A stretch of DNA of 38,773 nucleotides from a virus (taxonomy: Duplodnaviria > Caudoviricetes). Positions within the stretch are counted from its first letter, which is position 1; every line of letters begins with the position of its first letter. Below are positions 1 to 38,773 of this stretch, piece after piece. Under the pieces are notes generated by a model. That model was not told the origin of the DNA and did no database searches. It saw only the letters and a program-made list of their open reading frames with translations. Position numbers and translations under genes: made by a program. The stretch covers positions 1 through 38,773 of IMG/VR virus record IMGVR_UViG_3300020599_000172. One strand, 5' to 3'.

Positions 1-201
1 TCACGTTGTCGCCGCGGGGGGAGCATCGGCGCTCCCATGCACGAAGGCGGTGACGAACTCTTCGCCGTCCTCGAGCCGAACCGAGTCCTCGTCCCTGAGG
101 ATCTTCACGACGGTCGGCTTGCCAAACTCGTTCTTCTCGAGGACCTGAAGAACCCGGAGCTCGTACGCCTGGCCCTCGACGGTGATCCCTGCCTTGCCCA
201 T
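1..201 (-). CDS. Hypothetical protein (66 aa, MGKAGITVEG...)
   Basis: C-terminal part of ORF 1..417; ATG at 201, GC3-rich codons, protein-like composition. Confidence 0.6.
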   Translation of the reverse strand: MGKAGITVEGQAYELRVLQVLEKNEFGKPTVVKILRDEDSVRLEDGEEFVTAFVHGSADAPPAATT

Positions 202-236
202 GTCGCTGCCTCTCTGCCGGCTGCGCCGGCGGTGGT

Positions 237-569
237 TCAGGTGGAGGGGGGCTGCGGCCGCTCGAGCAGCTGCCGCAGCCAGCGGTAAATCGGCAGCGCC
301 AGGGCGCCGGCGGCCGCGTACCAGACCGCCGCGCCGGCGACGCCGCCGCCGAGAGCCTCGGGGGCGGGCAGGCGAAGGAACCCGAGGGCTACGCCCCCGA
401 GGATCGGGTGCGCCCACATCGTGCGCCGCCAGGTCTCCCGCCAGCCGGTAGTAGGCCGAGGCCCGACAGGTCCGAAGACCTGGCCGGTCGCGCCCTGCCC
501 CACCGCGGCGAGGAAGACCGCAGCGACGAAGAACGACAAGAGCGGCCCTTCGATCAGGCTGCCGTCCAT
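237..569 (-). CDS. Putative holin (small multi-TM membrane protein)
   Basis: About three hydrophobic segments, basic C-terminus, adjacent to endolysin, GGAGG upstream. Confidence 0.6.
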   Translation of the reverse strand: MDGSLIEGPLLSFFVAAVFLAAVGQGATGQVFGPVGPRPTTGWRETWRRTMWAHPILGGVALGFLRLPAPEALGGGVAGAAVWYAAAGALALPIYRWLRQLLERPQPPST

Positions 570-1096
570 GCTGGATACCTCCCGCCGTCCGCGCGCTTCA
601 GCTCGCGTCGCTGCGCGCCGGTGATCGGCTGGCGCAGGCCCAGGTGCAGCCAGGTGGGTTCGCGGATCGCCTGGTCAAAGACGAGGCCGGACCTTGCGAG
701 CCAGGCCATCGCGTCCTCGAGGAACGCTTGGCGTTCGCCGCGAACCACAATCACGTCGGCCGCCCAGCCGACGACGTGGGCGCTCGAGGGCTCCCCCTTC
801 ACCGCCTGATTCAGTCGCGGGGTGCGAAGTCCGCTGGTCACCCGGAGCGGACCGAACTCCGCGCGGAGCGGCTCGAGGAGCTCGAGGCAGAGCGCGCGGA
901 GGTTCTCCATCTCTGCGGCCGCCGGCTCGTTGGGGATGCCATGCGTGCGAGCGGCCCTCGACTCGAGCAGCTCGGAGAGGCGGAAGTGGGGCGAGAGCTG
1001 CTCGTCCGCCACGGAGCCGGAGCCGCCGCAGTATCCGCAAGGATGGACGACATGCGCAGACTGCGCCCCACGGCCCCAGCAGCGCGGGCAGCTCAT
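554..1096 (-). CDS. Endolysin, peptidase M15A family, with N-terminal CxxCxGxG zinc finger
   Basis: LSPHFRLSEL, VTSGLR, LNQAVKG..SSAHVVGWAAD, WLH motifs; ATG 1096 overlaps upstream stop (ATGA). Confidence 0.85.
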   Translation of the reverse strand: MSCPRCWGRGAQSAHVVHPCGYCGGSGSVADEQLSPHFRLSELLESRAARTHGIPNEPAAAEMENLRALCLELLEPLRAEFGPLRVTSGLRTPRLNQAVKGEPSSAHVVGWAADVIVVRGERQAFLEDAMAWLARSGLVFDQAIREPTWLHLGLRQPITGAQRRELKRADGGRYPAWTAA

Positions 1097-1518
1097 CCTC
1101 GGGCCGGACATGCGTGGTCCTCCGCCGCCCGGGCGTCGAGCTCGAGCGGATGGTCGCGGTACCAGTGCCTGCCGTGGAGCGGGCCGTACGCGCAAAGCAG
1201 CAGGTAGACCGGCAGGTAGAAGGGGCCGAGGATCAGCGCCTGGACGACGTGCCGCTGCTCATGGACGAGGAGGCGCTGGACGTTGCCAACGCTGCTCCAC
1301 GGCCGCGCCACCACCACCACGGCGCCGACGGTGAGAGCCGTCATCCCCCATCGCCGCGCCCACCAGCGCCAGGCCCTCGAGGAGCTGCCGTCGTAGACCA
1401 GCATCCCCTCGGCGCCGCGGAACACCCAGCGGCAGCGGGTGGCCTTCGCCAGCGCCCACATCGCGATCGTGTTCGGCGCCGTCCAGACGTGCCCGAGCGC
1501 GAGGAGTACGCGCCTCAT
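1093..1518 (-). CDS. Putative membrane-associated zinc metallopeptidase (HExxH)
   Basis: ALTVG..VV, LLVHEQRHVVQ, GPFYLPVY, WY.DHPLE.DA motifs; ATGA coupling at both ends. Confidence 0.7.
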   Translation of the reverse strand: MRRVLLALGHVWTAPNTIAMWALAKATRCRWVFRGAEGMLVYDGSSSRAWRWWARRWGMTALTVGAVVVVARPWSSVGNVQRLLVHEQRHVVQALILGPFYLPVYLLLCAYGPLHGRHWYRDHPLELDARAAEDHACPARG

Positions 1519-2276
1519 GCCGGCCCCTGCTCCGCCATCCCCTCGACGCGGATTGCGCCGAGTCTGATCCCCTCCTCGAACCTCTCGCCCTCTATCATCA
1601 CCCGCAGCCACACCGCCTCGGCCGTGCCGCCGTAGTTCGGATCCGCGATCTCGAAAGGCGTAACCGCGCTGCGGTAGAGGGTGGCATCCGGCCCGAGCCC
1701 GCCTCCCGGTGAGACGTCAACGCCAGGGGACATCCCTACGCTCGGCGCCAACGGCGACCACGTGTGCCCGTCGTCGTCCGACGCCTCGATCCAGATCCTC
1801 CCGGGACCAGTGACTTCCAGTACGACCACCGACAGGCGGACCCAGGCTAATCCCGCCACGGAGGCGAAAACGCGATAGGGGTGCTCGCCAGGGTAATCGT
1901 CGTCCTCGAGTTCGACGGTACCGTACTCCTTCAGCACGGCGTACATCCGAGAGTCCTGCCGAGGCTGGATGGACATGAGGTTGACCCAGGGCGACGCCGG
2001 GTCCGGCGTCCCCCCTCCGCCCGCTGCGAGCTGCGAAAGGGTGACGCTCGCCCCCGGCGCCATGGATTGGTCGCGGAAGTGCATGAGGTGGCCCTCCCGC
2101 CAGATCGCCACGTTGCGATCGGCGCTGCCTACCTGCTGCATAAACAGGCCAGCAGCATCCAAGGCGTCACGCTGGGGATCGAGGACCCGCGGGTAGGGGC
2201 GATCGTCGCTGGCGGTGCCGCCGGTCGCGGCCGTCTCCGCCTTGTACGGACGGACTCGATCGTTCGGGGGAGGCAT
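1515..2276 (-). CDS. Hypothetical virion/tail-associated protein (253 aa)
   Basis: Start overlaps upstream fibre stop; beta-rich C-terminal half; tail module position. Confidence 0.65.
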   Translation of the reverse strand: MPPPNDRVRPYKAETAATGGTASDDRPYPRVLDPQRDALDAAGLFMQQVGSADRNVAIWREGHLMHFRDQSMAPGASVTLSQLAAGGGGTPDPASPWVNLMSIQPRQDSRMYAVLKEYGTVELEDDDYPGEHPYRVFASVAGLAWVRLSVVVLEVTGPGRIWIEASDDDGHTWSPLAPSVGMSPGVDVSPGGGLGPDATLYRSAVTPFEIADPNYGGTAEAVWLRVMIEGERFEEGIRLGAIRVEGMAEQGPA

Positions 2277-3655
2277 CAGCGCTCACCGAAGTCGGCGATC
2301 TTGACCAGGAAGCCGTTGGTCATCTGCCTGCCGATGCGAACGATCCGGCCCGTCGCCGGAGGGGTGGTGACCAGATCTCCGCTGGGCCCCAGGTACGCAG
2401 TGGAACCTACCGCCAGGCCCGTCACCAGACCGGGGTGCATGCCTTCCACCAGCACGGGAGCAAGGGCTCCCGTCACGACAGCACCCCAGATGATCCCGAT
2501 AACCTCTCCACGACCAGCGGTGCCGGAACGGGCCTCCAGGAATTTTCCATTCGAGGAGTGGGAGACCACCTTGTTGGCGGAGATGTTTTCCCCAGGATCC
2601 AGATGAACCACGACTGCTTCTGGCTCGGCAGCGGGAGTAGTGACAATGTTGCCACTGCCGTCAAACGCCAAACCCGCACCGAGCTTGACGCCGACGCCAG
2701 TGACGCCATGCACGTCGACGCCTCTGGCCCCATCCCCCAGGACACCGACTCCGTTTGCATCCGAGACGATTCCCTTGTTGGCCTTGACCGCCACGGCGTC
2801 GGCCGTGACCTCGATGCCGTTGCCCGCCCCGACGTGGAAGGTGCGGTCAGCGGCCAGGGTCCCGCCGCCGGTGAGGCCGTTCCCGGCGATCAGGTTGCGG
2901 GTGGTGGGGGCCGCCCCCACGTCCGCTGCGGTGTGGGTGTGGTTGGAGCGCGCGGCCTGGTTGGAGCTCCCGGTGCCGGCGAAATCCACCCCGACGCCTT
3001 CGGGCGTCACAGTGATGCCGCCGCTGGGCTTGGGCAGAACGGCCACATCGCCCGTGGTGGTGAGACCGGCCCCGGACTTGAGCGAGATCGTATTCGACGA
3101 GATCTGGATGGAGCGCCCAGCCTGGAGCTCTGCCACCCGGCGGGCTTCGGTGAAGTCGATCGGGGTAGTATCGGGCGTGATGGTCGCGTCCGTCGAGAGC
3201 ACCCACTGGGTGTCCCGATGGATGTCGCCCTCGTTGACCCAGAGGACAACGCCGGCCCGAAGGCTGTCCGAGGCACGGACCATCGGCACGGAGGTACCCT
3301 TCCACAGGTAAATGCCGTTCTGCGCCTTGTTGGTCTGATTCTTCACCAGCACCCGGTCGTCCACGACCAGAATCACGTTGTCGATCGAGGCTCCTGGGGA
3401 GGCGAGGTTGAGGTTGGCGGTGGTGGCGGCCCGAGCCGGGTCGCGGAAGTAGAGACCCTGGGCGATGGAGTCCGCGTAGGTCTTGTTCACCGCATCGTTG
3501 GCCCCAACCGGCGTGGCCACGTTCTGGACGCGCGCACCACCCGCGTCGATGCCGCCGCCCAGCGACTTGAAGGCGTGGGCGTTGAGGGTGTCGGTGTTGT
3601 TGAGGTCGGCGGGATAGCCGGATGGATGCCGGACGAGCGGCTTCACGTCTGCCAT
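2276..3655 (-). CDS. Tail fibre / receptor-binding protein (459 aa)
   Basis: NVATPVGANDAVNKTY and AATTANL...DRVLVKNQT..QNGIY fibre motifs, AGNGL repeats, HTH metal motif. Confidence 0.8.
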   Translation of the reverse strand: MADVKPLVRHPSGYPADLNNTDTLNAHAFKSLGGGIDAGGARVQNVATPVGANDAVNKTYADSIAQGLYFRDPARAATTANLNLASPGASIDNVILVVDDRVLVKNQTNKAQNGIYLWKGTSVPMVRASDSLRAGVVLWVNEGDIHRDTQWVLSTDATITPDTTPIDFTEARRVAELQAGRSIQISSNTISLKSGAGLTTTGDVAVLPKPSGGITVTPEGVGVDFAGTGSSNQAARSNHTHTAADVGAAPTTRNLIAGNGLTGGGTLAADRTFHVGAGNGIEVTADAVAVKANKGIVSDANGVGVLGDGARGVDVHGVTGVGVKLGAGLAFDGSGNIVTTPAAEPEAVVVHLDPGENISANKVVSHSSNGKFLEARSGTAGRGEVIGIIWGAVVTGALAPVLVEGMHPGLVTGLAVGSTAYLGPSGDLVTTPPATGRIVRIGRQMTNGFLVKIADFGER

Positions 3656-3658
3656 TTC

Positions 3659-5152
3659 TTACCCCTGGTGGATGAACATCTCGGTGGACGGGAAGACGAG
3701 AAGCGCCGTCGACGACAACGCGACGCCGATCCGCTGCTGGGCGGTGTCGGGCGGGCCCTTGGGTGGATCGTTGGTCGGGCGGCCGTCGAGCCCCACGTAG
3801 TACGTGGCGCCCATCGTGAGGCCGGTCAGCGCGTCCCAAAGCACGCCCGCCGTCTGCACGCGGGCTTGGGTGGGCGTCGTCTTCACCACCACGATCCCAA
3901 CCGCCGGCATGGACGCCAGGTCGCTAGGATCGGCCAGCTTCACCCCGATCCCGCCGGGCACCACCACGTCGCCGACCTGGAGGCCCTCATCGCAGCGGGC
4001 GTCGAAGAAGTTCCCCCCGCCGCTCGGACCGCCCCCGCCGCCCCCGCCCTGCTCGAGGACGACGAGCCGCGCTTCGTGGTTGGCGATCGTCTCGCTCTTC
4101 GAGTGAATCAGAAGCGTGGCGCTGTTCGCCTGCGCGAGAGCCGTTGCGGCGTTGGCCTCGGCCGCCGCAAGCTGCCCCGCGGTCACCCCGTCGAGGATCC
4201 CGTAGCCCGCCAGCGTCGTCGCCTTGTCCGCTTTGCCTGCGAGCTCCGCCTTGGTCGCGGCGTCCGTGAGGCCCATCCCGCCCACGGTGGTGGGGCGGCC
4301 CGTCAACTTCGACCAGTCGATGCTCGAGGACTCGTCGAGCAGGGCCCGGAGCCCCACTCGCGGCACACCCTCGAAAACCGGGTCCTTCTTCGGCGCCAGC
4401 GTGGGGAGCAGCACGTCGTACCCGAGGATCTTCGGCGCGGTCTCGTCCTTCCACTCCACCAGCGGCGGCACCTGGCCCTCGAGATCGTCGAGCCGGTCCT
4501 TGGCGTCGTCTGCCTCTCCCCTCGACCCGTAGCGATCGTCGTGGTCGTGGTCCTTGGGGGCGTAGTCGTCGTCGTGGTTGTGGCCCGTCGGCGCGTAGTC
4601 GTCGTCGTGGCGGTGATCCGCCGGCGCCCCTCCCACGTCCTCCCAGGTGGTGCCGTGCGGGTTCCCCGAGGTGTCTACGTGGTCGTCCCACCGTGCCACC
4701 TGCTCGGGCCCCGCGAAGCCCGCCACCTCCCGCGTGGCGATCGGGTGAAGCGAGCCGCCCGGTTGATCCCCGTGCATCGAGTTCACGGCCAGGCCGTCGT
4801 TGAGCTGCTGGAGCATCATCACGATGCGGTCCAGCGTCTGCTCGAGCGCCGCCGGCGTGAACGCGCCCTGGGTGGGCAACTGCAAGACCTGGGTGAGCGG
4901 CAAGATCCGCATCAGCCGCACGGTCCACCCGGCGGCCGGCGCCGTCGCGAACGTCACCGTGCCGCCCGAAGGACTGCCGTCCGGCTCGACCGTGAAGTGC
5001 GCGCCCTGGGTCTGCTTGTGCTCCGCGCCCCCCGGCTCGATCAGCACCGCCTGGATGGAAGCGGCCCGGTCGTAGGCGAAGGGGAGCGCGAAGGCCCGGG
5101 TGGCCCCGTTGCCCGAATACTCGACGATCGAGGCGGTGCTGTGGAGCGCCAT
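3659..5152 (-). CDS. Tail fibre with T7 gp17-like N-terminal attachment domain (497 aa)
   Basis: YSGNGATRAFALPF...LE..LDRIVM..QQL N-terminus; HxHDDxY repeats; ATTLAGYGI fibre motif. Confidence 0.85.
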   Translation of the reverse strand: MALHSTASIVEYSGNGATRAFALPFAYDRAASIQAVLIEPGGAEHKQTQGAHFTVEPDGSPSGGTVTFATAPAAGWTVRLMRILPLTQVLQLPTQGAFTPAALEQTLDRIVMMLQQLNDGLAVNSMHGDQPGGSLHPIATREVAGFAGPEQVARWDDHVDTSGNPHGTTWEDVGGAPADHRHDDDYAPTGHNHDDDYAPKDHDHDDRYGSRGEADDAKDRLDDLEGQVPPLVEWKDETAPKILGYDVLLPTLAPKKDPVFEGVPRVGLRALLDESSSIDWSKLTGRPTTVGGMGLTDAATKAELAGKADKATTLAGYGILDGVTAGQLAAAEANAATALAQANSATLLIHSKSETIANHEARLVVLEQGGGGGGGPSGGGNFFDARCDEGLQVGDVVVPGGIGVKLADPSDLASMPAVGIVVVKTTPTQARVQTAGVLWDALTGLTMGATYYVGLDGRPTNDPPKGPPDTAQQRIGVALSSTALLVFPSTEMFIHQG

Positions 5153-5195
5153 GCGGGTCAGTATCCGCCCGAGTGTGCACTCCGTTGGGAGCGAC
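5153..5195 (-). promoter_or_regulatory. Putative late promoter box, copy 1 (upstream of tail fibre/lysis genes)
   Basis: 33-bp near-identical repeat of 26653-26685; GATACT -10-like hexamer 7 nt before ATG 5152. Confidence 0.65.
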
Positions 5196-8100
5196 TACCG
5201 CTCGCCGCTGATCACGTCGCTCCCGACCGACAGCGGCGAGGCCCCGCGGTAGGGGCTGTCGCCGAAGAGGAGGAGGTCGCCGGCCTCGAGCGGATCGCGA
5301 GGCTCGAGCTCGCCCGTGTACATCTTCCAGGCAGCGCCTCCGGTCCGCTTCCCCTGGGTGACGGGGAGCCCTCGAACGCTGCCGTAGGCCTCGAGGACTG
5401 CGCCGACCTTCTCTTCCGGCTCATCGGACGCCGCGGCCTTCCCGAGGGCATTTATAAACCGCTCGCCGGCGGCGAACATCGGGGACACCGCCAAGCTGAA
5501 CCGCCGATGCTTCGCCTTGCCGTGCCAGGCAAAGGTGGTGACCCGCCCCGCCGCCTCCTCGGCCGCCCACCCAACGAAGGGAACCACGATGAAGGGGGCG
5601 GTCAGCGCCTTGCGGGTCGCCCACTCGTCCCATCCTTCGTCCTCCTCGGGGCCGTCGCCCACCAGGAACGAGCCAAGGACGTTGGTGGCGAGAAGAAGCG
5701 CAAAGGCCTTCCCGTAGGCCCGGGCGCGACCGGCGGGCGTGTCTGCCTCGCCCATCAGGCGCAAGACGATGTTCCCGAGCTGGTTGAAGAATCCGAACAT
5801 CGCCAGGAGTGACCCGATCCCTTTCCGATCTCGCAGGAGCGCCGACTGCTCGAGGGCGGTCGCCGAGGGCTGGTGCTTTCGCACCACGTCGTCGGCATGC
5901 TGGATCGCCCGGGCCTCGTCTTCTGCGGTCGGCTCGCCCGTCTTCGAGCGCTTCGCCGCGGCCGCCAGGTAGTCGTTGCGCGCAGCATCCCAGATGATCG
6001 TGGACGTGTAGGCGTCGAGCTCCTCCTGGATGATGAAGCTGTGGTCGATGATGAAGTCCTCGACCCGCCGCACCGGTTCGTAGGCCTTGGTCACCGGATT
6101 GAAGACCTTGGTCCATCCCTCTCGCCGCCGCTTCGTGTTCCCCTTGCGGCCCACCTCGCGCATCTTGTGCTGCAACGTCTCCCGCAGGTTGGCCGCTCGC
6201 TTCTGCAGCTCGGGGGAGAGCGCCAGCGCTTCCTGGCGCAGCCGCCGGTAAGCCAGGGGCGTCCCGTGCCGGAGGGAGGCAGACAAGGAGCGGGCGCTGA
6301 CTTCGCCCGTTATCAACGGGGTGGCGACCTGGAGGATGTCCGCTCCCCAGGAGCGCACGTTGTACGCCAGCGCCGAGAACACGAAGGCCGAACGGGCCTT
6401 TCCGAGACCGCCGAGCATGAAGTTCGTAAAGCCCGAGACCGAGGCGTCTTGGCTCTCCGCCACCGCCTTGGTCCACTCGCGCAGCCGGTCGATGTAGGGC
6501 CGCCCAAGTCGCCGCTCCACCGCCTCGAGGAAGGCGTCCTGCGCGAGCAGGCGGTTCATGTCCCGCACGAACTCCTCGAAGGCGATGTAATGGATCACCT
6601 GGGAGAGGTGGGCGGGCACCGTGCCCCATTCAAGCGAGAGGGTGCCGTCGAACCTTCGAGCGCGCGACTTGGTGAACCCCTTGGCGACCGCCGCGGCCGC
6701 GCTCGAGCGGGAGTCCTGCACCCCGGCGTCGGCTTGGCGCGCGGCGATCATCCCGGAGGAGGGATCGCGCGCCTGGGTGTCCATGCGGATGGGGAAGTAG
6801 CCGCCCGCGTAGTGCACCGACTGGCCGTCAGCCAAGCGGAGGGTGAACGGGGCGTTGGGCACCCGCCCCGGGCGGATCCCGTTCACCCGCTCGTGGACCT
6901 TCTCCATGTGAGGGCGCAGGCGCTCTGTGATCGCCAAGATCCCCTGGAGGAAGTCCGCCTCTTCCTTGGTGAGGTTGGCTTGGAGGAATCCCAGGACCTG
7001 CTCCTCGGTCCACCCGAATCCGTCCAGCAGCCGCTGCCGGTTGCCCTCGTTGCCCCAGTTCAAGAAGAGCATCCACATCCACTCGCGCGTGGTGGGGGTC
7101 TCGTCGCGGCGGGTGCGACCGGCGACCGGGAGCATGGAGGAGTCCACGGCCTCGTAGCGTCGCTCCTGCATCTCCTCGGGAAGGGCATCCCACGCCTTCA
7201 TGAAGTCGACGGTCACCTCGTCCGCGAGGCGCTTCTCTTCGATCTGGGCCTCGAGGAAGCGCCGGAACATCGAGTGCGCCTTCTGGCCGAGCTGCTCGAA
7301 GATGAGCTCGATGTTCTTGTAGCCGGAGATGAAGCCAATCCGCCTCAGCTTCCGCCCCCAGGCTTCCGCCTCGAAGGCCTCGTCCTTGGGCGACAGGCCC
7401 CGGTCTCGGATCGCGGTCGCCTGCTGGCGGACCTCCCCAGCGAAGTCGTGGAAGTACTGGCGCCGCCCCTCGACGAAGAACTCCGACACCACGATCCCCG
7501 CCTTCTTGGCTTGGAGCAGGGTGGCGTGCACTTCGGCCAGGTCTTCGACGGAGAGCTTGCGCCAGTCCGGCCCCTTCGCCTGCTCGAAGAGGATCCGCGC
7601 CACGCGCCCCTGGTCGTAGACCGGGGTGATGCCGATGTCCGCGAGGATGCCGGACAGGGCGCCGATGCCTGCAAAGGCGGGCAGGTCGGGGTCGTCGGGC
7701 CGGGCGCCGAGCTGGACGAGGAGTCCATCGATCAGGTCCCGGAGCTCGGGGTTGGCGACCCCGATGCGCGCCCGGCGCTTGTTGTCGTTGAGCTCGCCCA
7801 CCGTCTTGGTGAACGCGTCCCGGGCCTTCTCGGCCGCCACGAGCTCCCGGTAAAGGAAGTGGTTGAGGAGCTGCTGCTGCTTGGCCTTGGTGGCGGCTCC
7901 CCAGTCCCGGGCCAGGAGGGCCTTCTGGAAGCGGTCCGCCGCTCGCCGCTCCTCGAGGAGGGCGCGCCGGGGAGAAAGCTTGCCGACCGGCGTCCGCGCG
8001 ACGATCTGCCGCGCCGCCCGCTTGATGGCCTCCACCGGCACGGTGCGGCTGCCGCTGGTCGCGCCGAGGCTCACCAGCTCCCGCAAGATCGCGTCGCCGT

Positions 8101-11100
8101 AGCCCTTCTCCGAGTGCTGCACCTCGTGGATCTGCTGGGCGAGCGACTCCCGATCGGCGAGCAGATCCCCGTGCTTTTCCCGCATCCGCTGCGCCGCGAG
8201 GTTCTGGGTCCACTTGTCCCTGGCCGGGAGGTTCTGGGACCACACCGCCTCGAACATCTCCCGGGCGCTGGCGAAGCCCAGCTCCGCGGCCAGGTTCTCG
8301 GCAGGCTCGCCCCGCTTCTTCCGCGACTTCTTGAGGAGGATCCCGCGCAGCTCCTTGAGCTGGGGATGGTTCTTCCCCAGCACCGCTTCGGCGGAGTCGC
8401 GATCGATGCGGACCGCCGGCTCGACCTTCTCGCCGTTCAGCTCCGAGAAGCGCAGGTAACGCCAAGCCCTCACCGCCGGCAGGGCGTCGTACTCAGCCTC
8501 GGCCGCCTCGAGCTCTTTCGCGAGCTCCTCCCGATACCAGCGCTCCGCCTCCCGCTTCCGGTCCTCGAGGGCGCGCAAGGCGACCTGCTTTTCCTCCTCG
8601 AGCTCGGCACGGTCCATCGCCGCCTGGTATTCCGCCCAGGCGGCATCATCCATGTACTCGGGCCGCTCGAGCAGGCGCCTGCTGCCGGACCGCTCCCGAG
8701 CGAGCTCGATCTCCGCGTCCGTGGCCAGGAGGCGGTCGAACACCCCGCGCACGTCGTCGGAGAGTTCCACGTCGAGGGCAGCGATCGCGCTGTAGATCCG
8801 CTTCATCCACATCTTGATCCGCCCGAAGGCCCGGCGCAGCGCCGCGGACGGGGCCTTGCCCTCGAACAAGTACGCCTCGAAGCCGCGGGCGAATTGCTCG
8901 TGGTGCTCCCGCTGGATCTGAGAGCGGTCCTCCACCCCGAGCCACCCGAGAAGCTTGGCGAAGTCCTCGCGGATCTGCTCCGGGGCGTCTGACCGCGCCG
9001 CCAGGTCGGCGAACACCTCGAGCATCAGGTGCCCGGTCTCGTGCAGGAACGTGGAGAGGTCGCCCCGCTTGCCGATGGTGATGGTGAAGTCGTTGCCCGC
9101 CCGCTCCATGAAGCCGCGGGCCTTGCCGTCTCTGCGATGCTCGAACTTGCTGGAAGCAGGCGATGGAGATAGCTTGTCGAGCAGGCCCGCTCCCAGTTCG
9201 TCACGACTAAATGTAGGGGCGAGCTGCGTAGCGCCGGATCGAGCACGAACCTCACCGGTTGCATCGGGCCTGCCTTCCTCCCACCCCGTCAGTAGCCACG
9301 TTTTACGCTGCCCGTGCTCGTCGAGCGACAGCACCGCGCGTCCGGTCCCGTACGCCAGCTTGACGGTCTTCTTCTTCTCGGACCAATGCTCGACCGTGCC
9401 GAGAGCCACGGCACGAAGCACCTTCTCGACCACATCCACGCCGCGCCGGGCGCCAATCTTCTGGAGGCCAAACTTCCCGTCGCCCCAAGGGATCGCCACG
9501 TCCGGCGAGCCTCCGAAGGCCTCGAGATCGGGGCGCAGGCCCGTGGCGACGCCCTCCTCTGCCCCGGCGGCAAGCGCCTCGACTGCGCCGCGCACGTTCG
9601 CCAGCTTTGCGCCATCACGGCTCGTCCCACCGTGGTCCGGCTGGTAGAGCACCAGCGCGTTCCCGTCCTGTGCGTAGACCACCGTGTCGGAGAGGAGCTT
9701 GGCGTGCAGCTCCTCCGGCGTCGCCGCCGTCTCGAACATCGTCGTCTGCCGGGGATCCCGGGCCGCCTCGTGCGCCCAGGCACGGAAGCGGGCCTCGAGC
9801 TCGCGGGGCTTGGAGCGATCGAGCAGCGACGCCATCCGAACCACGTCCGGATCTTGCCTCGTCTCGGCGAAGAGGCCTTGCTGCCCGGTGAGCTCCTCGA
9901 GGGTGAGGCCGCGCGCCCGGGCGTCGTTGAGGAGGTCGAGGGCCTGCTGCACCAGCGGGATCGCGCTCGCCGCCGGGTTCACTCCCTCGACGCGCAGGAG
10001 CGGTGCGGCGAGCCGCTCGACCTTCGCCGCGATCGACGGCGCCGTCTTCGCCAGGCGGTCCCCGGAGCCGACCACGCGCCCGAGGAACATCCCCTCGATC
10101 CGGTCCTTCGCTTCATCGGTGAGGTTCGCGCCGGCGAGCCAAGCCGCCTGGTTCTGCGCGGTGATGATGCCGTCGCGGCGCAGGATCTGGACGAGCTCCG
10201 CCGGGCTCTCCCGCATGACCTCGCGCAAGGAGGCGTCGCCGCCGTCCGCGAGCAGCTCGCCGATCGCGGCGACCGTCTCCGGCGACATGGTCTTCGCCTC
10301 TGCCACCGCCCGGGCGCGTGGGGAGAGGGCCTGGGTGAGCCCTTCGTTGGTGCGCCGCACCGCCGCCACCAGGTCGGCCTGGGGAGCGTTTGAGGGCACG
10401 TCGTCGAGGACGCGCACCAGGACCGGCGCCTCCATCCCTTCGACCTTGGCCCGGTCGAGGCCGAAGCCTTCCGCCTTCTCGAGCAGGGCCTCTCGGTACT
10501 TCGCCCGGGCGCCCTCATCCCCGAAGGCACGCAGGAGCATCATCGAGCGGCCGTTGCCGCCGAGGACGATCGCCCGCCCGGCTGCCACCAGCGGGGGGCC
10601 GTCCACGGCCGTGGGCGTGTCGGTGAGGAGCAGCGCCGGGTTCAGCGTGGCCGCGCCCCTGGCGACCTTCGCCTTCTCCTCGGGCTGCCGGTGGTACTCC
10701 CGCTCCTGGACGCCGGCGGGATAGGCCGGGTGCGGCGTGAAGCCGTGCGGATCGTGGGAGGGGATGAGGTCGGCCGCCTCGATCACTGCGTAGTGCGCCC
10801 GCTCGCCCTGGGGGCGCTGCGGCGTGATCACGCGGGTGTCGTTGCCGACTACTCCTTGGCGTCGGGGGCCGGCGAAGCGCTGGCGTCCGGTCCGGGGACG
10901 ATCACTCGGCCCTTGTAGCGAATCGGTCCCGACACCCGCAGCTTCCGCCCCGACTTCAGCATCTCCGTCACCTCGTCGAACGAGACGCTGCGCGTAGGCT
11001 TCTTCGCCGCGGAGGCCTGCTGCTCTTCGGTCGGCTTTGTTCTGGTTGAGGGCTGCGTCGGCATCGGCATCACTTTCTCCCACCCCGAACGAAAAAGGAA

Positions 11101-14100
11101 TCCCATGAAGGATGAATTCCTCCCCGGTCTGCGGGTCCGTCAGTGGGATTTCGATCTGCTCAGCGTTCTCCGCAAGCTTGCGGGCGAATTCCTCCAGGGT
11201 CGCGGCGTCGTCGTGCTGCCCTCTGAACTCGTCTCCTGAGACGTGCGCCGCATCCACGCTCGCCGCGCCCGTGTCCGCTGCGACGATCCCGAGCGCCTGG
11301 AGGATGAGATCGCCGCCCTCGAGGCCGAACCGGGTGTTGAAGTACTTCAGCCCGTCCACGTCGAGGGAGAGCCTCGCCGCCTTGGCCGGGAGCGAGTAGA
11401 ACCCCTGGCCCGTGAGCAAGCCCGACGCCGGCTCGACGAACATCGCCTCGAACGCCTGCTCTTCCGGCATGGCGTCGAAGGCCTCCTCGAGGCCCGCGGG
11501 CAGAGGGCGTGCCGTCGGCGCCGGCGCATCGAACGCCGCCCCTTCGGTGAGCCCAAGGGGCCGCTCCCCGCGCGGCGCCCGCCGCCCTTCCGCCTCGAGC
11601 TGGGCCTTGACCTCACCGTGGGCCTGACCGGCCGCCTCGAACGTCTCCCCGATCGCCCCCGTCACCTGGAGGCCCTGAAGCTCCGGGCGGTCGTTGATGG
11701 CCTCCAGCAGCGCGTCGAGCTCCGCCTGGTCGCGGACGCGCACCGCGAAGTCGCCGCCGATCTTCGCGGCGTCCGGCGCAACCTCTCCGAGGGCCGCCCC
11801 CACCGCGCGGTAGAGGGCATCGCCGGCGACGTGGCTCTCGGTGTCGTTGATGAACTTCGTCCCCTCGACCGACAGGTGGGCGACGAGCGGGCGCTCCGGA
11901 TCGACCGGGAGGGCGTCGAAGCCACGGCGGTTGAGCAGTCCCGTGTTCGTGTCCCGGTAGAAGGCGGCCAGCCGTGTCTCACGGCTCATCTCGTGGAAGG
12001 CGTCGGTGAGCCTCCTCGAGGCCGGCGGGATCTCGTCCTGGGCTGCGAGGATCTCGGGCGCCACCTCGAGCAGCGCTTCCGCCTGCTCCGCAGGCTTGGC
12101 CTTCGCCGCCGGCGGACGCCGCCCCTGGGGTGTCGCCTGCACCCTTCGCCCGGAGCCGGTGATCTTCAGCGTGTACGCCTTGAAGATCTCCTTGGCCGGG
12201 ATCTTGAAGCGCTCCGCCATCACCCGGGCGAAGGCGCGCAAGGGGGCGAGCTGCGCCTGGACGTTCGTCTTCGCCACGCCCGCCGCCTCGAGCTGCGCCT
12301 CGGCCGCCGCCAGGAAGTCCGCCTCCGCGGCCGACTCCGCGGGCACGTTCTCCTGCTCGAAGCGCTTGACCAGCTCCTGCGCCGCCTCCTCGATCGCGGC
12401 GTTCTCCTGGACCAGCTCCGCGGGGGTCCGATGGCCCGGCCGCGTCGCCGCGTGTTGGGCGAGCTCGTCGGCGAAGGGGAGGGCGCCCAGCCGCGACACG
12501 TAGCCTTCGACCGGGATCTCGATCTTCCCGCCGGTGGCTTCCGCCTCAGCAAGCCTGGCTTCGGCGTCCTCGCCCAGGAAGGGCCGGGGATCGACGTTGT
12601 TCTCCTGGAAGAGGCGGAGCACCGGCTCGGCGTCCAGGAAGATGCTGGTCACCTCCTCGCCGCTCTTGGCAGTCTCCACCCGGATCGCCTCTGCGATCGC
12701 GTCCGGCGCCGCCTTGGCGGTGTCGCCCTGGGCGAGCTCGTGGAGCTTCTCCACGACGGCCTGGCTGGAGAGTTCCCGGCCGAGCTGCCGCATCGCCTCC
12801 CTGCGACGCTCGGCGCGCAGCCGCAGGGTCTCCACTCCTGCTTCCCTTGCCGCGCCCACGAGGCCCGGCCCGGCGCCGCCCAGGGCGCCCAGGAAGAAGT
12901 CCCCGAAGGTGCCCTCAAGGAGCGGCACCTGAACCCCGGAACCCGCCGCCGTGCCGGATCGAGTGGCGACCGTCTCCAGGACTTCCTCGGTGCCTTCCTC
13001 GAGAGCGCTGGCCGTCGTCCGCGCCAACGCGGTCACCGCCCGCCCGCGCCCCACGAAGAACCGGGTGGCGGGATGCGCCAACTTGGCGGTGAGCTGCCCG
13101 CCCACCGCGCCCACGGGGGCGGCGAAGGCGGCTGCCCAATCCTCGGCCTGCTGCCGGGTGTGGGCCACCGCCTCCTCGTGGCCCATCCCCCGCGCCCGGG
13201 CGGCCCGGTATACCGACGACTCGTCCGCGATCGCGAAGGTGCCCTCGACCCTGCCGGGCGTGTTCGCCAGGGTGTCGATCGTCTGGCGGGCGTCATCGAC
13301 CGCCGCGCCGGCGGACTGGGCGCCGCCGATGGCGAGGCCCACCCGCCCCGCGACCGCCGCGCTCCCGGCGGCCCACGACATCGCAAGCAGGGGCGCCATC
13401 TGCCCGAAGATCTCGGTGCCGTGCAGGGCGAAGCCGCGCAGGGACGGGGCCTCTCCCAAGCTCCAGGTGGACGGGCGAAACAGGTTGCCCGACGGCGTGG
13501 AGCCTTCAACAGCCCCATGGCCCATCGGAGAAACCCTGGCGTCCCCCTTCTGCGCCTGCCGCTCAATCCAGTCGGCCCACGGGTCGCCGATGTTGGGCAT
13601 TTCGTAGGAGAGCCCGAACGTCTCCAGCGCCGGGTCCGCCACCGCCTGCCCGGCGATTCGCAGTAGCCCGCCGGCACCGCGGAACGCCATCGCGTAGCCC
13701 CTCAGTGCCCCCGCGTTGAGCTTGAACCAGAGGTCCCCGGCGAGATTGGACTCCTGGGAAGAGGCGCTGAGTTGCTGGAGAGCGGCGAGCGAGGGGTCCC
13801 GCATGGCGATCTCGGCCAGGTCGGGATCCCGACGGATCATCGCGTCGAGAACCGGGTTCTCGCGGCGCCACTTCGCCGGGTCGAACTTCGCCGACTCCCA
13901 GGAGCGGGCGAGATCCTCGAGGTTGCGCTCCACGAAGTCCCGAGGGAGCCCCGTTTCCTTGGCGAACCGATGCACCACCGCCTCGGCCGGCAGCGATGTC
14001 ATGGTGGGCATCGACTGCTCGAAGGCGCGGCGCACGAATGCGTTGGCGGCGTTCTCTCCCGCCTGCATCCGCTCGAAGGCTTCGTCGTAGGGGTTGATGG

Positions 14101-14203
14101 AGTAGGGCTGCTCTTCGTAGAGCCGATCGGCCGCGTCCGCGTAGGGGTTGACGGTGGGATCGGTCAGGTCCCGGTTGCCCAGCGTCTCGTCGAAGATCGC
14201 CAT
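5195..14203 (-). CDS. Giant internal virion/ejection polyvalent protein (3002 aa): 2x GGDEF-like, DdrB-ParB-like, PBECR-like RNase, zincin metallopeptidase motif
   Basis: Position of T7 gp16-type genes; motifs DTNTGLLNRRGF/KFINDT.SH.AGD, DVDGLKYFN...SGDEF, YAVIEAADLIPSHD/GNGR, WG...GL..I...WLLTGWE, TFLHETGH...HEQFARGFEAYL. Confidence 0.9.
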   Translation of the reverse strand: MAIFDETLGNRDLTDPTVNPYADAADRLYEEQPYSINPYDEAFERMQAGENAANAFVRRAFEQSMPTMTSLPAEAVVHRFAKETGLPRDFVERNLEDLARSWESAKFDPAKWRRENPVLDAMIRRDPDLAEIAMRDPSLAALQQLSASSQESNLAGDLWFKLNAGALRGYAMAFRGAGGLLRIAGQAVADPALETFGLSYEMPNIGDPWADWIERQAQKGDARVSPMGHGAVEGSTPSGNLFRPSTWSLGEAPSLRGFALHGTEIFGQMAPLLAMSWAAGSAAVAGRVGLAIGGAQSAGAAVDDARQTIDTLANTPGRVEGTFAIADESSVYRAARARGMGHEEAVAHTRQQAEDWAAAFAAPVGAVGGQLTAKLAHPATRFFVGRGRAVTALARTTASALEEGTEEVLETVATRSGTAAGSGVQVPLLEGTFGDFFLGALGGAGPGLVGAAREAGVETLRLRAERRREAMRQLGRELSSQAVVEKLHELAQGDTAKAAPDAIAEAIRVETAKSGEEVTSIFLDAEPVLRLFQENNVDPRPFLGEDAEARLAEAEATGGKIEIPVEGYVSRLGALPFADELAQHAATRPGHRTPAELVQENAAIEEAAQELVKRFEQENVPAESAAEADFLAAAEAQLEAAGVAKTNVQAQLAPLRAFARVMAERFKIPAKEIFKAYTLKITGSGRRVQATPQGRRPPAAKAKPAEQAEALLEVAPEILAAQDEIPPASRRLTDAFHEMSRETRLAAFYRDTNTGLLNRRGFDALPVDPERPLVAHLSVEGTKFINDTESHVAGDALYRAVGAALGEVAPDAAKIGGDFAVRVRDQAELDALLEAINDRPELQGLQVTGAIGETFEAAGQAHGEVKAQLEAEGRRAPRGERPLGLTEGAAFDAPAPTARPLPAGLEEAFDAMPEEQAFEAMFVEPASGLLTGQGFYSLPAKAARLSLDVDGLKYFNTRFGLEGGDLILQALGIVAADTGAASVDAAHVSGDEFRGQHDDAATLEEFARKLAENAEQIEIPLTDPQTGEEFILHGIPFSFGVGESDADADAALNQNKADRRAAGLRGEEAYAQRLVRRGDGDAEVGAEAAGVGTDSLQGPSDRPRTGRQRFAGPRRQGVVGNDTRVITPQRPQGERAHYAVIEAADLIPSHDPHGFTPHPAYPAGVQEREYHRQPEEKAKVARGAATLNPALLLTDTPTAVDGPPLVAAGRAIVLGGNGRSMMLLRAFGDEGARAKYREALLEKAEGFGLDRAKVEGMEAPVLVRVLDDVPSNAPQADLVAAVRRTNEGLTQALSPRARAVAEAKTMSPETVAAIGELLADGGDASLREVMRESPAELVQILRRDGIITAQNQAAWLAGANLTDEAKDRIEGMFLGRVVGSGDRLAKTAPSIAAKVERLAAPLLRVEGVNPAASAIPLVQQALDLLNDARARGLTLEELTGQQGLFAETRQDPDVVRMASLLDRSKPRELEARFRAWAHEAARDPRQTTMFETAATPEELHAKLLSDTVVYAQDGNALVLYQPDHGGTSRDGAKLANVRGAVEALAAGAEEGVATGLRPDLEAFGGSPDVAIPWGDGKFGLQKIGARRGVDVVEKVLRAVALGTVEHWSEKKKTVKLAYGTGRAVLSLDEHGQRKTWLLTGWEEGRPDATGEVRARSGATQLAPTFSRDELGAGLLDKLSPSPASSKFEHRRDGKARGFMERAGNDFTITIGKRGDLSTFLHETGHLMLEVFADLAARSDAPEQIREDFAKLLGWLGVEDRSQIQREHHEQFARGFEAYLFEGKAPSAALRRAFGRIKMWMKRIYSAIAALDVELSDDVRGVFDRLLATDAEIELARERSGSRRLLERPEYMDDAAWAEYQAAMDRAELEEEKQVALRALEDRKREAERWYREELAKELEAAEAEYDALPAVRAWRYLRFSELNGEKVEPAVRIDRDSAEAVLGKNHPQLKELRGILLKKSRKKRGEPAENLAAELGFASAREMFEAVWSQNLPARDKWTQNLAAQRMREKHGDLLADRESLAQQIHEVQHSEKGYGDAILRELVSLGATSGSRTVPVEAIKRAARQIVARTPVGKLSPRRALLEERRAADRFQKALLARDWGAATKAKQQQLLNHFLYRELVAAEKARDAFTKTVGELNDNKRRARIGVANPELRDLIDGLLVQLGARPDDPDLPAFAGIGALSGILADIGITPVYDQGRVARILFEQAKGPDWRKLSVEDLAEVHATLLQAKKAGIVVSEFFVEGRRQYFHDFAGEVRQQATAIRDRGLSPKDEAFEAEAWGRKLRRIGFISGYKNIELIFEQLGQKAHSMFRRFLEAQIEEKRLADEVTVDFMKAWDALPEEMQERRYEAVDSSMLPVAGRTRRDETPTTREWMWMLFLNWGNEGNRQRLLDGFGWTEEQVLGFLQANLTKEEADFLQGILAITERLRPHMEKVHERVNGIRPGRVPNAPFTLRLADGQSVHYAGGYFPIRMDTQARDPSSGMIAARQADAGVQDSRSSAAAAVAKGFTKSRARRFDGTLSLEWGTVPAHLSQVIHYIAFEEFVRDMNRLLAQDAFLEAVERRLGRPYIDRLREWTKAVAESQDASVSGFTNFMLGGLGKARSAFVFSALAYNVRSWGADILQVATPLITGEVSARSLSASLRHGTPLAYRRLRQEALALSPELQKRAANLRETLQHKMREVGRKGNTKRRREGWTKVFNPVTKAYEPVRRVEDFIIDHSFIIQEELDAYTSTIIWDAARNDYLAAAAKRSKTGEPTAEDEARAIQHADDVVRKHQPSATALEQSALLRDRKGIGSLLAMFGFFNQLGNIVLRLMGEADTPAGRARAYGKAFALLLATNVLGSFLVGDGPEEDEGWDEWATRKALTAPFIVVPFVGWAAEEAAGRVTTFAWHGKAKHRRFSLAVSPMFAAGERFINALGKAAASDEPEEKVGAVLEAYGSVRGLPVTQGKRTGGAAWKMYTGELEPRDPLEAGDLLLFGDSPYRGASPLSVGSDVISGER
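9147..9175 (+). promoter_or_regulatory. Putative sigma70 promoter antisense within giant gene
   Basis: TTGCTG(9147-9152)-17 nt-TAGCTT(9170-9175), in a patch where the host ORF uses atypical AT-ending codons. Confidence 0.5.
9181..9273 (+). ncRNA. Candidate structured antisense small RNA nested in giant gene
   Basis: Perfect 9-bp closing stem GCAGGCCCG/CGGGCCTGC starting at predicted TSS; internal hairpin and possible pseudoknot. Confidence 0.45.
10849..11070 (-). CDS. Nested out-of-frame small protein (73 aa, MPMPTQPSTR...) inside giant gene
   Basis: GGAG 6 nt before ATG; about 10 of 73 codons end in A/T in this frame versus about 33 of 74 in the giant ORF frame (hand count). Confidence 0.65.
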   Translation of the reverse strand: MPMPTQPSTRTKPTEEQQASAAKKPTRSVSFDEVTEMLKSGRKLRVSGPIRYKGRVIVPGPDASASPAPDAKE

Positions 14204-15982
14204 CTAGCGGTTGCCTCGGTGGAAGTCGTAGAGCCTGCGGATCTCTTCTTCGGTGACGGGCACACCCCTCGCCTGCAAGGTCGCGACGATCATGTCGCGG
14301 TCGTGCTGGGGGATGTCGGCGTTCGCCGAAGCCGCAGGGGATGGCGCTGGAGCAGCAGGCGAAGTCGAAGCCTCGCCCGGCACCGTGGGCGCTGGGATCC
14401 CTTCCCCGCTCCGGAACGCCTCCCGGCGCGCCGCCGCATCCGCCTGCCCTGCGGGAATGGTGGAGTCGCGGATCCACCCCTCCTTGAGCACGCCGTTCGC
14501 CAGCCGGTCCCGTGCGGCCTGGGCCTGTTCGGTCGTGGGGGGCTTGCCGCCGTTCGCCTCACGAATGGCCGCGTAGGAGCGACGCAACTCCGCCGCGTAG
14601 GCGTCCCGATCGTCGTCCTTGGTAAGGATGCCCTGCATGTCGGCCATGCCGGCGGCGACGAAGGAGTTCTCGCCCACGTTGTCGCCCTTGGCGTTGGCGT
14701 CGATCTGCTTTCGCTGCTCTCGTTGCAGCGTCGCCAACCCCATCTCGTCCACGCCTCGACCAAAGGCCCACTCGTCGAGGTTCAGGCTGGCCCGCTGCTC
14801 CGCCGGCAGCCCTTGGAAGGTGAGGAGCGCCACCTTGTTGGCGCGGTCCTGCGCCTGCTTTGCCTGCTTGTCGCCCTTCGCCTGGCGCCACTTCGCTTCC
14901 GCTTCGGAGCGGAACTTCGCCTCGATGTCGGGAGCGTTGCGGTTGAACCAGTCCATGTCGGCCTGGGGGATCGCGCGCAGCCCGCCGCGCGTGAAGCGCG
15001 CCCGCGCCACCTCATACCGCTGGGTGATGAGCGCCCGCTTCCCGTCCTCGGCCACCCGCAGGCCGTGGAGGAGGTGCCCCCGGACTGCCTCACGCTTCAC
15101 GGGATCGGAGATGGCCTCGAGGCTCCCGAGCGCCTTGGCCTCGTCCACCCAGTCGTTCTCGCCGCCGCGAGCACCGGCGAGGATCCGATCAGCCTCGACG
15201 AGCGCTTCCCTCTTCCTCGCGATCGCCGCGATCCCCGCCCGTGCCTTGTCCGCCTCCGGCCCCATCGCCTCGCCGAAGCGCTCGAGGAATGCCTGGGCGC
15301 CGGCCGCGTCCTCGGTGTCGAGGTAGCGCTGGAGCGTGCCGGCGAGGGTGTCCCGCTGGAACTTCGTCACCACCCGATCGATCGCTTCCTGAGGCAGCCC
15401 CTTCACGTCTCGCAGGTAGCGAACCAACACCCCGGGGCCGCCGTCCGGATCGTGCAGGACCTTCATCATCGCGGAGTGCACCGCGTCGTGGTCCTGGTAG
15501 TTCTCCCGGGCCTCGTCCATGGCGAACTGCGTCTGCCCTTCGGCGACCTGGCCCTGGATGACGCCCCACTGGCCGAAGGAGTGCTTCTCCCACCGCTCCC
15601 GGGTCTGCTCGATGCGGGCCAGCGCCCGGGTCCGGAACATCTCCCGCTGCCGATCGCTGGCCAGGCCCTTGGAGATCTGGGCTACGGCGCGGTTCACGTC
15701 CTCGAACCGAGTGGAGTAGTCGAGGGCGTTCTCGCCCTGCTGGTGGAGGAAGCCGTCCTCCCCCCACGACGCGCCGCTGAGGACCTTCCCCAGCTCGAGG
15801 TCGGCGGCGTCGACGCGCACCCGGTCCGCCCGCTCCTGGGCATCGATGGCGATCTTGAGCGCCGCCGAGCCGAGACGCTGCACCCCGGCGCCCAGCTCGG
15901 CCGTGCCGGTCGGTGCCGGTCGGACCGTCGGGGTCGGGAGCGCTGCCGAGCGGGCGCGCGATTCGTAGACGGGAACGCGCAT
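14204..15982 (-). CDS. Internal virion/ejection protein (T7 gp15-like position, 592 aa)
   Basis: MRVPVYE N-terminus, helical Ala/Glu/Arg-rich; synteny between gp14-like and giant gene. Confidence 0.75.
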   Translation of the reverse strand: MRVPVYESRARSAALPTPTVRPAPTGTAELGAGVQRLGSAALKIAIDAQERADRVRVDAADLELGKVLSGASWGEDGFLHQQGENALDYSTRFEDVNRAVAQISKGLASDRQREMFRTRALARIEQTRERWEKHSFGQWGVIQGQVAEGQTQFAMDEARENYQDHDAVHSAMMKVLHDPDGGPGVLVRYLRDVKGLPQEAIDRVVTKFQRDTLAGTLQRYLDTEDAAGAQAFLERFGEAMGPEADKARAGIAAIARKREALVEADRILAGARGGENDWVDEAKALGSLEAISDPVKREAVRGHLLHGLRVAEDGKRALITQRYEVARARFTRGGLRAIPQADMDWFNRNAPDIEAKFRSEAEAKWRQAKGDKQAKQAQDRANKVALLTFQGLPAEQRASLNLDEWAFGRGVDEMGLATLQREQRKQIDANAKGDNVGENSFVAAGMADMQGILTKDDDRDAYAAELRRSYAAIREANGGKPPTTEQAQAARDRLANGVLKEGWIRDSTIPAGQADAAARREAFRSGEGIPAPTVPGEASTSPAAPAPSPAASANADIPQHDRDMIVATLQARGVPVTEEEIRRLYDFHRGNR

Positions 15983-15985
15983 GTC

Positions 15986-16570
15986 TCACCACCCCTTGCC
16001 GCGGTAGCTCATCCAGTTGCGCCACTGCTGGCTGGACACGCCTGTAGTGGTGCCCGCCATCGCTGCGCCGCTCGCTCCGGGCGCCGCCGTGCCGCCGAAC
16101 ATGCCGGCCCCGTAGGCGCCCAAGCCAACGCTTCCCAGGCCTCCGAGGAGCGAGCCCGCCGCCGCCATGTTGCCCGCCCGCCGGGCGCCCGCTGCCTGCC
16201 GGGCGAGCTCGTCCGCCTGGTTGCGGTAGCCCCACGCCTCCCGGGCCGCGTTGTTGGCGATGATCGCTGCGTCGAGCTCGCTCGCCGCCCGGGTGTCCGC
16301 CGCCAGGGCGGCCGCCGATCCGGTGGAGGGGTCGATCCCCGACGCGCCGAACGCCGCCCGCTGCTCCCCGATCACCTGGGAGCCGGCGAGGCGCGCACGC
16401 CCCGCCTCGAGCTGGCCGCGCTGCACGGCGTCGCCGGCGGCGATGAGGGAGAACCGGCGGTTGGCCTCGGCCGCTCGAGCGGCCTCCTGGCCCTGCTGAT
16501 GCTGGCCGTAGGCCTGCACCCCGGCGCCGACACCCATCATGATCAGGGCTGCGGTAGTGGGCTCGCACAT
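15986..16570 (-). CDS. Internal virion/ejection protein (T7 gp14-like, 194 aa)
   Basis: MCEPTTA.. start, hydrophobic N-terminus, G.QRAAFGASGID...GS motif, Gly/Ala-rich tail. Confidence 0.8.
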   Translation of the reverse strand: MCEPTTAALIMMGVGAGVQAYGQHQQGQEAARAAEANRRFSLIAAGDAVQRGQLEAGRARLAGSQVIGEQRAAFGASGIDPSTGSAAALAADTRAASELDAAIIANNAAREAWGYRNQADELARQAAGARRAGNMAAAGSLLGGLGSVGLGAYGAGMFGGTAAPGASGAAMAGTTTGVSSQQWRNWMSYRGKGW

Positions 16571-17013
16571 GCTGCACCTCGACGAAGAAGGATTCGGTGG
16601 AAGAGGAGGCCTGCTGCTCCGAACGTCTCCGGCGGCCCTACCTCGAAGCCCAAGCGCCGCACCCATCGCAGCGCCGCCGCGTAGCGGGCGTCGACGTAGT
16701 TCACGAGCGCCGGGTAGTGGCGCAGGAGCACGCCGACCGCGACGCGGGAGTGGCGCAGGAACGCCTTGGGATGGCGCTCGACCGCTGGCCCGGTGAGCGC
16801 CCACACGATGCCGCACCCGGGCCCGTCGACCACACCCCACATGCCGGCGACCTCGCCGTCAAAGAGGGCCGCGAAGGCGTGGGCGGAGGCCCTCACGGAC
16901 TCCTCGAGGGCCTCCCGCGGCGTGAACCCGCCCGACGCCAACACCTCGGCCGCATCCGCCGGACGCAGCTTGGGGGCGAGCTCGTCCACGTGCGCGGGCG
17001 CCGCTGGCACCAT
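16543..17013 (-). CDS. T7 gp13-like protein (GNAT-fold virion assembly protein)
   Basis: LRPADAAEV...LVNYVDARY..ALRWVRRLGF; position after tail tubular B; start may be TTG 17031. Confidence 0.75.
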   Translation of the reverse strand: MVPAAPAHVDELAPKLRPADAAEVLASGGFTPREALEESVRASAHAFAALFDGEVAGMWGVVDGPGCGIVWALTGPAVERHPKAFLRHSRVAVGVLLRHYPALVNYVDARYAAALRWVRRLGFEVGPPETFGAAGLLFHRILLRRGAACASPLPQP

Positions 17014-17020
17014 GCGAACC

Positions 17021-19216
17021 TCACGAGCCAAACTCGCCCTCCCGGGTCACGCCCAGCACTGTCACCGGAAGCGGATCCACCTGACGGAGGACCGCCCTGC
17101 CGTGCCGGTTCCAGGTCGACGTGAGGAGTACTTCAGCCTCCCCGGTCACGAGCTCGTTCGGCCCGAAGCCCGCGCCCACGGTCCGCTGCCGCCACTCCAC
17201 CAGGCGATCCCACGCCTCCCCGGTCCACAGGCCGGACGAGCCCTCGATCTCCCACAGCACCCGCGAGACCTTCTTGTTCGTCTCCCGGGCCACAGGGACG
17301 TCGAGCAGCTCGAGCTCGGCATCGAAGCGCAAGCCAATGTGCGTGGTCACCGGGCCGTTGGCGGCCTGGCCCGGCGCCTTGGGGGGGACATCGATCGTGA
17401 CCTGCCCGCCCAGCACCCGAAACGGTCCCAGGGCGCGCCCGTCGCAGAGCGCATGCACGTCCTGCCCGTTGAGGTGGTCGAGGCCGGTCACGGTCACCGT
17501 GGACGGGCGCACGATCAACGTGCCGTCCACCTGGGTGCGGCCGCAGTCGAGCCGCATTGCCTCCCGCACGTCCGTGGTGCGCCGGCTCGCCATCCGCTCG
17601 ACGAAGCGGCGGTTGGCCCTCTTCACCACCAGGTACACCGCGTCCTCGTCGCCCTCCGGCACGCAGCACACCGACTCCACCACGCCGCCCGGGGTGTCGT
17701 GCTGCGCCCAGGCTGCGCCGCCCTCGCCGTAGGTGAGGGAGAGGAGCTTCCCGTCTGCGCGGACCATCCACACGACGTTGAACGGGTCCTCGGCATAGGC
17801 CCAGTCGACGATCGCCTGCCGGAGGAGGTGCGGCACCGCCACCGACAGATCCGACCCGACGTAGCTCCGCTGGCTCCAGTCGTAGACGAGATCCCGCACA
17901 CCCAGGCCCTTGGCCCGAACCCACAAGATCCGGTTGCCGATCACGATCGGGTCGAGCCACGAGGCGCCCACCTCCGACTGGACCCGCGCCGAGATCAGAT
18001 CGGAGGGGGAGAGCGGCCGCCCGTCGGCGCCCTCGACGGACCACACCGAGGACTGGGTGAGAACGAGGAGCCGATCAAGCCCGACGATCGCCCGCACCTC
18101 CTCCGCCCGACGAGAGGCCAGGTCGAACTCGAGGGAGGCGCTCGCGTCGAGCGCGGCGTGCTGGTCTTCGATTCGCCGATCGAAGTCGTAGAAGGCGTTC
18201 GTGGCGCTCGCCCGGACGGTGCCCGGCTCGTCCAGGAGGAAGTTCGCGAGGAGCATCCGCTGCTCGAACATCCCGACTGCCGAAGGGAAGTTCCCGGGCT
18301 GGAAGGGCACCCGCCCCGCCGGCGGAGGCCTGCCGTAGTCCGGCTCCATCCCTCGATCCTCGAAGTACATCCCGATCTGCGTGTCCCGCGGCGACGTGAC
18401 CTTGACCTCGCCCACGAAACCAAAGGTCTGCCCGCGCCCGCGGTAGACGCGCAGGTACTCGGCAGGGGGCGACGGCACCGGGATCCACAGCTTCACCGGC
18501 TTCGTCTCGGGGTAGATCACCAGCTTCTTGCCGAGGGCCACCCGGCCGATCGGCAACCCGGTTCCGGGCGCGAAAACCGGGAGCCCTTCCACCTTGTGAA
18601 CCACGGTGTAGGGCTTGGACTCTCGGAGGACTCCGCCGATGCGTCGAACCTCCGTGATCCGGTACTGCCATTCCCGCCCGGGGGCCTGCTGCGAGTCCTG
18701 GGCCGGCGGGTCGTACATCACCGGGACCAAGGATCCCGTGAACCCGTGCGCGGGCGTGGTGAAGTCAATCACCCGCAGCGTCCAGTTGGACTCATCCTGC
18801 CGCACGAGCTCGCGGGGCTCATGGAGCGGATGCACCAAGGTGAGCACCGACCCCACCTGGATGAACTTCAGCGCCCAGAGGCCTCCCGCGCTGTAAGGCG
18901 TGGCGCGCTCGTAGGGCACTCCGCCTTTGAGCACGGGCTGGCCGTTGCGATGGAAGCGGACGTACTTGTCTCCGAACTCGAGCACCATCGAGTCGGTGTC
19001 CGAGTAGGCGAAGGGGACCAGCCGGACCTTGCTCCCGTGGGTCTTGCAGTCGGCGACGTAGCGAGTCCCCGGCCTCGAGGCGGCCGTGCCTTGCGGGGTG
19101 ATGATGAAGTTCCGCGCCCGCCGGAGGGCGTGGCTATAGCCCGCGAGATCGGTCCGTCCCCACATCGAAGGCGCCCACTCGCCGGCACGGAAGCTGCTCT
19201 GCCGCGTCGTCGCCAT
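17021..19216 (-). CDS. Tail tubular protein B / nozzle (T7 gp12-like)
   Basis: Q.SF.AGE..P...GR.DL..Y......RNFI..PQG....RPGT N-terminus; AWAQHDT; 731 aa. Confidence 0.88.
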   Translation of the reverse strand: MATTRQSSFRAGEWAPSMWGRTDLAGYSHALRRARNFIITPQGTAASRPGTRYVADCKTHGSKVRLVPFAYSDTDSMVLEFGDKYVRFHRNGQPVLKGGVPYERATPYSAGGLWALKFIQVGSVLTLVHPLHEPRELVRQDESNWTLRVIDFTTPAHGFTGSLVPVMYDPPAQDSQQAPGREWQYRITEVRRIGGVLRESKPYTVVHKVEGLPVFAPGTGLPIGRVALGKKLVIYPETKPVKLWIPVPSPPAEYLRVYRGRGQTFGFVGEVKVTSPRDTQIGMYFEDRGMEPDYGRPPPAGRVPFQPGNFPSAVGMFEQRMLLANFLLDEPGTVRASATNAFYDFDRRIEDQHAALDASASLEFDLASRRAEEVRAIVGLDRLLVLTQSSVWSVEGADGRPLSPSDLISARVQSEVGASWLDPIVIGNRILWVRAKGLGVRDLVYDWSQRSYVGSDLSVAVPHLLRQAIVDWAYAEDPFNVVWMVRADGKLLSLTYGEGGAAWAQHDTPGGVVESVCCVPEGDEDAVYLVVKRANRRFVERMASRRTTDVREAMRLDCGRTQVDGTLIVRPSTVTVTGLDHLNGQDVHALCDGRALGPFRVLGGQVTIDVPPKAPGQAANGPVTTHIGLRFDAELELLDVPVARETNKKVSRVLWEIEGSSGLWTGEAWDRLVEWRQRTVGAGFGPNELVTGEAEVLLTSTWNRHGRAVLRQVDPLPVTVLGVTREGEFGS

Positions 19217-19219
19217 CGG

Positions 19220-19831
19220 CTACCTTCGCGCCGCGAGGTAGGCGCTGGGGCGCCGGTCCCGCTGGCCCTCGTTGAACGCCCGCGCCGTGGCCCGCAACAG
19301 CGTGTGCTCTGCCATCGCCCTGGCGTTCTGCCCGAGCTTCACTTCGGCCTTGAGCGGCAACGCCAGATCCGCTGCGAGGTGCCAAGCCAGCGCATCGTCG
19401 AACCCAGGATCGAACGAGGCCGGATCCACCACCTTCGCGGTGTAGATGAGCTGCGCGTCCGCCTGGTCGGTGAGGAGTACTCGTCCCAGGCCTCCGAACT
19501 CGACCGCGAAAGGGACGCGCTCGAGCGGGTTGCGCTGGCCGCTCCACACCTCCCGGGCCACCAGGCAATCGACCGGGAGGGCGTAGCGATGCGCCCACCC
19601 GGTCGACGTGTCCGCGTAGGGCGGATCGGAAGGGGCCGCCACCTCGGCCAGCAACGCCCGGCGGGTGGCGAACGGCCACGGCGCCGCCGCCAGCACGGTG
19701 TCTCGCGCCGGCGCGTAGAGCGTCTTGCAGTTGGTCGCCTCCGCCGACGCCTCGTCCAGCGAGGAGATCGGAGCCGAGACGCCGATGCGCGCCAGCGCCA
19801 CGTTGCAGATGGCCACCTCCGAGAGCGCCAT
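19220..19831 (-). CDS. Tail tubular protein A / adaptor (T7 gp11-like)
   Basis: ICNVALARIG...ISSLDE...RD.VL...PWPFA..R...Y.LP.DCL. Confidence 0.88.
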   Translation of the reverse strand: MALSEVAICNVALARIGVSAPISSLDEASAEATNCKTLYAPARDTVLAAAPWPFATRRALLAEVAAPSDPPYADTSTGWAHRYALPVDCLVAREVWSGQRNPLERVPFAVEFGGLGRVLLTDQADAQLIYTAKVVDPASFDPGFDDALAWHLAADLALPLKAEVKLGQNARAMAEHTLLRATARAFNEGQRDRRPSAYLAARR

Positions 19832-19834
19832 CGA

Positions 19835-20095
19835 TCAGATGCTCCGGTCGGAGGCGCGCACGCCCTTCTTGCCGCTCTTCTCGCCATCCTTCGGACCGAA
19901 TGCCTCGGCCGCCGAGGGCGTGCCCCCGTGCTGCGCGAAGTGCGGGACGGGCTTCTCGGGCTTCTCGTCGAAGGGGGCGAGGCCAGGATCGACCTTCGTG
20001 CCCTCGGGGAGCTCCACCTCGGCCGGGAACTCCGGGCTGGCGAAGATGTAGACGCCGTTGATGTACCGCGGCGACCGGATCCAGTACTTGGGCAT
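19835..20095 (-). CDS. Hypothetical virion-module protein (86 aa)
   Basis: AGAGG RBS, ATG 20095, GC3-rich codons. Confidence 0.7.
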   Translation of the reverse strand: MPKYWIRSPRYINGVYIFASPEFPAEVELPEGTKVDPGLAPFDEKPEKPVPHFAQHGGTPSAAEAFGPKDGEKSGKKGVRASDRSI

Positions 20096-20126
20096 GATTT
20101 CCTCTTTGCTCGCTCGAGCTGCTTGA

Positions 20127-20161
20127 GGGAGCGGGGCCACCGCGAAGGCAGCCCCGCTCCC
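20127..20161 (-). terminator. GC-rich intergenic hairpin (terminator or mRNA-stabilising stem)
   Basis: GGGAGCGGGGC ... GCCCCGCTCCC 11-bp stem after cement gene; no clear U-tract. Confidence 0.45.
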
Positions 20162-20167
20162 GGTTGC

Positions 20168-20590
20168 TTACGCCGACACCAGGCCGCCGGACTGCTCGCC
20201 GGAGGTGATGTGGGCGTTGGCGGTCGCCGTTGGGGTCGTGCCCCCGAGGGTGAAGATCACCCCGTAGTGCCGCTTCGGCGACTTCTGCATCGCCGGCGAC
20301 AGCTCGAACACCTTGGGGATGTCGCCCGGCGCCAGGGGGACCACGCCGGTGTCGGCGATGATCTCCGGGTTGGTGGAGAGCGCGGAGTTGTCCGCGCCCA
20401 CGAGCCGTGCCCGGAAGGTGGGGTCGGTGCCGCCGATTGCGGACACGGTGATGCCGAGCTTGGCGGCCGCCGTGCCGGCGAACACCTTCTGCGCCGTTCC
20501 GGCGTCGTAGGTGTTGCTGCTGGGGGTGTCGCTGGTGCCGGTCAGCGCCTGCTGCCGAGCGAACTGCATCAGTCCTTCGATCCAAGCCAT
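20168..20590 (-). CDS. Capsid cement/decoration protein (Bbp16-like)
   Basis: 140 aa directly after major capsid gene; Q.LT....S.N..D...RHYG..FT..GT pattern. Confidence 0.75.
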   Translation of the reverse strand: MAWIEGLMQFARQQALTGTSDTPSSNTYDAGTAQKVFAGTAAAKLGITVSAIGGTDPTFRARLVGADNSALSTNPEIIADTGVVPLAPGDIPKVFELSPAMQKSPKRHYGVIFTLGGTTPTATANAHITSGEQSGGLVSA

Positions 20591-20627
20591 GACTTCCTCG
20601 ATTCATTGAAAGATTCATTGAAAGGGG

Positions 20628-20655
20628 GAAACAGGGACGGCCCGGAGGCCGCCCC
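20628..20655 (-). terminator. Weak intrinsic terminator after major capsid gene
   Basis: GGGGCGGCC-TCCG-GGCCGTCCC followed by TGTTT on - strand. Confidence 0.45.
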
Positions 20656-20669
20656 CGCTTCCGCCCGCG

Positions 20670-21653
20670 TTAGAGCGCCGACTCCGGCACCAGGGTGTCC
20701 TCGACGCGGATGGGAACGCCCCGGAAGTTGGGGACCACCCGGCCGTTGAGCTCGAGCCACTGGAGGACGTTGAGGTTGTTGGCGGCGACCTGCTGGTTGA
20801 ACTTCGCCATGCTCCTGCGGCTCATGTAGAGCCGCGCGTTCGGGCCGAGGTCGTACACCGCGTCCAGCATCTCCTGGAGCGCGAGGTACATGCTCTTCTT
20901 GTCGTCGGCGAAGGCGGCATCGTCCGGGTCCCACTGCATCCGGATGACGCGGCGGTAGTCGCGCACCGCCAGGCCCGGCTTCTGCTTGAAGTGGGTGGTG
21001 AAGACCTGGAGCTGCGAGCCGTCGCTCTTGGTGAGCGTGCGCTCGCCAAGATCGCGCTGCGAGAGGCCGGCCATGGAGCCCTTCGGGTAGATGCCGAAGC
21101 AGGTCTCCTCGTCCCAGTTGATCAGCCAGACCGACTCGCAGTTGATCCCCGACCGCGTGCCCTTGAGGAGCACGTAGTCCTTGGTCTGCGTGCCGTTCGC
21201 GCCGGTGAAGCGCGGGGCGAGGCCGTGGATCCGCTCCGGGGCCGTGGTGGCGTTCTCGTAGAAGATCGCCCGGACGATCTCCTTGCCGAACTCCGCGACC
21301 TTGAGGTCGTCCTCCGACTTCCGGAACTCGGCGAGGCTGGTGCCGGCCGCCGCCTCCGGGTCGATGTCGGAGTAGTCCTCGACCAGGCCGCAGGTCTCGA
21401 GCCACTGGAAGGAGTCGCCCTTCTGCGGCTTGATGCCCTGGTTGACGGTGCGCCACTGCGGCGGCGGAGCGCCGAAGGTGGCCGTGATCTTGTGGGTGGT
21501 GCCGTTGTTGGCCTCCCGCCAAGGGATGTCCTCGAGCGTCGGGACCTTCTTCGTGGCGAGGTTCGCCATGTCGTTCTCGACCGAGCCGTCGGGGCGCAGT
21601 CGCTTCGTGACGTTCTGCAGTGTCGGAAAACCGGGATCCGTGAGGATTGGCAT
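20670..21653 (-). CDS. Major capsid protein (BPP-1-like)
   Basis: LEDIPWREAN..TTH, WR.VNQGI.P, ETCG..E.YS.ID, GLAPRF, FRGVPIR..D.L...E. Confidence 0.9.
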   Translation of the reverse strand: MPILTDPGFPTLQNVTKRLRPDGSVENDMANLATKKVPTLEDIPWREANNGTTHKITATFGAPPPQWRTVNQGIKPQKGDSFQWLETCGLVEDYSDIDPEAAAGTSLAEFRKSEDDLKVAEFGKEIVRAIFYENATTAPERIHGLAPRFTGANGTQTKDYVLLKGTRSGINCESVWLINWDEETCFGIYPKGSMAGLSQRDLGERTLTKSDGSQLQVFTTHFKQKPGLAVRDYRRVIRMQWDPDDAAFADDKKSMYLALQEMLDAVYDLGPNARLYMSRRSMAKFNQQVAANNLNVLQWLELNGRVVPNFRGVPIRVEDTLVPESAL

Positions 21654-21656
21654 GCC

Positions 21657-22265
21657 TTACTCCTTGAAGAGAGAGGGATAGGCGCGCCGCAACTGCGCCT
21701 CCTTCTCGTCGATGTGGTTGGCCCCGCCGCCGGTGGTGCCGGCGATGGAGTCGTCCTTCGTTGCCTTGCCGACCGCGTTGAGGAGCTTCACCAGGGAGGG
21801 GAGGTTGCCGACGCCCGCTGCCTCGAGCTCCGCCGCGAGCTCGGGCGTGCCGTAGCGCTCCATGGCCCGCTTGATGCCCTTGGTGTCGAGATCCTTGATG
21901 GCAGCGACCTCCTGCTTCCACGCCTCCTGCTTCTGCTCCTCAGCCGCCACCGCCTGCTGCTGGATCTCGATGAAGGCGTCCACCAGCCTCTGTGCGCTGG
22001 CGCTGTCCTTCGCCGTCTCCTTGAGCACGCCGAGTAGGGCTTCGTTCGGCTCGACGCCTTCGGGGAGCTTCACCTCGATCGCGGGTGCCTCGGGGACCTT
22101 GGCCGTGGCCTTGTCTCCCGGCTCCGCGGCGGGCTGCTGCGCGCCCTCCTGCGCCGTCTGCTGCGGGTCCTGCTGGATCGCCGGCTCCGTATTCGGAGCG
22201 GCGTTCGCCTCGCTCGAGGCGGTCCCGGCGTCGGTGGTCGTGGTGCCGGTGTTCGTGTCGCTCAT
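21657..22265 (-). CDS. Capsid scaffolding/assembly protein
   Basis: Acidic low-complexity N-terminus, KLPEG, TPEL...L...GVGN.P.LVK, C-terminal YPS; upstream of capsid. Confidence 0.8.
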   Translation of the reverse strand: MSDTNTGTTTTDAGTASSEANAAPNTEPAIQQDPQQTAQEGAQQPAAEPGDKATAKVPEAPAIEVKLPEGVEPNEALLGVLKETAKDSASAQRLVDAFIEIQQQAVAAEEQKQEAWKQEVAAIKDLDTKGIKRAMERYGTPELAAELEAAGVGNLPSLVKLLNAVGKATKDDSIAGTTGGGANHIDEKEAQLRRAYPSLFKE

Positions 22266-22612
22266 GCTTCGTCCTCGCGCTGGCGCCGATCCGCTGCCGC
22301 TCGGTCTCGCGCCTGCTCTTGTGTGAGCGCGTCCATGCGCTCCGTGATCATCCGGCCATAGAGCGCCGGATCGATTCCCTGGGCGTGCAGCATCAGGTCC
22401 ACCCCGACGCTGCGCCGGCCCTCCTGGTGGTAGGTGCCGCTGGTCCCGTCGAAGGTCTTGCTGAACAGGCCGGTGAGCTGGAGCACGCTCCACAGCACCC
22501 GGCGCCCTTGTGGGTGCGACAACATCCAACGGAAGTCCTCGGCCGACTGTCGCCGCCACCGCTCCTCACGCTGCCGCGCCTCACGCTTGGCTTTCGTCTC
22601 CTGGGGGCGCAT
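22262..22612 (-). CDS. Bbp19-like phage protein
   Basis: D.RWML....GRRVLW..L...G.F...F......EGRRSVG; between portal and scaffold. Confidence 0.8.
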   Translation of the reverse strand: MRPQETKAKREARQREERWRRQSAEDFRWMLSHPQGRRVLWSVLQLTGLFSKTFDGTSGTYHQEGRRSVGVDLMLHAQGIDPALYGRMITERMDALTQEQARDRAAADRRQREDEA

Positions 22613-24306
22613 CACGCCACCCCCGCCGCCGGCGGCGCCGCACCGTTCGCAGCGAGCAACCTGTCGAGCACGCTGTCGTTGCCGAGCTGCGCGCCGGCCA
22701 GACTCTTGGCCCCCTGCGCCGCCTGGAGCATCGCCTCGCCCTGCTGCTGCGCCTGCTCCTGGGCCGCCCGCGCCTGCCGGATCTGCGCCACCACGTCCTC
22801 GGGGTTCACGATCGTGGGCGGAACGCCGAGCGCATCCGCCATGGTGTCGGCCATGGCGTCGAAGTTGACCTTGTCGAGCACGTCGGGCCGGAGCTGCGAC
22901 GCACCGATCGCGAACTGCCCGAATCTCTCGATCCCGGCGACGCCGACGAGCTTGAGCGCCTGCGCGAGGGGGGAGGTGAACTCGACCCGGAGCTCCTGCC
23001 CCTGGAGCTCTTCCGGCGGGGGTGGGAGCAGGCCGTTCTCCAGGAGCGTGGCAAACCCCTGCTCGATCACGGGGCGTAGCTTCTCGTCCATCATCCGCAG
23101 GATCGCGGGGGCCGTCTGCACCAGCCGCTCTTCGTGGCGCGCAGCCACCTCCCGGGCCGTCTTCTGCACGCCATCGTCAAGATGGAGCGAGAGCCACATC
23201 TCGACCATGAACGCCCGGCGCACGGCTGCGGCACGCTCGGCCGCCTCGAGCCGCGCCGCCTCGAGGGTCTGGTAGGGCACCGCCACAGCGGGCTTGATCT
23301 CCTGGCCCGGCGCGACCGATTCGATCGTGGTCACGTCACCCGGGAGGAGACCGACTGCCTTCCCGCGCATCGCCGCGGGCACCACCAGAGGCGGCTCGAG
23401 GATGAGATCCAAGGCCAGCGACTTCTTGCCCTCGACGTACTGGAGGCCCTTGGCGTCGCCGCGCGCCTCCATCCCGGGGGAGTTGGACCCGTACACGTCC
23501 TCCCCGTTGGTCTCCCAGCGCGACGCCACCACCGGGAACACATCGAAGCCCGCCTCCCGGAGCACGCCCGTTCGATCGTCTCCGCCCGCCTCGATCCAGA
23601 TCGAACGCCAGGCCTTCCCGCTCGGCCCGATCATCCCCGGCTCGTGGTCCGGGTTGGGCTCGACGGCATGGATCACGTCCACCCACTCGTCGAGCTGCCG
23701 GCGGTCATACATCTCCCGCACGCGCTGGCTGCAGGCGTCGCGGCCGAACTGTCGGACGAGCTGCCCGACCGTCATCGAGATCTCGCGGTAGCAGGTGTCG
23801 ACCTGCTGCCGGAAATCAGCCGCCAGGGCGTACTGCCCGATCGGCAGGTTGTAGCCCCGCATGAACGTCTTGGGGTCCTCGCGGTCGATGTGGATCGCCG
23901 AGGTGCCGAAGATCCCGTCGTCGATGAAGCTGCTGTGGATGTTCGAGTAGATGCGGGCGAGCTCGAACAGCCAGCGCAGCCGCTCCTCGACGAAGAACAA
24001 CCACCCGCGCACCGAATGGAACTTCGCCAGGTCCGGATCCGGCGTCGTCGTCCGGAACCACGGGGAGCCCGGGTTCGCCAGGTTGCTCATCAACCCGGCC
24101 CCGAAGATCCGCACGTCACTCAGCGGCGAGCCGTTCAGGATCTTGTCGTTCCGCTTCGGGTTGTTGCGCTGCTTCCCGCCCAGGAATCGCCCACGCCGCG
24201 GCTGGAACTGCTCGGAGAGCTCCTGCCAATGCGCGAAGATCCCCGAACGTTCCGTCCAGAGCCCGGCCTTGCGGCGCGCGATCTGCTGGTGGAGCGTTTC
24301 GCTCAT
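22612..24306 (-). CDS. Portal / head-tail connector (T7 gp8/Bbp21-like)
   Basis: GLMS....P..PWFR, FGTSA, RW....EDVYG..SPGM, TAREV..R.EE, VEF.SPLAQA. Confidence 0.92.
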   Translation of the reverse strand: MSETLHQQIARRKAGLWTERSGIFAHWQELSEQFQPRRGRFLGGKQRNNPKRNDKILNGSPLSDVRIFGAGLMSNLANPGSPWFRTTTPDPDLAKFHSVRGWLFFVEERLRWLFELARIYSNIHSSFIDDGIFGTSAIHIDREDPKTFMRGYNLPIGQYALAADFRQQVDTCYREISMTVGQLVRQFGRDACSQRVREMYDRRQLDEWVDVIHAVEPNPDHEPGMIGPSGKAWRSIWIEAGGDDRTGVLREAGFDVFPVVASRWETNGEDVYGSNSPGMEARGDAKGLQYVEGKKSLALDLILEPPLVVPAAMRGKAVGLLPGDVTTIESVAPGQEIKPAVAVPYQTLEAARLEAAERAAAVRRAFMVEMWLSLHLDDGVQKTAREVAARHEERLVQTAPAILRMMDEKLRPVIEQGFATLLENGLLPPPPEELQGQELRVEFTSPLAQALKLVGVAGIERFGQFAIGASQLRPDVLDKVNFDAMADTMADALGVPPTIVNPEDVVAQIRQARAAQEQAQQQGEAMLQAAQGAKSLAGAQLGNDSVLDRLLAANGAAPPAAGVA

Positions 24307-24527
24307 AGCCCCCCCAGAAACGAATTCTTGCGGGTCCGACCCAGCCCGATGCGCTTGGCCTCAGCTTCGGCTGCCGCTCGGATCACGTCATCGGTGAGGT
24401 CGGGAGCGGCGCCAGGGCGAGAGGCCAGGAGGCGCTTCTGCTGCTCCTCGTAGGCCGCCGGAAGGAAATCGTCGCCCACCTTCGTCTGCGGAGCGAACCA
24501 GTGCTTGGGATTGCTCGAGCCCATCAC
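24303..24527 (-). CDS. Small protein upstream of portal (74 aa)
   Basis: Overlap-coupled to TerL and portal; GR....L.G C-terminus typical of this position. Confidence 0.7.
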   Translation of the reverse strand: MMGSSNPKHWFAPQTKVGDDFLPAAYEEQQKRLLASRPGAAPDLTDDVIRAAAEAEAKRIGLGRTRKNSFLGGL

Positions 24528-25846
24528 ACCCTCCCTTCATGCGGCCGGTATGTCCGCGATCGGCGAGCCGTAGCGGTCGCCACATCGGCAGGCGCTGCAA
24601 CCGGCATGGCGAACGTCAATGCGAGCGCATCTCCCACGTCGGGGGATCGAAGCCCCCGCTTCTTCATCTTCGCTTTCGACTCGAGTTCGACCTTCCCCTT
24701 GTCGTTGGCGAAACGGTACTCGGGCGCGGTGAGGTCGACGACGAGCTCCTGCGATGCAGGCAGGCTCCCGCCGCCCCTCACCCATTCGGCCATCGCCCAC
24801 CACATCTCGGTGCGCTTGTTGGCGAAACGCGGGTCCAGCGGACTCCAGCCGAAGTCGACGCCGATCGCTGGATAGCCGAGCTGCCGCAGGCGGTCCTCGA
24901 CGCCCGAGCCCATCCCGCCCTTGTCGACGAAGATCGCTGCCGGCTGGTGCCGCTCCGCCACCTCGGCCACCTGGCCTGCCAACGTCATGAGGTCGTCGAT
25001 GCGCAGGACCCGCGGCTCGAAGGCGACAAGGCCCTGGCGCAGGAAGATGCAGGAGCGATCGTCGCCCTCGCGCGCCACGTCCACCCCGAGCACCTTGGGG
25101 GCGTGGGTGAACTCCCGCTCGGGGATCGCCCGCTTCTGCGCCGCCAGCACGTTCTCGAGGGAGAGCAGCGCGTTCGTCTGTGCCGCGGCGAAGTCGCAGT
25201 CGAACTCCTGGGCGAACTCCTGCGGGCTCATCTCCGCGCGCGACGCTTCGATCTCCTTGTCGGAGAGTACGCCCGTGTCGCGGGCGCGGCGAAGATCCCC
25301 ACGCCAGCCCTCGCGCTTTCCGGAGATCGCATCGAAATACAGCTCAGAGAACTGGTTCACGCCCTTGGGGGTCCCGATGAAGATCGCCCACCCCTCGCGG
25401 TCTGCAAGCATCGGCCGCACGATCTCACCCCACACCTGGGGCTTCATGTCGGCCTTCTCGTCGAGGACAACGCCGTCCAGATAGCCGCCCCGCAGAGCGT
25501 CCGGATTGTCGGCGCCGTAGAGGCGGATGCGCGCTTCATTGGGAAGCGTCACCGAGAGCTCGGCAACGTTCACGATGCGCCCGGGGATGTCTTTGGTGAA
25601 GTCGAGGAGGTAGGCCCAGGCAATCTCCTTCGCCTGGTGGAGGAAAGGGGCGATGTAGCCGTAGCGCCCTCGAGGGCGATCGCACCGGAGGGCGGCGAGG
25701 AGGAGCTCCATCACCGCAAACACGGTTTTTCCCGCCCGCCGGTGCCAGACGAGCACGAGGAACCGGCACACGAGGAGGAGCGCGTGGGCGGCACGCTGGT
25801 GCGGGTAGGGCTTGAAACCCAGCTCGATGGTGACGTTCGCGTTCAT
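24524..25846 (-). CDS. terL: Terminase large subunit
   Basis: HRRAGKT Walker A, VVLDE Walker B, IGTPKG, LGVDVAREGDD nuclease, SPD.GDALAL. Confidence 0.95.
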   Translation of the reverse strand: MNANVTIELGFKPYPHQRAAHALLLVCRFLVLVWHRRAGKTVFAVMELLLAALRCDRPRGRYGYIAPFLHQAKEIAWAYLLDFTKDIPGRIVNVAELSVTLPNEARIRLYGADNPDALRGGYLDGVVLDEKADMKPQVWGEIVRPMLADREGWAIFIGTPKGVNQFSELYFDAISGKREGWRGDLRRARDTGVLSDKEIEASRAEMSPQEFAQEFDCDFAAAQTNALLSLENVLAAQKRAIPEREFTHAPKVLGVDVAREGDDRSCIFLRQGLVAFEPRVLRIDDLMTLAGQVAEVAERHQPAAIFVDKGGMGSGVEDRLRQLGYPAIGVDFGWSPLDPRFANKRTEMWWAMAEWVRGGGSLPASQELVVDLTAPEYRFANDKGKVELESKAKMKKRGLRSPDVGDALALTFAMPVAAPADVATATARRSRTYRPHEGRV

Positions 25847-26058
25847 CGCACCTTGAGGGCAGACACCTCGGTTTCGACCTTGGTGATCCGCTCCCGCTGC
25901 TTGCCGAGCTGCTTGTCGTGGTCGGTGAGACGGGTGTCTACGCCCGATGTGTACGCGCGCAGGACGGCGCCGATGAACGTCAGGCCCACCCCAACCAGCG
26001 TCAGGAACACCGCCCAAGCCCACCCTGGGATCATCACGCTCGCCACCGGATCGGTCAT
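25843..26058 (-). CDS. Small membrane protein with C-terminal coiled coil (71 aa)
   Basis: One TM segment then RLTDHDKQL..RITKVE; ATGA-coupled on both sides. Confidence 0.7.
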   Translation of the reverse strand: MTDPVASVMIPGWAWAVFLTLVGVGLTFIGAVLRAYTSGVDTRLTDHDKQLGKQRERITKVETEVSALKVR

Positions 26059-26654
26059 GCGCCGCCCTTCGTTGCGTAGGGGTCCACCACGGCGACCGAG
26101 ACGGCACCGGAGTGCTCGACTCGCTCCGTGAAGAGCTTCAGGTGCTTTCCGAGCAGCTCGAGCGCCTTGACCTTGTCGGCGAGCTTGAGCTTGCGGACGT
26201 GCCCCACCACTTCGCCCTCTTGCGTGATCTCGACGGTCTCGACGCCGGAGACGGCGCGCCGAAGATCCTCTGGCAGGTCGGCCACCTGGTTGAGCGAGTG
26301 CCCCTCGCCGTAGGCCGGCCCCACGTCGTAGAACGCGATGCGCTTGAGCTCGGCGAGAACCTCGTCGGCCGTTACGGTGACACGCTCGGCCCGCGACTCG
26401 ATGGCCGCGTCGATCGCGGTGCGGATCTCTGGTTTCCGGAGGTTTTCCGAGCCGATCTTCTCGGCCGTCCGGGGGCTGTACCCGGCCCGAATCGCCGCCT
26501 GTGTCGCGTTGAGGTCGACCAAGTACTCCGAGATAAAGAGGGTCTGCTTCGGGGTGAGCGGACGGGACGCACGCGGCGCGGCCGCCGGCTTCCTCGCCGC
26601 CGCGCGCTTCTTCGTCTGCGCTTTCGTCGCCTTCTTGCCCACGGAGTGCATCAT
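26055..26654 (-). CDS. terS: Terminase small subunit (true start possibly GTG 26642)
   Basis: LTPKQ.LF..EYLVDLNATQAAIRAGYS..TA...GSENL.KP; DK.KALELLGKHL..F. Confidence 0.93.
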   Translation of the reverse strand: MMHSVGKKATKAQTKKRAAARKPAAAPRASRPLTPKQTLFISEYLVDLNATQAAIRAGYSPRTAEKIGSENLRKPEIRTAIDAAIESRAERVTVTADEVLAELKRIAFYDVGPAYGEGHSLNQVADLPEDLRRAVSGVETVEITQEGEVVGHVRKLKLADKVKALELLGKHLKLFTERVEHSGAVSVAVVDPYATKGGA

Positions 26655-26685
26655 CCACCCGGGTGTGCACTCCGTTGGTCGCGAC
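26643..26685 (-). promoter_or_regulatory. Putative late promoter box, copy 2 (upstream of terS)
   Basis: Repeat of 5163-5195; GATGAT -10-like hexamer 7 nt before in-frame GTG 26642. Confidence 0.65.
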
Positions 26686-26917
26686 GCTGCGAGTAGGCGA
26701 CGACCGCGGCCCGAAGCCGCTCCTCAGCCCGCCGAAGCTCGTCGTCGGTCTCCGCGTCTGCGAGGGCGATCGCGGCCTCCCGCACCCGATCCCATGGGAT
26801 CTGCCCTCGGGGCTCGAGCGGGCGGAGGATCCCGTGACGCCGCGCCTGGCGCAGATGCCCCCAGCACAGCTGCGCCCGCGCCGCTGGGCGGCTGCACCCA
26901 GGGCCGGTGCAGGTCAC
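26651..26917 (-). CDS. Small zinc-finger protein (C-x4-C...C-x2-H), candidate late regulator
   Basis: CTGPGCSRPAARAQLCWGHL; GTGA overlap with upstream stop; last gene before late operon. Confidence 0.6.
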   Translation of the reverse strand: MTCTGPGCSRPAARAQLCWGHLRQARRHGILRPLEPRGQIPWDRVREAAIALADAETDDELRRAEERLRAAVVAYSQRRDQRSAHPGG

Positions 26918-27339
26918 CGCGCGCCTCGAGGGGGAGCCGGCCGCCGCTCCCGCCGCAGCTCCTCGCGGCGCAGGTAGAGCGCTCGTTGCGCCGCCCGCGC
27001 CGCGTCCGACGCCAGGAGGTGCCAGTCCAGGGCGTCGCCCCTGAGGCCCAAGTCCCGAGCCTCGAGCTCGCCCTGCTTGGCGTACATCAGCAGGTCCAGC
27101 GCCTCCTGCAGCGCATCGATGGCCGGGGACCGGCCGTTGTGGGCCTGGAGTTCGACCCCGTACTCGCGCCGGCCGATCGCCGACCGGAGCCGGAGGATCT
27201 TCCCGAGGTCGCGGCCGTCTCGATCGACCGCCAGGACGGCGCGCACGTGGGCGACGGCGGCGACGACGACGGCGGGCCCGTCGTTCGGGATGGGTTTCCG
27301 CTGCGGGAGCGCGCAGCGCTCGAGCTCGTCCGGGGTCAC
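26914..27339 (-). CDS. MazG-like / nucleotide pyrophosphohydrolase-like phage protein
   Basis: R...G...YG..L...NGR....DALQEALD...Y all-alpha acidic motif. Confidence 0.6.
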   Translation of the reverse strand: MTPDELERCALPQRKPIPNDGPAVVVAAVAHVRAVLAVDRDGRDLGKILRLRSAIGRREYGVELQAHNGRSPAIDALQEALDLLMYAKQGELEARDLGLRGDALDWHLLASDAARAAQRALYLRREELRRERRPAPPRGAR

Positions 27340-28535
27340 TGCGCCGCCTCCGCGGCCGCGAAGGCCTGCTCAGCGGCGAGCTCGTCGGCGACGTCCCGGG
27401 CCCCAAGCGACGTGGCGAGTTCGGACGTGCAGCCCTCGTGGTACGCGACGACCCAGCCTTGACCGTCCCATCGGTGCGGCTTGATTTGCGGGCACCAGGC
27501 GCACCGTCGAACGTCGACCGCGCCCACCTTCGGGTCCCCCGGAATCGGTTCCGGCGGGGGCGGGGCGAGACCTCCGACGAGGCGCGGCGGTTGCCGCCGG
27601 TGCCCCCGATCATCGAACTTGCCGTTGCGCACGTCCGCGGCGTTCCGGAGCAGGAAACTCAGGTCGCTGGCCCGGGTCGACGACGGCGCGTCGCCCCGGC
27701 ACCACGCGGACCGGTTCATTCGCTCGATGAGCTCCAACCAGCCTCCGGGACCCTCGAGCGGCCGTTCGCGCAGCTCCGCCTTCATCGGCCCCGAGAGCTT
27801 CGGCGGCTCCTCGGCACGCGGCATCGACGGGTGGGCCCGCTCGTTCCACGCCGCCATCAGCGCGCGGACGCTGGTCGCGTCCGGCGGCCGCCGCTTCCGG
27901 CCGCTCCCGCCGGCGTTGCCCCCTGGCGGACCTGGCGGGCTCGTGCCCCCCGGCGCGGCAGCGGAGGGGGTAGGGGGAGGAAGATCTTCTCTTCTCTCTT
28001 CTCCTCTCCTCTCCTCTGTCGTTGCAAACGTTGCGTTCGTTGCCAGCGTTGCGGGCGTTGCGGGCGTTGCAGCCGCGTTGCCGGGCGTTGCGTCGCGTTG
28101 CGGGCCTGGGTGGAGATCGCCTATCAGAGCCGTCAACCTCTCGATTTCCTTGCGGGCGTCCTGGAGCGCACGGAAGTTTCGAGATCGCTCGGTCGACGAG
28201 AGGGCGTCGGTATCCTGCCCCTCTCCCCGCCACCCAAGGATGGTCAAGCTCCCGTCCTCGTGAAGCTCGACGAGTGCCCACTTCGGATCTTTCGTGCCGA
28301 GACGCTCGAGGCCGGCGGCGATCGCCGCCTCTGCTTCGTCAGGCGGGAGGATCTGAATCGCCATCGTCCGGTCGGCGAGGTAACTCGGGTCGGCGTAGTG
28401 GGCGGGGATCTTTCCGCCGAGCTCGAAGTCGGCGCTGATCCGGCAGAGGGCCTCGTAGGTCCGTGCGCCCCAGTAGCCGGCGCGGCGGATCTTCGGGTTC
28501 GAGTCGCTGTTCCCGTCCTGCTTGTACCACTTCAC
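27336..28535 (-). CDS. Phage replication initiator (replisome organiser type)
   Basis: MKWYK.D......PKI N-terminus, STERSR.FR, internal iterons, EERRGEERRE linker, C-terminal W..G....FLL....V..GKF. Confidence 0.8.
   Translation of the reverse strand: MKWYKQDGNSDSNPKIRRAGYWGARTYEALCRISADFELGGKIPAHYADPSYLADRTMAIQILPPDEAEAAIAAGLERLGTKDPKWALVELHEDGSLTILGWRGEGQDTDALSSTERSRNFRALQDARKEIERLTALIGDLHPGPQRDATPGNAAATPATPATLATNATFATTEERRGEERREDLPPPTPSAAAPGGTSPPGPPGGNAGGSGRKRRPPDATSVRALMAAWNERAHPSMPRAEEPPKLSGPMKAELRERPLEGPGGWLELIERMNRSAWCRGDAPSSTRASDLSFLLRNAADVRNGKFDDRGHRRQPPRLVGGLAPPPPEPIPGDPKVGAVDVRRCAWCPQIKPHRWDGQGWVVAYHEGCTSELATSLGARDVADELAAEQAFAAAEAAQ
27984..28101. repeat. Putative replication origin: nine CGTTGC iterons plus polypyrimidine tract
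   Basis: CGTTGC at 28020, 28029, 28038, 28047, 28056, 28065, 28076, 28086, 28096; CT-only tract about 27985-28017. Confidence 0.75.
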
Positions 28536-29056
28536 GTCCGCCTCCCAAGCGCCAGGCCCACTGGGCGCGCCGACCTTCGCTTCCTCTGCTTGGTGGGGTC
28601 CGCCGGTTTCCGGCCCAACGCCGGCGCCCGGTCCGCGATAAACAGCACGGTGCGCGGGCGCTCGGCGTCGAGCTCAAGCAGCGCCGCCTGTGCAGTCACC
28701 TGCGAGTCGTCGACCCAGGCCCGCCCCTTCGTCGCCGCGTCCATCGCAGCCTTCGCGAGGTTGTCGGCGTCGCGGATCCTTCGGTCGGGCAAGCAGAACG
28801 CCATCACCACTGCGACCTCGCCGGTGAACGGCTGGCCCTTCATCGCCGCGGCGACCCGCATCCCGATCCAGCGCTCCTGGTTCTTGGTGCGGCTGCCGGT
28901 GATCGCGCGACCGGAGCGCCCGTCGAACCGAGGGCGCTCCTTCGGTCTGGGCGGGCCCTCGTGGACGACCTCGATCACCCGGCCCGGCGAATGGCCCTGG
29001 AGCAGCGCCTCTAGCAGCGCTCGGGCCCGGGCTTCTGGCGACCGTTCCAGCCTCAC
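28532..29056 (-). CDS. rusA: RusA-family Holliday junction resolvase
   Basis: G.P.PKERPRF, D.DNLAKA.MDA, W.DDSQV. Confidence 0.85.
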   Translation of the reverse strand: MRLERSPEARARALLEALLQGHSPGRVIEVVHEGPPRPKERPRFDGRSGRAITGSRTKNQERWIGMRVAAAMKGQPFTGEVAVVMAFCLPDRRIRDADNLAKAAMDAATKGRAWVDDSQVTAQAALLELDAERPRTVLFIADRAPALGRKPADPTKQRKRRSARPVGLALGRRT

Positions 29057-29544
29057 CGCAGCACCCGGATGTCGGCGTGTGCCGCGAGGCTGCGCTCGAA
29101 GAGCTTGGCCCGGCCGCCGAAGTAGAAGAGCGCGCTGGCAAAGTTGCCGCAGCCGTGGGGTCCACCGTCGAAGCTGATCCGGTCGTTCCAGTAGGCGATC
29201 GCCTTGGCGTCGGCGCGGAGGACTCGCCACCAATCGGTGGAGTGGTCCCCCTTCACCAGCATGACGATCTCGCAGCCCCGCGCCGCCTCGAGGGTCGCCT
29301 TCCTGGACCAAAGGGGCATCTGGCCTCGGCCGTAGGGCGGGTTCACGAAGACTAGGCCCCGGGCGGCGAGCTCGCGCCAGTTCGCCGAGAGGCCACAAAA
29401 CCCAGGCGACCCGTCGAGCTTCTTCTTCGCCGACACCGTCGACCACTGGTTGGTGCAGGGGTCCAAGGTGATCGGCCCCAGCGGCCTGAGGGCGTCGATC
29501 ACTATCCTGGGGGTGCAGAGATCGTCGGTCGTTCGTTCGCGCAT
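29053..29544 (-). CDS. Phage DNA N6-adenine methyltransferase (Dam-like, orphan)
   Basis: TP......L....LDPC, VFVNPPY motif IV, T.WW, RISF. Confidence 0.85.
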   Translation of the reverse strand: MRERTTDDLCTPRIVIDALRPLGPITLDPCTNQWSTVSAKKKLDGSPGFCGLSANWRELAARGLVFVNPPYGRGQMPLWSRKATLEAARGCEIVMLVKGDHSTDWWRVLRADAKAIAYWNDRISFDGGPHGCGNFASALFYFGGRAKLFERSLAAHADIRVLR

Positions 29545-29822
29545 CAGGAGGTCTCCCGGAGCTGGTAGGTGCCGGGCCCGACACGGAGGACCAGGCCGTC
29601 GGCGATGAGTTCCCGCAGATCGCGCAGCGTCGGGCTGAGCGTCTGGCCGGACGCCTTCGCGAGCTCGCGCGCGTGGACAGGCTGGCCGTGCTCGAGCGCC
29701 GCGAGCACCATCGCGCGCCGCGTCCCCGCGGCCGGGATCCGTCGCGGCGGGAGCACCTCGGCTCCGAGAGCGGCGAGCGTGTGGTGCAAAACCACCGCCC
29801 CGAACAATTCGGCGAGCGTCAT
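29544..29822 (-). CDS. Winged-HTH protein (92 aa)
   Basis: VL..L......ARELAKASG......LRDL..L...GLV.R...GTYQL. Confidence 0.7.
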   Translation of the reverse strand: MTLAELFGAVVLHHTLAALGAEVLPPRRIPAAGTRRAMVLAALEHGQPVHARELAKASGQTLSPTLRDLRELIADGLVLRVGPGTYQLRETS

Positions 29823-30142
29823 GCCGCCCTCCAGCCACGCTTAATCTCGTAGGCGCGCACGCACGCCCGGCAGAGCTCGTGTCGCACTCGCACCTCGGGC
29901 GGCCCCCCCGGCCGCCGGGTCCGATAGCCCGCCATCACCAGGTGCCCCTTCGCCCGCTTGAGCAGCTCGACTGCCGCGGCCTCCTCGAGGCCGGGCGCCG
30001 TGATCACCGCCGTGGCGTAGTCCGTCGTTCGCCAGGTCACCCACAGGCGCCGCACGTCGGGGCCGAGCTCGACGATCAGACGTCCGAGCAACTCCGCCTT
30101 CGTCGGCGCCGTCGTCGAGCAGGAGCAGCCTGGCGCTCTCAT
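29819..30142 (-). CDS. Hypothetical protein
   Basis: GGAGG RBS, ATGA coupling both ends. Confidence 0.6.
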   Translation of the reverse strand: MRAPGCSCSTTAPTKAELLGRLIVELGPDVRRLWVTWRTTDYATAVITAPGLEEAAAVELLKRAKGHLVMAGYRTRRPGGPPEVRVRHELCRACVRAYEIKRGWRAA

Positions 30143-30321
30143 CGCCCAGCCTCCCCGAGCTCCGCGAGCAGCTCGTCGATTCGACCTGTCCGAACGGCCG
30201 CAGAGAGCCAGCCATCGATGTCGCCGGCGTCGAAGAGGCGGCGCTGCTGGCGGTACGAGACCACCCGCATCTCCTCGAGGATCCGCCGTCGTCGAGCGGG
30301 ATCGCGGGGCGGCCGACTCAT
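30139..30321 (-). CDS. Hypothetical protein (60 aa)
   Basis: ATGA coupling both ends. Confidence 0.6.
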   Translation of the reverse strand: MSRPPRDPARRRRILEEMRVVSYRQQRRLFDAGDIDGWLSAAVRTGRIDELLAELGEAGR

Positions 30322-30506
30322 CGGGCGCCCTCGCGGACGGCGCCGACGACGACCGACACCACCCATGCCGAAGTGCACGCCACGATCCCCGCGCCGAGCC
30401 ACTCTTCACGGCCGAGCAGGTAGCCGATCATCACCGCGGCGGAGCACACGCCCAGCAGCGCGGACACGCCCAGCGCGACCCACCCCGCGATCCCGGCGCC
30501 CGTCAT
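30318..30506 (-). CDS. Small two-TM membrane protein (62 aa)
   Basis: Two hydrophobic segments; GGAGG RBS. Confidence 0.65.
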   Translation of the reverse strand: MTGAGIAGWVALGVSALLGVCSAAVMIGYLLGREEWLGAGIVACTSAWVVSVVVGAVREGAR

Positions 30507-30605
30507 GCTCCCCTCCGGGCGCTGTCAGCGCCGTCCGGGTTCTTGCGTCTCTTGCTGCTGGTGATACGAACAATCGGTTTGCCCATGGAGGGCGAGAGGG
30601 GACGG

Positions 30606-30920
30606 ATGAGGCGTCGAAACCCTGAAGGGTTCCCTTGGGAGTTCCTCCCGTGGCTGCTCACCTGGCTTGGCGCCGGCGTCGCTGCGGCACTTGCGGTGCT
30701 GCATGCAGAATCTGCTTTCCTTGCCGGTGTGTACGCATACGGCTGTGGCGTGGTCGCCGGATACGTTGAGGTTTTCGCGGCTGCCTTCGCTGGCTTCGAT
30801 GACGAGCTAGTTCCTGATGGAAATTTTTGGAACCACGTTGGCAAGCGGGTCGCGCAGTCGGGCGGGGTCGGGATCTGCGTAGGAGTCGCTCGATTCGTCC
30901 ACGACATCTGGCTCCGGTAG
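30606..30920 (+). CDS. Counter-oriented membrane protein (moron-like)
   Basis: About three hydrophobic segments, lower GC and many T-ending codons, opposite to flanking operon. Confidence 0.55.
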   Translation: MRRRNPEGFPWEFLPWLLTWLGAGVAAALAVLHAESAFLAGVYAYGCGVVAGYVEVFAAAFAGFDDELVPDGNFWNHVGKRVAQSGGVGICVGVARFVHDIWLR

Positions 30921-30939
30921 CGCTTTGACTCGTTCCCGA

Positions 30940-31635
30940 TCACGGCGCCCTCTCGGCGACCTGCGCCCCAGCGAGAGCCTGCCGGGCGGCCGCGAGTCGC
31001 TCGCGAACCTGAGCCTCTCGCTCCCTTGCTCGCTCCCATGCGGCGCGGTGTCGTGCGCCCATCCCAGGCGGCGCGGGTGGGAGCGGCGCGCCGGCGATCA
31101 CGCAGCGCGAGTAGGCCCGCTCCAGGGTCGACTGCTCGCGGCGGAGGCGAACCTCGAGGCGAGCCACCTCCCGGGCGAGAGACGCTGCGGAGCGGCGCGG
31201 CTTCTCCCCTCCGGCGTGGCGGCCTGCACCCCTATCCCGACTGCGGGGGTGGTCATCGGCGGCCAGCCGGAGGGGGGGCGCTTTCGTGCCTCTCACGCGG
31301 CGGGGGGTACTTGGAGAAGAGGCTTCGCGGGCGAGCGCGGCAGGGGTTCGGCGCGGCTTCATTTGCTCGACGGCCGCCGCCTCCATGGGGGGTGGCGCGA
31401 CCGCAGGCGCTGGCGCAGCGTCGGTGGAAAGGAGCGGGCCAAAGAGCTCGTCGATCTCGACACCGAGCGCCCTCGCCAACGCGGCCGCGGTTTCCGCCCT
31501 GGGGCGGTGCATCCCGAGTTCGATCTTGATGAGGCTCTGGGGGTGGATTCCGGCGGCCGCAGCGATTTCCCGCCTCGACCGTGCGCCTCGGAGGCGACGC
31601 AGATGGGGTCCGAACGCAACAGAGGGGGTGTCCAT
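30940..31635 (-). CDS. Cro-like XRE HTH regulator with long C-terminal extension
   Basis: FG..LRRLR....RREIA...GI....L.KIE.G...P......LARALGV....LF; divergent from CI. Confidence 0.8.
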   Translation of the reverse strand: MDTPSVAFGPHLRRLRGARSRREIAAAAGIHPQSLIKIELGMHRPRAETAAALARALGVEIDELFGPLLSTDAAPAPAVAPPPMEAAAVEQMKPRRTPAALAREASSPSTPRRVRGTKAPPLRLAADDHPRSRDRGAGRHAGGEKPRRSAASLAREVARLEVRLRREQSTLERAYSRCVIAGAPLPPAPPGMGARHRAAWERAREREAQVRERLAAARQALAGAQVAERAP

Positions 31636-31643
31636 GGCTCGAC

Positions 31644-31722
31644 AGCTTACCGAGTGCGCTAACGAATGACAATCTCGATTCATACCGAAGGCGCTAAGCC
31701 ATTGGATCCTAAGCTGCCCGCC
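31644..31722. promoter_or_regulatory. Lysis/lysogeny switch: operators and divergent promoters
   Basis: Operators TTACCGAGTGCGCTAA (31647-31662) and ATACCGAAGGCGCTAA (31682-31697); - strand TTGTCA-17-TAAGCT; + strand TAAGCT 7 nt before cI ATG. Confidence 0.75.
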
Positions 31723-32151
31723 ATGTCCGACCCCCTCTTGGAGTTCGGCCGTCGCCTGCGCACCTACCGGGACCGGCGGGGGCTGACTCAGCCTGAACTT
31801 GCCCGCGCGATCGGCGTACACGCCGTAACGATCGCGAAATGGGAAGGGGGCTCCCAGGAGCCAAGCGGCTCGAACTTGGTCGCGCTCTGCGCGGTCTTAC
31901 GGGTGAGCCCAAACGTCCTAATGGGGCGGCCTCGGGCCTCCACCGAAGAGGCGATCGCTGCCTACCGGGCATCGCCCTACCACGCTACCCTTGAGGCGGA
32001 AGGACGGCCTCTGAGCGACGACGAGACGGACGACCTTCGCTACCTGCTAGATTCGTTCTGGCTCGATGGGGCAAAGAACCCGAAGGTACTCCACTCGCTG
32101 GTGCGGCTGATCCGTGAGACTCCGGATCTTCTAGCCTCCGACCAAAAGTAG
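31723..32151 (+). CDS. CI-like XRE HTH repressor (no S24 peptidase domain)
   Basis: FGRRLR.YR..RGLTQ.ELA..IGV...TIAKWE.G..EP. Confidence 0.85.
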   Translation: MSDPLLEFGRRLRTYRDRRGLTQPELARAIGVHAVTIAKWEGGSQEPSGSNLVALCAVLRVSPNVLMGRPRASTEEAIAAYRASPYHATLEAEGRPLSDDETDDLRYLLDSFWLDGAKNPKVLHSLVRLIRETPDLLASDQK

Positions 32152-32207
32152 ACCACCCAACACTCGGTGTGGATGGTGGACCCTCACTCAAAACGGTGAG
32201 GTCCCTC

Positions 32208-32399
32208 ATGGCTGTATCCGATCCGAGGTGTGTGAGGCTGGACCTGGGCGAGGTGGTGGAGATCGTCACGCTCGACGGGACCATTCTGTCTTCTGCAGGC
32301 CCAACGGACGACGCGGCAAGGCTTGTCCGGATGGTTGCCGAAGCCCGCGAAGACGCCGACTTAGCGAACTCGATACTTAGCGACTTGACTAAGGCTTAG
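32208..32399 (+). CDS. Hypothetical protein downstream of repressor (63 aa)
   Basis: GGTGAGG RBS; 3' end overlaps operator cluster. Confidence 0.45.
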   Translation: MAVSDPRCVRLDLGEVVEIVTLDGTILSSAGPTDDAARLVRMVAEAREDADLANSILSDLTKA

Positions 32400-32414
32400 C
32401 GAGAGCGGTAACTT
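32361..32414 (+). promoter_or_regulatory. Early promoter with three repressor operators
   Basis: TTAGCG-initiated 16-mers at 32361, 32377, 32396; TTGACT(32385)-18-TAACTT(32409). Confidence 0.75.
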
Positions 32415-32450
32415 TCTCCCGTGCCCCATCCCGGGGCGCGGGAGGTTCCG

Positions 32451-32786
32451 ATGCAGCGCACGTCCCTCGCTGAAGCACTGAAGCTGCTCGTCCACGAGGT
32501 GGACGAGGTTCGCGCCGGCCGCAGCTCCATCCTGGCCGAGCGCATGACCCTGGCCCTGGACCGATGCCGCGAGATCGCGACTGCCGGGTTCCCCGAGGCA
32601 ACCAGCCCCTCCGGTGACGAGGCACAGATCGAGATCGGCCGCCGAATCGCCCGGCACGTTTTCAGCAAGCGGGGCAACCGCGCCGAGGCGCACCTGAGCG
32701 AGCTCGAGCTCGCCGCCATCTGCGCCCTCGCTGCCGAGCACGGCACTCGCGCCGGCCTCGCGATCGTCGCCGGGAGGGCAGCATGA
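32451..32786 (+). CDS. Hypothetical early protein
   Basis: GGAGG RBS, first gene after promoter. Confidence 0.7.
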   Translation: MQRTSLAEALKLLVHEVDEVRAGRSSILAERMTLALDRCREIATAGFPEATSPSGDEAQIEIGRRIARHVFSKRGNRAEAHLSELELAAICALAAEHGTRAGLAIVAGRAA

Positions 32787-32995
32787 GCGCCCTCCTGATG
32801 GCAGCCGCCGAGGCGTCGGTCCTCGCCGCCAAGCTGCAGCGGCGGGCGCTGGTCTCCCGTTGCTACGTCGCCGGCGAGACGGAGCTGGGCGACGCCGGCA
32901 ACGCGCTCCTCGACGCGCCCACGGATCCCTGGCGTGCGTGGGAGGCCGACGCCCTCTCCGCCCTCACCGGTTCGCCGCGCGCTGGTGAAGCATGA
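32783..32995 (+). CDS. Hypothetical early protein
   Basis: ATGA coupling. Confidence 0.6.
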   Translation: MSALLMAAAEASVLAAKLQRRALVSRCYVAGETELGDAGNALLDAPTDPWRAWEADALSALTGSPRAGEA

Positions 32996-33774
32996 GCGCC
33001 CTGCCGAAGTGCTGCCGGTGCGGCAAGGAAGTCTCCGAGTGGGCTTGCGAGCGCGACGGCAACGCCTGCGTGCTGTGCGTCACGGCCGAGCGGGACGGGC
33101 TGCGCGACCAGCTCGCGGAACTCCGCCGCGAGGTGGAGTTGGCGGATTCGGCGCGGGAGCGGGCAGACGAGTCCCGCCGCGCCGCTTGGGCCCGCCTCGA
33201 CGAAGCCCGCTCCGCCCTCGACACCGCCGGCGTCCCGACGTCGGTCGACCTCCCCGGTGGTGAGCGCCGCGACCTCAGCATCGGGGAGCGGATCGATCGG
33301 CTCGCCGAAGCGCAGGCCGAGCTCGATCAGATCCGCGGCCCTGTGTGCCGGGTCTGCGGCTGCTCCGAATTCGATCCATGTGAGGGCGGGTGCGGCTGGG
33401 CCGACCCCACCCTCTGCACCGAATGCGTCGGGAAGGAGCCAGAGACGGCCGCCCCGCCTGAGGAGGCGAAGGCGAGCAGCGGCCACCACGACTGCGAATG
33501 CGGGATGGCCCGCATCCCCGCTGACGTCATGCAGTGCTCGACGTGCGAGACGGCCGACAGGATGGCGGAAGTAGCCGCCGGAAAGGACGCCGAGATCGAT
33601 CGCCTCCGCGGGGCACTGAAGGGGCTGATCGACCGCTATGACCTCATGAGGGAGCACGCGCCGCCCGGCGTGGCACTCCTGGCGAGCGGATGGTTCGAGG
33701 ACGCGATGGACTCGTTCCGCGCCGTCCTCGTGTCTGCCACCCCCGCCCCCGAGCGCGAAGGGGGCACGCGATGA
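32992..33774 (+). CDS. Cys-rich / coiled-coil early protein
   Basis: CRVCGC....PC.GGC.W....LC..C plus two further Cys clusters; ATGA coupling. Confidence 0.7.
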   Translation: MSALPKCCRCGKEVSEWACERDGNACVLCVTAERDGLRDQLAELRREVELADSARERADESRRAAWARLDEARSALDTAGVPTSVDLPGGERRDLSIGERIDRLAEAQAELDQIRGPVCRVCGCSEFDPCEGGCGWADPTLCTECVGKEPETAAPPEEAKASSGHHDCECGMARIPADVMQCSTCETADRMAEVAAGKDAEIDRLRGALKGLIDRYDLMREHAPPGVALLASGWFEDAMDSFRAVLVSATPAPEREGGTR

Positions 33775-34022
33775 CGCCGACCGAGTTGCGCGACCACTGC
33801 CGCCGGCAGATGGAGATTATCGAGAGCGATGACGCCCGCGTCCTGCTCACGCTGCCCGGCCGCTGGCGCAGCGACACGAAGCGGCTGGCCGGCCGAAGCG
33901 GGCCGAGCGGCCGATGCATCGCCGACACGCCGAAGGGCGTGCTCGTCGAGTTCTACGCCCGCGAAGTCCTCGCATGGCTGGATCGACACGCCCCCGCCCC
34001 CGCGGAAGGGGGCGAGGGGTGA
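33771..34022 (+). CDS. Hypothetical early protein
   Basis: ATGA coupling, MTPTELRDHC... Confidence 0.6.
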   Translation: MTPTELRDHCRRQMEIIESDDARVLLTLPGRWRSDTKRLAGRSGPSGRCIADTPKGVLVEFYAREVLAWLDRHAPAPAEGGEG

Positions 34023-34387
34023 ACACGACTACCGTCGACATCAAGATCGCTGATGCGCCGATCGGCCTGCTCCGGCTGATCGCGTGCAAGGTCCTCCTCC
34101 TGGAGGCGAAGCGAAACCGAGGCGCGTTGCCCGAGGACTGTCTCGAGGGGCTCGATTCGGTGATCGCCCTCCTCGAGGAGGCGTGCGCATCGCTCGCCCC
34201 ATGCGCCGCCGAGTACGCCCTCGGCGTCGTGGCGGGAGCGGCCGCCGTCGGCGAGCTCGGCCGGCTGACCGTTGCGCCTGGGCCAACGCTGGTCGAGCGG
34301 GTGCGCGAGGTCGCGTGTCCTCGGTGCGCGGCTGCCCTCCGGGGCGAGGCCTCGTCGGCTCAGTGCCACGACGGGGTGGTGCACTGA
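34019..34387 (+). CDS. Hypothetical early protein
   Basis: GTGA coupling; CPRC near C-terminus. Confidence 0.55.
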   Translation: MNTTTVDIKIADAPIGLLRLIACKVLLLEAKRNRGALPEDCLEGLDSVIALLEEACASLAPCAAEYALGVVAGAAAVGELGRLTVAPGPTLVERVREVACPRCAAALRGEASSAQCHDGVVH

Positions 34388-34536
34388 TGGTCGCCGCCCT
34401 TCGCTACGCCTGGTCCCGGCTCCGGCATCGCCTGGGGTGCGCTCGCTGCGGCGCCGGCACGCACTGGCATGCGCCGGTCCTCAACGACCCTGATCGGCAC
34501 CTCTGGATCCCGCCGGGCTGGAGGGCGCGCCGATGA
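34387..34536 (+). CDS. Hypothetical small protein (49 aa)
   Basis: TGATG and ATGA coupling; CxxC..HxH. Confidence 0.5.
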   Translation: MVAALRYAWSRLRHRLGCARCGAGTHWHAPVLNDPDRHLWIPPGWRARR

Positions 34537-35015
34537 AGCCATGGACGATCGACGACGCCGGCATCGTGCGGGACGAAGGCGGACACCCGATCGCTGCGCT
34601 CGAGCCGGAGCTGCCCCTCGACATCACCGCCGCCATCCTCGCGGCCCCCATGTTCCTCGAGGCGAAGCGGCAGCGGGGGATCGCCTCGGCCGCGGAGATC
34701 CACACGCGCGGCGTGAGCCCCGATCGCCTCAAGACCGCGCGCGACCTCGCCGACACGGCCAGGACGGATGCCCACTGGGCGACGAAGCACGCGGACGGGG
34801 CGTTCGACAAGGCGAAGGCCGACGCCCTCAACGTGCCCGTCGTCCCCACGGAATGCGATTGCCGAGGCGCTTGCGGCGAGGCCCATCACGGCCTGGTCTG
34901 CCGAGCGCCGCACGGCTACTCGATCCATCGGCCGGTCGAGGCACCGGGGATGTGGGTGCTCCTTTCTCGATCCGGGCGTTCGGTGCGCGATGGCCCGCCG
35001 GCCGAATGTGCATGA
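34533..35015 (+). CDS. Hypothetical early protein
   Basis: ATGA coupling, GC3-rich. Confidence 0.6.
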   Translation: MKPWTIDDAGIVRDEGGHPIAALEPELPLDITAAILAAPMFLEAKRQRGIASAAEIHTRGVSPDRLKTARDLADTARTDAHWATKHADGAFDKAKADALNVPVVPTECDCRGACGEAHHGLVCRAPHGYSIHRPVEAPGMWVLLSRSGRSVRDGPPAECA

Positions 35016-35235
35016 GATCCTGCACATGGTTCCCACCGAGTACGTCGGTGGCGAATGGATCGTTCCCGGGCCGGATGGCCCAGAGCCTGATGCCGTCATC
35101 ACCTACGCCACCGAGGAGAGCCCCGAGACCGGACACGTCGGCTGGATGTGGTGGGCTCGCGGGAAGATGGGCGAGGCGACGACCTACGAGGCGGCAAAGC
35201 TCGCGGCAGAGGCCGTGTTACGGAGGGTACCGTGA
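35008..35235 (+). CDS. Hypothetical early protein (start uncertain)
   Basis: Protein-like C-terminal part of ORF 34768..35235. Confidence 0.55.
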   Translation: MHEILHMVPTEYVGGEWIVPGPDGPEPDAVITYATEESPETGHVGWMWWARGKMGEATTYEAAKLAAEAVLRRVP

Positions 35236-35531
35236 GTCGCTGGAAGTCGAGCAGCCCATTCTTCCGCGAGTTGGATCGTCGCTGCGCTGGTCCGAGCCGG
35301 CTCCGACACGAGCCCGGAGCGCTCCTGGTCGTCGTGGGCGGTCTCGGCATCCCGTCAATCGTACGCGTCGAGCCGGACGGATCGTGGATGTGCGTGGCCG
35401 GGACCTTCAAGGGGCGTCCCATCCGCAGTGACAAGAGCGTGCGCCACGTCTGCCGGGACGGGGACATCTTCGAGGACCTCGGGCTTGAGGTCCGGGGTGG
35501 CGAACTGGTGCCCGTGGAGATCAATCCATGA
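35232..35531 (+). CDS. Hypothetical early protein
   Basis: GGAGG RBS, GTGA coupling. Confidence 0.55.
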   Translation: MSRWKSSSPFFRELDRRCAGPSRLRHEPGALLVVVGGLGIPSIVRVEPDGSWMCVAGTFKGRPIRSDKSVRHVCRDGDIFEDLGLEVRGGELVPVEINP

Positions 35532-35866
35532 CGAGTTCGCCGGAGCACAGGAATGCGGAGGCCTGCGGCATGACCACCGAAGCCATGAGGAAGGTGACGT
35601 CCGATGCCCTCTGCGCGATCGATGCGGACCCGGACGCCCTTCGCGCGCTGGCCCTCGCGCTGAGCAACGAGCGACGGCACGTGGACGCGCGCCTCGAGCG
35701 GTTCGAGGTGCTCCACCAGCTCGCCGCAAAGACCCGGGCCGCCCAGCGCCGCTACTTCGCTTCCCGCACCCCGGCGAACCTCTGCGCCGCCAAGGCCCTC
35801 GAGGACGCCCTCGACCAGCTACTCGATCCGGCGCCGATGCTGCCGGGCATGGAGGCTACACGATGA
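35528..35866 (+). CDS. Hypothetical early protein
   Basis: ATGA coupling; R.AQR.YF..R.......AKALE..LD pattern seen in phage proteins. Confidence 0.65.
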   Translation: MTSSPEHRNAEACGMTTEAMRKVTSDALCAIDADPDALRALALALSNERRHVDARLERFEVLHQLAAKTRAAQRRYFASRTPANLCAAKALEDALDQLLDPAPMLPGMEATR

Positions 35867-36174
35867 CCCGAGACGATTTCCTAAGTCGGCTCCGCCGCGC
35901 TCGGTCGGACATCGACGACGCCGAGTCCTCAGCTGGGAGTGCCCGCTACGACCTCGAGGAGCTCGAGCGCGACTTCGAGAACCTGCAAGCCGACGTCGAC
36001 GAGGAAACCAAGGAGAAGGCGAAGGAGCTCGAGGCCGTCCTCGACGCCCTCCAGCGCCACCGCGTCCCCGAGGTGGAGCGGATCGAGAACGCCAACCGCG
36101 TGCTCTCCCCGGCGGAGCGGGTGGAGCGCCTGGCCGTGCGGCTGGCGGCGCTGGAGACGACATCGCCGGCGTGA
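35863..36174 (+). CDS. Coiled-coil early protein
   Basis: GGAGG RBS, ATGA coupling, heptad-rich acidic sequence. Confidence 0.65.
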   Translation: MTRDDFLSRLRRARSDIDDAESSAGSARYDLEELERDFENLQADVDEETKEKAKELEAVLDALQRHRVPEVERIENANRVLSPAERVERLAVRLAALETTSPA

Positions 36175-36270
36175 CCGGCACCAGCATGGGCCGCCCGGCT
36201 GCACCTCGAGGATAGGCCTCGAGGGCGGGGCTATTGGGAGAGACCGGGCGGCTCTTCTTTCGCGAAGGAG

Positions 36271-36747
36271 ATGGTGGTGGACCTGTTCACCAAGCCGACG
36301 CCAGACACCAGGAGGCCATCGCCGCGGCAAGGGAGGCGGCCGGTGGGTGAGCTGCTCCCTCTCTTTGCCATCCCTCGCCCTGACCACACCGTCGTCGACG
36401 GCGTGCGCTACGCGATTCCCGAGTGGATGGACCCGGCGATCATCCCGGGGCTGCCAGCGTTCATCCGTCGGTCCCTGCAGCGCGAAGCCAGGGGGACCCG
36501 AGCGGTCCGCCGGCGGCGCCCCGGGCGGCCCGGTTGGGAGGACCTCTCCCTCCGGCCAGGGAAGACAGCGATCCACCGGCGACACGTCTCCGGCTGGGAG
36601 GTGGTCCACTGTGGCCACCCCACCGCGATCTGGTCGTATCAAGTCCTCTCCCCGCCGGGCGTCGAGCGCGCGCCGAGCGGGCAGACGTTCCGAACTCTGG
36701 CGGAGGCCATGAGCGCGGTGGAAGGGGTGGCGTGCGATGCAGCGTGA
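36271..36747 (+). CDS. Hypothetical protein
   Basis: AAGGAG RBS; GW.V.HCGHPTA.W.Y motif. Confidence 0.6.
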   Translation: MVVDLFTKPTPDTRRPSPRQGRRPVGELLPLFAIPRPDHTVVDGVRYAIPEWMDPAIIPGLPAFIRRSLQREARGTRAVRRRRPGRPGWEDLSLRPGKTAIHRRHVSGWEVVHCGHPTAIWSYQVLSPPGVERAPSGQTFRTLAEAMSAVEGVACDAA

Positions 36748-36789
36748 CCTCGAACAGGCAACGGCGGCGGTCGCGGAGGTGATCGCCGG

Positions 36790-37140
36790 ATGAGCGTCGT
36801 TCAGATTGTCACTCTCACCCGGGCCGAGCTCGAGGAGCTCCTCGAGGAAGCGGCCGCCCGCGGAGCCGCCCGGGCCGCACCTCCTCCACCGCCTGCGAAG
36901 CTGCACGCTGACGAGCTCGTCCCGGTGGCGGTCGCCGCCAAGGCCTGCGGCTGCTCGCCCGACACCATCCACGCGATGATCCGCGCCGGGAAGCTGCCGG
37001 ACCGTCGCGCAGGCACCAAGCGCGGGCACTACCGGGTGCGGATCTCGGAGGTTGAGGGAGCGATGCGCCGGCGGACTGAACGCCCGGCCCCGATTGATCC
37101 AGAGGCCGCCGTCGTGCGCATGCTGGCCCGCCGGAGGTGA
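36790..37140 (+). CDS. xis: Excisionase-like HTH protein
   Basis: V..AAKACGCSPDTIHAMIRAGKL......G.YRV...EV; GGAGG RBS; directly upstream of integrase. Confidence 0.8.
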   Translation: MSVVQIVTLTRAELEELLEEAAARGAARAAPPPPPAKLHADELVPVAVAAKACGCSPDTIHAMIRAGKLPDRRAGTKRGHYRVRISEVEGAMRRRTERPAPIDPEAAVVRMLARRR

Positions 37141-38570
37141 AGATGGCCGTGGGGAGAGGCCGCGTCTTCGTGCGCGGCAGCCGGCTTTGGCTCGACTACG
37201 ACGACGAAGCGGGGAAGCGCCGGCGGCAGTCGACCGGCCTCGAGGTCGGGCAGGAGCGCGAGGCGGAGGCCATGCTCCGGGCACTGCTCGCGCAGTTGGA
37301 GGCCGGCAAGGAGCTGGGCATCGATCCAAAGACGGTCACCGTCAAGCAGTGGGCCGCGCTGTGGCTCGAGGCCCGCGAAGCGCGGGATCTCTCGATGGCG
37401 GGTGAGGATCGAAAGCGGCTCGAGCGGTACATCTACCCGAAGCTGGGGGACGTACGCCTTGCCGACCTTCGGCCACGACGGGTGCGCCTCTTCGTCGCGG
37501 GCCTGTCGAGCTTGCCATCGAACCGTGGTGGAACGCTGGCCCCGCGGACGGTGCGCCACATCGCGACGACCCTTCGCCAGCTGCTTCGGGGCGCCGTGCG
37601 CGAAGAGCTGATCCCCTCCTCCCCCTTCGTGCTCGATCGTGAGGACCTCCCCGAGGTGATGGACAAAGACCCTGCGTGGCGCGCCGGCGCAGTGTTCACC
37701 CGGGCCGAGCTCGAGCTGCTCATCTCTCACCCTGACATCCCGCTGCACAGGCGGGTCGCCTATGCGATCCTAGGCCTCGGGGGCCTGCGATGGGGGGAGC
37801 TCGCAGCCCTGCAGTGGCGGAGCTACGACACCACCCCCAAGCCCCTCGGCCGCCTCACCGTCGCCCAGGCCGTCTCGAGGAAGCGGAAGAAGACCAAGCT
37901 CGGCCGGACGAAGACCGGCGCGACGAGGCTGGTGCCCGTCCACCCCACCCTGGCGAAGATCCTCGCCACCTGGCGCCTCGAGGGCTGGCCGGCCGAGTAC
38001 GGTCGAGCGCCCGAAGGAGAGGACCTCCTCCTCCCCTCGAGCGACGACCTGGCGAAGCATCGCTCCGGCATCCGCGCGCTGCGCCGGCTGCACGAAGACC
38101 TGGTCCGCCTCGGCCTTCCCCGGCGCCGCCTCCACGACCTCCGGCGGACGATGATTTCGATCGCCCAGGACGACGGCGCCGTGCGGGACGTCCTTCGGGA
38201 GATCACCCACACGAAGAAGAAGAGCGACATCGTCGCGGACTACACCTCACTGCGATGGGAGACGCTCTGCCGCGCGGTCTCGTGCATCCGGATCGCCGTC
38301 AGGGAGGGGCAGGTGGTGGAGATTCGGGCGGCCGCTGGCGGGGGCGGGTCTGGCACAGTGCTGTCACACCGGCCGATCTTGACGCTCCGCGACACAAAAA
38401 AGCCTCGTAAGAATCGCTCCTTACGAGGCTCCGTTTTGGTCGGGGAGACAGGATTTGAACCTGCGACCCCCTCGTCCCGAACGAGGTGCTCTACCAGGCT
38501 GAGCCACTCCCCGGCATGTCGGTGCTGCACCCTCGGCGATCGGGGTCGCCGAGGGTGCGGGCGGATCTAG
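37137..38570 (+). CDS. int: Tyrosine integrase; reading frame runs through att and antisense tRNA
   Basis: GLRWGE (R), TKT (K), HDLRR (HxxR), ITH, ADY (Y); N-terminal arm-binding region RRRQSTG. Confidence 0.92.
   Translation: MKMAVGRGRVFVRGSRLWLDYDDEAGKRRRQSTGLEVGQEREAEAMLRALLAQLEAGKELGIDPKTVTVKQWAALWLEAREARDLSMAGEDRKRLERYIYPKLGDVRLADLRPRRVRLFVAGLSSLPSNRGGTLAPRTVRHIATTLRQLLRGAVREELIPSSPFVLDREDLPEVMDKDPAWRAGAVFTRAELELLISHPDIPLHRRVAYAILGLGGLRWGELAALQWRSYDTTPKPLGRLTVAQAVSRKRKKTKLGRTKTGATRLVPVHPTLAKILATWRLEGWPAEYGRAPEGEDLLLPSSDDLAKHRSGIRALRRLHEDLVRLGLPRRRLHDLRRTMISIAQDDGAVRDVLREITHTKKKSDIVADYTSLRWETLCRAVSCIRIAVREGQVVEIRAAAGGGGSGTVLSHRPILTLRDTKKPRKNRSLRGSVLVGETGFEPATPSSRTRCSTRLSHSPACRCCTLGDRGRRGCGRI
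38395..38430 (-). terminator. Intrinsic terminator downstream of tRNA-Pro
   Basis: AGCCTCGTAAG/CTTACGAGGCT 11-bp stem followed by a T run on - strand. Confidence 0.8.
38437..38513 (-). tRNA. tRNA-Pro (anticodon CGG), integration target
   Basis: CGGGGAG acceptor stem, TGGTA D-loop, CCTCG-TTCGGGA-CGAGG anticodon arm, GGTTCAAATCC, encoded CCA; 77 nt. Confidence 0.97.
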
Positions 38571-38592
38571 CGGGACGCCGCTGGCCTGTCAA
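38564..38592 (-). promoter_or_regulatory. Probable tRNA promoter
   Basis: Perfect TTGACA (38587-38592), 17 nt, weak TAGATC; followed by a 13-bp hairpin at 38527-38558. Confidence 0.5.
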
Positions 38593-38680
38593 CGATCATC
38601 AGCCCGCGCGATCGGCCGGGCGCCGCGCCCGCCTCGGCGGGCCCTCGGCGCCTCGTCCGGCCCTCGCGACGTCCACCGGA

Positions 38681-38773
38681 TCAGGCGAGCTGCGGCGGCT
38701 CGTCGGCGGAGGCGACCGGGGCGGCGGCCTCGCGGCGCGATCGCTCCCAGGCGATCGCGAGCCCCGTGCCCGC
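38681..38773 (-). CDS. 3' end of a host gene (partial)
   Basis: Open GC3-rich frame ...AGTGLAIAWERSRREAAAPVASADEPPQLA-stop entering from window edge. Confidence 0.4.
   Translation of the reverse strand, partial: AGTGLAIAWERSRREAAAPVASADEPPQLA

Follow-up and report, generated by a model that had tools for sequence, protein, structure and literature searches.

Convergent type I antitoxin RNAs, for example those of Bacillus and Clostridioides prophages, are antisense RNAs with their own promoter, and in phage lambda Rz1 is nested within Rz as an out-of-frame gene on the same strand with its own ribosome-binding site. The type III toxin-antitoxin systems include the families ToxIN, AbiQ, CptIN, TenpIN, and AbiF-AbiFr. 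ToxIN is described as such a system (PMC5772629), and cognate immunity proteins are reported for BECR toxins (10.64898/2026.08.28.747851). For polyvalent proteins with MPTase, DdrB-ParB, PBECR, and GGDEF domains, injection has been proposed (Iyer et al. 2017, PMC5512222); PBECR domains are found in up to 26% of polyvalent proteins (section 19 of the same source). In its main text the word “overlap” occurs 0 times, and its passages on these domains name no nested ORF, antisense RNA, or immunity for them.

The window, that is, the whole stretch of DNA analysed (38,773 nt), contains a gene of 3002 codons whose product resembles these proteins in its virion context and in combining MPTase, DdrB-ParB, PBECR, and GGDEF domains. 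The gene appears to hold two nested genes, an antisense structured RNA and a small +1-frame ORF; the chances are about even that each serves as antidote to the domain preceding it. Like type III systems such as ToxIN (PMC5772629), the locus couples a structured RNA closely to an RNase, with direct inhibition predicted; the fold of the putative toxin, however, is predicted to be BECR and not ToxN/AbiQ or HEPN (Pfam gave no ToxN/AbiQ, TenpN, or CptN match), and the RNA has one copy only, which lies downstream on the opposite strand, is provided with its own promoter and is usually overprinted, instead of forming a co-transcribed upstream repeat array. MuF and polymorphic toxins (PMC12226406; BECR-Tox2/Imm2, 10.64898/2026.08.28.747851) likewise are temperate-phage effectors with a cognate element directly behind, and the same RNase domain also occurs as a C-terminal MuF fusion (locus L075); but where a polymorphic toxin has a C-terminal toxin followed by a separate immunity gene, the effector domains here are internal, the elements are nested, and the putative immunity is an RNA or a nested ORF and not a separate downstream protein gene. 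With convergent type I antitoxins the RNA shares its own promoter and its antisense overlap near the 3′ end of a toxic sequence, as predicted from promoter and strand bias; its partner, however, is a domain of about 100 aa within 3002 aa and not a small hydrophobic peptide, and its invariant unpaired bases and closed junction suggest protein recognition. Like Rz1, the nested ORF is out of frame on the same strand with its own ribosome-binding site, but its association is with a mobile enzymatic domain of an ejection protein and not with a lysis complex.

The giant gene and its two codon-usage dips

The gene lies after the gp14-like gene and the gene at the gp15 position and before the tail fibre, with portal, capsid, tail, gp14-like, and tail-fibre genes as its virion-gene neighbours, and it unites several conflict domains with a zincin MPTase in one large ORF, as is characteristic of polyvalent proteins. 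As judged from this context and domain content, a podo-like provirus here encodes a polyvalent protein of the ejection type, which is likely injected along with the phage DNA. The domain layout given in an earlier note on this DNA (GGDEF-GGDEF, DdrB-ParB, PBECR-like, zincin) is borne out by profile, structure-model, and sequence evidence (Table 1).

Table 1. Predicted features of the giant gene and its surroundings in the window
Feature	Position	Strand	Evidence
Polyvalent ejection-type protein, 3002 aa (P0001)	5195..14203	-	virion-gene neighbourhood, Pfam/PHROG matches
LPD22-like N-terminal domain (aa 73-135)	13799..13987	-	E 2.5e-4, below Pfam cut-off
Gly/Ala-rich hydrophobic region (aa 266-480)	12764..13408	-	sequence; phrog_2206 E 9e-11
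GGDEF domain 1, degenerate signature without Glu	11579..11959	-	signature, AF2 model, Foldseek
GGDEF domain 2, SGDEF signature, metal-binding Asp kept	11009..11461	-	signature, AF2 model, Foldseek
Shine-Dalgarno-like site of nested ORF	11076..11081	-
Nested +1-frame ORF, 73 aa (second possible ATG 11064), candidate GGDEF inhibitor	10849..11070	-
ddrB-ParB domain (aa 1136-1266), without nested element behind	10406..10798	-	E 1e-18
PBECR1-related BECR-fold RNase-like domain (aa ~1541-1641), Lys for family His	9281..9583	-
Structured antisense RNA of ~89 nt (candidate RNA antitoxin), a three-way junction whose ends pair	9183..9271	+
Predicted sigma70-type promoter of RNA (-35 9147-9152, 17 nt, -10 9170-9175)	9147..9175	+	weak here, strong in relatives
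Zincin-like metallopeptidase domain, HExxH aa 1721-1725	8714..9106	-	sequence; phrog_9880 E 6e-63
Helical C-terminal scaffold	5198..8656	-	phrog_9880; 28% identity to L193 orthologue
T7 gp14-like internal virion protein (context)	15986..16840	-	PF24072 E 2e-8
Integrase-like ORF (context: provirus), overlaps tRNA-Pro 38437-38513	37137..38570	+	E 1.6e-4, below cut-off

The gene-wide mean GC3 of 0.893 drops to 0.50 and 0.54 (50-codon windows) in two dips, outside of which the minimum is 0.80; dip level was reached in 0 of 2000 codon permutations. An automatic GC3 scan returned these two dips only, dip 1 (aa 1015-1119) behind the GGDEF pair and dip 2 (aa 1628-1694) behind the PBECR1-related domain, which are exactly the two anomalies that had been held to conceal hidden elements; dip 1 corresponds to the +1-frame ORF, dip 2 to the antisense structured RNA. 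The ParB region has neither a GC3 dip (minimum 0.86) nor a nested element, and the further claim that every potentially toxic domain carries an overprinted element is therefore wrong, while the presence of such an element stands for the GGDEF pair and the RNase. The check proposed at the time, co-variation across homologues, came out in favour, as the ORF tracks the GGDEF pair and the RNA tracks the RNase, and the linker anomalies proved to be conserved among relatives: comparison of the related sequences shows both elements to be fixed in position and to move with their domain between scaffolds. Locus L193, which has an orthologous scaffold and a GGDEF pair without the RNase, contains the nested ORF and lacks both the RNA and the second dip. 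The RNA and ORF loci are related by descent, and the counts given below are therefore not counts of independent events.

The antisense RNA behind the RNase-like domain

The window's copy of the RNase-like domain has no Pfam match and a PDB sequence search was empty; PBECR1 (PF18809) is matched by 10 of 34 aligned members. The best matches of its structure model are the BECR folds of CdiA-CT and RelE, at middling Z (6.2-5.0) and with an rmsd of 3.4-5.4 Å over 75-90 aligned residues, and a BECR fold is predicted from this model. The N-terminal helix's histidine, predicted to be catalytic, is present in 112 of 150 homologues; 12 of 150 carry lysine at this position, as does the window copy, and the histidine expected of a PBECR1/BECR RNase is thus missing here. 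The Ser/Thr of the last strand is present, as the threonine in WLLTG. One PBECR family with arginine at the histidine position has been described (Iyer, PMC5512222).

Across an alignment of 39 RNA sequences, 91% of cells are paired and both sides change in 23 of 31 pairs, a level matched by 0 of 500 shuffles, with slid controls at 35-42%. The excess of G-U over A-C (74 vs 19) favours the antisense strand, and the RNA of the window folds with z -2.0 antisense as compared to +0.4 sense; when 150-nt sense windows were folded as single sequences no signal was seen (z about 0), the fold being visible only with the correct bounds and strand. Only paired positions vary; the unpaired nucleotides are invariant and there is no variable guide-like segment. 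Synonymous codons are frozen in the tail, where the top codon is used at 341 of 449 positions vs 143 of 396 in the domain (35 in-frame loci). At five loci (L070, L072, L073, L075, L076) the motif continues past the stop codon, partly out of frame, and where the protein stops the RNA persists as non-coding DNA. The antisense promoter scores above the control mean in 39/39 loci and above the control maximum in 38/39, mostly 14 nt from the conserved 5′ block of the RNA; that of the window scores 4.7 vs a mean of 11.1, and a strict scanner reports none in the window. For the relative L039, contigs from 4 of 14 listed runs were compared; one covers the full stretch and three lie in other parts, a pattern that is uninformative as to expression. 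An Rfam covariance-model search had no match for the RNA, returning only tRNAs and a chance-level CRISPR-DR28 (E 0.67) outside of it. A 79-aa +1 ORF (9025-9264) was also considered as the dip-2 element; it failed the SD/GC3 filters, the conserved unit being at the DNA level.

These data leave very little probability to the view that both dips are low-complexity linkers or sense mRNA signals for pausing or frameshifting and that what is conserved in the tail is a motif of the peptide. As that view would have it, most homologues have a recognisable tail peptide, and stop-free +1 windows are common in so GC-rich a gene (64 of 144); but the model shows the tail as disordered (pLDDT about 45-52), its wobble positions are frozen, the motif survives outside the reading frame, and strand asymmetry and promoter point to the antisense strand. 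For the RNA this explanation is already contradicted.

Of 55 loci retrieved with patterns for the domain alone, 54 have the RNA behind the RNase domain, among them 5/5 distant loci that had been left out of the RNA model; the single miss, L041, is a weak partial RNase match without the RNA and is kept outside the positive counts. Domain and RNA occur together on unrelated scaffolds, in MuF and portal fusions, and in solo genes, and GGDEF scaffolds without the RNase lack the RNA. Among the RNA matches found by DNA pattern, 5 of 20 are not behind this domain: L177 follows LPD13, L170 follows an unassigned domain, L165 is truncated, and L168 and L180 stand alone; 2 of 22 (L160, L163) are chance matches. 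The stand-alone copies, by analogy, resemble orphan immunity genes. We consider the RNA to be very probably real and transcribed, and the balance tips, less strongly, towards its inhibiting the RNase.

The same linkage would be seen if the RNA served the BECR domain as cofactor, guide, or substrate adaptor, in an RNP that is possibly co-packaged, and if the peptide activated the GGDEF pair or were its nucleotide receptor, neither of the two being an inhibitor. The tight linkage, together with the invariance of unpaired nucleotides, indicates a binding partner and not the sign of its effect; the Lys-substituted clade, the window copy included, still keeps its RNA, and RNA binding has been suggested for inactive PBECRs (PMC5512222, section 19). 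However, a guide-like segment is lacking, a constitutive promoter of host type would suit an antidote expressed in the lysogen better than late packaging, and the stand-alone copies look like immunity genes; this arrangement is rather unlikely. Somewhat less probable still is a type I-like regulator in cis, which would pair with the giant mRNA, trigger its decay, and curb leaky expression in the lysogen. The RNA does run antisense, with an overlap with the mRNA and a promoter of its own; complementarity in cis is automatic, though, and would require no invariant loop bases and no closed three-way junction, and where the RNase gene ends first the RNA overlaps its 3′ flank only. Nor would such a regulator give protection while an essential gene is being expressed late.

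The +1-frame ORF behind the GGDEF pair

The GGDEF pair spans aa ~749-1065 and is matched weakly by Pfam (E 4.5e-4, below cut-off); its AF2 model has a pLDDT of 92 with diguanylate cyclases as the top Foldseek matches, and the pair is assigned the GGDEF fold on this model. The aspartate in the SGDEF motif of domain 2 presumably is the metal-binding residue, and this variant of the GG(D/E)EF signature may be tolerated. Cyclic dinucleotides are usually not lethal. As a single query the pair found no relatives among the viral contigs searched.

All distinct polyvalent GGDEF loci (11 of 11) have a nested ORF that starts at one and the same helix of the GGDEF domain, as against 1 of 24 among canonical GGDEFs; 4 of the 11 were fetched after the hypothesis was formed. 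The controls are canonical GGDEFs, which swamped the one metagenome scan, and the helix pattern matched 24 of these 91 control loci; phage and control search windows were similar without being identical, and phage anchors were picked by eye. The stand-alone GGDEFs L016 and L189 are outside the positive counts. In the window, codon bias shifts to the +1 frame (CAI 0.66 vs 0.37) and reverts at the nested stop (GC3 0.60 to 1.00), and a 70-aa homologue, called independently, is 62% identical to the peptide. Between clades the peptides share 13-27% identity only; a comparison of L011 and L186 in the +1 frame gave 11 non-synonymous vs 4 synonymous changes, which is not a clean purifying signal. The nested ATG of L193 has a weak SD (-3.5) and would fail the control threshold, and the ORF of L013 shows no codon discrimination. 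Upstream of the nested ORF in the window, the search for an internal promoter gave no good candidate (score 1.9), and the peptide had no usable match in the ESM Atlas, no family match among the searched profiles, and no relatives in a search of viral contigs. Entry by a programmed +1 frameshift is disfavoured by the conserved SD and ATG. Taken as a whole, the ORF is quite probably translated.

It is conceivable that the RNA is an antidote while the nested ORFs have nothing to do with the GGDEF pair, being small cargo genes or what is left of ancestral operon neighbours that came to be read through when a stop codon was lost. Divergence, partial disorder, and the lack of a family match in the peptides would fit this; L188 has a second nested ORF resembling a membrane protein, and similar +1 ORFs occur in linkers behind unassigned domains (L003, L014). 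A relic, however, would lose both the start, which is fixed at one helix (11/11), and the codon bias, which is kept up to the nested stop, and we regard this explanation as unlikely. That the peptide inhibits the GGDEF pair has a chance a little short of even.

A proposed scheme of nested antidotes

In the scheme favoured here, in which the nested elements are antidotes, the sigma70 polymerase of the host would transcribe the RNA from its own antisense promoter, so that lysogens and cells assembling virions would contain it; the tRNA-sized three-way junction would serve as a decoy or inhibitor that binds the BECR RNase, by a logic like that of type III systems. The 73-aa peptide, made from the internal Shine-Dalgarno site, would bind the single-chain GGDEF pair and stop synthesis of cyclic dinucleotides. 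If the protein is packaged without its antidotes and then injected, a naive cell would be exposed to the action of its domains, while one that contains the same cassette would neutralise them. For a domain buried in an essential gene an ordinary downstream immunity gene would be impossible; overprinting would permit domain and antidote to be swapped into the virion gene as a single in-frame block. The searched literature contained no description of antidote genes nested behind effector domains of ejection proteins. A tentative generalisation, which may well fail, is that phage-delivered BECR RNases as a class use RNA and not protein immunity, each family with its own tRNA-sized three-way-junction decoy RNA antisense in or behind the gene, and that other ejection effector domains have overprinted peptide antidotes.

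Were this generalisation correct, polyvalent proteins would be strings of self-contained toxin-antidote cassettes, and lysogens would neutralise the virions of their kin while naive cells are hit on injection. A cognate RNA would extend RNA antitoxins to the BECR fold and to virion-delivered effectors; it would be a direct handle on PBECR targets, as its fold may mimic the substrate, and would make toxic domains clonable. Nested elements form a class of genes to which gene callers and intergenic RNA screens are blind by design; scanning large virion genes for GC3 dips offers a cheap route to more of them. The Minerva preprint (10.64898/2026.09.22.753630) states that structured RNAs within coding sequences are beyond what it can model.

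Hints towards the generalisation come from outside this family, where antisense structures that differ from the RNA but resemble it in shape were noted: one lies behind PBECR3 at L073 (z -5.1), and the others lie behind the Helicobacter PBECR1-like domains of loci L184 and L185, which have a common predicted fold with z of only -1.5 and -1.6.

Domain layout and codon usage of the giant gene

Recorded as a provirus and 92% complete, the window has genes for terminase, portal, capsid, tail and tail fibre and for an internal protein like T7 gp14; it also holds an HTH regulator and a weak integrase match beside tRNA-Pro. The 9009-base gene of the giant polyvalent protein is found at 100% identity in a genome record titled Vulgatibacter sp., a genus of the Myxococcota. 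Judged by gene order, its product would correspond to the largest of the ejection proteins. The signature Glu is missing from GGDEF1, and the signature of GGDEF2 reads SGDEF; the single-chain tandem pair could make an active dimer without a partner, which would suit a protein of which few copies are delivered. In the RNase-like domain, Lys stands at a position held by His in 112 of 150 homologues.

Features of the giant gene and its nested elements
Feature	Position	Strand	Remark
Giant gene	5195-14203	minus	3002 aa
N-terminus of giant protein			LPD22-like
Gly/Ala region of giant protein
Two GGDEF folds			AF2 pLDDT 92; Foldseek matches diguanylate cyclases
Shine-Dalgarno site of nested ORF	11076-11081
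Nested +1 ORF	ATG 11070, end 10849	minus	73 aa
ddrB-ParB domain			E 1e-18
BECR-fold domain			PBECR1-related
Antisense RNA	9183-9271	plus	three-way junction, ~89 nt
Zincin			HExxH
Scaffold of giant protein			phrog_9880 match

The earlier note placed two codon-usage anomalies behind the GGDEF pair and the RNase and took each for a hidden element, and both statements hold. GC3 of the giant gene (mean 0.893) dips at these two places, to 0.50 and 0.54, and at no others, the minimum elsewhere being 0.80; none of 2000 codon permutations equals the depth of the dips. The first resolves into an overprinted ORF, the second into a structured antisense RNA; the ParB region has no dip (at least 0.86 throughout). 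Two mild dips were seen in a tail or decoration gene (2279-3655 (-), aa ~322-400 of the frame), where no nested ORF was found.

The ORF behind the GGDEF pair

The nested ATG arises from the Asp-Ala codons opening the last GGDEF helix. Codon adaptation in the overlap is 0.66 for the +1 frame vs 0.37 for the main frame, whose GC3 recovers once the nested ORF stops (0.60 to 1.00), and a separately called 70-aa protein has 62% identity to the nested product. Each of the comparison loci L010-L015 has a +1 ORF of 48-85 aa whose start, formed from D/Y/H codons, falls at that helix or beside it; the four distinct loci fetched later (L186=L187, L188, L193, L194) have one as well, giving, with the window, 11 of 11 distinct polyvalent GGDEF loci vs 1 of 24 canonical GGDEFs with comparable SD, ATG and length (the 24 being those of 91 control loci whose helix fitted the pattern). 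That these are unrelated cargo ORFs is unlikely. Nested peptides share 13-27% identity between clades, the SD of L193 is weak (-3.5), and codon bias does not discriminate the ORF of L013; between L011 and L186 wobble changes are suppressed in both frames, with non-synonymous changes exceeding synonymous ones in the nested frame (11 > 4). L010, L011, L013 and L015 plausibly have an internal sense promoter, but none is evident in the window, L012 or L014.

In L188 the first nested ORF is followed by another in the +1 frame (3606 onward, ~91 aa, its N-terminal half hydrophobic), the two forming a nested pair of genes. Other polyvalent proteins have further GC3 dips with +1 SD-ATG ORFs, of 38 aa in L014 (2022 onward) and 67 aa in L003 (1826 onward), each behind an unassigned domain.

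The RNA behind the RNase-like domain

Domain-only peptide patterns gathered 15 loci from viral records and 37 from genomes, the record titles spanning many phyla; L003, L004 and the window brought the RNase loci examined to 55, 54 of which have the terminal WLLTG strand. Thirty-nine sequences were aligned, leaving out 10 near-duplicates and 5 loci missed by the pattern. Of 24 pairs found by RNAalifold, 20 show compensatory change. A 31-pair structure, drawn from the same 39 sequences on which it was scored, has 91% of cells paired and two-sided change in 23 pairs; 0 of 500 shuffles match its score, and slid controls pair at 35-42%. A closing helix unites both ends, and two arms carry invariant unpaired bases. 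The model matches all five left-out loci (30-67 bits) but not the weak partial RNase match L041; the RNA is therefore present in 54 of the 55 loci. It has no match in Rfam.

At conserved residues with four- to six-fold codons, one codon is used in 341/449 cases in the tail vs 143/396 in the domain (35 in-frame loci). Where the protein ends directly after the RNase domain (L070, L072, L073, L075, L076), the motif runs on as non-coding DNA, and the constraint therefore acts on the nucleic acid. G-U pairs on the antisense strand number 74 vs 19 A-C (counts of sequences, not of events). The maximum of a sigma70 matrix lies on that strand at a fixed offset from the RNA, above the local control mean in 39/39 loci and above the control maximum in 38/39; transcription is predicted to start exactly where the closing helix begins, and several loci have a U-run after this helix. 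The window's promoter scores a weak 4.7 (controls no higher than -0.7), and a strict scanner detected none there.

A DNA-only pattern scan gave 22 matches, 20 confirmed by the model. Fifteen of these lie 49-76 nt behind the RNase-like domain (14 on already known contigs); the others lie behind LPD13, behind an unassigned polyvalent domain, truncated beside MuF, and twice stand-alone. The copy behind LPD13 (L177:1477-1588 and 1687-2286) suggests that LPD13 is a BECR-like RNase. The stand-alone copies, with their own promoter-like sites (L168:1477-1588, L180:1477-1586), lie behind a NusG-like gene in one case and a DUF3644/EC042_2821 gene in the other, and may be orphan antidotes.

Linkage, proposed action and related structures

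The RNase and RNA unit recurs in LPD22, LPD38, InPase, MuF and portal-Nudix proteins and as a solo gene. The orthologous scaffold L193 (28% identity across 1316 aa) carries the GGDEF pair, the nested ORF and a single dip, and has no ParB or PBECR Pfam match and no RNA. Co-variation with the adjoining domain is thus borne out for both elements; anatomy and co-variation support the proposal that each potentially toxic domain travels with a nested element in two cases out of three, the GGDEF pair and the RNase, and the proposal fails for ParB.

Linkage points to a partnership, and does not give the sign of the effect; a cofactor or activator in place of an inhibitor is improbable, if the least so of the alternatives. 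RNA and nested peptide are likely antidotes, which would inhibit the adjoining domains. We infer three steps that favour inhibition: the host-type promoter of the RNA would be active even while the prophage is silent; the conserved unpaired bases of the RNA and its size, close to that of a tRNA, accord with recognition by the RNase-like domain, which has tRNases among its structural relatives (CDI toxins and colicin D are among the matches); and an effector within an essential gene would need a protein-level antidote in late expression. Type I-like antisense silencing, to which the strand of the RNA would lend itself, is improbable, slightly more so than these two alternatives. The nested elements fall outside type I, type III and MuF-type systems, though they probably work like them.

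The nested arrangement would be a variant of toxin-immunity logic; no description of it was found in the titles and abstract starts of papers listed by full-text searches outside the subscription journals. In the parts covered, the BECR preprint (10.64898/2026.08.28.747851) has no occurrence of 'antisense' or 'RNA antitoxin', and the Minerva preprint (10.64898/2026.09.22.753630) none of 'BECR'. The RNA core 15-mer is absent from the searched supplements of Fremin 2021 (8 files, 7 and 8 outside the search), where some candidates are listed with PBECR domains within 5 kb, and of Fremin 2023 (6 files; 1, 2 and 4 outside). The family is apparently undescribed; since parts of these supplements, and the supplement of Weinberg 2017, lay outside the search, it may be among their unannotated candidates.

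Behind a stand-alone PBECR3 gene, L073:395-475 (-) has a different three-way junction with paired ends (z -5.1), an antisense promoter and two short words in common with the main RNA. Distant PBECR1-like domains of Helicobacter prophage records (L184:1800-1895, L185:1762-1860 (-)) have a common tail, predicted alike in both as closing stem and two hairpins (z only about -1.5), which does not match the RNA model. In L170 (rc) a long linker behind LPD3 (aa 56-153) ends in an antisense promoter match (11.7), with no clear structure on folding the one sequence. In a bacterial MAG (L070:1075-1640), an AT-rich solo RNase gene with RNA is inserted between a dnaA-like and a dnaN-like gene, apparently outside a prophage, the neighbours being named from their translations. 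Just behind the RNA, many loci have a linker ending I-I-x(5-6)-V-N/K, common in polyvalent proteins; it is the translation of reverse-strand -10/-35 promoter boxes and could be a protein-level marker for nested antisense RNAs.

Follow-up and report, generated by a model that had tools for sequence, protein, structure and literature searches.

Type II toxin-antitoxin systems and polymorphic toxin-immunity pairs consist of an enzyme domain followed by a small, fast-changing and partly disordered partner, and the two are exchanged together. The phage locus considered here is similar in that a small gene is tightly linked to, and co-inherited with, an enzyme domain. Unlike in those pairs, the partner is overprinted in a reading frame that continues through it, and the enzyme lies as a domain within a virion protein. 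By analogy, the best reading of this nested gene and the adjoining second GGDEF domain (GGDEF2) is that they would work like an effector-immunity pair.

The lambda gene Rz1 lies inside Rz, in the +1 frame (PMC5295617). As in our locus, the embedded gene lies on the same strand, in the +1 frame and wholly within a phage late gene, and uses a stretch tolerated by the host frame. In the available part of that source, the two products form a complex, whereas the complex of the nested protein with GGDEF2 is a prediction; the spanins are membrane-fusion subunits and Rz1 is a lipoprotein, whereas the nested protein of 73 aa is soluble and contains neither a signal peptide nor a lipobox. Also unlike Rz1, the nested protein is predicted to sit on an enzyme domain of a 3002-aa protein, has a candidate promoter of its own in many relatives, and is hypervariable. 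An embedded spanin pair was considered and rejected, as the host gene encodes a 3002-aa virion protein and the nested protein contains no cysteine and no signal peptide. In bacteria, comS within srfA and gndA within gnd (PMC11230408) are small genes that likewise lie out of frame in large coding sequences and have conserved ribosome sites. They differ in being chromosomal, and the accessible part of that source reports binding to a domain of the host protein for neither.

Iyer et al. 2017 (PMC5512222) proposed that polyvalent phage proteins are packaged and injected, and treated GGDEF as one of the conflict domains. The host protein of our nested gene has the same architecture (GGDEF, DdrB-like ParB) and virion-gene context. 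Neither a nested gene nor a cognate inhibitor is described in the available sections of that paper, and a tandem pair of a degenerate and an intact GGDEF domain was likewise not encountered there. Pseudomonas phages have YfiN-binding peptides, which are likewise small and have a GGDEF enzyme as their target (PMC8085984); as far as the accessible text of that report goes, they differ in that this enzyme belongs to the host and their genes stand alone. A search of open-access full text gave no account of nested genes in polyvalent proteins or of this GGDEF pair. The new evidence for the nested gene concerns its partner, its promoter and its cassette.

The nested gene and its host gene

The window (the whole analysed stretch of 38,773 nt) corresponds to a provirus record of 38.8 kb whose completeness is 92%. 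It has genes for terminase, portal, a T7-like capsid, a gp14-like protein and tail, and the lysogeny genes for an integrase and a repressor. An independent genome, of the same class as an Archangium assembly, matches the window without a difference over 3993 nt, and thus the bacterial host of the phage is likely a myxobacterium. The following features are considered first:

5195..14203, minus strand: giant host gene of 3002 codons, encoding a polyvalent internal-virion protein in the large-ejection-protein position
10849..11070, minus strand: nested +1 gene, 73 aa, over host residues 1045-1118
11077..11081, minus strand: Shine-Dalgarno box GGGAG, 6 nt 5' of the ATG, within the host Val-Gly-Glu codons GTG GGA GAA
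11088..11120, minus strand: A/T-rich patch before the nested start, made up of synonymous codons in the host frame
10406..10798, minus strand: ddrB-like ParB domain, aa 1136-1266, directly downstream of the nested gene in the window only

The giant gene comes after the gp14-like and lysozyme-like ejection genes, and its product contains a weak LPD22 match, a GGDEF pair, the ddrB-ParB domain and an HExxH motif. The minus strand reads GGGAG-AAAGTG-ATG, with GGAG at 11080-11077, the ATG at 11070 and the stop codon TAG at 10851-10849. The preliminary description, made from the sequence of the window, had reported a same-strand ORF at this place with 10/73 codons ending in A or T, against 33/74 in the host frame; the ORF (73 codons, +1 frame) and both counts are exact. 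The A/T-rich patch is also as described, with 20 of its 33 positions A or T, which makes it the top A/T 33-mer of the giant gene. At 11085-11122 on the minus strand, the patch is predicted to form a hairpin of 9 pairs with five T behind it (-8.4 kcal/mol). An ATG farther upstream in the same frame (11106), preceded at a distance by GGAGG, makes an 85-aa form of the protein possible.

The host stretch under the ORF had been described as a low-complexity linker. This holds for most of it, but the first ~20 overlapped host codons encode the last GGDEF helix, which forces the S/T/P/K-rich N-terminus of the nested protein. The latter is followed by a core of residues 24-61 (helix and beta-hairpin) and a short tail. 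A compact alpha/beta core, as suggested earlier, is weakly supported when the protein is modelled alone: AlphaFold2 gives a helix at 31-39 and a hairpin at 50-58, with mean pLDDT 62.6 and pTM 0.27.

The GC3 of the giant gene is 0.89 overall and dips below 0.72 at two places only, the nested-ORF overlap and aa 1626-1700. The high GC3 of the nested frame is partly trivial, as its third position is position 1 of the host frame; it is the collapse of GC3 in the host frame that carries information. With six structural genes as the reference, codon adaptation is 0.615 for the nested ORF, 0.351 for the host frame in the overlap and 0.703 for the host gene overall. Among all +1 windows of the giant gene (mean 0.36, sd 0.07), the nested ORF has the maximum value.

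The GGDEF pair

11591..12010, minus strand: GGDEF1, aa ~732-871, degenerate; the first metal Asp and the signature acid are lost, K783, N786 and H791 are invariant
11021..11461, minus strand: GGDEF2, aa ~915-1061, with D948, N956, D965, SGDEF and K1056

The structural model of the pair is confident (pLDDT 95.8, pTM 0.88), and Pfam PF00990 is found in 33/36 rows of the protein alignment. The second domain matches DgcR with Z 16.4, rmsd 2.0 and 137 aligned residues, and Foldseek also matches diguanylate cyclases; the mCpol OptS matches it at Z 9.2, well below these. A likeness to the Cas10 palm, which also combines a degenerate and an active domain, was considered and dropped, as Cas10 is not among the structural matches listed for this domain.

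GGDEF2 keeps the catalytic residues, both D948 and the GDE motif being present in 36/36 rows. In GGDEF1 the position of the first Asp is T or S in 31/36 rows and there is no GDE, while K, N and H are invariant in 36/36 rows despite the degeneracy of the domain in all of them. The metal- and guanine-binding residues were numbered after PleD. A diguanylate cyclase dimer has these residues in both partners, and GGDEF1 has lost the metal ligands; canonical two-site synthesis of c-di-GMP is therefore not assumed. No RxxD site was found in the 36 rows. By analogy with the chemistry of PleD, the composition of the pair points to a dimer within one chain that has a single active site, and GGDEF1, a conserved pseudo-domain, may set the product of the enzyme. 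No locus with a dead GGDEF2, beside which the nested gene might have been lost, was found, the GDE motif being intact in all loci.

Conservation of the nested frame in related loci

The protein search gave 87 matches, 36 of them with GGDEF2, and their alignment was used to fetch DNA from viral, metagenome and genome collections. With duplicates of the same contig or sequence dropped, the final set comprised 37 non-redundant loci, including the window. Left out were L004, L088 and L106, which end before or early in the linker, L066 and L121, which contain a run of N, and 23 matches judged by eye to be ordinary cellular GGDEF proteins (L032-34, L036-40, L072-86). L011 was kept in the counts, although its nested ORF reaches the contig end after 68 codons. 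Codon positions were counted from a G-x-G anchor. The median identity of the GGDEF pairs is 31%, and 11 of 630 pairs exceed 60% (36 rows).

A +1 ORF of 53-126 codons is present at the end of GGDEF2 in all 37 loci (stop codons TAG in 26, TAA in 8, TGA in 2, one off the contig), and in 8/8 held-out loci that were reached later by other routes. In 45/45 testable loci, the window included, both frames are open and the ORF lies wholly inside the host gene, together with a candidate ribosome site and the codon signature; the nested-frame stops in homologues that would have spoken against a gene were not seen. Beyond the anchor, host GC3 falls from ~0.9 to 0.41-0.45 at 30-60 codons and then recovers, the drop being at least 0.16 in 37/37 loci.

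The nested ATG lies at -1 to +7 codons from the anchor in 35/37 loci, the exceptions being L018 (TTG at +6) and L006 (ATG at +28). The background expectation is ~2% per 9-codon window, and in a 50-codon control window after GGDEF1 an ATG was found in 3/36 cases. The host Tyr at +5/+6 is encoded by TAT in 20/22 cases, compared to 57/582 elsewhere, and the host Gly at +2 by GGA in 21/31, compared to 765/7714; the loci being kin, these TAT, GGA and ATG counts do not represent independent events. The putative start codon and ribosome site of the nested gene are built from rare synonymous codons of the host frame, and translation from this ribosome site is likely.

Alignment z-scores above 4 were obtained in 54 of 666 pairs for the nested frame, 18 for the host frame and 9 for the third frame. 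Beyond the last GGDEF helix, the nested score exceeds the host score in 51/60 related pairs, and by this measure the nested frame is better conserved than the host linker frame. The recurring elements of the nested proteins are a short helix and a beta-hairpin, often followed by another helix. Codon-position substitutions agree in part: host position 3, the most variable position in the GGDEF core, becomes less variable in the overlap for the three closest pairs (from 0.39, 0.21 and 0.36 to 0.17, 0.13 and 0.08), but the sum over ten pairs is flat across the codon positions (142/449, 147/449, 155/448). Overall, the earlier suggestion that selection acts on the nested frame is borne out over the 45 loci by the ORF, the codons of its start and ribosome site, and the frame conservation, and we regard the nested ORF as almost certainly a real translated gene.

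Two other readings of the ORF were weighed. One is that ribosomal frameshifting into the +1 frame provides the giant protein with a short alternative C-terminus. Shine-Dalgarno-like sequences can stimulate frameshifting, and the +1 frame of the window is open for 19 codons upstream of the anchor. On the other hand, the ATG is kept through the synonymous choice of TAT, and where it is missing at +5 to +7 it is usually replaced by one at -1; in five loci, +1 stops occur at -5 to +1, so that a shift would cut the last GGDEF helix. We consider frameshifting very improbable. Still harder to believe is that there is no gene at all, the ORF being a by-product of the Gly/Arg/Ala/Asp-rich composition of the linker or an assembly error. 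Naturally high GC at host position 1 does inflate nested GC3, and the identity of the nested tail with that of P0001, the one homologue among predicted proteins, is explained by a recombination boundary and not by selection. Against this stand the synonymous start and ribosome-site codons, frame conservation, codon adaptation, the fall of host GC3 across loci, the host frame open through the overlap in all loci, and the 3993-nt identity with the independent genome.

The gene had been called invisible to standard gene callers, and this holds: 5.8 billion predicted proteins, searched with the nested protein and a 26-row profile, gave P0001 (62% identical) as the sole match. None of 33 pattern matches was confirmed when viral contigs were searched directly with the 73-mer, and annotated phages gave only ParB or stand-alone GGDEF matches, none spanning the junction. 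Pfam gave no match above the cut-off for 24 nested proteins; no match was found in PHROGs for the nested protein of the window, by Foldseek with a low-confidence model as the query, or in the Atlas. A suspected likeness to Tad2/DUF2829 was discarded, being absent from the Pfam scan at E up to 1. The core profile run over six frames of the loci detected no second copy (best other match E 0.07). Of the eight held-out proteins, it clearly matched two and marginally two; four were not matched, and thus the nested proteins may not all share one function.

L012 (beyond 8532) and L105 (past the first nested stop) each have a further nested +1 ORF immediately behind the first. It encodes hydrophobic segments that look membrane-like, and the two ORFs form a putative two-gene nested unit. 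A different nested +1 ORF is found at the end of an unnamed domain of ~390 aa in L019 (host aa ~1625-1724), L062 (~2383-2489) and L064 (~1857-1952). This domain has a weak DUF7178 match in two of them and no sequence match in PDB. These ORFs suggest that the layout is general.

Candidate promoters

11147..11175, minus strand: position of the sigma70-type promoter of the relatives; in the window, degenerate TTGCGG-17-GAAATC, which does not beat the null

The score for sigma70-type promoters is highest on the sense strand, at 40 to 10 codons ahead of the anchor (mean 6.4); the next window, which overlaps this one, gives at most 4.0, and other positions at most 2.1. The weights are E. coli-type values, to which other promoter types are invisible. 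Relative to a null of GC3-matched synonymous recoding, p<=0.05 was obtained on the sense strand in 20/37 loci and on the antisense strand in 1/37. The promoter of the window itself does not exceed the null (p 0.70), and a strict scan of 8800-12200 for promoters and terminators found none.

Other promoter-like elements occur elsewhere in the giant gene. The second GC3 dip, at 9107-9322 (host aa 1628-1699), lacks the rise of position-1 GC typical of a nested gene and contains, on the plus strand at 9147-9175, TTGCTG-17-TAGCTT, the second-best antisense promoter score of the giant gene. It points back into a domain with the look of a PBECR-type RNase; this domain has no Pfam match. An antisense RNA guard is possible at this place, and the candidate RNA has no match in Rfam. 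The Rfam scan of 8800-11600 gave a single match at chance level. Near the 3' end of the giant gene, at 5451-5479, promoter-like hexamers lie back-to-back on both strands, scoring 10.7 (the best) in the antisense and 6.5 in the sense direction.

Apparent joint exchange with GGDEF2

The domain downstream of the nested gene varies among the 37 loci, the constant neighbor being the GGDEF pair. The ParB domain, which had been named as a possible partner, directly follows the nested gene only in the window and was rejected on gene context. In L022 (3-3152) and L035 (3753-7151), the GGDEF pair and the nested gene reside in lower-GC host proteins of another type; that of L022 contains DarA_C, and kinase-like stretches are seen by eye in hosts of this type. 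Thus the module has moved between genes.

10888..11352, minus strand: variable cassette that spans GGDEF2 aa 951-1044 and codons 1-61 of the nested gene, bracketed by contigs X4 and X7

The cassette was delineated from two public contigs of close relatives, X4 and X7; X3 and X9 are short pieces only. Of the sequencing runs listed as containing the sequence, none is of RNA. In the upstream flank (11352-12100), X4 has 6 differences from the window in 749 nt. Despite this closeness, 11071-11352 has been replaced; 10888-10981 has diverged, is shorter by 9 nt and has the length and pattern of P0001. X7 has 3 differences in 441 nt (10790-11230) and 113 over 1791 nt (10300-12090). From this bracket, the C-terminal half of GGDEF2 and the nested gene appear to be exchanged jointly, as one cassette. 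The co-exchange could stem from physical linkage alone, since the candidate promoter and the ribosome site lie in GGDEF2 DNA.

Predicted complex

The predicted complex of the GGDEF pair with the nested protein scores 0.69, the best of three controls 0.42. The pass mark is reached by 116/157 solved complexes and 2/215 mismatched pairs, counts that apply roughly, as own alignments were used. The runs agree in at least 73% of contacts, with partner pLDDT of at least 62; the nested protein has pLDDT 63-65 with the GGDEF pair, compared to 32 with an unrelated protein. All predicted contacts on the pair fall on GGDEF2, at aa 950-977 and 1013-1036, and involve nested residues 24-61. Thus the predicted interface is almost wholly inside the exchanged cassette, the boundary of which was not given to the model. 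None of the catalytic residues D948, K953, N956, D965, D991 and E992 is among the predicted contacts. No other part of GGDEF2 is as poorly conserved as the predicted docking surface (mean BLOSUM 0.28, compared to 1.84). Beyond overall relatedness, no specific covariation was detected between nested similarity and interface-residue similarity in these very divergent sequences (partial r 0.04, p 0.18), and GGDEF1 tracks nested similarity better than the interface does (r 0.14).

The passing complex prediction and the co-exchange speak for the earlier suggestion that the nested protein is a partner of the cyclase, and on the strength of the model it probably binds GGDEF2. A competing explanation is that it is an independent accessory gene with a host target, arisen once from signals in GGDEF2 DNA, and that the complex is a false pass. 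This would agree with the absence of interface-specific covariation, the high diversity of the nested proteins and the additional transmembrane ORFs that L012 and L105 have in tandem, and the shared DNA would explain the linkage. Nevertheless, mismatched pairs pass in just 2/215 cases, the interface coincides with the exchanged cassette, and the nested ORF is never lost in 45 loci, whose GGDEF pairs have a median identity of 31% (36 rows); we consider an independent gene rather unlikely.

Possible mechanism

We propose that the conserved +1 gene encodes a protein that clamps GGDEF2 and restrains the enzyme as a built-in antidote; overall, we put the chances of this at about even. Firstly, the nested gene would be translated from its own ribosome site. 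Secondly, the sense sigma70-type promoter seen inside GGDEF2 in 20/37 loci may be functional, and with a separate promoter the nested gene could be made while the late operon is silent, that is, in the lysogen. Thirdly, nested residues 24-61 are predicted to add a strand to the variable GGDEF2 hairpin (aa 1013-1036) and to pack on alpha1/alpha2 (aa 950-977), beside the nucleotide-binding residues. Fourthly, by gene position and by what has been proposed for polyvalent proteins (Iyer et al. 2017), the giant protein would be packaged and ejected; its degenerate and intact GGDEF domains may form a single-chain nucleotide cyclase or synthase, which, if unopposed, would harm or reprogramme the cell. 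Finally, the nested protein would restrain this enzyme both in the producing cell and when kin superinfect; presumably absent from the virion, it would leave the enzyme free in the next host. Overprinting would keep effector and antidote joined as the module moves between polyproteins, with the host frame uninterrupted. An antidote accounts for the retention of the gene in every locus despite sequence turnover, for a promoter useful in the lysogen, and for the joint exchange.

An inhibitor seems preferable to two other kinds of partner. The nested protein could bind GGDEF2 as an activator or licensing factor, with which, for instance, a lysogen turns the cyclase of an incoming relative into an alarm. 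The same binding and linkage evidence applies, the predicted contacts flank and do not cover the catalytic residues, and GGDEF enzymes with protein activators exist (the SiaC-SiaD structure entry). However, an effector that was ejected but depended on an activator made separately would presumably be silent in a naive host, and retention in 45/45 loci with rapid sequence turnover should fit an antidote better, which makes an activator unlikely. A slightly smaller chance is given to a chaperone for the folding, packaging or ejection of GGDEF2 that leaves catalysis unaffected: the partner folds on binding in the model, and a host protein of 3002 aa has to be packaged, but a separate promoter (20/37 loci) would be needless for a helper acting only during late operon expression, and the module recurs inside a different host protein.

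A wider version of the antidote reading is more tentative. Polyvalent virion proteins may be strings of effector domains, in which each harmful domain has an overprinted, separately promoted immunity gene in the next linker; the single-chain GGDEF pseudo-dimer may make an unusual nucleotide signal on injection, and lysogens may owe an allele-specific immunity against relatives to the hypervariable nested protein. This is doubtful as a whole, with the odds against it, and the second enzyme-like domain that ends in a nested ORF in three relatives is of the expected kind.

The nested gene exposes a small-gene family nearly absent from a catalogue of 5.8 billion proteins. If binding and inhibition are true, these proteins would be natural modulators of GGDEF-fold enzymes, and the cognate partners of polyvalent domains could be sought by a rule, in the +1 frame of the next linker. 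The proposed antidote offers a testable answer to the question of how a phage makes and packages a multi-enzyme weapon without poisoning the producing cell.
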